Source: an uncultured Clostridia bacterium (GTDB taxonomy: Bacteria; Aerophobota; Aerophobia; Aerophobales; B3-G15). Taken from it: DNA of 41,287 bases. How positions within the stretch are numbered: position 1 is the stretch's first letter; each line of letters opens with the position of its first letter. Below the pieces are notes generated by a model. The model was given only the letters and a program-made list of their open reading frames with translations. It had not been told where the DNA came from and searched no databases. Of the stretch, positions 1 through 41,287 are shown one piece after another. The position numbers and the translations under genes are program-made. The DNA lies in NCBI GenBank assembly GCA_964482715.1, contig CAYZYX010000012.1, positions 1 to 41,287 on the forward strand, read 5' to 3'.

Positions 1-48
1 CGAAGATTTTCTTATGTGAAATCAAATAGTTCCCCCTGTTTTTATCTG

Positions 49-1617
49 CTAAAGACCAAGTATTGCTTGTACTATTTTTCTCTCAAAAAGCTCTATACAA
101 ACATCAACCACCCGGGGATCGTAAAGAATACCTCTATTCTTTACTATCTCCTCAATTATTTCTTCAACCCTTCGTGCAGTCCGATAAGGACGATTTGAAC
201 CCATGGCTTCAATCACGTCAGCTACACCCAGGATTTTTGCCTCCAGCAAAATATCTTTGTCTTTTAGTCTTCCGGGATATCCGGAGCCATTGATTCTTTC
301 ATGATGTTGTAACACAACTTCGGCAATCGGCCAGGGAAAATGAACTTTTTCAAGCATTCTGTAACCATCTTCAGCATGCCTCTTAACCAGATTAAACTCA
401 ACTTTCTCCAGTTTAGCAGGTTTGTTGAGAATCGCTGCCGGGATATATATTTTACCAATATCGTGAAGAATGCCGGCTACACGTAGTCCTTCTATCTGGT
501 TTTTTGAAAGTCCCATTTTTTTAGCTATACTGATAGCTAAGCTGGCTACTCTTTCCTGATGATTGGTTATGTAAGGGTCTTTTATTTCTACTATTTTTGC
601 CACAGTCTTGATGATATCATCAGTCATTATTTGAAGCTGTTCAACCTTCTGTCTCAGGTTTTCCTGCAATCTTAAAGCTTTTATCCCTATAGAAATATTT
701 CCAGCTATCTCCTGTAGAAATTTAACCTCCTCTTCTCTAAAGGCAGCCTTTTCTCCCGAAAAAATGGTGAGCACACCAATTACCTCTGTCTCGTCTATCA
801 ATGGCAAAGCTATTACTGAACCAAGATCTCTCTTCAGTGCCTCTTTCCTCCAGGGTTTAAATCGCAAATCATGAGCAATACTTTCCACAATAAAAGGTCT
901 CTTTGTTTTTACTGCCATACCAGCTGGTCCTTTTCCCAGTCTGGAATCATCCCATTTAACTTTTCTGGAAGAGGTAAAACGGGTTCCCCCGGTTCCCGCC
1001 CAGGCAACCGGTCTTATAGTGTAATCCCTGCCTTTTAATCCAATCCAGACAAATTTAAAACCTTCTATATCCACCAGGAGAGAGCATATTGCCTGGAAAA
1101 ACTCCCCTGTATTGTTAATTTCCAGAAGAAGCCGATTTACCTTCCGGATAATTCTCTGCATAGCATAAAGCCTTTTTATCTTGTTTTCCGCAATTTTAAG
1201 CCGGGTGATATCACGGTTAACAATTAAAAACAACTTTGTATCTTTATATTTTAAAGGTAAAATCATACTTTCCAGAATCACTCTACTTCCATCTTTTTTA
1301 AAGAAATTGACCTCATACAGTTTTCCAGGTTCTTCTAATAAAGACTTCTCTTTTAAAAAAGAGTTTGATTCTTGAATTTTCCCTGTAAATACCAGGTCTG
1401 AACCGAATTCTTTAAAAATATTTTTGCCAATTAACTCTTCCCTCCTGTAACCGGTTATCCTCTCCATATTGGAATTAAGATCAATTATCTTTCCCTGCAA
1501 ATCTATCAAGAAGTAACTATAAGAACCTTGTTCAAAAAGTATATCTCTAACGCAGAGATCCAGGATTTTCTCTTCCTCTCTCCTCTCCTTTCCTGCTTTT
1601 TCTCTAAATTCACTCAT
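49..1617 (-). CDS. PAS-GAF-HD-GYP cyclic-dinucleotide phosphodiesterase
   Basis: PAS motif (DLQGKIIDLNSNMERITGYRREELIGKN), GAF region, HDIGK, HHERINGSGYP and RPYR motifs; start moved to ATG at 1617 behind GAGGAG RBS (track ORF runs to 1779 into the upstream gene). Confidence 0.9.
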   Translation of the reverse strand: MSEFREKAGKERREEEKILDLCVRDILFEQGSYSYFLIDLQGKIIDLNSNMERITGYRREELIGKNIFKEFGSDLVFTGKIQESNSFLKEKSLLEEPGKLYEVNFFKKDGSRVILESMILPLKYKDTKLFLIVNRDITRLKIAENKIKRLYAMQRIIRKVNRLLLEINNTGEFFQAICSLLVDIEGFKFVWIGLKGRDYTIRPVAWAGTGGTRFTSSRKVKWDDSRLGKGPAGMAVKTKRPFIVESIAHDLRFKPWRKEALKRDLGSVIALPLIDETEVIGVLTIFSGEKAAFREEEVKFLQEIAGNISIGIKALRLQENLRQKVEQLQIMTDDIIKTVAKIVEIKDPYITNHQERVASLAISIAKKMGLSKNQIEGLRVAGILHDIGKIYIPAAILNKPAKLEKVEFNLVKRHAEDGYRMLEKVHFPWPIAEVVLQHHERINGSGYPGRLKDKDILLEAKILGVADVIEAMGSNRPYRTARRVEEIIEEIVKNRGILYDPRVVDVCIELFERKIVQAILGL

Positions 1618-1664
1618 AAAACTCCTCTCAAAATAAATAGTTAAAGTGTTTTTTTGAATTTTTT

Positions 1665-1699
1665 GAATAACCGGGAACAGGCTTTTATCCTGTTCCCGG
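1665..1699 (-). terminator. Probable intrinsic terminator after chemoreceptor gene
   Basis: Perfect 11-bp stem CCGGGAACAGG/CCTGTTCCCGG (1671-1681/1689-1699), 7-nt loop, followed on minus strand by TTATTC. Confidence 0.65.
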
Positions 1700-1744
1700 C
1701 ATATAGAGGGGTAAATGGGGAATCTCAATTTGAATTTCTGGACT

Positions 1745-3727
1745 TTACAGATTCTGAAGCTCATCAGCCAGGGCAGCAACCTCTTCTATTGCTGTGGCAA
1801 GTTCATTTATTCCCTTAGCCTGCTGCTGTGTTGAGGCTGCAGCTTCTTGAGCTGAAGTCGCCAGTTGTTCTATTTCGGATACCATCTGGTCTATACTTTT
1901 TTCTGTTTCCTGAGCTTCCTGAATCTGTCCCTCTGCTATCTTACCTAAATTAGTAGCTACTTCTCTCACCTCAGCCATGCCTTTATCAATGTTACCAAAA
2001 GCTTCCCTTATTTTCCCTCCATGTTTTGACTCTTCCATCACATTGTTGTTATTTTCTTCAATAATCTGAGAAACCTGGGCAATTCTTTCCTGAAAATCCC
2101 GGACAACATCTTTAATTTTATCTGCTGACTGAGAAGATTGATTAGCCAGTTCTCTTATATCGCCGGCTACAACAGCAAACCCTTTGCCATACTCCCCTGC
2201 TCTTGCCGCCTCAATTGCGCCATTTAAGGCCAGAAGGTTGGTTTGAACATTTAAGTTGGTGATTACATCAACTATTTTATCTATTCTTCTACTTTCCTCC
2301 TGCAGCTCTTCTATATCTTTCAAGGCTCCTTTTATTATCTCAACTGTCTGGTCAATTCCCCGGGTAATCTCCAGAACATCCTGAATAGCCTGTTTTTCCA
2401 GTTCCGCCAGTTTGTCCACAGATTTCTGCAGTTCCTTCACATTCTGGTTTAAAAACTCTGCTTTTTCTCTGACATCCTTTGTTCCCTTCCTCATTTGCTG
2501 ACTGGATGCCGATTGTTCTTCGGTGGAGCTTGCAAACTCCTCTATGGTGGAAGCAGCCTGCTGGGAGGCGCTGTTTGTCTGTTGAAGGGTGGCGGAAAGT
2601 TCCTCAGCTGTAGCGGCAAGCTCTTCGGCAGTCTTTTCACTCCCCGCACCACTTCTTATATCCTCAGCCCTGGTGGTAAGATCATCAGCTGTGGAGGAGA
2701 TTTCCTGGATGGATTTTGCTATCTGACGCATGGTTGAGGCTATCTCTTCAGCATTGGATGCTTGCTGTTCCACGGCGGAGGCTATCTGATTGCAACCGGA
2801 TACCACCTCTCCTGCAGCTTTTCCACCCTCCTCCTGGAATTTCCTTATATTTTCCATGTTTTGAGCAATGTCTTCGGTATGGCCAACTGTAGGGGCTACT
2901 GCATCACGGGCTTTTTCGCTTTTTTCAACCAGCTCTTGACCCTGCCTCGCCGCCTCCTGCACTTCCTTCACCACATTTTCCACTCCATTTTGGATTCTCT
3001 GGACAAGTTCCTGAATTTCTTTAGCCGAGTTTTCAGCCTGCTCGGCAAGATTTCTAACCTCATCGGCCACCACGGCAAATCCCCGGCCGTGCTCCCCTGC
3101 TCTTGCCGCCTCAATTGCAGCATTAAGAGCGAGAAGATTGGTCTGGTCGGCTATACCCAGGACTGTTTGGACAACATTTCTGATTTCTTCAGCTTGTTTT
3201 TGCAATGCGGAGGTATCTTCGGCCGATTTAGCATTCTGATTAGCAACAACTCTAACTCCTTCAATGAAAGAATCGGTTTCTCTGGCTGTATCGGTAATCA
3301 TTTGCTGAATTCCGGCAATTTTTTCTGCAGCCTCATTTACAACCCTGACACCTTCTCTTGCTGCTTTTTCCACACCCTGAACCACTTTTAGAATCTCGGC
3401 TGCTCTTTGGCCAACTTCCTGGGTTGTCTGAGCTGTATCCTCCACAACTTTGAGAGTCTCATTTCCTGTCTTTGCCGCTTCCTCTGTACCTGAGGCTATC
3501 TCGGCAATTGATGCTGCAAGTCTTTCTGCTATCTGCTGCCTCTTGGCGGAGGTTCGTTTCATCCTGACATCGTCCAGAGATTTCCTGGTTAATCTTTGAC
3601 CGGGGGCCGAAGCCGCTTTTTCTGCTAAAGCCGAATCACTCCTTGTTTCTCTTTTTTCCCTTTTTTCACCTTCTGGAAGTGGAGCAAGTTTTTTAGGGAC
3701 ACCGTTTTTTAATTTCATGTCAGCCAT
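1745..3727 (-). CDS. Cytoplasmic methyl-accepting chemotaxis protein with two signalling domains
   Basis: Two hairpin-tip motifs ([31 protein letters not shown] and [31 protein letters not shown]); no hydrophobic TM segment. Confidence 0.92.
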
Positions 3728-3780
3728 TTTTACACCCCTTACACCTTTTTTTGAAAATAAGATTCCTCCTTGTTTCAGGA

Positions 3781-3809
3781 TTGATTTTTTCTTTCTTCTT
3801 TCATATAAT
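3781..3809 (+). promoter_or_regulatory. Sigma70-type promoter for the DUF1670-like gene
   Basis: TTGATT-N17-TATAAT. Confidence 0.6.
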
Positions 3810-3829
3810 ACCTTAGTTAAATAGTAGGA

Positions 3830-3849
3830 TATGTGGCTTCTGCCACATA
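3830..3849. repeat. Palindrome copy 1, TATGTGG-N6-CCACATA
   Basis: TATGTGG CTTCTG CCACATA; same arms as 4717-4736. Confidence 0.9.
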
Positions 3850-3907
3850 CTATGGTAAAAAGGAATTTTTTGTCGATTTGTTTCTAATAGAAACCCAGAG
3901 GCAAAAA

Positions 3908-4726
3908 ATGAACATAAAATGGAGCAGCAGGTTCAAAGATAGAAGTGTTGGACTCCTGACCCACTATTTTCAGACCCGCTACAGATTCTCTCCCGCTCTC
4001 GCCGAAGCTCTATCAGCTGATTTTTTGAGACTATTCCGGCTTTTTAACCCTGATCGTCTGGAAGAAGGACAGGTTATCTATCATGTCGTAGCCAGAAAGG
4101 AACCATCCGGAAAATCCTTAAAAGACTGTGAGTTTGTCCCCGTCAGGCTTACCCTCTATCATCCGGAAGATTCAGAGTTCAAAAAGAAAAATGGCCTTAA
4201 GAAACTCAAACTCAGGATAATTAAGCGAATTACCCGGGAGGCGGTCCAGCAGGGAGGCTCACTGAGTCAGGAGGATATAGCAGAGCTCCTTTTTCTGGAT
4301 CGAAGAACAGTGGTGGAATATATCAAGGAAATTGAAGCTGAAGGAGAAAAAGTAATTACCCGGGCTAAACTTTCTCTCCTGTTTTTCCATCAGAGTCCCA
4401 AATTCAAAATAATCAAAATGTTTCTTAATGGATATAACGGTGCTGAGATTGCCTCTTCCTGTGGTTATCCGGAAACCTATATAGCCTCACATATAGACAG
4501 TTTTTTGAGGGTAAGTCTTTTCTATCGCCGGGGATTTGCACCTTTTCAAATTGCCCAGTCTACAGGAATTGAATTAAACTCGGTGAATAAACATATTGAA
4601 AATTATAACAGGGTGATGGCAGACGAAAAGCTCTCCCAACCTGCCAGGAAGATCTTTTCCTTCTACGAAGGACCAGAGGTAGTAGCCCTTCTAAAATCAA
4701 AGAACAATTTTTATGGTATGTGGTGA
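3908..4726 (+). CDS. DUF1670-like HTH-containing protein
   Basis: GQVIY...VPVRLTL...RITREAVQQGGSLSQEDIAELLFLDRRTV resembles DUF1670 proteins as recalled; HTH-like segments; ATG 3908 behind GAGG preferred to GTG 3833. Confidence 0.7.
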   Translation: MNIKWSSRFKDRSVGLLTHYFQTRYRFSPALAEALSADFLRLFRLFNPDRLEEGQVIYHVVARKEPSGKSLKDCEFVPVRLTLYHPEDSEFKKKNGLKKLKLRIIKRITREAVQQGGSLSQEDIAELLFLDRRTVVEYIKEIEAEGEKVITRAKLSLLFFHQSPKFKIIKMFLNGYNGAEIASSCGYPETYIASHIDSFLRVSLFYRRGFAPFQIAQSTGIELNSVNKHIENYNRVMADEKLSQPARKIFSFYEGPEVVALLKSKNNFYGMW

Positions 4727-4736
4727 TTACCACATA
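4717..4736. repeat. Palindrome copy 2, TATGTGG-N6-CCACATA
   Basis: TATGTGG TGATTA CCACATA; the gene's TGA stop (4724-4726) lies in the spacer. Confidence 0.9.
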
Positions 4737-4738
4737 AT

Positions 4739-4765
4739 TTATCGGTAAAAAATAGAAAAACTTTA
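4739..4765 (-). promoter_or_regulatory. Sigma28 (FliA)-type promoter
   Basis: Minus strand TAAA-N15-ACCGATAA versus consensus TAAA-N15-GCCGATAA. Confidence 0.72.
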
Positions 4766-4814
4766 ATAAGGGGTGAGCAGCGCAGATAAAAATAAGGCTG
4801 GAAAATCCAATTTC

Positions 4815-5933
4815 TTAAAAAGATGGGATATATCGCAGGTGAGAAGATGGAATGTTTAGTTTTTCCCTGTACCTGGTAACAGTGCGTCTTGCAATTTTTA
4901 TCTGATAATCTCTTCTGATTTTCTCTTTAATTTCTTCATCAGTTAAGGGACATAAGAGAAGGCCTTTTTCCATCATCTCTTTCTCCTCCAGAATGACCTT
5001 TTTGACCAGATTTTTCATCCAGCGGCGGGAAAAGAAAAACTTAATTGGCCTTTCCTCTCCCCGGGGAGTGAGAATACTTTTTCCCGCGATGGCACGACTT
5101 ATCGTGCTGGGACTAACACCAAGACTTCGGGCAAGCTCACTTTGACTGAATGGTAAAAGATCAATTAATCTTCCTGATATAAAATAGGGACGTTGAATCT
5201 CTTTAAGCTGGTGCAGTATTCTATAGATGGTGGTAACTCGCCGATTAATCATGTCAAGCTGTCTCAAAAATTCTGTGATTTTGTTTACCTCAGTTCGGGA
5301 AATTTTCTTTTCTTCTACCAGCTTTTCAAGTCTTTGATAGTCAATGTGATACCTGCCCTTAATAAGATAACTTTCTTCCTTGAGTGGACGGATAACAAGA
5401 TTACCCTTTTCCCATTCAAAAGATGCAATGAGAAAATACCCTGAAGATGTGGGAAAAGGTGCCGGAAAAGAATTATTCAGGAGCTGCTGCAACTGAAATC
5501 TGTCTATAAAATCCTTGAAAATGCTAATCTCGCTTGAAGAAAATTCACCTAATCTTGAGATTTCCTTAATCCCCATCTCTCCGGAAAGGACCCTGCGGAA
5601 ATTATCCTCACCTATTTTTCCCCCTATTCTTTTTAAAAGGTTTAAAATGTTATCCGATAATAACTCTTCAACCTCAAGCCCGCCTTTCTCCGGTAGAATT
5701 TCCTCCTTCAACTGGAGTCTTTTATGGTCTCTAACGTCGTAAAATTTCCTGAAAGTTATGATTCTGTATCTTTCCTTTAGCAGGAAAAATAAGGGGTCTT
5801 TCTCCATCTTTTCAATGTAAAGTTCAAAATCTGGTTCGGGCAGGGATAAAAATTCTGCTACTTTAATTTTTCCGATTAATTTCATCTGGAGCTTTTGGTC
5901 GGGTTTTTGTATCAGTTTAATCTTTTGAGTCAT
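4815..5933 (-). CDS. rpoN: Short, divergent sigma54 (RpoN) family factor
   Basis: Region I-like N-terminus (QKLQMK...LSLPEPDF...DPLF), HTH (SELARSLGVSPSTISRAIAGKSILTPRG...KFFF), RpoN-box variant ARRTVTRYRE. Confidence 0.85.
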   Translation of the reverse strand: MTQKIKLIQKPDQKLQMKLIGKIKVAEFLSLPEPDFELYIEKMEKDPLFFLLKERYRIITFRKFYDVRDHKRLQLKEEILPEKGGLEVEELLSDNILNLLKRIGGKIGEDNFRRVLSGEMGIKEISRLGEFSSSEISIFKDFIDRFQLQQLLNNSFPAPFPTSSGYFLIASFEWEKGNLVIRPLKEESYLIKGRYHIDYQRLEKLVEEKKISRTEVNKITEFLRQLDMINRRVTTIYRILHQLKEIQRPYFISGRLIDLLPFSQSELARSLGVSPSTISRAIAGKSILTPRGEERPIKFFFSRRWMKNLVKKVILEEKEMMEKGLLLCPLTDEEIKEKIRRDYQIKIARRTVTRYREKLNIPSSHLRYIPSF

Positions 5934-5948
5934 CTTAACCCTCCTTTT

Positions 5949-6209
5949 TTAAATTCTCACATCAATGAACTTACCTTTCCCATTAGGAAAATCCCCCGAT
6001 GATTTTTTCTTTTTCGCCTCATCCTCTTTTTTTTCATCTTCTAAAGAGATCTTTCTTTTTCTTTTTTCCTTTTTTAAAGAGGAATCTTTTTCCTGTTTTA
6101 AGTACCGGGAAAAACTTTTCCTGTCTGTCTGGGAATTTCTCTTAAAGAGTTTATTTATTTTTTGAGGAACCTGTGTTCTGGTAATCTCTCTTATATGATT
6201 TAACCTCAC
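5949..6209 (-). CDS. Small Lys/Glu-rich hypothetical protein with C-terminal KGKFIDVRI
   Basis: Fills the gap between fliA and rpoN in operon orientation, AGGTG RBS, GTG start. Confidence 0.7.
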   Translation of the reverse strand: MRLNHIREITRTQVPQKINKLFKRNSQTDRKSFSRYLKQEKDSSLKKEKRKRKISLEDEKKEDEAKKKKSSGDFPNGKGKFIDVRI

Positions 6210-6225
6210 TTTTTATCACCTGCCT

Positions 6226-6939
6226 TTAAATAGACAGATTTTTCCTTAATTTATTAAGAACACTTTTTAGCTTCAGGATAACCCTTCCATGTATCTGACA
6301 GACTCTTGATTCGGAAACACCCAGAAGCTGTCCTATTTCTTTAAAAGTTAGCTCTTCATAGTAGTAGAGAATGATGACCATTCTCTCCCTCGGGGACAAA
6401 TTCTCCAGTGCTCTTCTGAGTATTTCCTTCAATTCTTCTTTTTCCAGCACATCCAGTGGATTCTCAGCCTCCACAGAAGCAACTTTTTCCCGGAAACTCT
6501 TTTTTTTCTCATCGGTCTGTTCCAGAGATACCCAGGAAAAATGGTTTACCTGGGTGTAGAGTTTATAAAGATCGCCCTCACTGATGTTTAACTCTTCAGC
6601 AATTTCCTTATCGGTGGGAGTTCTACCTAATTTTCTCTCCAGTGATATAAACGTTTCTTCAAGAATGTCAGCTTTTTTACGCAGGGATCGGGGAACCCAG
6701 TCCAGACGTCGCAGCTCATCCATGATGGCCCCTTTTATTCGGGTAAGGGCGTAAGTCTTGAACTTAACACCCCGGGAAGGATCAAAACTCTCCATAGCTT
6801 TCAAAAGACCAATCACACCACTACTTATGAGGTCTTCCCGTGAGACCTGAGGCAAAAAGCTAACCGGGAGTCTATCCACAACGTACTTAACCAGGGGCAA
6901 ATACCTTATTACCAGCTTTTCTTTCTCATTTTTCATCAC
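6226..6939 (-). CDS. fliA: Flagellar sigma factor sigma28
   Basis: DLISSGVIGL, RIKGAIMDELRRLDWVPRS, GVSESRVCQIH. Confidence 0.96.
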   Translation of the reverse strand: MMKNEKEKLVIRYLPLVKYVVDRLPVSFLPQVSREDLISSGVIGLLKAMESFDPSRGVKFKTYALTRIKGAIMDELRRLDWVPRSLRKKADILEETFISLERKLGRTPTDKEIAEELNISEGDLYKLYTQVNHFSWVSLEQTDEKKKSFREKVASVEAENPLDVLEKEELKEILRRALENLSPRERMVIILYYYEELTFKEIGQLLGVSESRVCQIHGRVILKLKSVLNKLRKNLSI

Positions 6940-6966
6940 TTTCCTCTGTTAAACCCTGTGGTTAAG

Positions 6967-9006
6967 TTATAACTGTACAACACCTATGTTTTTAATCTTA
7001 ACTTCAGGAACTATCTCGTTAAAGGACAAAACCACCAGAGAAGGGATGAATCTTTCCACAATTCTCTTAAAGAATATCCTTATTCCAGGTGAACAAATAA
7101 CTATGGGCTCTTGCTGAAGGGAAAGTGCCTTTTTCACCAGGGGTGTCAACTTATCAATCATCTTCTGGATGATTGAAGGCTCAAGATGGATATAAGAACT
7201 CTTTTCCTTATGTTCTATAGAGCGTGATATCTCGTCTTCCAGTCGAGAATCAAGAGTTATCGCCCATATTTCGCCCTTATCATTTTTATACTGTTTACTG
7301 ATTAAACGAGCCAGACTCTGTCTGACATACTCGGTTAGAATATCTATATTCTTAGTCTGGGTTGCCCAGTCGGCAAGTGTTTCAAGAATGGTGAGCAGAT
7401 CCCTTATGGAAACTCTCTCTCGAAGAAGATTCTGAAGAACTTTCTGCACATCTCCCAGACTTAAAAGACCGGGAACAAGTTCCTCCACGACAGCCGGATA
7501 GTCCTGTCGCAGGTTGTCCAGAAGATTTTTTACTTCCTGCCTTCCCAGAAGTTCATGAGCATGAGATTTAATGACCTCTGTAAGATGGGTGATGAGAACC
7601 GACGAGGCACTTACAACTGTGTATCCTGCCCTTTCTGCTCTCTCCCGTTCTTCCTCCTTAATCCATATTGCCGGCATACCAAAAGCTGGATCTTTGGTCT
7701 TTATTCCTTCAAGAGGCCTTTCCACCATTCCGGTATCCATGGCCAGGTAATGCCTTACCATAATTTCCCCTCCGGCAACCTCCATTCCTCTTATCTTTAT
7801 GCGATAACGATTTGGTTCAAGTTGAATGTTATCTCTTACTCTTATGGGTGGAACAACTATCCCCAACTCCAGTGCTACCTGGTGACGTATCATGGTGATT
7901 CTCTCAAGAACATCTCCTCCCTGTGAGCTGTCCACCAGGGGAATAAGTCCGTAGCCAATTTCAACTTCCAGAGGATCAATGCGAAGAAGTTCCTCCACCG
8001 GTTCTTTTTTTTCAGAAGGAGCTTCCGGTAACTTTTTCTCTTCATGAAGTCTTTCTCTCTCCCCTCTGTTTACCATATAATAAAGTCCGGCCACCACAAA
8101 GGCCAGCAGAAAAAGGGGAATTTTGGGAAGGCCGGGCAAAAGAGCAAAGAGAAAAAGTAAAAAGGCGACAATAGCAATGGCTTTTGGTTGACTTAAAATC
8201 TGTCTGGTAAAATCAAGTGCAAGGTGAGATTCAGAGGAACTGCGGGTAATTATAATCCCGGCAGCTGTAGAAACTATCAAAGCCGGAATTTGAGACACCA
8301 TACCATCTCCCACAGTAAGTAAGGTATAGGTGCGAAGTGCCTGTTCAGGTGACATATGGTGCTGCAAAATTCCAATTGCCAGTCCTCCTATTATGTTGAC
8401 CAGGAGAATTATGATAGCAGCAATGGCATCTCCCCTGACAAATTTACTTGCTCCATCCATGGCTCCGTAAAAATCAGCCTGTCTTTCTATTTCAAAGCGT
8501 CTTTTTCTTGCCTCTTCCTCGGTAATAAGGCCAGCGTTAAGGTCGGCGTCAATGCTCATCTGTTTTCCGGGCATGGAGTCAAGTGTAAAACGAGCCGCAA
8601 CTTCAGAAACACGGGTTGCACCTCTGGTGATCACGATAAAGTTAATCACCACAAGTATTAGAAAGATTATAACTCCCACTACATAGTTTCCTCCCACCAC
8701 GAAGTAACCAAAAGCCTGAATCACTTTACCAGCATAACCATGGAGGAGAATCAACCTTGTTGAGGCCACATTGAGACTCAGGCGAAAAAGTGTTATCAAA
8801 AGAAGCAGGGAAGGGAATACCGAAAAATCCAGGGGTCTTTTCACATAAACGGTCAGAAGAAATATCATAAAGGTAGCCGCAAGATTCAAACTGAGTAAAA
8901 CATCAAGAACAACAGGAGGAAGCGGTATGACAAGAAGGACAACTATCCCCACAGCTACAAGAGAAAAACCTATATCGCTTCGTCTTGTTAACGATCCCGG
9001 GTTCAT
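6967..9006 (-). CDS. flhA: Flagellar export gate protein FlhA
   Basis: RVSEVAARFTLDSMPGKQMSIDADL, FYGAMDGASKFVRGDA. Confidence 0.98.
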   Translation of the reverse strand: MNPGSLTRRSDIGFSLVAVGIVVLLVIPLPPVVLDVLLSLNLAATFMIFLLTVYVKRPLDFSVFPSLLLLITLFRLSLNVASTRLILLHGYAGKVIQAFGYFVVGGNYVVGVIIFLILVVINFIVITRGATRVSEVAARFTLDSMPGKQMSIDADLNAGLITEEEARKRRFEIERQADFYGAMDGASKFVRGDAIAAIIILLVNIIGGLAIGILQHHMSPEQALRTYTLLTVGDGMVSQIPALIVSTAAGIIITRSSSESHLALDFTRQILSQPKAIAIVAFLLFLFALLPGLPKIPLFLLAFVVAGLYYMVNRGERERLHEEKKLPEAPSEKKEPVEELLRIDPLEVEIGYGLIPLVDSSQGGDVLERITMIRHQVALELGIVVPPIRVRDNIQLEPNRYRIKIRGMEVAGGEIMVRHYLAMDTGMVERPLEGIKTKDPAFGMPAIWIKEEERERAERAGYTVVSASSVLITHLTEVIKSHAHELLGRQEVKNLLDNLRQDYPAVVEELVPGLLSLGDVQKVLQNLLRERVSIRDLLTILETLADWATQTKNIDILTEYVRQSLARLISKQYKNDKGEIWAITLDSRLEDEISRSIEHKEKSSYIHLEPSIIQKMIDKLTPLVKKALSLQQEPIVICSPGIRIFFKRIVERFIPSLVVLSFNEIVPEVKIKNIGVVQL

Positions 9007-9009
9007 TTT

Positions 9010-10068
9010 TTACACCTTTTTTCTCTTAAGACGATAAATATAGGCAAGGATCTCCGCAACAGCCTGATAAAACTTCACGGGTATTTCCTCCCCTATTTCC
9101 ACCGATTGGTAGAGCATCTGAGCCAGCCATTTGTTTTCCACTATAGGGACGCCATATTTTCTGGCAATTTCCTTTATCTTTTCGGCAATTATTCCTGCCC
9201 CTTTGGCTATAACAATAGGGGCATTCATCTTTTCCCTCTCGTACTGCAGGGCTACAGCAAGATGCCGGGGATTGGTTATCACCACATCAGCCTGGGGAAC
9301 TTTCTGCATCATTCGAGACCTCAGTATCTGACGCTGAAGACTGCGTATTTTACTTTTTACAAGAGGATTTCCTTCGGTTTCCTTGAGTTCCTCCTTTAAC
9401 TCTTCTCTTGTCATGCGGAGCTCTCTTTCATAGCGCCTTTTCTGCCAGATATAATCTATAAGGGCAAGAGGAATCATACCTATGGAGAGGGAAAGAAGGA
9501 GCTTGAATGCCAGTTTTAAGCTGACAAGAAAAATTTTCCCGATCTCCTGGCCGGTTAAAGAAAAAATTGTCGGAAGTTCACCCTTAACTATTAAATAAGC
9601 TATGTAGCCAATAATGACAATTTTCAGGAGAGAAACGAGAAGTCTGACCAGACCTTCTCTGGAGAATATCCTCTTTAATCCACTTACAGGGTTTATCCTG
9701 TTAAGATCGGGAATGAGGGGATGAAAGCTGAATACAAATCCGACCTGCATAATATTGCTGGCAATAGCTATTAGAACAATGAATAAGAAAAAGGGCAGAA
9801 GAAGAAGGGCTGTTTGTGAAAAAACCTGCTGCATTTTATAAAAGACATCCTGGGGACTGGAGGTAAAATAGTAGAGTTTCGCCCAGATACCCTGAGAGAT
9901 GGAAAGTAGCCCTGCAAAAAGAGGATATCCCAGAAATCGAAGTAGTATTATTCCTCCTACGAGAACAAGGACAGAGTTAATCTCTTGCGATTTTGCCACC
10001 TGTCCTCTTCTCTTTGCTCTTCTGCGACGTCTGGGTGTTGCCGGAAATATTTTTTCCTCTTCGGGCAT
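9010..10068 (-). CDS. flhB: Flagellar export switch protein FlhB
   Basis: ATPRRR, EGNPLVKSKIR, VVITNPRH, PIVIAKG, YQAVAEIL. Confidence 0.96.
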   Translation of the reverse strand: MPEEEKIFPATPRRRRRAKRRGQVAKSQEINSVLVLVGGIILLRFLGYPLFAGLLSISQGIWAKLYYFTSSPQDVFYKMQQVFSQTALLLLPFFLFIVLIAIASNIMQVGFVFSFHPLIPDLNRINPVSGLKRIFSREGLVRLLVSLLKIVIIGYIAYLIVKGELPTIFSLTGQEIGKIFLVSLKLAFKLLLSLSIGMIPLALIDYIWQKRRYERELRMTREELKEELKETEGNPLVKSKIRSLQRQILRSRMMQKVPQADVVITNPRHLAVALQYEREKMNAPIVIAKGAGIIAEKIKEIARKYGVPIVENKWLAQMLYQSVEIGEEIPVKFYQAVAEILAYIYRLKRKKV

Positions 10069-10070
10069 TT

Positions 10071-10859
10071 TCAGCCTCCGGTTTGTGTCATTTTCAAAAT
10101 TGAGATTAAACTACTGTAGAAATTGCCAAATTCGTCTTCCAGAAAGTAAAGGAAGTGCGGCATGGAAAAACCAAGCACAAATAGACCTATCAGAATCTTA
10201 AGCGGGATCGAGATCATGAAGATGTTTATCTGAGGTATCACTCTATTGATAACCCCCATAACTATCTGGACGAGCAGAAGAGTGAGGATAACAGGAATTC
10301 CTGCTTTAAGGGAAATTACGAAAATACTTCCCATCGTTTTTGCAAACATCTGGATCAAAGTAGAAGAAAAAATAAAGCTCCCTGGCGGAATTGAAACAAA
10401 ACTTTCCATAAGGGATTTGAAGAGGAAAAGATGACCATTGATGGAAATAAAAATGAGCATGGCCATAATACTGTTAAATCTGGAAATAATTGACATCTCT
10501 GCGCCACTTTGAGGATCAAAAAATTCAGCCATTCCAAGACCCATTTGAATACCTATAATCTGACCACTAAGTTCTACCCCAACAAAGATAAGTTTTATTG
10601 TATACCCCATGATAAGACCCAATCCTGTCTCGGCCAGTAAAAAGAGAGTGTAATTTATCGGATGACTGTCACAGCTAATCCTGGAAAGACTTACAACTTC
10701 CGGTAACATCAAAAAACTTAAGGTTAAAGCCAGAGCCACTTTTACCTGTCTGGGAATAACAGGTGACCCTAACAGGGGGGCGCTAAAAATTAGTCCCCCT
10801 ATTCTTGCCACCATCAGCCAGAAAACCAGAATTCCTTCAGGTGAAAGGATCTCTCGCAT
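10071..10859 (-). CDS. fliR: Flagellar export protein FliR
   Basis: Multi-TM; GQIIGIQMGL, NRVIPQINIF. Confidence 0.95.
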   Translation of the reverse strand: MREILSPEGILVFWLMVARIGGLIFSAPLLGSPVIPRQVKVALALTLSFLMLPEVVSLSRISCDSHPINYTLFLLAETGLGLIMGYTIKLIFVGVELSGQIIGIQMGLGMAEFFDPQSGAEMSIISRFNSIMAMLIFISINGHLFLFKSLMESFVSIPPGSFIFSSTLIQMFAKTMGSIFVISLKAGIPVILTLLLVQIVMGVINRVIPQINIFMISIPLKILIGLFVLGFSMPHFLYFLEDEFGNFYSSLISILKMTQTGG

Positions 10860-10869
10860 AGGAAAAACT

Positions 10870-11139
10870 TCACTTCATAAAAAGACTGATTCCAAGGTAA
10901 AGTGTAGAGGTATAACCGGTTATAACCTTGATTATCCAGGGTAGAAGAAAATAAAGTACCACTCCTACGGCTATTATTTTTGGAATAAAAGTGAGAGTCA
11001 TTTCATGAATCTGGGTAATTGCTTGAAATATACCCACCAGAAGCCCAACTATGAGTCCCACCGCAAGAGGAGGAAGACATATTAAACCGGCGGTTAAAAT
11101 AGCCCTTCTGCCTATTTCAATTGCAAGTTCTGGACTCAT
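10870..11139 (-). CDS. fliQ: Flagellar export protein FliQ
   Basis: GIFQAITQIHEMTLTFIPK; ATG 11139 behind GAGGAG. Confidence 0.96.
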   Translation of the reverse strand: MSPELAIEIGRRAILTAGLICLPPLAVGLIVGLLVGIFQAITQIHEMTLTFIPKIIAVGVVLYFLLPWIIKVITGYTSTLYLGISLFMK

Positions 11140-11183
11140 TTTTCTCCTCAACGTTTGCTTTTTTCTTCTTTTTCACTGACTTT

Positions 11184-11975
11184 TTATCGAAAGCTGGTTA
11201 TTATTGATTGAATTACAAGGTCCCATCCATCCACGAGAACAAATAAAAGTATCTTAAAAGGCAGAGAAATCATCATTGGTGGAACCATAAACATTCCCAT
11301 GGACATAATTATGCTTGAGACAACTATGTCTATGATTAAAAAGGGAATGTAAAGGACAAATCCAATTTGAAAGGCGGTTTTCAGCTCACTGGTGATGAAA
11401 GCAGGAATCACAACCCGCAAAGGAAGCTGATCCGGGGATTCTGAAGATTCAATTCTGGCATAGTTTACAAAAAGGGAAAGGTCTTTCTTTCGTGTCTGTC
11501 TTAGCATAAATTGCCTAATTGGCTGAATCCCTCTCTCCCAGGCTTCCTCCTGTCTGATCTCACCGTTCAGATAAGGCTGAAGAGCCTTCTCTTTGATCTC
11601 CACCCAGGTGGGAGCCATGATAAAAAAGGTTAAAAAAAGTGCCAGTCCAATCAAAATCTGATTGGGTGGTAACTGCCGCATGGAAAGTGCCGAACGAAGA
11701 AGTGAAAGTATTACTATTATCCTGGTAAAGGAGGTCATCATGATAACAAAAGCAGGAGCAAGAGATAAAACTGTGATTAGGAAAATTATTTGAAGGGCAA
11801 CACCAACTTCCTGGGGACTTCCTTCTCCTCCGATTTCTATCTTAATTTTTGGTATCGCAACTCCCCCCGTGGAAGCTGCCCACCCTGTTTCCAAAACTCC
11901 CAGACAGGAAGTTGTTAAAATTAAAGCACAAAAAACGATCTTTTTCTTTGATGACATTTTTTTATTTCTCATCAA
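11184..11975 (-). CDS. fliP: Flagellar export protein FliP
   Basis: MTSFTRI, PPNQILIGLALFLT, PAFITSELKTAFQIG, SLPFKILLFVLVDGW. Confidence 0.97.
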   Translation of the reverse strand: MMRNKKMSSKKKIVFCALILTTSCLGVLETGWAASTGGVAIPKIKIEIGGEGSPQEVGVALQIIFLITVLSLAPAFVIMMTSFTRIIVILSLLRSALSMRQLPPNQILIGLALFLTFFIMAPTWVEIKEKALQPYLNGEIRQEEAWERGIQPIRQFMLRQTRKKDLSLFVNYARIESSESPDQLPLRVVIPAFITSELKTAFQIGFVLYIPFLIIDIVVSSIIMSMGMFMVPPMMISLPFKILLFVLVDGWDLVIQSIITSFR

Positions 11976-12378
11976 CTCTATCTACCCTGTTGAAAAGTAA
12001 GAGACCACTTATCTTTTCTCCACCCGAAAAAAAGGCACTTTTCAAAAAGTTTGTAAATTTTGTTCTTGAACTGTCAGGTTGAAATTCCAGCAATTTGAGA
12101 AATTCCTCATCTTCTATGGTGCACAGAAGATGAATCTCTCCATTTGCCCCAATTACCAGGATTTTTTTACCTATTTTGACAAGATAAATGGCTTTTTTAG
12201 GGGAAAGGTTCAGTTTTCCCACTATTTCAATTAAACTATTTTTGTCCGCACTGAACCTACCTTTTCGCCGCGAAAATTTGAAAAGAAAGTAAACAAAAAA
12301 GTACATAAGCCCTATTACGGCTATTAGAGAAAAAAGAGCTCTGAGAGATAAAGATAAAATTGAAGGTTCAGGGTTCAC
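11962..12378 (-). CDS. fliO: Flagellar protein FliO
   Basis: N-terminal TM, LSPKKAIYLVKIG motif, position between fliN and fliP. Confidence 0.85.
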   Translation of the reverse strand: MNPEPSILSLSLRALFSLIAVIGLMYFFVYFLFKFSRRKGRFSADKNSLIEIVGKLNLSPKKAIYLVKIGKKILVIGANGEIHLLCTIEDEEFLKLLEFQPDSSRTKFTNFLKSAFFSGGEKISGLLLFNRVDRVDEK

Positions 12379-12767
12379 TGGAGTTTCCTTATTCTTGCTT
12401 CCTGAGCTATAATTTCCGTGATCCTCACGGCAAAATTTCCATCAGCAACCACTACTTCACCTTTAGCCACCAGTTTTCCATTGACCAGAAGATCAACCGG
12501 TTCACCGGCCAGTTTATTTAGCTCAATTACTGACCCGGGTGCAAGTTGCAGTATTTCCCTTATGGACATAGAAGTTCTTCCAAGTTCTGCGGAGATTTGA
12601 AGAGGGATGTCAAAGAGCATCTCCAGATTGGCTTCTTCTTGAGAACCAGAAGAAACCTTCTTTTTTGAGTCGAGTTTTGGAAATTCTGCCCGTTGAATTT
12701 CTACTTTTTCTTCTTCCTGCTTTGTGGCTGCTTTATTCTCCAGATCTTGTTTTTTTTTATTCTCCAT
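12375..12767 (-). CDS. fliN: Motor switch protein FliN
   Basis: DIPLQISAELG, LAGEPVDLLVNGKLVAKGEVVV. Confidence 0.96.
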   Translation of the reverse strand: MENKKKQDLENKAATKQEEEKVEIQRAEFPKLDSKKKVSSGSQEEANLEMLFDIPLQISAELGRTSMSIREILQLAPGSVIELNKLAGEPVDLLVNGKLVAKGEVVVADGNFAVRITEIIAQEARIRKLQ

Positions 12768-13773
12768 CGTCTTCCTCCTTTTTAAACCAGGAAGTTATCT
12801 TTACTGCTTTTCTTTTTCCCACCCGCCCCGGTGAGGCATAAAATTTTGGGAAACCCTGGACTTTAACCAGAAGATCCTCGTTAACTGATTTGTTGAGAAT
12901 TATCACATCTCCTGGAGCAAGTCTTAAGAAATCAAGAATGGTAATTTCTGCCTGCCCCAGATCCACTACGACCTCTACATTTGTACCAGTAATTTTTCTT
13001 TGCAATAGCTTGAAATCCCTCTCTTCTGTGGTTCCTTTTTTTTGAGAGAGCCAGCGCTGATGAGAGAGCCAGCGCTGAGGGCTTAACTGAGGGAGAAGAG
13101 GTCTTAAAGTGGAAAAGGGATAACAGATATTAAAAATCCCGTAGTTTTCCCCCATATTAACCTTAAATATGACCAAAATTACCAGTTCTCCACCGGAAAC
13201 AATCTGCACGAACTCGGGATTGGAGTTTCTGGATTTTACCTCCAGTTTAAAGGAAATCACATGCTGCCAGGCTTCTTCCAGGGCCCTTAGAATTAAACCT
13301 GTTACTTTTTCCATAATAGATTGTTCAATTCTGGTAAGCTCGCGGACCTCTTGAGAATTTTTTCCTGAGCCTCCCAGCAGTCGGTCAACTATGGAGAAAC
13401 AGAGAAAGGGATTAATCTCAAGGATTATCTGACCTGAAAGGGGTTTGGCATCAATGGTAACAATGTAGGTGGGTTCGGATAAAGAGGCAATGAATTCTGT
13501 ATAGGTTAGCTGTTCCACAGCAACTATCTCCACTTCCACCGTGGTCCTCAAATAGTTAGAGAGTTTAACTCCACAACTTCTTATGAACTCTTCATGCAAA
13601 AATTCCAGAACACGGATCTGGTCTCTTGAAACAAGAGCAGGTCGCTTGAAGTTATACAGGCTGGCCGCCTTCTTATAAGCAGGTGGTGCCTTTTTCTCCT
13701 TTTGTGGAATTTTACCCTTGGAAACCGCAGAAAGCAGAGTTTCAATCTCTTCCTTACTTAAAATATCCGCCAT
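12757..13773 (-). CDS. fliM: Motor switch protein FliM
   Basis: CheY-binding ILSKEEIETLL, YNFKRP, DRLLGG, C-terminal SpoA-like domain. Confidence 0.96.
   Translation of the reverse strand: MADILSKEEIETLLSAVSKGKIPQKEKKAPPAYKKAASLYNFKRPALVSRDQIRVLEFLHEEFIRSCGVKLSNYLRTTVEVEIVAVEQLTYTEFIASLSEPTYIVTIDAKPLSGQIILEINPFLCFSIVDRLLGGSGKNSQEVRELTRIEQSIMEKVTGLILRALEEAWQHVISFKLEVKSRNSNPEFVQIVSGGELVILVIFKVNMGENYGIFNICYPFSTLRPLLPQLSPQRWLSHQRWLSQKKGTTEERDFKLLQRKITGTNVEVVVDLGQAEITILDFLRLAPGDVIILNKSVNEDLLVKVQGFPKFYASPGRVGKRKAVKITSWFKKEEDDGE
13043..13078. repeat. Perfect 18-bp tandem duplication inside fliM
   Basis: TGAGAGAGCCAGCGCTGA x2, giving QRWLSH-QRWLSQ. Confidence 0.9.
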
Positions 13774-13782
13774 TTACCTCTC

Positions 13783-14325
13783 CTACTGAATCATAAATTC
13801 CGCAAAGTAGGCATTGATTACTCTACCTGTGTTCAGGTGACGATTCAGCTCCCCTACAATTTCTCGGCGCAGTTTCTCTTTTCCTTCAGCACCTTCAATA
13901 TCCTTTAAAGCCTTGCTGGAAAGAAGAGTAATCAGTGAATCAAGAAGTCGTGGTTTTAAGAATTCAATCTCTTCAATGACTTTAGAGGAGTCAAGCTCTA
14001 TATTTAAGCTCACCTTTAAGTATCTCCTTGCTCCCTCCTCATTTAAATTAACAATTATGGGCTCAAACTGGTAAATAGGACCCATCTTTTCACGCCATGA
14101 CGTAGGAGATGACTTCACTTCCCTTTCCGTAGCTTTCTCCGGTGAACCAACCATAGGAGTAACCACTTTCTCGACCACAAAATAGGAAGCCACCAGGATA
14201 CCTGCCACTATTGCTGCCCATCTTACCAGTTGGGGAAACTGAAAAGGTCCTTTATTTTTCTCTTTTTCCTTTTTTTCTTCCTTTTCTTCTGCCAAATTAC
14301 CTTCGGAAGCTTTTTCTTCAGGCAT
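13783..14325 (-). CDS. fliL: Basal-body-associated protein FliL
   Basis: Single TM, IIVNL, RYLKV, GKEKLRREI, YFAEFMIQ. Confidence 0.93.
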   Translation of the reverse strand: MPEEKASEGNLAEEKEEKKEKEKNKGPFQFPQLVRWAAIVAGILVASYFVVEKVVTPMVGSPEKATEREVKSSPTSWREKMGPIYQFEPIIVNLNEEGARRYLKVSLNIELDSSKVIEEIEFLKPRLLDSLITLLSSKALKDIEGAEGKEKLRREIVGELNRHLNTGRVINAYFAEFMIQ

Positions 14326-14340
14326 TTAACATCCTCCTTT

Positions 14341-15024
14341 TTAAGGAATTTTAATTACTATCTCCACCCTGCGGTTGCGAGTTCTACCCTGGGGAGTATT
14401 GTTTGGAAAAAGGGGACGATACTCACCGTAGCCTACCGCCGAGAGGAGCTGCCTGTTTACGCCTTTTTTCTCCAGATATTTAACTACATTGATGGCTCTT
14501 GCTGCCGAAAGTTCCCAGTTGGAGGGGAATCTTTCGGTGTGAATGGGGAGATTGTCGGTGTGACCTTCCACCCTTACCTGATACTGATATTCCTTCAGTG
14601 CTGGTACTAATTTATCCAGGATTTTTCTTGCCTCTGGCTTCAATTCAGCCTCTCCCAGATCAAAAAGTATCCTGCCCGGGAGCCGCAAGATCACACCTTC
14701 TGCTCCAGGAACAATCTCTATAGCCTTTCTTTCTTCTCCTAAAATCTCTTTCAGGGAGGCGGATAGCTTTTTCTGTAATTTCATTTTTTCCTGTTGTATG
14801 AGGTAGTCAAAATCCAAAGGTTTCTCCCTGCCAAAAAGTATTCCGGCTCCTCCACTGAAAAAAGCTTCACGGAATGAGTAAAGTCCTATTTTTAACTTTT
14901 TTTCCTCTATCTGTCCCATGGAAACAAGAACGATAAAAAAAGTCATCAAAAGTATCATCAAATTAGCGTAAGTGAGCATAAAACTTGACCTTGATCCTTC
15001 ATCTGATCTTTTTTTAAGAGCCAT
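14341..15024 (-). CDS. motB: Second MotB-like stator subunit lacking the conserved TM Asp
   Basis: TM FMLTYANLMILLMTFF; OmpA-like domain VEGHTDN, SNWELSAARA, NRRVEI. Confidence 0.88.
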   Translation of the reverse strand: MALKKRSDEGSRSSFMLTYANLMILLMTFFIVLVSMGQIEEKKLKIGLYSFREAFFSGGAGILFGREKPLDFDYLIQQEKMKLQKKLSASLKEILGEERKAIEIVPGAEGVILRLPGRILFDLGEAELKPEARKILDKLVPALKEYQYQVRVEGHTDNLPIHTERFPSNWELSAARAINVVKYLEKKGVNRQLLSAVGYGEYRPLFPNNTPQGRTRNRRVEIVIKIP

Positions 15025-15846
15025 TTTTCACTCTGACAAATATTTCTACTCTTCTATTTTTCTGACGGTGCTCAGGAGTATCATTGGGAAAAAGCGGACG
15101 GGAATCAGCGTAACCTACAACTCCTATCCTTGAGGGAGTAATACCTTCCTGGATAAAATATCTGGCCACACTTATTGCTCTTGCTGCCGAAAGTTCCCAG
15201 TTGGAAGGGAATCTTTCGGTGTGAATGGGGAGATTGTCGGTGTGGCCTTCCACAATAATTTNNNNNNNNNNNNNNNNNNNNNNNNNNNNNNNNNNNNNNN
15301 NNNNNNNNNNNNNNNNNNNNNNNNNNNNNNNNNNNNNNNNNNNNNNNNNNNNNNNNNNNNNGGGAATCTTTCGGTGTGAATGGGGAGATTGTCGGTGTGG
15401 CCTTCCACAATAATTTCATTGGGCAGTGGCTTAATGATAGCCGATATTTCGTCAAGTAAAGGTAAAATCTGTGGTCTCAACCCGGCTTTTCCCAGATCAA
15501 AGAGTATTGGACTTGCTAAACTGATCCTCACTCCTCCTTTTACCAGCTTAACTTGCACTTCACTTCCCATACCACGAGAGACAACTGCGTAGTGTATCTT
15601 TTCGGCAATTTGTTCACTTTCTCTAACTATTTCAGGAGATGAAACTATGACTGGTTTTGTCCTGTCCATCATCCCCAGTGCCCCTCTCAAAGAACCAAGG
15701 GCATCTTCCATTTTACTTTTATCAAGATGAGTAGCAGCAAATAGCATAACAAAAAAGGTAAGCATGAGCGACATGACATCGGCAAAAGTTGTAAGCCATA
15801 CCGGATCGCCGGATCTCTCGGGAACCTTTTTTTTCATGTCTTTCAT
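15014..15846 (-). CDS. motB: Stator subunit MotB/PomB-type (split only by an assembly gap)
   Basis: WLTTFADVMSLMLTFF; removing 100 N plus the 55-nt overlap duplicated either side (15207-15261 = 15362-15416) gives one in-frame 225-aa ORF. Confidence 0.9.
15262..15361. other. Assembly gap (100 N) with duplicated 55-nt flanks
   Basis: N run; identical sequence left and right. Confidence 0.98.
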
Positions 15847-16622
15847 GATGATTTAAACTCCACTTTGACTTTTTCTCTTATTCCCGGTGCAATAAATGAC
15901 TTCAATTTATCCTCAACCACCCTGGGATTATCTCCTGATTGAATGGCCACAATTCCTTCCATAATTAACTGCTTGCTTAAAACCTCCTCCTCACTTCTGA
16001 CTTTTAACTTTCCGGCAATGGGTAGAAAGACAAGGTTGGCAAGCAGAGCTCCATAGAAAGTGGTAATAAGAGCAGTAGCCATTCCCTGTCCTATCTTGGA
16101 AGGGTCTTCAAGGCAACGAAGCATCTGGATAAGTCCAATAAGAGTTCCAATCATTCCAAAAGCTGGAGAGTAGGTTCCCATGGCATTAAAGATATTCTGT
16201 CCCACCTTATGTCTTTCCTGCAAAGATTCAAGCTCTATGGTAAGTATCTCTCTAATGGTCTCAGGTGGAGTTCCATCCACAACAAGCTGAACCCCTTTAC
16301 GAAAGAAAGGGTCATCTGTTCCGGCAATTTTTTCTTCCAGAGCCAGCACACCTTCTCTGCGAGCAATGCGGGCAAATTCAACCAGAGTGGCTATTGTCTT
16401 TTCCGGAGAGGGCTCCTGATGAAAAAAAGCTTTCTTTACTACACTCATAACTCCAATAACCTTGGACATGGGAAAATTAATCAGTGTAGCACCAATTGTT
16501 CCTCCCACGGTAATCATCAGAGAAGGTATATTGATAAAGGTGGCTATCCCTCCACCCTGCAGGATAGCTATGAGAACAAGTCCCATTCCTGCAACAATCC
16601 CTGCCAGTGTTGTAATGTCCAT
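15843..16622 (-). CDS. motA: Stator subunit MotA/PomA-type
   Basis: ARREGVLALE, PAFGMIGTLIGL, ALITTFYG, QSGDNPR. Confidence 0.95.
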   Translation of the reverse strand: MDITTLAGIVAGMGLVLIAILQGGGIATFINIPSLMITVGGTIGATLINFPMSKVIGVMSVVKKAFFHQEPSPEKTIATLVEFARIARREGVLALEEKIAGTDDPFFRKGVQLVVDGTPPETIREILTIELESLQERHKVGQNIFNAMGTYSPAFGMIGTLIGLIQMLRCLEDPSKIGQGMATALITTFYGALLANLVFLPIAGKLKVRSEEEVLSKQLIMEGIVAIQSGDNPRVVEDKLKSFIAPGIREKVKVEFKSS

Positions 16623-16662
16623 TTTATTACCTCGAGAGGTAATCTATTATTAGTTAATCATA

Positions 16663-16854
16663 TCAGTCGATTCCTCTCTCAATTGATTTGTAATAACGGA
16701 CAACCTTTTCGATTATATCTTCCACCGGTTCTTTCACCAGAATTTTATCTCTGGTGACTAAGGTGATCACAGTGTCCGGGGTTTTTTCCACGTATTTTAT
16801 GAGTCTTGCGTTTATCACCAGTTCCCGCCCATCAAGCCGGGTAACCTTAATCAT
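16663..16854 (-). CDS. flbD: Flagellar protein FlbD (SwrD) family
   Basis: MIKVTRLDG...INARLIKYVEKTPDTVITL; between flgE and motA. Confidence 0.92.
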   Translation of the reverse strand: MIKVTRLDGRELVINARLIKYVEKTPDTVITLVTRDKILVKEPVEDIIEKVVRYYKSIERGID

Positions 16855-16866
16855 CTTTTATTCCTG

Positions 16867-18504
16867 TTATCGTTTTATATTAACAAGCTCCTGCAGAATC
16901 TGATCTGAGGCTGTAATAACCCGGGCATTCACTTGAAAGCCTCTTTGAGCAATGATTATCTCGGTGAAACTTTTGGCAAGGTCCACGTTGGACATTTCCA
17001 GACTGGAAGGAGCAATTACCCCCCGGGTTCCCGTTCCCGGTGTTCCTATTTGTGACAGTCCTGAATTCAGTGACTGTTTGTAGAGATTGTCTCCCGCCTT
17101 GTAGAGGCCCTCAGGATTGGGAAAATCAGCCAGAGCAATCTGGGCAAGGGTCCGGTTAATCCCATTGGTAAATATACCGGTGATAATTCCCGAATCATCA
17201 ATAGAGATATCGTCAAGACTTCCGCTTGGATAACCATCCTGTTCTTTTAAAGTTGCAGTAAAGTCTGAGGCAAATTGAGTTAAACCGTTGAACTTATTGA
17301 TCGTCCCGAAGTCTAAATTTATCCTCATTTCCTCGGCTCCTCCATCCCCGTCAGGATCAAAAGTGATCCGGGTGGTGGTCACACTGGCCAGAGAACCATC
17401 AGAGTTAAAAGTTAAAGTTCCTGTGTCTCCTGAGACTGAGGCTGCATCCTGATAGGGAACAATAGCCTGCCAGTTCCAGGTATTACTCACCCCTGATTCT
17501 GTATCTTTGGCAAAGAGCAAGGTGATAATCTGGGCGTTCCCGAGGGAATCATACGTGGTTACGAAGGTGGTGTAGTCAGCACTTCTTGAACCTTCGGCAG
17601 TGCTCCCCGAGCTTCCTGCTGTGATGGGAGTGTCAAATACTCCGTAAGAGTTAAATTCGGTTTTTCCGGTACACTGCAGGGTGAGTCCTGTTATATCTAC
17701 GGAATCTGGCATGGTCATGACCTGCAGGCTCCCATCACTTTTTACCATAACGGTCTCATTGCCACCACTTGCAGCTCTTATAGCTTCCTGAAGTGCATAG
17801 GCAAGGTCAGCAAGGGAAGAATTTTCCGTAACGGTGTAAGAACCAGAAATGACGTTGCCACCCGCATCTCCGGAAAATTGAATTTCATCCCCCACATGCA
17901 AATTCATGGGATTTCCATCAGCATCAAAAAGTTTGGTAAGAAGTGTTGTTGAAGTAGCATAGGTAGGCTCAACTTCTGAATTAAGATTACCCACAAAACT
18001 TGCCGAAGTGGTTGCTCTTGCCGGAAGTCTCTGCTGGAAGTCTATGGTTATGTTGCCCAGAACCTTACCTACCTCACCACTTTCATCCGCCATGTAGCCC
18101 TGGACCATATAGCCGTTGCTGTTTACGAGATTTCCCTGATAATCAAAATCAAAAGCTCCATCCCGGGTATAAAACTGCCTTTCTCCATCACTCACGATGA
18201 AAAATCCATTTCCCTGAACAGCCAGATCTGTTTTTCTCTGAGTGGACATGAGATTTCCCTGAGTAAAGATCTTATCTATGGAAGAGATTCGCATACCAAG
18301 TCCTACCTGTTGAGGGTTGGTTCCCCCTCTTCCCTCTTCTGCTCCACCTGCTGACCTTAAAACCTGACTCAGAAGTTCCTGAAAAAGAACCCGGGAGGAC
18401 TTAAATCCCACCGTGTTTACATTGGCAATGTTGTCACCAATTACATCCATCTGAATCTGGTGGTTACGCAGACCAGAAACTCCTGAAAAAAGCGCTCTCA
18501 TCAT
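16867..18504 (-). CDS. flgE: Flagellar hook protein FlgE
   Basis: GDNIANVNTVGFK, YTRDGAF, LEMSNVDL, QRGFQVNARVI. Confidence 0.96.
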   Translation of the reverse strand: MMRALFSGVSGLRNHQIQMDVIGDNIANVNTVGFKSSRVLFQELLSQVLRSAGGAEEGRGGTNPQQVGLGMRISSIDKIFTQGNLMSTQRKTDLAVQGNGFFIVSDGERQFYTRDGAFDFDYQGNLVNSNGYMVQGYMADESGEVGKVLGNITIDFQQRLPARATTSASFVGNLNSEVEPTYATSTTLLTKLFDADGNPMNLHVGDEIQFSGDAGGNVISGSYTVTENSSLADLAYALQEAIRAASGGNETVMVKSDGSLQVMTMPDSVDITGLTLQCTGKTEFNSYGVFDTPITAGSSGSTAEGSRSADYTTFVTTYDSLGNAQIITLLFAKDTESGVSNTWNWQAIVPYQDAASVSGDTGTLTFNSDGSLASVTTTRITFDPDGDGGAEEMRINLDFGTINKFNGLTQFASDFTATLKEQDGYPSGSLDDISIDDSGIITGIFTNGINRTLAQIALADFPNPEGLYKAGDNLYKQSLNSGLSQIGTPGTGTRGVIAPSSLEMSNVDLAKSFTEIIIAQRGFQVNARVITASDQILQELVNIKR

Positions 18505-18526
18505 TTTTAAAACCTCCTTTTGCCTC

Positions 18527-18934
18527 TTAATCGGATAAAACTCTGGTTATATAATTTATGGGTATGTACTTTTCCCCAACCTTTAGATAACAGTTCCCTT
18601 CTTCCCAGCAAACTTCACTAACCTTACCTCTAATTTCCTCTCCTGTTAATGGATTGATCCCTTCTACCTGATGACCGATAAGTTGACTTCCCTGTAAGAG
18701 GAGTTGAGCCTGAAGCAAACTGTTCACCCCGGAGTTAAGATTATTAAGTTGCTCCAGAGAGCTAAATTGAGCAAGTTGAGTAACAAAATCCCGATTACTC
18801 ATAGGTTCTGTGGGATCTTGATGGCTAAGTTCAGCAACGAGTAACTTGAGAAACATATCCTTATCAAGGAAATTTGAAGTATTCGATAATTTCTCGGAAG
18901 AGGAACCTTCATTTGATAATGGTTGAATCATCAT
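18527..18934 (-). CDS. flgD: Hook capping protein FlgD
   Basis: FLKLLVAELSHQDPTEPM, QLAQFSSLEQL; ATG behind GGAGG. Confidence 0.94.
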   Translation of the reverse strand: MMIQPLSNEGSSSEKLSNTSNFLDKDMFLKLLVAELSHQDPTEPMSNRDFVTQLAQFSSLEQLNNLNSGVNSLLQAQLLLQGSQLIGHQVEGINPLTGEEIRGKVSEVCWEEGNCYLKVGEKYIPINYITRVLSD

Positions 18935-18949
18935 CGGGAAATTCACCTC

Positions 18950-20983
18950 CTAAACCAGAAAATTTATATAGCGAGAGTAAAGATTAATTGGCTCATCTTC
19001 ATTTTCCTCTCTTTCAGAGTAAAAGTTGGTGTCAATTGATATCCCTGCAGATTTAAAGCTTTTCCATGCACCTTTGTGCTGGTGAGAGGGAGAAAAGTCT
19101 TCCTCATAACCCACACTAAACTCCTTGAGAAATATACCTTCTCTTTCCAGGGTCTGTTTGAGGTAATGAATATTATCCTGGAGTAATTGACCTGTCCTGT
19201 TCTCAGATACCTGGATCTGGAGAACCAGGGTATTTCTTTCCATTTTAAGGTTAACATGGATGTTTCCAAAATCCTCTGATCTCAACAGGAACCTGGCCTG
19301 GTTTTGATTTCTGACCCTGGCAAGTTCTATTTGATTCAAAATCTGGTCTATTAGCTCAGAAGCTCTGACCGCTGGGAGTGGAGAATGGTTTTCTGCCGTT
19401 TCTCTAAAGGCTGAATTTTCATGAGGACTGGATAGAAAAATCTCCTTTTCTGGATTAGAAACATTCATCCTGATGTCAGACTTTGAATTGGTCCGGGTAG
19501 TTTTTTCTGGAGCATAGAGAACTTCATTTCTAATTTTTTCTTTTCCTTCTGGTAGATCAGATGTTCCCTTAAACTGAACGGTTTCTTTGCTTCCAGGGGT
19601 CAGTGAAAGCCTCTGGAAATTTATTTTTTCTTGTTTCTGTAAGAAAGTCTTTATTTTTTCATCCAGCAGTAAGAATTCATCTTTCACAGAAGAAGAGGTC
19701 CTGTCAGAAGATTTCTCTGGAAGCACTTTCTCTTTATAGAGGGGAATCTCCTCTGGAGAAGATCTGTCAAAGATGGTTTTCAGTTTCTCTCCCTCTATGA
19801 GATCAGATTTCTCTTGAAGCCAGAAGGTTTCCCATCTATTAGAGGAAGGTGAAAATCTGGAAAAAATTACTTTTTCCTTCACCAAATTGTTCACCTTCTT
19901 GTTTATGAGTGGATGTTCGTCTTCCAAAACTAAAGAGGTTGTGTCTGAAGATTTTGACAATTCTTCTGATGGAATAATCTTTTCCTCAAAGGATAAGATT
20001 TTTTCTGGTGATGCTTTTTCGAAGATAAGTTCAGAGTCTTCTTTTATGTTGTTCAGATTATATGTCAGACTATCTGGAAGGGCTTCGGTTTTTCCGGAAG
20101 TGACTACCGCCCTGTTTCCAATTTTACTTTCTCCCTCTTTCAGAAAAACCCTTACCTTTTCCTGCGAAGACGAGGGTTTATCTTCCAGCCTGAGGGAAAC
20201 TTTCTCCTTGATGGGTTTTTCTGTTTGATTGACATTTTTCTTTAAAAGAAAAACTTTCTTCAGGGGTTTATCTTTAAGGATAGCTGCAGGNNNNNNNNNN
20301 NNNNNNNNNNNNNNNNNNNNNNNNNNNNNNNNNNNNNNNNNNNNNNNNNNNNNNNNNNNNNNNNNNNNNNNNNNNNNNNNNNNNNNNNNNAATGTTTTAT
20401 TAAGCTCATGATTTTCTTTTTTCTCAGGAGAGGATAATAATTTATGAATGACTTTAGTTTCTCTCTCTTTAAAAGTAGCCTTTACCTTTTCTTCTTGAGG
20501 TAAAAGTTTATTTTCCAGCCTGAAAGAAATTTTCTCTCCGGCAACTTTTCCTGTCAGGAATACCTTTTTATCAGAAGGAAAAATCGTCTTCAAGATTAAT
20601 TTTTCTTTTTTCTTTAGAACATTTATCCTGTCAGGCTGCAGGGACTCTTTCTTCCTGGAAGTAGGTGAAAGATCCTGAAAAACTCTTTTTTCTCCTTCCT
20701 TCGGTGAGCTTATTTTATTGAGAAAATTAACAATCAATAAATAGAGGTCCTCTTTATAAAATTGCTTCCCTCTGTTTTTTAATCCAGAATTTTTCCTCAG
20801 ATCCGGTTTGCACATTTTACCGGCTTTTAAATTTTTCACTTTTTTCTCAGCATCCCGTACTGCAAGTTTAAGACAGCTTTCAAAGCCAACCTTTTTTTCT
20901 TTGATTGAAGCTCGCCTTATTCTTTTCCCTTTACCCAAAAGGTTAAATCCTGAAACTTCACCTATGTTTACATTTTTCATCAT
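18950..20983 (-). CDS. fliK: Hook-length control protein FliK (contains an assembly gap; true length uncertain)
   Basis: Low-complexity N-terminal region, C-terminal T3S4-like LRSEDFGNIHVNL...LKQTLEREGI, directly upstream of flgD. Confidence 0.8.
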   Translation of the reverse strand: MMKNVNIGEVSGFNLLGKGKRIRRASIKEKKVGFESCLKLAVRDAEKKVKNLKAGKMCKPDLRKNSGLKNRGKQFYKEDLYLLIVNFLNKISSPKEGEKRVFQDLSPTSRKKESLQPDRINVLKKKEKLILKTIFPSDKKVFLTGKVAGEKISFRLENKLLPQEEKVKATFKERETKVIHKLLSSPEKKENHELNKTXXXXXXXXXXXXXXXXXXXXXXXXXXXXXXXXXXPAAILKDKPLKKVFLLKKNVNQTEKPIKEKVSLRLEDKPSSSQEKVRVFLKEGESKIGNRAVVTSGKTEALPDSLTYNLNNIKEDSELIFEKASPEKILSFEEKIIPSEELSKSSDTTSLVLEDEHPLINKKVNNLVKEKVIFSRFSPSSNRWETFWLQEKSDLIEGEKLKTIFDRSSPEEIPLYKEKVLPEKSSDRTSSSVKDEFLLLDEKIKTFLQKQEKINFQRLSLTPGSKETVQFKGTSDLPEGKEKIRNEVLYAPEKTTRTNSKSDIRMNVSNPEKEIFLSSPHENSAFRETAENHSPLPAVRASELIDQILNQIELARVRNQNQARFLLRSEDFGNIHVNLKMERNTLVLQIQVSENRTGQLLQDNIHYLKQTLEREGIFLKEFSVGYEEDFSPSHQHKGAWKSFKSAGISIDTNFYSEREENEDEPINLYSRYINFLV
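20291..20390. other. Assembly gap (100 N)
   Basis: N run within fliK. Confidence 0.98.
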
Positions 20984-21567
20984 TTATTTTTCTCCGGAAA
21001 CTTCTCTCCTAATTTTTGAGCCAGTTTAACCGCATTTTCGGTCTTCATCGCCTCAATTACTCTACCCACCTGACGCTGATCCATCCTGGATAAAATCTCA
21101 AGAGCAAGTTCACCGTCCAGTTTCTCAATAATGGGAGCAACTTCCTCCGGTCGCATTTTCTCATAAACCTGAGCCAGCCACTTAATCCTGTTATCTCTCT
21201 CAGCCGCGCTTTTTTCCAGATAATCTTCTATTTCATTTTTCAATGCGAGAAGTTCATCGGCTTTTTCTCTGAGTTCTTTTTCCTGCAGGAGAAGGTGCTC
21301 TTCCATTCGGGCCAGTTCTTGTTCTCTTTCCAGGATCATTTCCTTTTTCCTTTCAATTTCCTCAAGAGCCTTGATTATTTGCTCCTCTTCGGGCAAAATC
21401 TCACTTTTTACTGAAGATGATGAATCAGAGGACCCTCCTTTATTAAAAAAAGGCAAAAACTTTTGCATCAAAACTTCTACCTTGTCCTTTTGTAAAAGCC
21501 CCTTTCTGAACATCATCAAACCGGTGAAACATATAAAGATTGCCAGAATTATGGCCACTTTTTTCAT
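20980..21567 (-). CDS. MotE/YlxF/FlbB-like membrane-anchored protein (MgtE_N-like C-terminus)
   Basis: N-terminal TM, coiled coil, LAQVYEKMRPEEVAPII...ILSRMDQRQVGRVIEAM; between fliJ and fliK. Confidence 0.82.
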   Translation of the reverse strand: MKKVAIILAIFICFTGLMMFRKGLLQKDKVEVLMQKFLPFFNKGGSSDSSSSVKSEILPEEEQIIKALEEIERKKEMILEREQELARMEEHLLLQEKELREKADELLALKNEIEDYLEKSAAERDNRIKWLAQVYEKMRPEEVAPIIEKLDGELALEILSRMDQRQVGRVIEAMKTENAVKLAQKLGEKFPEKNK

Positions 21568-21581
21568 GGATTCTTTGCTGG

Positions 21582-22034
21582 TTAAGGTTTGGTTTTGTTT
21601 TTAAATCTGGCAATAGCACTTTCATCAAGGATCTGCTGCTCAAGTTTTCCTCTCTGGTAAACAAAATCAGCCCATCTTCTTTCCCTCAACTTTTCAACTG
21701 CTTTTCTTTCCTGACCGGCCTGGATAAGGGCTTCCTGCAATTTCCCTCTTTTTTCTGATATTTTCCTGATTTTTTTTCTCTGCTCATCAGCCTGACGAAT
21801 CAATTTCTCCAGATAAGAGTAAAGATAAGTAATCCAGCACATTTTAATATCCTCTTGTTGTTTCTTTTCCCTCAGTTTTTCCCTGTAAAGATTAATCTTT
21901 TCCTCCAGTTCTCGTAGGACACTTTTTTCCCGTTCTTCCCGGGCAATCACCTCTGCCAGCTCTCGCTTCAATCTGTCCTCTTTTTTCTTTCTGTAATCCA
22001 GAAGAAACTGAAGAGGAAAAGAAAATTTCTTCAT
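21582..22034 (-). CDS. fliJ: Flagellar export protein FliJ
   Basis: KFSFPLQFLLDYR, ERKAVEKLRE, EQQILDE; follows fliI. Confidence 0.92.
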   Translation of the reverse strand: MKKFSFPLQFLLDYRKKKEDRLKRELAEVIAREEREKSVLRELEEKINLYREKLREKKQQEDIKMCWITYLYSYLEKLIRQADEQRKKIRKISEKRGKLQEALIQAGQERKAVEKLRERRWADFVYQRGKLEQQILDESAIARFKNKTKP

Positions 22035-23344
22035 TTTTCTTCACTGAAAATCTCCCTGAGCCGGGAAACTGACTCTTCAATTGGTGTAAATTCTTCAAGG
22101 TCCTGCTGCAGATAATCTTTGATCTTACCAATAACCCTCAAGGCATAATCAATTTCAGGATTGCTTCCTTTAACGTAAGCCCCTATGTTGATCAGATCTT
22201 CTGCTTCTTGATAAACAGCCAGAGTTTTTTTCAGTTTTGTTGCAAGCTTTTTATGTTCAGGTGAAACTATATCTACCATCAATCTGCTCACACTGTTTAA
22301 AACATCAATAGCCGGGTAATGTCCTTTGGAGGCCAAATTTCGGGAAAGAACAATGTGTCCATCAAGAATTGACCTGACAGTGTCTGCAACCGGTTCATTC
22401 ATATCATCAGCCTCCACCAGAACAGTGTAAAGTCCTGTGATACTTCCCTTTACAAAACAACCTGCTCTTTCCAGTAATCTTGGTAAAAGCGAATAAACCG
22501 ATGGCGGATAGGCCCTGGTGGCTGGGGGTTCACCAATGGCAATACCTATTTCTCGCTGAGCCATGGCAAAACGAGTTACCGAATCCATCATTAAAAGAAC
22601 ATCCAGCCCCTGATCACGGAAGTATTCAGCTATCGTGGTAGCCAGAAAAGCTCCCTTTACCCTGAGCAGGGGTAACTGGTCAGAGGTAACTGCTACCACC
22701 ACGGATTTTTTTAACCCCTTTTCTCCCAGAATTTTATTGATAAAATCCTGAACCTCCCTCCCCCTTTCTCCTATAAGAGCAATGACATTTACGTCGGCTT
22801 TAGCAAAGCGTGCGATCCTTCCCAGAAGAAAACTCTTTCCTACCCCACTCCCGGCAAATATACCTATCCTCTGACCTTTCCCAACAGTTAAAACTCCATC
22901 TATAGCTCTGATTCCTGTTTCCAGTGGATTTCTTATTTCTTTTCTTTCCAGCGGTGAGGGAGGTAGATGATAAATGGATCTTCTGTCTTTCAGCCTTATA
23001 CTCCTTTTTCCATCCATTGGCTGTCCCAATCCATTTATTACTCTTCCCAGAAGCTCTTCTCCCACTTCTATACTTAAAGGGTGACCGGCAGCTCTTACAA
23101 CATTTCCCACCCTTATTCCCTGAACCTCCTCAACAGGCATGAGAAGAAGCCTCTCTTCCCGGAAACCAACCACCTCTGTCCTGATACATCTTGTTTTGGA
23201 AGGATAAATGTAACATAACTCACCCAGCGAAGCTGAAGGCCCCTGAGATTCAATAACCGAACCAACAACTTTAACAACTTTCCCTTCTGTGGTGATAGGG
23301 TCTATCTTCTCTATTAACTGAAGATAAGAGGAGTTGACATTCAT
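22031..23344 (-). CDS. fliI: Flagellar export ATPase FliI
   Basis: AGSGVGKS, GERGREV, MDSVTRFAMAQRE, ILDGHIVL. Confidence 0.97.
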   Translation of the reverse strand: MNVNSSYLQLIEKIDPITTEGKVVKVVGSVIESQGPSASLGELCYIYPSKTRCIRTEVVGFREERLLLMPVEEVQGIRVGNVVRAAGHPLSIEVGEELLGRVINGLGQPMDGKRSIRLKDRRSIYHLPPSPLERKEIRNPLETGIRAIDGVLTVGKGQRIGIFAGSGVGKSFLLGRIARFAKADVNVIALIGERGREVQDFINKILGEKGLKKSVVVAVTSDQLPLLRVKGAFLATTIAEYFRDQGLDVLLMMDSVTRFAMAQREIGIAIGEPPATRAYPPSVYSLLPRLLERAGCFVKGSITGLYTVLVEADDMNEPVADTVRSILDGHIVLSRNLASKGHYPAIDVLNSVSRLMVDIVSPEHKKLATKLKKTLAVYQEAEDLINIGAYVKGSNPEIDYALRVIGKIKDYLQQDLEEFTPIEESVSRLREIFSEEK

Positions 23345-23985
23345 TTTTCCTCTCCCAGTAAAGCTTTACCTAACCGTTCCAGCTGGCTTTCTATAGTGGC
23401 GTTTATAACTCCTTTTTCTGTCTCCACCATGCATCCACCTGGCAAAATATCCTCATCCTTTTCAAACCTTATATTTTTCTTTTGTTTCCCACCTCTGATT
23501 GAAAAATCCAGCTTTTTATCAATAGTTTTTAGCTTCTCCCAGTCCTGTGGATTCATCCTGACCACTACCTGTTCACAATCAGAATCTGTGGCACGTTGAA
23601 TCGCCTCCCGGACTATTTTTTCAACAATTTTGATATCTAAACTTATCTCTTTTCTTATTATCCTTTGTGCCATGGCTGTTGCTATGGCAATAAGCTCTTT
23701 CTCTTTCTCCCGGAAAAAGTCTCTCTTTCCCCTTTCCAGCATATCAACTGCTTTTTTCAAAGATGTTTTTAAAGTCAGAACACTCCTTTCTCCTTCCCTC
23801 TTTCCATCTTCATAACCTTTATTGTAAAAATACTGCTTGATTTTTTCCATTTCCCTTTCTATATTTTTATTTTCACTGCTCTGACTTTTTCTTATCTCAG
23901 CTTCATTACTTCCAATTTTTTCTGAGCTATTATCTTTCCTCAGGTAAACATACTTTAAGGGCAAAGGCAGTTGGATTTTAAACAA
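23341..23985 (-). CDS. fliH: Flagellar assembly protein FliH
   Basis: GYEDGKREG, VRMNPQD, PGGCMVETEKG. Confidence 0.9.
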   Translation of the reverse strand: MFKIQLPLPLKYVYLRKDNSSEKIGSNEAEIRKSQSSENKNIEREMEKIKQYFYNKGYEDGKREGERSVLTLKTSLKKAVDMLERGKRDFFREKEKELIAIATAMAQRIIRKEISLDIKIVEKIVREAIQRATDSDCEQVVVRMNPQDWEKLKTIDKKLDFSIRGGKQKKNIRFEKDEDILPGGCMVETEKGVINATIESQLERLGKALLGEEK

Positions 23986-25012
23986 TCAATTCCTCCTCTC
24001 TGCCGGTTTCAATGATTATTTCTCCTTTTTCTCCCAGTTCTCTGAATATATTGGCAATCTTCCTCTGAACCGCTTCCACTTCTTTCACCCTCACAGGTCC
24101 CATCAGTTCCATTTCTTCTTTCATCGTGGCTGCGGCCCGGGAGGACATGTTTTTAAAGAATTTCTCTCTAAGCCTGCTGTCAGCTCCTTTTAAAGCCAGG
24201 GCTAAATCCTTGGTATCAATTTCTCTTAAAGCCCTCTGAACATATTTATCAGCAATTGAGAGAATATCCTCAAACACAAACATCATCTGTTTAACTTCTT
24301 GAGCCAGCTCGGCATTTTTCGTTTCCAGATGTTGCAGAATTGAATTCTGTGCGTCTTTATCCATCAAATTAAGAATTTCAGCGACAGTCCGGGTTCCTCC
24401 AACTACCTGCAATTTTTCCTGAGAAGCGATGGTGGAGAATTCCCTTCTTAAAGCTCTATCTATTTCCCTTAATACCTCGGGGGATATTTCTCCAATATTA
24501 ATTATTCTAAGAGTGACATCTGTTTGAAGCTCCTCCGGTAAAGAGGAAAGAATAAAGGAGGCCTTTTCAGGTTTCAGATAAGAGAGTATCAGGGCAATTG
24601 TTTGAGGGTGTTCGGATTTAACGAAATTCAGCAGATGTTGAAGATCAACCTTCTCCAGAAAATCGAAAAATGACTCACTATCTTCATCCTTCTCAACCTG
24701 CTCTCCGAGATCCTCTCTTACATTTAACGCTTTATGATTTCCAAGAGCACGTGTGAGAATTTCTTGAGCATACTCCTTTCCTCCCTGTCTTATGTAATTT
24801 GATGTTAAACTCATTTCGTAAAACTCCTTCCACACCTCCCTGACCAGTTCAGGGGAAACTTTTTCCCAGTTAGCTATCTCTTCCATCAAAATCTCAATTT
24901 CTTCCTTACTCAATCCCTGTAGAACTTTAGCTGCTCTTTCTTTATCCAGACTTATCAGTAATATGGCTGCCTTTTGCCTGCCAGTTAGTTTTATCTCTTT
25001 ACGCTCTTCCAT
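23978..25012 (-). CDS. fliG: Motor switch protein FliG
   Basis: QKAAILL, EHPQTIALILS, MFVFED, NMSSRAA. Confidence 0.97.
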   Translation of the reverse strand: MEERKEIKLTGRQKAAILLISLDKERAAKVLQGLSKEEIEILMEEIANWEKVSPELVREVWKEFYEMSLTSNYIRQGGKEYAQEILTRALGNHKALNVREDLGEQVEKDEDSESFFDFLEKVDLQHLLNFVKSEHPQTIALILSYLKPEKASFILSSLPEELQTDVTLRIINIGEISPEVLREIDRALRREFSTIASQEKLQVVGGTRTVAEILNLMDKDAQNSILQHLETKNAELAQEVKQMMFVFEDILSIADKYVQRALREIDTKDLALALKGADSRLREKFFKNMSSRAAATMKEEMELMGPVRVKEVEAVQRKIANIFRELGEKGEIIIETGREEELIV

Positions 25013-26555
25013 GGTTGGTAATCCATATTTTAATTATTTGAGCCACCTTCTGTGGCTCACTATCGGCCAGCTCAAAAACACGTTCCCTTAACCACTTTTC
25101 GTCTTCCACTGGTAGAATCTTTCCAGTTTTCTCCGCACCGGGAATAATCTCTCCTCTTACCTGTCCACTCAAAATCTTAATAACCTGCCTCAATGAAAAA
25201 AGAAGAATTAAACTAATAGTTGCTACCACAATATACTTACCTAAATGTCTCATCAATTCCAATAAGGGAATCCCGCCCAATCCGGTCTCCTCCAGCCGGA
25301 AAGAGGTATCAAAGGGGACATTGGTCACAGTCACGGTATCTCCTCTTGATTCATCATAACCCACTGCTTGCTTAACCATTGAGGTTAACTTCTCTATTTC
25401 ATCATTGGAAAGAGGGATATATTCCATCTTTCCTTCTGGTGTTTTTTTGTAGGTCCCATCTACAGCAACAGCAACCGAGATTCTCTCAATATTACCAACC
25501 CCCTCCACAATTTGCTCCACTTTTTTGTTTATGGCATACTGCACACTTGTCTCTTCCCTTGTTTCCTTACCGGGATTTCCCGATGTGAGAAGGGTTCCCT
25601 GTCCAAGATTGGTTTTTGCTCCAGGAGAGCCACCTATCGGTGTTTCGGTTTTTTCCGAACTTTCTTCACGTCTTATCTCACTTAAAACAACTCTGCTTTC
25701 GGGGTCATAGTATTCCTCTGTTCTTGTTATCTGGTCAAAGTTAAGTCTGGCATCAACTTTAACCACTACTCTGTCAGGGCCAAGCACAGAGGATAAAAGT
25801 GTCCGGACTTTACCGGCAAGATACTCTTCCACCTGCTTTTTTGTGTCTATTTGATTTGCCGTAAGATAAACAGGAGAAGAAGTCTCTTCTCCTCCAAAAA
25901 GGACCTCACCTTTTTGATTTACAACAGTTACATTTTCTAATTCCAGATCACTCACACTTCCACTGATTAACTTGGCAATTCCCAGAACCTGGTCCTTCCT
26001 TAGGTATCTTCCCTGTTTCAATAAAACTACCACTGATGCCCGGGGTTTTGACTTTTCACCTATAAAGGGAGATTCTTCTGGAAGAACCAGATGAACTCTT
26101 GCCCTCTGGATCTCTTCTAAACTTTCAATTGTTCGAGCCAGCTCTCCCTGGAGAGCTCTCTGGTAATTTATTCTTTCCATAAAATTGGTCATTCCAATAA
26201 GACCTGTATTATCAAAAATTTCAAATCCCATCTGTCCTCCCCTGGGAATCCCCTCCATGGCTAAATTGATTCTTGTTTCGTAAACCTGTGAAGTCGGGAC
26301 GAGGATAGTTCTACCACCATCTTTCAATTTATAAGGGATCTTCTGCTCCTTTAGCTTATCTATAATCTGACCCGCATCTTCAAAAGAAAGACCAGAGTAA
26401 AGAAGAGAGTATTCAGGACGTGTAGCCCAGCTTATAAAAAAACAAAGAGCAACAACGAAAGTTCCCAGGCTTAATATGAAAGCTACTTTTTGTTTTCTTT
26501 CCAGTTTTTGCCAGATAGCGATGACCTGTTCCCAGGTCTGTTTGAGAAAATTCAT
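24999..26555 (-). CDS. fliF: MS-ring protein FliF
   Basis: GFEIFD, YQRALQGELARTI, ARVHL, two TM segments. Confidence 0.96.
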   Translation of the reverse strand: MNFLKQTWEQVIAIWQKLERKQKVAFILSLGTFVVALCFFISWATRPEYSLLYSGLSFEDAGQIIDKLKEQKIPYKLKDGGRTILVPTSQVYETRINLAMEGIPRGGQMGFEIFDNTGLIGMTNFMERINYQRALQGELARTIESLEEIQRARVHLVLPEESPFIGEKSKPRASVVVLLKQGRYLRKDQVLGIAKLISGSVSDLELENVTVVNQKGEVLFGGEETSSPVYLTANQIDTKKQVEEYLAGKVRTLLSSVLGPDRVVVKVDARLNFDQITRTEEYYDPESRVVLSEIRREESSEKTETPIGGSPGAKTNLGQGTLLTSGNPGKETREETSVQYAINKKVEQIVEGVGNIERISVAVAVDGTYKKTPEGKMEYIPLSNDEIEKLTSMVKQAVGYDESRGDTVTVTNVPFDTSFRLEETGLGGIPLLELMRHLGKYIVVATISLILLFSLRQVIKILSGQVRGEIIPGAEKTGKILPVEDEKWLRERVFELADSEPQKVAQIIKIWITNHGRA

Positions 26556-26587
26556 TTTTAAATCCCGAGCCTGCAGGATTTTTTAAC

Positions 26588-26896
26588 TTAAATCTGGATA
26601 TGCATGATCTCTTTATAAGCTTCTATCAACTTGTTTCTTATCTCCATCATTAGCTGGAAGGCAATGTTGGCCTCTTCAGCAGCCATCATAACCTGATGGA
26701 TGTCCCCTATTTCTCCACTTATTAGCTTTTGAATTGCCTCATCAGCATTTTTTTCCAGCTTACCTACTTTCTCAATTAGACCCGTAAGCACCTTTTGAAA
26801 GGATATTTCCTTTTTATCGAAGCTAATATGCCCTTTAAATCCGGCTTTTTCTCCTTCAGAGGGAAAAAGAGGAGAAATAGGACTTTTTTCTATCAT
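26588..26896 (-). CDS. fliE: Basal-body protein FliE
   Basis: DIHQVMMA, EIRNKLIEAYKEIM. Confidence 0.95.
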   Translation of the reverse strand: MIEKSPISPLFPSEGEKAGFKGHISFDKKEISFQKVLTGLIEKVGKLEKNADEAIQKLISGEIGDIHQVMMAAEEANIAFQLMMEIRNKLIEAYKEIMHIQI

Positions 26897-27306
26897 AATC
26901 TCCTCCCTATCTCCAGAGCTTTACGAGCCATGTCCTGGGCGTATTTAAAAGCTGTAAGGTTAGCTTCATAAGCTCTGGTAGATGCTATCATATCAATCAT
27001 CTCCAGGGCAATATCCACATTGGGCATAGCTACAAAACCCTGGTTATCAGCATCAGGATGTGATGGGTCATAAATCATCTTGAGAGGTGACGGATCAGGA
27101 AAAATACCCACCACTTCCACCTGTCCCTTCATTTTCTCGTCCAGACAGGTGGCAAAAATAACCTCCTTTCTTCTGTAGGGTCCACCCTGGGCACTTCTTG
27201 TGACCCGGGAATTAGCAATATTGCTGGCAATAACATTCAGGCGGACTCTCTCTGCGCTCATACCGGAAGCACTGATTTCCATAGCTGAAAAAAGTGAACT
27301 ATCCAT
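26893..27306 (-). CDS. flgC: Rod protein FlgC
   Basis: ISASGMSAERVR, SNIAN, YDPSHPDA, RAYEAN. Confidence 0.97.
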   Translation of the reverse strand: MDSSLFSAMEISASGMSAERVRLNVIASNIANSRVTRSAQGGPYRRKEVIFATCLDEKMKGQVEVVGIFPDPSPLKMIYDPSHPDADNQGFVAMPNVDIALEMIDMIASTRAYEANLTAFKYAQDMARKALEIGRRL

Positions 27307-27327
27307 CTTATTCCCTCCCGGGACAAA

Positions 27328-27696
27328 TTATCTCCCTCTAATGGCCATTTTAAGCTTCTCCAGTTTTTTGTTTAAAAGTTGAACATAGAGATTGTATCTC
27401 AAAGTATTCATGGAAAGTTTAACTATCTCTTTTTCAATGTTCACATTGTTAAGATCTTCTCGTAAATTTGACGTATAATCTATTCTTATTTCGGGAGTCA
27501 ATTTCTGCAGTTTTTCACGGGTTAAATTTTGGTTTAAGAGATTTCTGAGTTTTTCCTCAAAAATAACCCTCCTGGTTTTAAATCCGGGAGTATCCACATT
27601 GGCGATGTTGGTGGCTATAACCCTATGGCGAAGAAGACACACATCAAGCATCCTGGCAAGCAGCTCAAAGGTTAAATCTCCCTTTAACCACTGCAT
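27328..27696 (-). CDS. flgB: Rod protein FlgB
   Basis: RHRVIATNIANVDTPGFK, NNVNIEKE. Confidence 0.95.
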   Translation of the reverse strand: MQWLKGDLTFELLARMLDVCLLRHRVIATNIANVDTPGFKTRRVIFEEKLRNLLNQNLTREKLQKLTPEIRIDYTSNLREDLNNVNIEKEIVKLSMNTLRYNLYVQLLNKKLEKLKMAIRGR

Positions 27697-27718
27697 TTCT
27701 CACTCCTTTTTCCTGAAT

Positions 27719-27734
27719 TGCAAAGATTTGACCT
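27719..27734 (-). promoter_or_regulatory. Sigma54-type -24/-12 promoter of the flgB operon
   Basis: Minus strand AGGTCAAATCTTTGCA: GG-N10-GC with TTGCA, just upstream of the AGGAG RBS. Confidence 0.65.
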
Positions 27735-27786
27735 TTTTTAAAATGCCGACTAAAAACCATTGTTTCTTTTACCGGGAAAAATATTC

Positions 27787-29130
27787 CTACCTTAGCCCGT
27801 ATTTTTTTACCTTGTTACGAATGGTCCTCACACTAACACCCAGAATTTCGGCAGCTTGAGTTCGGTTGCCTCTTACTTTATCCAGAGTTTGCTGAATGAG
27901 TCTTTTTTCCATCTCTTCCAGAGTGATGTTCTCCAGAGAAAAAGATGGCTGGTTTTTGGTGACTTTATTTAAAAACAAATCTTCAGGTTGCAGGTAATTT
28001 TTTTCACTTATCACCATTGCACGCTGGATGGCATTTTCCAGTTCCCTTACATTTCCGGGCCAGTGATACTCTTTCATGGCTTTAAGACAATCAGGAGATA
28101 CTCCTTCAACTCTCTTTTTCACCCGGGGAGCGTATTTTTTAAGAAAATGTTCCACCAGCAGGGGTATATCCTCTTTTCTTTCCCTTAGAGGAGGCAGGTA
28201 AATTGGAATTACATTTAACCTGTAGTAAAGATCTTCCCTTAATTTCCCCTTTTCCACAGCTTCTTTGGGGTCAACGTTGGTGGTGGCTATTACTCTTACA
28301 TCCACTTTTATTGTTTTTGTTCCCCCTACCCTCTCAAACTCCTCCTCCTGCAGAACTCTGAGGAGTTTAGCCTGAAAATTCTGTGAGGTTTCGCTAATTT
28401 CATCCAGCAAAATCGTTCCAGTATGAGCCAGTTCAAATCTCCCCTCTTTTCTCTCCACTGCTCCTGTAAAAGCCCCTTTTTCATAGCCAAAAAGTTCACT
28501 TTCCAGAAGGTCTTCTGGTAGTGCCGCACAGTTCACCTTAACAAAGGGTCTTTTTTTTCTGGGACTTGAATAATGAATCGCTCTTGCCACCAGCTCCTTT
28601 CCGGTTCCCGTTTCACCATAGATTAAGACCGTGCTTTTAACAGGTGCCGCCTTGGCAATCAGACCATAAACCTCTTTCATGGCAGGACTTTTACCCACCA
28701 GCTCACTTCCGGAATAGAAACTGCTCACCTCCCACTTCAAATATTGATTTTCTCTCAGAAGATCCTGGTAGCGGGATATTTTTTGAATGGTAATCTTAAT
28801 CTGATCCGGAATAATGGGTTTGGTTAAGTAGTCAGAGGCCCCCATTTTCATTGCCTTTACTGCATCATCTATACTTCCATAGGCGGTAATCACTATTACC
28901 GAAGTTGCGGGAGAAAGCTCTTTTATCTTTTTCAAAAGAGTAATTCCGTCCATCTCTGGCATTCTTACATCGGTAATCACCATATCAAAGTAGTTCTGAC
29001 GGATTTTTCGTAACGCCTGATGACCATTACTTACCGATACCACCTGATATCCGTCTTTTTCCAGAACCTCGCTTAAAAGTTCCCGAATAAGAGGTTCGTC
29101 ATCCACTATAAGAATACTCTCTACTGCCAT
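27787..29130 (-). CDS. Sigma54-dependent response regulator (FleR/FlrC/FlgR-like; REC-AAA+-HTH)
   Basis: IVDDE, ITDVRMP, GETGTGKE, GAFTGA, WPGNVREL, Fis-type HTH; start set at MAVES. Confidence 0.93.
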   Translation of the reverse strand: MAVESILIVDDEPLIRELLSEVLEKDGYQVVSVSNGHQALRKIRQNYFDMVITDVRMPEMDGITLLKKIKELSPATSVIVITAYGSIDDAVKAMKMGASDYLTKPIIPDQIKITIQKISRYQDLLRENQYLKWEVSSFYSGSELVGKSPAMKEVYGLIAKAAPVKSTVLIYGETGTGKELVARAIHYSSPRKKRPFVKVNCAALPEDLLESELFGYEKGAFTGAVERKEGRFELAHTGTILLDEISETSQNFQAKLLRVLQEEEFERVGGTKTIKVDVRVIATTNVDPKEAVEKGKLREDLYYRLNVIPIYLPPLRERKEDIPLLVEHFLKKYAPRVKKRVEGVSPDCLKAMKEYHWPGNVRELENAIQRAMVISEKNYLQPEDLFLNKVTKNQPSFSLENITLEEMEKRLIQQTLDKVRGNRTQAAEILGVSVRTIRNKVKKYGLR

Positions 29131-30454
29131 CTTCCACTCTCCCTGGATTATTTGCCAGTGGAAGGTGCAGGATAAAAGTGGTTCCTTCACCCGGCTTACT
29201 TCTTACCCTTATCTTACCACCATGACTTTCCACTATCTGTTGAACAATGGCAAGACCCAGACCACAACCTTTTGATTTGGTTGTAAAGAAGGGGTGAAAT
29301 ATCCTGGATATGTTTTCAGGAGCGATACCATGACCAGTGTCAGAAATCTCAACAATCACATCCCGATCTATATTACAGGTTATTCCCCTGTGTTTTTTGT
29401 TCTCACTCTGACAGGTTGCCTGAGCCAGACTGTCAGCTTTAACCAGGATGCTCAGTTTTCCCCCTCCAGGCATAGCTTCAACAGCATTGAGCATAAGATT
29501 CAAAAAAGCCTGCCTTAAAAGATCAGGATCACCCACTATTTTGACCGGATGGGAAGAGAATTTTTTCACCATACTCACGGCAATCTTTTCTTTTTGAATT
29601 TTCTGTTGAATCAGAGTTAAAGTTGATTCTATAATCTGATCTATCATTATAAATTGAAAATCAGGTTTCAAAGGATGAGAAAAGCTCAAAAGATTATTTA
29701 CCAGATTGTTCAGGCTGCGAGCTCCTTTTATTATGTGTTCAACCCATTTTTTCTTTTCCCTATCTTCTTTTAAATTATCCCGGAGCAAAAGGGCAAATCC
29801 TTCTATTCCAGAAAGAGGATTTCTTATTTCATGGGCAACACTCGCGGCCATCTCCCCGAGAATTGCCAGCTTTTTCTTACGCTGGATTTCGTCTTTCAAA
29901 TATCTGATTAGAGAAACATCGCGGAACACAACCACTACTCCTTCTGTCTTACCATCATTGTCTTTTACCGGATTTGCGGTGACTTCCAGGAAGATGCGTT
30001 TTTCACTTGAGAAAAAATTTTTTTCTCCTATTATAGCTGTTCTTTTATCCAGACTTTCTTTTAAAAGACTGACAAATTCCTCATTTTCCTTTCCGAAGAT
30101 CGCCTCATAGTGTCTACCTAAAACATCTTCTGCTTTGTAACCTGTGATTCTCTCCGCTGAGTGATTGAAAATGGTTATCTTCCCATCCAGATCCAGGACA
30201 ATAAGGCCATCCATCATACTATCCAGTATATTTTTTAAATAGGTGCGGACTCTGTTTAACTCAGCTACTTTTCTACTCAATGCCTTATTGGCTTCGGAAA
30301 GTTCTGTGTTAAGCTGGGTAATTTTTTGTTGCAGCGCCTTGTAACTTTTGCTTAGAGTTTCCGTAGCCTGAGCAAAGTTTTGAAAAGCGTAAACCAGAAG
30401 ATTCATCTCTTTTTTATCGGGAGATAAATTTTTATTTTGCATCCTTTCTCTCAT
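29099..30454 (-). CDS. Cytoplasmic PAS sensor histidine kinase (FleS/FlrB/FlgS-like)
   Basis: Coiled coil, PAS, AHEIRNPL, NAVEAM, DTGHG, FFTTK, GLGL; no TM. Confidence 0.93.
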   Translation of the reverse strand: MRERMQNKNLSPDKKEMNLLVYAFQNFAQATETLSKSYKALQQKITQLNTELSEANKALSRKVAELNRVRTYLKNILDSMMDGLIVLDLDGKITIFNHSAERITGYKAEDVLGRHYEAIFGKENEEFVSLLKESLDKRTAIIGEKNFFSSEKRIFLEVTANPVKDNDGKTEGVVVVFRDVSLIRYLKDEIQRKKKLAILGEMAASVAHEIRNPLSGIEGFALLLRDNLKEDREKKKWVEHIIKGARSLNNLVNNLLSFSHPLKPDFQFIMIDQIIESTLTLIQQKIQKEKIAVSMVKKFSSHPVKIVGDPDLLRQAFLNLMLNAVEAMPGGGKLSILVKADSLAQATCQSENKKHRGITCNIDRDVIVEISDTGHGIAPENISRIFHPFFTTKSKGCGLGLAIVQQIVESHGGKIRVRSKPGEGTTFILHLPLANNPGRVEDGSREYSYSG

Positions 30455-30460
30455 CCCCTT

Positions 30461-30862
30461 TTATTTTTTTTGATCCAGAAAGCGGGCAGCCGGTTCAGAA
30501 GATCCTTTATAGATTTTTTGCAAAAGACGGGTTTTGTTAATTTTCTGTAGATCCTGCATGGTCTGAAGCATGTTTTCTTTCAAAAGGGCCTGATTTTTTT
30601 TATCTTGATTTAATATCTTCTTCAGAAGTAAAATAATACTTTCCACTATTTTTTGTTCTTCCATATTTAAGGAACGTCCTGCAGCAGGCATTTTCTTCTT
30701 AATTTTTTCTATTTTCTGGATAATTTTGTCTTTTTGCTGGGTGAGTAAGATAAGTTTCTGATAGTTTCCTTCCTGAATGGCTTTTTCCTCATCATGTGTT
30801 AAACTGAATATCTCCCGGTAAAAATCAAGCTGTTTTTGATAACAATCTTTGAGCGCTTCCAT
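30461..30862 (-). CDS. FlgN/FliT-like export chaperone
   Basis: Helical 133-aa protein (QLDFYREI...EEKAI...KDKIIQKI), C-terminal FLDQKK, flagellar context. Confidence 0.62.
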   Translation of the reverse strand: MEALKDCYQKQLDFYREIFSLTHDEEKAIQEGNYQKLILLTQQKDKIIQKIEKIKKKMPAAGRSLNMEEQKIVESIILLLKKILNQDKKNQALLKENMLQTMQDLQKINKTRLLQKIYKGSSEPAARFLDQKK

Positions 30863-30864
30863 TT

Positions 30865-32862
30865 TTAAATCATCACCTGACTTATTTTTGCCCATAAACT
30901 CTGGGGAAACTTCTCTATTAATTCCCGGTAGTAACTTTTTGTTTCCTGATTCAGGTTAAGATGATGGCAGCAATTAGCCATCTGATAAAGACACCAGGCA
31001 AGTTCCCCGCTTTCAGGATACTCTTTATATAGCTCAGAGTAGCAGTCATAGGCTTTTCGGTAATTCTTTGTTTGATAATGGAGGTCAGCAAGTTCGAGCA
31101 GGGTTTCCTCCTTTATGGACGGTACCAGAGAGTTTTTCTCATCAGTTTTCAGAATTTTCTCGTATAGCTTGATGGCAGAATTTAAATCTCCTGATTTCTT
31201 TTTAATTCTGGCCATTTTAAGTAAAATGATTGGCAGTTTTTCTTCTTGCCCGGGTGGCAAAATTTTTACGACTTTTTCATACACCTTATAGGCCGTTTCC
31301 ATATCCTGTGCCTGATAATAGAGATCTCCTATCTTGATGAGTGCCAGAACTTCTTTTTGAGGAAAATCTTTTAATATCGGCAAAAGATACTCTCTGGCTC
31401 GTGATCTATTTTCCATTTTTAAAAGACATAAAATCATTTTGATTTTAATGGATAGTGGGATCTCTTTTTTATTCTGCTCTATGAGGGTAGCCACTTTTTG
31501 AAGAGTCATTATTGCTTCCTCCCAGAGTCCCATCTTTATATAGGTATCTGCCATTTGCTGGAGTGCCCGTTTTTTTTCTTCAGTAGAGGAGGCGCTTTCT
31601 GCTGCCCGGGTAAAGGCTTCCACAGCCTTTAAATAAAAGCCAAGCTCAAAAAGAGCTTTTCCCAGGTTAAGATAGGCTGCTGAAAGGAGTTCAGATAGGG
31701 GGAAATCGTGAATGAATTTTCTAAAAACCTCAACTGCCCGGGAAAATTCACCCACCCTTAAATAAAGACTTCCCAGAGTGAAACATATACTCTCTTCATC
31801 CCCAAGGTAGGGATAGTTCTGAATTAGACTTTCGTAAACTTTAGCAGCTTCCTGGTACTTTTGCTCAGCCATAAAGGTTTCGGCCAGCTTCCTTTTAACC
31901 TGGATCGAGAATTCGGGTTCCTCTTTATAGATCTCTTCAATTTTTTTGAAAATCTCTTGAGCTCTTTTTACTTCCCCTTTTTTTAAAAGAGCATCTCCGG
32001 TAAGAAACATACCCCTGATAAAAAGCAAGCTTCTGGGGTATCTTTCTGAGAGAAAAAGTAGCACGGAAAGAGCCTCCTCTACCTGACCTCTTGCCAGGTA
32101 ACAACGGGAAAGATTGAAAAGAGCTTCTTCTAAAACCTCTGCCTGAGGATATTCCTTAAAGAGCGATGAATAAAATAGAATCGCATCCGAATATCTCTTC
32201 CTGGTAAAATAAATATTGCCCAGTTTCAGGTATGCCTTTTCTGCTGTTACAGTAGCAGGATAATCTTTTATAATCTTCTTGTAAATTGATATTGCTTTTT
32301 CCTCATCCGATTTTTTAAAAAGACAGTCTGCCAGCATAAGGTAAAACTCAGAAACCTTCTCACTTTGAGGAAACTCTCTGATTAATTTCTGGGTAAATTC
32401 TAAACATCTCTCCGCATCTCCAACTTCTTTATAACACTGAGCAAGCTGATAGCTTGCTTCAAAATAAAGGGGGGAAGACCTATTCGAAGCCACCTTTTCG
32501 TAAAAAAAAGTTGCCCGATGCAAAAGACCCGATTCTCTGAAGATACTGGCAAGCTGGAAATTTATCCAGTCCATCTGTGGATTGGAGGGAAACTTCTTTT
32601 GAATTTCAAAGTAGATATCTTTTGCCTTCTGGAGTTTTCCAGATCGATAGAACTGATCCGCCTGGTGAAGATAATCCTGCCATCCTCTTTTTTCAGGGAG
32701 AAGGGAGAGAAGATTTAACCTGAATCCTAAAAGTATTACACCTACAGACAAAACAAGAATAAAAAGGATTCGCCGCAAGGACTTTTCTTTAAACAACCTT
32801 TCCTTACCAGATATCTTATCTTTTAAGATGTTCTTAATCTTGACTGGAAGCTTCATTTTCAT
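30865..32862 (-). CDS. Membrane-anchored multi-TPR protein
   Basis: One N-terminal TM then many 34-37-aa repeats (A..Y..II..YP). Confidence 0.9.
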   Translation of the reverse strand: MKMKLPVKIKNILKDKISGKERLFKEKSLRRILFILVLSVGVILLGFRLNLLSLLPEKRGWQDYLHQADQFYRSGKLQKAKDIYFEIQKKFPSNPQMDWINFQLASIFRESGLLHRATFFYEKVASNRSSPLYFEASYQLAQCYKEVGDAERCLEFTQKLIREFPQSEKVSEFYLMLADCLFKKSDEEKAISIYKKIIKDYPATVTAEKAYLKLGNIYFTRKRYSDAILFYSSLFKEYPQAEVLEEALFNLSRCYLARGQVEEALSVLLFLSERYPRSLLFIRGMFLTGDALLKKGEVKRAQEIFKKIEEIYKEEPEFSIQVKRKLAETFMAEQKYQEAAKVYESLIQNYPYLGDEESICFTLGSLYLRVGEFSRAVEVFRKFIHDFPLSELLSAAYLNLGKALFELGFYLKAVEAFTRAAESASSTEEKKRALQQMADTYIKMGLWEEAIMTLQKVATLIEQNKKEIPLSIKIKMILCLLKMENRSRAREYLLPILKDFPQKEVLALIKIGDLYYQAQDMETAYKVYEKVVKILPPGQEEKLPIILLKMARIKKKSGDLNSAIKLYEKILKTDEKNSLVPSIKEETLLELADLHYQTKNYRKAYDCYSELYKEYPESGELAWCLYQMANCCHHLNLNQETKSYYRELIEKFPQSLWAKISQVMI

Positions 32863-33049
32863 ACTGGCATAGAAGTTCTATTTTGTTTCCACAGGAACAG
32901 AAAATCTCTATTATCCTGATTACCTCTCCCTCTTTCTTTAAATTTATCCTAACTGAATCCTTTTTTCCTTCGGATCTGACCAGAAGTGGCTGACCGGAGA
33001 AGTTGAGATTTTCACTTTTTATAATAAAGCCTCTTTTATCTATTCTCAT
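32834..33049 (-). CDS. Small hypothetical protein with CSCG...C motif
   Basis: Overlaps both neighbours in the operon; IEIFCSCGNKIELLCQYE; start uncertain (33049 or 33085). Confidence 0.65.
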   Translation of the reverse strand: MRIDKRGFIIKSENLNFSGQPLLVRSEGKKDSVRINLKKEGEVIRIIEIFCSCGNKIELLCQYENEASSQD

Positions 33050-33419
33050 GGTTAAAAATCCCGGTCTGCAGAACATGTTTGACAAGGTTTTTTACCTCAC
33101 CAGGATCAAGTGGTTTTGTTAGATGGTAGTCTGCTCCCAGAGCTCTTGTTCTATGCCGTATTGTGGCAGAGGTATCTCCGGTTATCACCACAATGGGAAG
33201 CTCGGGATCTATTTCTTTAACCAGCGGAATTACATCCAGTCCATCCAGCCCTGCCATGTAGATATCCAGAAACAGGATATGAAACTTCTGTTTTAATATT
33301 CTCCTGAGCACCTCGCCTCCACTTTCCACAACCTGAATTTCCAGGTTAGCCTCTTCCAGAGTCTCTCTTAAAAGTTGCCTTATGAACCTGTCATCATCAG
33401 CAACTAAAACTTTAAACAT
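33036..33419 (-). CDS. Single-domain response regulator
   Basis: VADDD, FLDIYM, VITG, LTKP. Confidence 0.92.
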   Translation of the reverse strand: MFKVLVADDDRFIRQLLRETLEEANLEIQVVESGGEVLRRILKQKFHILFLDIYMAGLDGLDVIPLVKEIDPELPIVVITGDTSATIRHRTRALGADYHLTKPLDPGEVKNLVKHVLQTGIFNHENR

Positions 33420-33446
33420 TTTCTAAAACTCCTTGTGGATATAAAA

Positions 33447-33463
33447 GGCAAAAAAAATGCCAA
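33447..33463 (-). promoter_or_regulatory. Sigma54-type -24/-12 promoter of the receiver-TPR-kinase-regulator operon
   Basis: Minus strand TTGGCATTTTTTTTGCC, exact GG-N10-GC spacing. Confidence 0.82.
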
Positions 33464-33551
33464 TAAGAAAAATGTGTTCTCATCATACTCGAAAAATCAC
33501 GATTATTAAGGATTGGAAAAAAGCATCTTCCAGAATGGAAAATCATAGTGA

Positions 33552-33571
33552 GTGTCTTCAAAAGATGACAC
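33552..33571. promoter_or_regulatory. Candidate enhancer (UAS) palindrome
   Basis: GTGTC-N10-GACAC about 100 bp upstream of the -24 element; related CTGTC-N10-AACAG at 33634-33653. Confidence 0.5.
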
Positions 33572-33654
33572 AGATAAATAAAATAAAATCTGGCTTTTTT
33601 TAATTTTTTTAGGCAAAAAAGGCAAGAAGCAATCTGTCAACAGGAAAAAACAGG

Positions 33655-35061
33655 TTAAAAAACAAAAGATGCTTTTTTCCTGTAAAAGGCAAGATCGATT
33701 TGATACTTATTGATTTTTTTATAAAGGTAGGCACGGGTTACTCCTGCCCGTTTTGCGGCTTGAGAGATGTTACCCCGAGATAGTAAAAGAAGCTCCTTTA
33801 TATATTTTTCCTCCCAGCAACTTAAGAACTTTTCTCTGGCTTTCTCAAAGGGAAGAGGAGATTTCCTATTTTTACTCATAGCAGGTAAAACATCTTTCAC
33901 CTCTTCCAGGGTGATGAACGGTTTACTGCAGGTAACCACCATTCTTAAAACAGTGGTCTCCAGCTCACGAATATTACCCGGCCAGGGATAGTTCAGAAGA
34001 ATCTCATAAATCTCGGAAGAAAGTCCCTCTATTTCTTTCTTGAGGCAAGTACTGTATTTTTTAACAAAATGGTCAATAAAAAGAGGTATATCCTCTTTTC
34101 GTTCTCTTAAGGGAGGCAGATAAATAGTGAAGGTGTTGATTCGAAAGTAAAGGTCAGAACGAAATCTCTTTCTCTGGATTTCTTCCCTCAAATCTTTATT
34201 GGTAGCTGCTATAATTCGGACATCACATTTTACAGGAGCTGTTCCTCCAACGGGGATAAATTCCTTATTTTCAATTATTCGCAAAAGTTTTGCCTGAGTA
34301 TTTGTGCTTGTCTCTGTTATTTCATCCAGGAGAATGGTTCCTCCGTCAATTGCAGCAAACAATCCCTTCTTTTTGGTATCTGCCCCCGTAAAAGCTCCTC
34401 TCTCATAACCAAAAAGTTCGCTTTCCATTATGGATTCAGTTAGGGCAGCACAGTTTAGCTTCAGGAAATCTTTCTTCCTTCTCCTACTCAATGAGTGGAT
34501 AAGTGAGGCTACCATTTCTTTCCCGGTTCCGCTTTCCCCCTGAATAAGAACAGTAAAATCTGTAGGTGCCACTTTCTGCGCCAGGGTAATAGCCTGCCTG
34601 ATCCGGTAGTTCTTCCCCACTATAAACCCCGGTAGAGAAGAAGAAAAATCAAGGTCATCTTTTTTCATGGATACTCCAGAGAGGTTCTGCATTTTTTCTT
34701 TTAGAGCCCGGCGAATAACGATCTTCAATTCATCCATGGTAAAAGGTTTTTTTAGATAATCGTAAGCACCGATTTTTACAAGCTGCAATGATTTTTTTAT
34801 ACAATCAGGCTCCGGAGAAGAGAGGATGATAACAGGAACAGCAGGATAGGCTTTTTTTATTTCTTTAAACACATATTCTTTTAACTTCGAGTTATCAAGA
34901 TTAAAGAGGATGAGAGAAGGAAGGTTTCGCCCTTTTCTGGTTAAAAATTCAGGTAAAGATTTAAACTGACTGATGTCAAATCCTTCCTCTTTCAAGGAAG
35001 AATATAGCTGTAAAAAACCCTGGTCTGAGGAACCTGTCACCACAATTTTGAGTCTTTTCAT
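33655..35061 (-). CDS. Sigma54 activator with degenerate receiver domain (FleQ/FlrA-like master regulator candidate)
   Basis: GESGTGKE, GAFTGA, LLDEI, WPGNIREL, HTH; N-terminal REC fold has VVTGSS and LILFN instead of the acidic pocket and phospho-Asp. Confidence 0.88.
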   Translation of the reverse strand: MKRLKIVVTGSSDQGFLQLYSSLKEEGFDISQFKSLPEFLTRKGRNLPSLILFNLDNSKLKEYVFKEIKKAYPAVPVIILSSPEPDCIKKSLQLVKIGAYDYLKKPFTMDELKIVIRRALKEKMQNLSGVSMKKDDLDFSSSLPGFIVGKNYRIRQAITLAQKVAPTDFTVLIQGESGTGKEMVASLIHSLSRRRKKDFLKLNCAALTESIMESELFGYERGAFTGADTKKKGLFAAIDGGTILLDEITETSTNTQAKLLRIIENKEFIPVGGTAPVKCDVRIIAATNKDLREEIQRKRFRSDLYFRINTFTIYLPPLRERKEDIPLFIDHFVKKYSTCLKKEIEGLSSEIYEILLNYPWPGNIRELETTVLRMVVTCSKPFITLEEVKDVLPAMSKNRKSPLPFEKAREKFLSCWEEKYIKELLLLSRGNISQAAKRAGVTRAYLYKKINKYQIDLAFYRKKASFVF

Positions 35062-35133
35062 TTTATCTCCTCATATATTAGAAAAGACCCTCTTTTTCCT
35101 GCAGGTTCCTCTAAGAAAGAACGATTTTACCTG

Positions 35134-35221
35134 CAGGAGTTTCGGCAGACCAGCTACCCTTTAAAAGGGTCTTAGTCTTTGCGCCCCATCCTTCCGGATG
35201 GTTTGCCCTTTCGTCCTCCTG
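35134..35221 (-). ncRNA. c-di-GMP-I (GEMM-I) riboswitch
   Basis: Minus strand AGGGCAAACCATCC-GGAA-GGATGGGGCGCAAAGACTA...GGTAGCTGGTCTGCCG matches the Vc2 pattern; CAGGAG/CTCCTG closing stem; in the 5' UTR of the activator. Confidence 0.92.
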
Positions 35222-35227
35222 AATTTA

Positions 35228-35255
35228 TTTTTAGCAAAAATTTTTTTTCTGTCAA
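35228..35255 (-). promoter_or_regulatory. Sigma70-type promoter upstream of the riboswitch
   Basis: TTGACA-N16-TAAAAA with TGn extended -10, ending 7 nt before the aptamer. Confidence 0.6.
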
Positions 35256-35471
35256 ATTTTGATTTCTCCAATTTTGGGAAAAACACCTGTTAGACAGCCC
35301 GGGTGCGTATACCTTGCTTTAGAGGAAAGGTGATTCCCTTCCCTTCATGTGCTCAGGAAATACACCTTTCCTTTTGGTGTTATAAGTTTTATCTTTGTTA
35401 TAAGACTTTTTCCCGAATCTGGAAAAGCTTTACCTTGTCAAGAATTGAATTTTTTTCTACAATTAAAGGTA

Positions 35472-36338
35472 ATGAAACTAAAGAGGGAAACCAGAAAGCT
35501 GCTGGTAATATGCATAAAAGCAGGATTGGGTTTTTTAATTATAATCATGCTCTCCCCTCCTGTTAACATTATTTCCTTTAAAACGCCTGAAGAATACCTG
35601 AAGGGTGTTGAGAAACTCTGCTCCTATTACAGCCAGCGTATGGATTTTGAAGACTATTACCTTTCACTGGAAAAAGACCCCTTTCTCTTCAGGCTGGTTT
35701 TATCCCAGCTTAAGGATAAGGAAAGGTTCTACTTTCTACAGATGAGACCTTTTCTGAAAGAAATAGCAAAAGCCTCACAGAAAACGGGCATACCAATCTT
35801 CTCCCTTGCCTCTCATATAAAAAGAGAGTCTCAATTTAACCCCTGGGCAGTTAGTAGTCAGGGAGCCTATGGACTTATGGGTGTTACTGTCTGGGCGTAT
35901 AAAGATGTTCTGCGGCTTAGAGAAAAGAAAAAGTGGGTCGCTGAAGCACTTGAAGAATATGGGGATTTCAGCTGGGAAGAGGTAAAAACTGATCCGGAAC
36001 TTAACATTGTGGTCGGAGCTATATACTATAGATTCTTACTTGATGAGTTCAAGGACACCACTCTTGCCTCTCTTGCCTATAACTGGGGGATAGGCAATGT
36101 AACAATAATGCAGGAAAAATACGGTGATGTAAAAAACATTCTTGCGCGACTGAAGGAGCTTGCTTCTCTTAATAAGGCCTGGATGGAACCTGCCAGATAT
36201 CCAGTTCACATATCCCGTTTTGAGACAGTTTTTCAGAGGGTGGATGAAAAAATAAAGGCAACTTACTTTGCCTTCCAGGAGGTTGCTCAGGAAAGACTTA
36301 TCTCCCTGGAAGAAAATCAAGCAGGCTCATCTTCTTGA
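35472..36338 (+). CDS. Membrane-anchored lytic transglycosylase (SLT domain)
   Basis: KRESQFNPWAVSSQGAYGLM, DPELNIVVG, AYNWG; N-terminal TM; ATG 35472 preferred to GTG 35349. Confidence 0.85.
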   Translation: MKLKRETRKLLVICIKAGLGFLIIIMLSPPVNIISFKTPEEYLKGVEKLCSYYSQRMDFEDYYLSLEKDPFLFRLVLSQLKDKERFYFLQMRPFLKEIAKASQKTGIPIFSLASHIKRESQFNPWAVSSQGAYGLMGVTVWAYKDVLRLREKKKWVAEALEEYGDFSWEEVKTDPELNIVVGAIYYRFLLDEFKDTTLASLAYNWGIGNVTIMQEKYGDVKNILARLKELASLNKAWMEPARYPVHISRFETVFQRVDEKIKATYFAFQEVAQERLISLEENQAGSSS

Positions 36339-37889
36339 TCTCTTTTCCACAATCTCACAAAATATCTTTACTATTTCAGGATCAAATTGGGAACCCGCCT
36401 TTGCTTTAAGTTCTTTTATTACCTTCTGCAGTGGCAAACCTTTGCGATAGGGACGGTCAGATAGCATGGCATCAAAAGCATCGGCCACACTCAGTATTCT
36501 GGCCAGAAGAGGAATTTTTCTTCCTTTAAGTCCATCCGGATACCCTTTCCCATCATACCTTTCGTGGTGGTGACGTATTACAGGGGCTCCTGGCTTTAGA
36601 AATTTTATCTGCTTGACTATTCTTTCTCCAATTAAAGGATGTTGTTTAACCAGTTCATACTCTTCCGGGGAAAGTTGAAACGGTTTATTAAGAATACTGT
36701 CATGTATTCCTATTTTACCTATATCGTGTAGAATTCCGCAAAATTTCAGTATCTCCATTTGCTCCCTTGAGAGTTTAAGGACTCGACCTATCTCAAGAGC
36801 ATATCTTGTTACTGTGTGAGAGTGCCCCGAGGTATACAGATCTTTTGCTTCAATTATTCTGATGAGCGCCTTGATGGTATCCAGAAATGACCTTCGCAGT
36901 TCGTCGTAAAGAAGCTTGTTCTTAATGATTACGGCTGTAAAGCCCCCCACCACCAGAAGAAAATTGAGGTCATCAAGGGTGAAATATGGTTTTCCGAGGG
37001 TATTACAGAGGATTAAGATCCCGAGGATTTCTTCTTCAACTTTTAAAGGGACACCAACCAGATTTCTGGGGGTAATTCCAGTAAATTCCTCACCACTCCG
37101 AAACCGGATATCTTTCTGGTAATCATCCACCATTATGGGGTTTTTTTTGGACACTATCCACCCGGTAACTCCATCGGTAAAGGAAAAATTACATTCTTTA
37201 ATTTTAGAAAGAGAAACATTCAAACTAACCCAGGGTGAAAGTCTTTTCTTTTTCTCATTTATTTTTAAAATAAATCCGTATTCACTTCTGGTTCTATCTA
37301 AGGTTAGCGCTAAAAGATGACGGAGAATTTCTCTGATTTTTCGGTAGGATCTGAAGCTATGCAGGATACCTGAAAAAACTAACTGCTCTTTTTCCTCATA
37401 CCCTTCTTGCCGGGTCAATTTTCTGTAAAGTAAACTGTTATCTATCCTTAAAGCAACCTGTCTTGCTAAAAGAGTAATCAGGCTCTGTGAAGTCTGATCA
37501 AGAGAATCTTTCCTGTAAGGACAAACTGCTATCATTGCTCCTATTTTCCTGTTGTCTGTTAAAAGAGGAACCACGAAAAAACTTCTGTTATGGGAATTCA
37601 AAGATTGATCCACAGCCGGAATATGCATGGGAATTTCCTTTTCTATCACCCAGTCTATTATTCCCTCCTCTATCAGGTCTTTAATCTCCTGCATAGCTTT
37701 TTCTTCTATTGCTTTCACTCTAACAAATTCAAACTGTTTTGTATCTTCATCCAGGATAAGAAGGACCCATCCCGTCCAGTTAATCAGATCTTTAAATAAA
37801 TCTATTAGTTTCTCGCTTAACTCTTCTGGTTCTTCACTGGCTCCCATTATTTCCAGAAGAGATGGTAAAATTGTATTTTTTTCTTCCAT
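36327..37889 (-). CDS. GAF-GAF-HD-GYP phosphodiesterase
   Basis: EAKDLYTSGHS, HDIGK, HHERYDGKGYP, ADAFDAM, RPYR; two GAF-like regions. Confidence 0.93.
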   Translation of the reverse strand: MEEKNTILPSLLEIMGASEEPEELSEKLIDLFKDLINWTGWVLLILDEDTKQFEFVRVKAIEEKAMQEIKDLIEEGIIDWVIEKEIPMHIPAVDQSLNSHNRSFFVVPLLTDNRKIGAMIAVCPYRKDSLDQTSQSLITLLARQVALRIDNSLLYRKLTRQEGYEEKEQLVFSGILHSFRSYRKIREILRHLLALTLDRTRSEYGFILKINEKKKRLSPWVSLNVSLSKIKECNFSFTDGVTGWIVSKKNPIMVDDYQKDIRFRSGEEFTGITPRNLVGVPLKVEEEILGILILCNTLGKPYFTLDDLNFLLVVGGFTAVIIKNKLLYDELRRSFLDTIKALIRIIEAKDLYTSGHSHTVTRYALEIGRVLKLSREQMEILKFCGILHDIGKIGIHDSILNKPFQLSPEEYELVKQHPLIGERIVKQIKFLKPGAPVIRHHHERYDGKGYPDGLKGRKIPLLARILSVADAFDAMLSDRPYRKGLPLQKVIKELKAKAGSQFDPEIVKIFCEIVEKRSRR

Positions 37890-37907
37890 CGAATTTATCC
37901 TTTAGCT

Positions 37908-38792
37908 TTAGCCAATAATATCAAAGAAAGGTTTTGCCTGGTTTATTTCTTCTTCTAAGAGAAAGGCAAAATACTCCAGATATGTTTCATCAACGTCGGG
38001 CCTCACCGATTGCAACATTTTCCATATAGAAGTATCTACACGGGGAATCTCTTTATCCCCACTCCATCCCACTTTTTTCATCTTGACAAGAAAATCTGCA
38101 AGGTGAACAACACAGCAAAGCCCTTGATTTAGTTTTGCCCGAGCAGGAAAATGGTGAACTTTGATGGATTCCTCAATTTCCTGGGGAAGATTCCATCTGT
38201 AGGCTAACCATCCCCCAATTTCAGCATGAGTAACACCCAGAACATTTTTTTCTGCCTCATAAAATGATGTATTGTTGGACAAAACCCGCTGCATAACTTT
38301 TTCAAATAAATCCCTGGCATACTGATTTAGAAACACTTTTCCAATATCATGGAGAAGACCAGCCACAAATACTTTGCCTGTCACCCGGTATCTAAAAAAT
38401 CTTGCCAGCATTTTTGATGCCAGAGCACAGCCTAAACTGTGCTGCCAGAAAGCCTGGTGGTTAAAAAAGGGAGAGTTCTTTTTGGGAGGGAAACTCCGCA
38501 GGATGGAGATGGTAAAAACGATGTTTTTTATTTCATTAAAACCCAGAATGACCAGTGCGTGTTTTACCGTGCTTATCTGCCGGGGAAAACCATAGTAGGC
38601 AGAATTCACCACTTTAAGAACAGCGCTGGTTAGCGATTGATCACTGGATATTGTGCTGGCAATTTCTTGAATCGGGGTTCTGGGATTGCGAATAAGTTCC
38701 ATTACCCGGGAAGCAATAACCGGCAATGTGGGAATACTGGAGATGTTGTTCACAATGCCTCTCAATCTCTCAGAAATCCTTTCTTTTTCCAT
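37908..38792 (-). CDS. HDOD-domain protein
   Basis: IPTLP, LKVVNSAYYG, FWQHS, GLLHDIGK, HAEIGGWLA..WNLP. Confidence 0.93.
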   Translation of the reverse strand: MEKERISERLRGIVNNISSIPTLPVIASRVMELIRNPRTPIQEIASTISSDQSLTSAVLKVVNSAYYGFPRQISTVKHALVILGFNEIKNIVFTISILRSFPPKKNSPFFNHQAFWQHSLGCALASKMLARFFRYRVTGKVFVAGLLHDIGKVFLNQYARDLFEKVMQRVLSNNTSFYEAEKNVLGVTHAEIGGWLAYRWNLPQEIEESIKVHHFPARAKLNQGLCCVVHLADFLVKMKKVGWSGDKEIPRVDTSIWKMLQSVRPDVDETYLEYFAFLLEEEINQAKPFFDIIG

Positions 38793-38845
38793 GTTTATTT
38801 CCCCTTCATTTTATTTGCCCCTCCCTGATAATACCTTTTATTTGT

Positions 38846-38873
38846 TTTTCGGTTAAAAAACAAAAAAACTTTA
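38846..38873 (-). promoter_or_regulatory. Sigma28-type promoter of the HDOD/HD-GYP operon
   Basis: Minus strand TAAA-N16-ACCGAAAA; same TAAAGTTTTT...ACCGA form as 4739-4765. Confidence 0.58.
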
Positions 38874-38919
38874 TTATTTCCATTAAAATAAAAAAACTCT
38901 TAGATTTAAAATCTGTTAT

Positions 38920-39171
38920 TCAGTAAACAATCACCTGTGCTGTGGCACCATCAGATAGACGCTTACTTTCCAGGTGCCACCGCAGCTTAAGCTGATTTAG
39001 AGAGTAACAGAAAGGACAGGTTATTGTGGGATTATCAATTCCCACCTGAACACGCCTTTTAAATCGATACCCGCAATTCATACATCGCAGGGGTAAACTT
39101 ACAGTAAAGGTAAGTTCTCCCTTTACTGTCTGATGACGCTCAACCTTTACTTTTAATGTGCCGTCAGGCAT
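38920..39171 (-). CDS. Small zinc-ribbon protein
   Basis: CMNC-x16-CPFC; GGAG RBS and own promoter. Confidence 0.72.
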   Translation of the reverse strand: MPDGTLKVKVERHQTVKGELTFTVSLPLRCMNCGYRFKRRVQVGIDNPTITCPFCYSLNQLKLRWHLESKRLSDGATAQVIVY

Positions 39172-39221
39172 AGCCGGTTTGTCTCCAAAAGCCAGGTTCT
39201 AAACCCAAATTATAAGTCATT

Positions 39222-39250
39222 AATATATAAATAAAATTAAAAGCTGTCAA
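39222..39250 (-). promoter_or_regulatory. Sigma70-type promoter
   Basis: TTGACA-N17-TATATT. Confidence 0.68.
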
Positions 39251-39322
39251 GAGAACACCTGTGATATTAGGAAAATTTTGCCTGTACCTTTTTCTCCACG
39301 AGAAAAATTTCAGAATCTCCTG

Positions 39323-41287
39323 CTACGAAATTTTACTTGCTTTAATGTTAAATTCTACTTCGTTATACCCTTTCCATAAAATTTCAGCAAGTTCATCTCT
39401 CTCACATAAGGAATTGTAAACTCTGAAAAAGAAATTTTTACCTACTTCCTGATAGTGAATCATGGGAACAGAATACATTTTGCTCTTATCGGTGAAAATT
39501 TGAATACATCTTTTGTCATCTCCAATCTCCAGTAGACCCTCGGTACTCCCGAGACAATGTTTTGAGGTTACCAGATGATTTACCGGCTGATGTTGCCATA
39601 TTTTTTGGCCTTTAACGTAAAATTTTTCCAGATCCCTCCCACCATTGTGAGTGGCATAATAAAGAGATTCCCTCTCAAAACTTTCAGGATTAAGTGTAAT
39701 TATTCCCACCCTGAAAGAAACAGGGTGTATTCCTCTGGTGTAGAGTTTGTAAACCAGCTTTAAACTGTCTTTGCAGATTCTGTATTCTTTTACACAGGAG
39801 ATATCCTTAAGTTCTATCGGCCTTTTATTCCGCAAGACAATCCATCCAGGACACTCTTCCAATTCAACCTCACATGATACCGAGAGATCTGTAACCTGAA
39901 AACCCTCCTGGGTTACCATGATGAAATGCCCGCTGTAAAAATCAGCTCCAAAACTTATATCATCAAAGTAACCCTGAAAGAGTGTCCCTAATAATGGATG
40001 TGGAGAAACCTTTTTAAAAATCAGTTTTTCTATGGCCAGTCCTTTGTTTTTGAGAAGAGAAATGATAATTGCTGGAGTCTCCAGAACAAACCTTCTTCCC
40101 CCTTCGTAAAAACTGTAAGCAGGACAAACCGTTTTGTTTACCCTTCTATTTATTGTCGTAGATTCATCTTGTTGGCGACCTAAAAGATCGCAAAGCGAGT
40201 TTAAACAGTATCCCATCTTATCTCTAAATTCCAGGTATTTTTCGTCAGTGGTGTTGGTTCTAAAGTCACTACCCCATAGAAAAAGTAAATCTCTGTAAAA
40301 ATTATCCCCTTTACCAGTTCTTTCTTTTGCCCTGGAGAGGAGACGATACAGTTTGTAGCATTGTGTGTTCATCTTTACCGAATCTCTACCTGTAACTGCC
40401 CATCTGGTCAGGTTGTATTTGTCCTGTTTTTTACATCTCACAGGATAATCAGGGGTTTCTATCCTGATAGTTTTTTCGGGGGGATAATCTTTTAAAATCT
40501 CGGATGGCAATTTGATCTCAATCCAGTCAAAGGATTGAAGTTTAAAGAGAAGGTTCTTTATTTTTCTTATATCCTTACCGTTTTTTTTAAATTCCAGACT
40601 ACCTGGAGTGTAGTCAAAAACCTCTGCATCAGAGACATAGAGAGGAAAGGTTCGCTTCTCACTTTCAGAAAAATGAGACCTTATAAAATTGAAGTATTCT
40701 TCCTCATCCAGCTCTTCCCAGATGTATCTTTGAAATTTTTGCCAGGCCACACAATCAGACCAGAGCAAATTTATCTTCACCCCACCTGAGCCTTCTACCT
40801 GAACAGGCCTGTATCTTAAGTTTACATCAAAAGCATTGGACTTTTTTGCATTCATCCAGTCAAAAATTATAGCCTCATACCCTGCTTCTCTGTAAATTTC
40901 AGGCAAACTCTTTGAATAAACCTGCTCATTTAAATAGGCAACTTTAGGGACCTGGTCCAGTAATTTTCCATATACCTCCAGGCCAAACAGGAGATTTTTC
41001 CGGTTTACTTTGTAGGGAATAAGGGGAAAAATTGCCTGGGAATAGCTGGAACCCACGAGTTCACATCTTTTTTCTTTTAAGAGTCTTTTAAGTCTCTTGA
41101 TAAACTCCGGTTTTACCTGATTTATCTTTTCCAGAGTGTATCCCGTAAACTCAAGTCCCAGATTAAATCCTTCCTCAACCATATCTAAAAATGAAGTGTA
41201 GATATGATCTATGATGTATGGATAATGGGTAGCTGGTATGGAGGAAAAAGCAAGATTATGATGAAAAACAATATAAAGATTTAATTT
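39323..41287 (-). CDS. GH57-like glycoside hydrolase, 5' end beyond the window
   Basis: Frame stays open to the window edge (KLNLYIVFHHNL...); ELVGSSYSQAIFPLIP, YLNEQ, SDAE motifs resemble GH57 conserved regions. Confidence 0.65.
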   Translation of the reverse strand, partial: KLNLYIVFHHNLAFSSIPATHYPYIIDHIYTSFLDMVEEGFNLGLEFTGYTLEKINQVKPEFIKRLKRLLKEKRCELVGSSYSQAIFPLIPYKVNRKNLLFGLEVYGKLLDQVPKVAYLNEQVYSKSLPEIYREAGYEAIIFDWMNAKKSNAFDVNLRYRPVQVEGSGGVKINLLWSDCVAWQKFQRYIWEELDEEEYFNFIRSHFSESEKRTFPLYVSDAEVFDYTPGSLEFKKNGKDIRKIKNLLFKLQSFDWIEIKLPSEILKDYPPEKTIRIETPDYPVRCKKQDKYNLTRWAVTGRDSVKMNTQCYKLYRLLSRAKERTGKGDNFYRDLLFLWGSDFRTNTTDEKYLEFRDKMGYCLNSLCDLLGRQQDESTTINRRVNKTVCPAYSFYEGGRRFVLETPAIIISLLKNKGLAIEKLIFKKVSPHPLLGTLFQGYFDDISFGADFYSGHFIMVTQEGFQVTDLSVSCEVELEECPGWIVLRNKRPIELKDISCVKEYRICKDSLKLVYKLYTRGIHPVSFRVGIITLNPESFERESLYYATHNGGRDLEKFYVKGQKIWQHQPVNHLVTSKHCLGSTEGLLEIGDDKRCIQIFTDKSKMYSVPMIHYQEVGKNFFFRVYNSLCERDELAEILWKGYNEVEFNIKASKIS

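Follow-up and report, generated by a model that had tools for sequence, protein, structure and literature searches.

The window (the whole stretch of DNA that was analysed, 41,287 nucleotides) contains a solitary plus-strand gene of the DUF1670 family with the same palindrome at both of its ends, which raises the question of whether the gene encodes a regulator that binds these two sites or belongs to an element that inserts, excises or inverts. Both possibilities were put forward by a first-pass annotation made from the sequence alone. Its observation of no other plus-strand gene across some 35 kb matches the orf list: if plus-strand orfs nested within longer minus-strand ones are set aside, the next one begins at 35349. 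The features of the locus are as follows.

1745-3727, minus strand: gene for a methyl-accepting chemotaxis protein (MCP) of 660 aa (Pfam MCPsignal, E 8.3e-77), beyond the left dyad
3781-3809, plus strand: sigma-70-like promoter candidate, TTGATT-17-TATAAT (consensus scan, 10/12 matches)
3830-3849, no strand: dyad 1 (left end), TATGTGG-N6-CCACATA, exact, 102 nt from the MCP start codon
3847-3876, minus strand: weak sigma-70-like candidate facing the MCP gene (consensus scan, 9/12), its -10 overlapping the right arm of dyad 1
3865-3909, plus strand: inverted repeat in the DUF1670 leader (pair I2, 22 nt, 77%), which pairs the ribosome-binding region
3908-4726, plus strand: DUF1670 gene, 272 aa (PF07900, 119.6 bits)
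4717-4736, no strand: dyad 2 (right end), TATGTGG-N6-CCACATA, exact, including the DUF1670 stop codon
4739-4765, minus strand: FliA (sigma-28)-type promoter, TAAAG-N15-ACCGATAA, antisense into DUF1670 and towards the MCP gene
4815-5933, minus strand: gene for a protein of 372 aa with only the DNA-binding domain of sigma-54 (Sigma54_DBD, E 4.7e-25), beyond the promoter
6226-6939, minus strand: FliA/WhiG sigma factor gene (TIGR02479, 262.6 bits, cut-off 189.6)

The exact 20-bp dyad was confirmed at both ends of the gene, the TGA stop codon (4724-4726) falling in the spacer of dyad 2 as had been noticed, and the arms extend inward as an imperfect inverted repeat (3830-3853 and 4713-4736, 24 nt, 71% complementary). 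A search of the window that allowed two mismatches matched these two copies only, compared to 0.07 expected, and none of 100 shuffled sequences reached two. In the genome to which the window belongs (G000; 1,565,059 bases, 54 contigs), the dyad is found with up to one mismatch at these two positions only, a count that is not significant by itself because a reversed control pattern also gives two. The exact pattern ATGTGG-N6-CCACAT has two sites in this genome and the exact pattern TGTGGT-N4-ACCACA has one, with none for either control. In 31 genomes of the order, the latter pattern has nine exact sites (controls none), seven of which are at the DUF1670 locus and two within long orfs.

The family suspected from the sequence was identified by Pfam as DUF1670 (PF07900) with 119.6 bits against a cut-off of 25 (E 1.7e-34), in an alignment that spans profile positions 2-218 of 220 and agrees with a search of the whole genome. 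The gene likely starts at ATG 3908, which GAGG precedes, in place of the GTG at 3833 given in the mechanical orf list. Several HTH families match the 272-aa protein as well, more weakly than DUF1670, and a wide VIA-align comparison of its AF2 model (pLDDT 78.9) returned HTH domains only, with Z of at most 7.0 and residues 50-95 barely tested. The domain layout consists of an N-terminal alpha/beta part, a winged HTH (residues 96-158 approximately) and a TrpR/DnaA-IV-like HTH part (171-256 approximately). Residues E65, D88 and R107 are conserved throughout the family. Foldseek against the PDB gave no rows at E <= 0.001, NCBIfam has no family that matches the protein, neither Pfam nor NCBIfam matched a DDE/RNase H, HUH or serine/tyrosine recombinase domain in it, and tblastn at 1e-5 found no match in plasmid and phage collections. 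A literature search found no publication naming DUF1670 or PF07900, in keeping with the earlier statement that no function is established for the family. Purifying selection evidently acts on the gene: dN/dS is 0.07-0.23 in nine of ten informative orthologue pairs (0.67 in one near-identical pair), and the 19 strain variants listed inside the gene comprise 15 synonymous and four nonsynonymous changes.

The unit occupies the same kind of place in nine relatives belonging to four families. Single-gene DUF1670 orthologues with 44-57% identity and the same neighbours are present in G001, G002, G004, G005, G007, G009, G013 and G015, and the orthologous copy of G008 has an internal deletion and has lost the C-terminal HTH part. 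The neighbour past dyad 1 is an MCP in seven genomes and a response regulator with two REC domains in two; MCP orthologues with 71-85% identity adjoin the DUF1670 gene in G001, G004, G007, G009 and G013, with a partial one in G015. No relative was found to have an empty site, in which the promoter would directly precede this MCP gene: orthologous MCPs were found only beside a DUF1670 unit, the sigma-54 DNA-binding-domain gene of G011 is in another context, in G003 the contig runs out at this gene, and a query with the gene has no match in G006. Because the search yielded no empty site, we infer the insertion event from paralogues and from the phylogenetic tree.

When the flanks of homologues were scanned for the dyad, the same dyad type was found at both ends of two-gene DUF1670 units (40-43% identity) in unrelated contexts, and a different dyad was found at both ends in a more distant DUF1670 clade. 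Between the units L051 and L052 the homology (88.8%) is bounded on both sides by the dyads, beyond which there are 4-bp direct repeats, and the dyads of the window share homology with the termini of L051, L052 and L053. One Acidobacteriota MAG contains four copies of the unit with 96.7-99.9% identity over 1.74-1.92 kb and unrelated flanks, one Methanosarcinales MAG contains two copies with 99% identity, and G014 has 13 matches. Copies with 94-95% identity are also found in Halanaerobium records. In the tree, the A and B genes of these units are split with support of 99/98, and the clade of the window is nested in the gene-A clade as the sister (100/99) of the A genes of units with the same dyad. 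The two-gene units, for which a literature search found no insertion-sequence-like description in print, evidently behave as mobile DNA.

The unit of the window has in common with them the protein family, the dyad type at both ends and a right dyad that touches the last stop codon, and like L051 it is placed in the leader just upstream of another gene; both kinds of unit are without a recognisable catalytic domain. It differs from them in consisting of an A-type gene alone with no overlapping B paralogue, in being single-copy (a PF07900 search of the whole G000 genome found one DUF1670 gene), syntenic across families and vertically kept, and in having no target duplication, the sequences outside the dyads (AGGA and TTAT) leaving no direct repeat. 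The unit does look to be of mobile ancestry. Of the two suggestions, the one of an inserting, excising or inverting element is upheld for the ancestry, since the homology of the relatives ends at the dyads, but not for the present single-copy, syntenic and selected unit, which is not a recent or active insertion. It would be very improbable for a cassette in G000 to be still mobile, excisable or invertible, as the twin dyads at both ends and the multi-copy state of the related two-gene units might suggest, because each genome has a single copy, which the same neighbours flank in the nine relatives, gene B is absent, the flanking direct repeat is gone, and no recombinase or transposase domain was recognised in the gene or its neighbours. 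Junctions indicative of excision or inversion were sought in the contigs of four other sequencing runs, from which rare forms could have been dropped, and no such joint was found; one of these contigs (3626-5237) spans both dyads in the arrangement of the window. The G+C content of the unit (42.4%, compared to 39.9% for the genome) is similar to that of its neighbours.

FliA-dependent promoters have the consensus TAAA, about 15 nt, and GCCGATAA, which the minus-strand sequence TAAAG-N15-ACCGATAA resembles, and the genome has a FliA gene about 1.5 kb away. The flagellin gene of this genome has a like promoter 94 nt upstream, of which the first 12 bases are identical, and a strain variant (4746 T>C) turns the promoter of the window into the consensus GCCGATA. 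The promoter type is credible, as FliA is encoded nearby and flagellin and paralogous MCPs have like sites; the FliA encoded at 6226-6939 should read this promoter, which is 1,012 nt from the MCP gene (1745-3727), the presumed target of the proposed switch. Dyad 2 begins 2 nt past the -10 of this opposing promoter and, as the first-pass annotation anticipated, lies on the expected start region, as it does in all 11 distinct orthologous loci. A loose genome-wide sigma-28 pattern was discarded as evidence: it is not specific, with 16 matches against 19 in a reversed control.

The sigma-70-like promoter ascribed to the DUF1670 gene itself, just before dyad 1, is present as a candidate (3781-3809), but the call is weak because the region has six sigma-70-like sites compared to 3.0 +/- 1.7 in shuffled sequences, and the site is not clearly kept in orthologues. 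For the downstream chemotaxis gene, the distance from dyad 1 to the start codon is about 30 nt in G001 and G004 and 14 nt in G002, too short to accommodate a separate promoter. Paralogous MCPs (G013, G004) and an orthologue of the response regulator (G000) have FliA-type promoters 55-150 nt upstream with nothing between. A sigma-28-type sense promoter after dyad 1 was considered and dropped, the block TTGACA-N14-GCCGAT being clear in only three of nine loci.

The FliA-type promoter abuts the right dyad and points antisense through the gene in all 11 distinct orthologous loci, even where the neighbours change, and this constant convergent layout is what one would expect if the sigma-28 promoter merely silenced DUF1670 by convergent antisense transcription in the manner of an excludon. 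The chemotaxis gene would then be driven by an outward promoter inside the left end, for which the weak minus-strand site that overlaps dyad 1 (3876-3847) is a candidate, and the dyads would be promoter-proximal elements rather than operators of this protein. However, that site is not above chance by the same comparison with shuffled sequences and is not conserved, and such interference leaves unexplained why dyad type matches protein clade in contexts that have no such promoter. Transcriptional interference alone is a rather unlikely explanation of the locus.

The sequences CCGATA, of the promoter, and TGTGGT, the core of dyad 2, are invariant in all 11 distinct loci while the surrounding sequence varies, and the distance between CCGATA and dyad 2 is 4-5 nt in five loci and 11-16 nt in six. 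Coding constraint was ruled out as the cause of the conservation of dyad 2, because the C-terminus of the protein is not conserved and so does not hold the dyad in place. The counterpart of dyad 1 in the eight other orthologous loci is imperfect (ATGTGGT-N4-ACCnC), and its centre varies in other samples of the window's own locus (3836, 3837, 3840, 3842), with constant outer arms. The arm of dyad 2 farther from the promoter is degenerate in G005 and G007, where the protein is intact. The spacing of the dyads is 887-973 bp without constant helical phase, and the loop of about 890 bp of DNA suggested earlier therefore receives no support. Imperfection, strain variation, degeneracy and inconstant phase might all be seen if the dyads were decaying terminal repeats without present function, the protein being either kept by the host for targets elsewhere or a selfish remnant, and the sigma-28 promoter reading through. 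Against such decay, the TGTGGT of dyad 2 has remained invariant although dS between orthologues is saturated (2.7-5.0), no variant of dyad 2 was found in the contigs of the four other runs, and the genome offers no other candidate site for the protein at up to one mismatch. That the dyads are functionless relics is therefore considered improbable.

A role for the dyads in RNA rather than DNA was also evaluated. Both fold as minus-strand RNA hairpins of 8-9 bp (-9.2 and -13.0 kcal/mol; z -3.1 and -4.5) and might act as such in a long sigma-28 leader, dyad 2 as a 5′ stabilising stem-loop and dyad 1 as an attenuating or processed hairpin just ahead of the ribosome-binding site, with the DUF1670 protein either unneeded or RNA-binding. 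Consistent with this, G008 has a perfect palindrome at dyad 2 beside an intact promoter despite its truncated protein, so that dyad 2 may have a role for which the DUF1670 protein is not needed; the outer four base pairs show some two-sided changes (two pairs, three cells); and the best Foldseek rows, although weak (E 0.07-0.09), are SelB winged-helix domains bound to an RNA hairpin. Dyad 1 was flagged as terminator-like, on the minus strand only and with a poor tail; dyad 2 was not flagged on either strand in the search for intrinsic terminators (a G+C-rich stem with a U-run), and neither hairpin is followed by a U-run in the orthologues. Sigma-28 transcripts usually start 7-8 nt after the -10, and so the RNA would miss most of the first arm of dyad 2 in the five loci where the dyad is 4-5 nt after CCGATA. 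The 6-bp core is invariant in sequence rather than covarying, three pairs never vary, the covariation score was reached by 33 of 500 shuffles, no Rfam family matches, and the two-gene relatives have the same flanking dyads with no sigma-28 promoter to transcribe them. An RNA-level element is accordingly regarded as a minor possibility.

The comparative data favour binding of both dyads by the protein, because dyad type tracks protein clade and occurs beside homologues in unrelated contexts, and because in all 11 distinct orthologous loci the dyad lies over the expected start region of a FliA-type promoter that is itself conserved. About an even chance of being the correct explanation is given to an immobilised element whose protein, bound at both ends, gates transcription from the sigma-28 promoter into the chemotaxis gene beyond. 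Counting against it are the perfect dyad 2 beside the truncated protein of G008, the degenerate arm of dyad 2 in G005 and G007, the imperfect and variable dyad 1, and the weakness of the promoter candidates for the DUF1670 gene itself. The region 3830-4736 would descend from a two-gene DUF1670 mobile unit that lost gene B, became immobilised long ago and retained both terminal dyads, and it would lie in the leader between the FliA promoter (4765-4739, minus strand) and the MCP gene (3727-1745). We infer DNA binding, the transcription start, read-through to the MCP gene and the sign of the regulation: to reach the MCP gene, sigma-28 transcription would enter at dyad 2, cross the DUF1670 gene antisense and exit past dyad 1, and the multi-HTH protein would bind its two ancestral end sequences. 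Binding to dyad 2, at the expected transcription start, would block or tune the sigma-28 promoter; binding to dyad 1, next to the candidate promoter region of the DUF1670 gene, would regulate both the expression of the protein itself and the exit of read-through transcription before the MCP gene. Convergent sense and antisense transcription would add mutual exclusion, and the unit as a whole would gate or toggle a single chemotaxis gene that depends on sigma-28.

A more ambitious version of this proposal is tentative and somewhat more probably wrong than right: an undescribed, DUF1670-only family of insertion sequences might have been captured in its entirety by an ancestor that several Aerophobota families share, and the end-binding protein with both termini might have become a 'promoter gate', fused to a FliA promoter, that acts by operator occlusion and sense/antisense exclusion on whichever chemotaxis gene follows, MCP or response regulator, and is possibly a bistable switch for chemosensory heterogeneity.

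Three further kinds of known system invite comparison. RAYT/REP systems are domesticated single-copy transposases associated with palindromic REP sequences (PMC5581495, PMC3337134), and resemble the locus in combining a transposase-derived gene in a single, vertically inherited copy with palindromes that it presumably recognises. RAYTs belong to the HUH/Y1 enzymes and have numerous dispersed REP copies, whereas the DUF1670 protein of the window is HTH-only and its two flanking dyads are alone in the genome. In the mogR excludon of Listeria, a long 5′ UTR from a SigB promoter is antisense to flagellar genes (PMC7154746). In both loci a promoter for an alternative sigma factor lies far upstream of a gene related to motility, with a leader antisense to a divergently oriented gene, so that one RNA would serve as mRNA and antisense RNA, as is predicted in the window from its sequence; the promoter and the geometry of an excludon are present. 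The RNAs of Listeria have been mapped and the overlapped genes are structural, whereas the geometry of the locus in the window is read from sequence, the gene that is overlapped would be a regulator descended from mobile DNA, and the overlap has a palindrome at each end. With an ordinary HTH autoregulator the locus shares HTH domains and a palindrome of 16-20 bp with an AT-rich 4-nt centre near promoters; unlike one, it has a site at either end of the gene, with about 0.9 kb between them. One of the two is on the expected start of an alternative-sigma promoter that faces the gene, and both share homology with the ends of mobile relatives.

The two-gene DUF1670 units look mobile though they have no recognisable DNA-cutting enzyme, and the locus of the window presents a relative that is fixed, single-copy and maintained by selection. 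It has no more than two candidate binding sites, and expression of one chemoreceptor from a FliA promoter is a ready measure of its effect. The action of DUF1670 on the dyads is therefore directly testable. If the gating proposal is true, the locus would clearly exemplify, in bacteria, the domestication of a mobile element as a regulatory cassette within the flagellar/chemotaxis regulon. The locus also has what may be a long antisense leader, in a phylum that has been little studied.

A membership of the Methanosarcina Msr regulators in DUF1670 was not supported: two Methanosarcina-like genomes with three MtaB genes each have no PF07900 match, G161 has none within 8 kb of mtaB, and a literature search found no family assignment for the Msr regulators. 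The collection was scanned for relatives with the narrower alignment A5, the broad alignment A4 being too diverse, and the scan with A5 did not reach Methanosarcina acetivorans. The NCBIfam rpoN models match only the last third of the 372-aa protein encoded beyond the promoter, with scores below the cut-offs. The inverted repeat in the DUF1670 leader (3865-3909) is predicted to fold as RNA with -13.4 kcal/mol (z -2.7).

The 20-bp dyad TATGTGG-N6-CCACATA occurs exactly at 3830-3849 (dyad 1) and 4717-4736 (dyad 2), flanking a DUF1670-like gene as the first-pass annotation had described, and its statement that the window holds no further copy is borne out: these are the only matches at ≤2 mismatches (0.07 expected; two reached in 0 of 100 shuffles). 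The window's own 1.56-Mb assembly (G000) contains no third copy at ≤1 mismatch. At that looseness a reversed control pattern likewise gave two sites, and what counts is therefore how exact the dyads are and where they lie rather than their number; control patterns have no exact match in G000. The single plus-strand gene between the dyads encodes 272 amino acids, with a probable ATG start at 3908 preceded by GAGG and a TGA stop that falls within the spacer of dyad 2. Its product belongs to Pfam DUF1670 (PF07900; 119.6 bits, cut-off 25) and matches HTH families more weakly. The genes and the promoter around this unit (3830-4736) are as follows.

1745-3727, minus strand: methyl-accepting chemotaxis protein (MCP), by profile search
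4765-4739, minus strand: sigma-28-type promoter TAAAG-N15-ACCGATAA, its -10 ending 2 nt from dyad 2
4815-5933, minus strand: protein with a sigma-54 DNA-binding domain alone, 372 aa, by profile search
5949-6209, minus strand: small orf, 86 aa, between fliA and the sigma-54-domain gene
6226-6939, minus strand: FliA (sigma-28; TIGR02479, 262.6 bits)
6967-9006, minus strand: FlhA, by profile search

The MCP has an unusual architecture: three stretches match the MCP signalling domain, and one at the C-terminus is DUF948-like. The gene at 4815-5933 is the last of the fliA operon and has 52-58% identity in five relatives; its sigma-54 match is confined to the C-terminal DNA-binding domain (rpoN models match the last third only, below cut-off), and the protein is without an activator-interacting or core-binding region. 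The 86-aa orf has 37-45% identity in three relatives and matches no Pfam or NCBIfam family.

PF07900 matches were found in 19 of the 41 genomes searched, including G000, and single-gene orthologues of 44-57% identity in nine relatives (G001, G002, G004, G005, G007, G008, G009, G013 and G015; that of G005 is cut by a contig end). An orthologous MCP lies past the 5′ side of the unit in G001, G004, G007, G009 and G013, and partially in G015, while the sigma-54-domain gene lies past the 3′ side in G001, G002, G004, G005 and G007. Contigs from four other sequencing runs (X2-X5) keep the arrangement of the window, one of them (3626-5237) covering both dyads, and no excision or inversion joint at the unit was found in them. 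The shared neighbours and the contigs without a joint speak, for this copy, against the earlier suggestion that the unit is an element that inserts, excises or inverts, and the empty site proposed as a check was not found among the relatives examined. The unit is resident rather than a recent insertion. Its G+C content (42.4%) is close to that of the genome (39.9%) and of neighbouring genes (38-46%). Nine of the ten differing orthologue pairs have dN/dS of 0.07-0.23 and one near-identical pair 0.67 (two further pairs are identical), and among 19 strain variants that the X2-X5 contigs are listed as having within the gene, 15 are synonymous.

The more distant DUF1670 genes examined are all overlapping pairs, gene A followed by gene B. 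At three metagenome loci (L051-L053), gene A is 40-43% identical to the window's protein, with TTGTGGT-N4-ACCACAT ahead of it and a related dyad behind gene B. L051 and L052 are 88.8% alike precisely from dyad to dyad and unrelated outside, with 4-bp direct repeats (ACAA; GTGA) when the ends are set one base off the blast limits; at L053, three of four bases repeat. Units of a second clade (G003, G014, G017, G022 and G028) are ~1.95 kb long and carry at either end, inverted, another type of dyad (GGGGACA...TGTCCC); G014 has 13 DUF1670 matches, many on short contigs. The four copies in one Acidobacteriota MAG have unrelated flanks and are 96.7-99.9% identical over 1.74-1.92 kb, the two in one Methanosarcinales MAG are 99% identical, and four Halanaerobium records have 1.74 kb in common (94-95% identity); the family is found in bacteria and archaea. 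A maximum-likelihood tree built from 40 proteins separates A from B genes with support of 99/98 and places the window's clade of 15 rows as sister (100/99) to gene A of the same-dyad units; the branch of the window's protein itself is long (0.63). Given this tree and the two-gene relatives, the simplest history is loss of gene B, and of mobility, from a two-gene unit, and a mobile two-gene ancestry is considered likely.

Two-gene units are multi-copy, frequently on short contigs, and occur across bacterial and archaeal phyla (L054-L066, from G014, G027, G017, G003, G021, G022 and G028, and L083-L123), and DUF1670 proteins of Aerophobetes and Methanothrix records are up to 58% identical. At L057 (contig C18 of G014, 1690-5001), gene A is interrupted by ~3.3 kb of other DNA. 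Units of the Acidobacteriota MAG (L100, L102, L103 and L116) are set among G+C-rich palindromic GCCCCGAAGGGGC-type repeats, REP-like in look.

The promoter at 4765-4739 was judged against the sigma-28 consensus. Eleven distinct 3′ flanks (the window, nine genomes and locus L050) were compared, drawn from 17 de-duplicated rows by leaving out the two-gene paralogues L051-L053 and the near-duplicates L044, L045 and L048. CCGATA and TGTGGT are invariant in the alignment and TAAAG almost so; with a strict regular expression the promoter is recovered in all but one of 14 orthologue rows (13), the exception, G002, being one base off in the -35, and a run variant (4746 T>C) converts ACCGATA to GCCGATA. 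The gap from CCGATA to dyad 2 is 4, 4, 5, 5 and 5 nt or 11, 12, 12, 12, 13 and 16 nt. If sigma-28 transcription starts 7-8 nt after its -10, the start is predicted within or just ahead of dyad 2 at every locus, and in the short gap class (4-5 nt) the RNA could not hold the full first arm. Pair counts at dyad 2 give an invariant 6-bp core with little covariation (score reached by 33 of 500 shuffles), and dyad 2 is not maintained by coding, since the protein's C-terminus is not conserved. No dyad 2 variant is among the differences listed for X2-X5. A dyad 1 homologue is present at all eight other loci examined, a perfect palindrome in the window only. Its centre varies among strains (3836, 3837, 3840 and 3842), including a C>T paired with a G>A at the innermost pair, and its outer arms are constant among the differences listed. 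The four centre changes occur in X2, X4 and X5; X3 is identical to the window there.

The next gene in the direction of the promoter is the MCP, 1,012 nt off; without 3830-4736 the leader would be ~105 nt. The flagellin gene of G000 has TAAAGTTTTTCT...GCCGATA 94 nt upstream, its first 12 bases identical to those at 4765, and among the four paralogous MCP genes with sufficient upstream sequence, two are preceded at 55-150 nt by such a promoter and a third has a near match. In G001 and G004 the start codon of the MCP is only ~30 nt from dyad 1, and therefore MCP transcription must come from inside or across the unit. Past dyad 1 in G002 (14 nt away) and G008 is an orthologous 2xREC response regulator, not an MCP (the G002 and G008 regulators are 58% identical). 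The regulator's G000 orthologue (48% identity; contig C14, 17188-16331, minus strand) lies elsewhere, without any DUF1670 unit; a separate sigma-28-type promoter stands 58 nt ahead of it with nothing between, and the flagellin gene with the similar promoter is on the same contig, at ~8208. What stays constant across the genomes compared is thus the promoter, followed by dyad 2, the DUF1670 gene in antisense to that promoter, and dyad 1; the gene that comes next differs between genomes, yet is of chemotaxis type each time.

The best-supported reading of these sequence patterns, with chances that we consider about even, is that the DUF1670 protein binds both dyads and gates FliA transcription into the chemotaxis gene. 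The protein would bind the two end sequences of its ancestral unit. Dyad 2, where FliA transcription is expected to start, falls within the span covered by RNA polymerase, and protein bound at that dyad should repress this transcription or tune it. The FliA transcript would run antisense through the DUF1670 gene into the chemotaxis gene, passing at its exit toward the MCP dyad 1, beside the gene's own putative promoter region, and convergent transcription would add mutual exclusion. Binding to the dyads is probable and the proposed regulatory outcome on the chemotaxis gene has about even odds, the ancestry being firmer than both. Counted against gating are G008, where dyad 2 is perfect though the protein is without its C-terminal HTH part, the degenerate distal arm of dyad 2 in G005 and G007, the imperfect dyad 1 outside the window, and the lack of an empty site.

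The unit is proposed to hold a domesticated mobile-element protein of the DUF1670 family that now regulates locally, in combination with a long antisense leader. Its closest counterparts are the two-gene DUF1670 units, the RAYT/REP domesticated transposases (PMC5581495, PMC3337134) and the long antisense leader of Listeria mogR (PMC7154746). A literature search for DUF1670 or PF07900 found no paper naming either, nor the two-gene units in print. The idea that the Methanosarcina Msr regulators are DUF1670 proteins failed its test, as two mtaB-rich genomes have no PF07900 match.

The AF2 model of the 272-aa protein (pLDDT 78.9, pTM 0.44) starts with a helical hairpin at the N-terminus, followed by a beta-hairpin region and by HTH units made of helices. 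Foldseek gave no match to it at E ≤ 0.001; VIA-align matched TrpR-like domains (Z 7.0, residues 189-256) and the NiaR winged helix (Z 6.3, residues 96-158), scores in the range that the tool calls common, with no nuclease-like fold among its matches. Residues conserved family-wide include G54, E65, G68, K69, D88 and R107.

In the DUF1670 leader, a 22-nt inverted repeat (3865-3909, plus strand) places the region of ribosome binding in a paired stem (-13.4 kcal/mol, z -2.7); anti-SD pairing with the SD in the G009 leader is less clear than in the window. The repeat may serve translational control, of a kind known for transposase genes.
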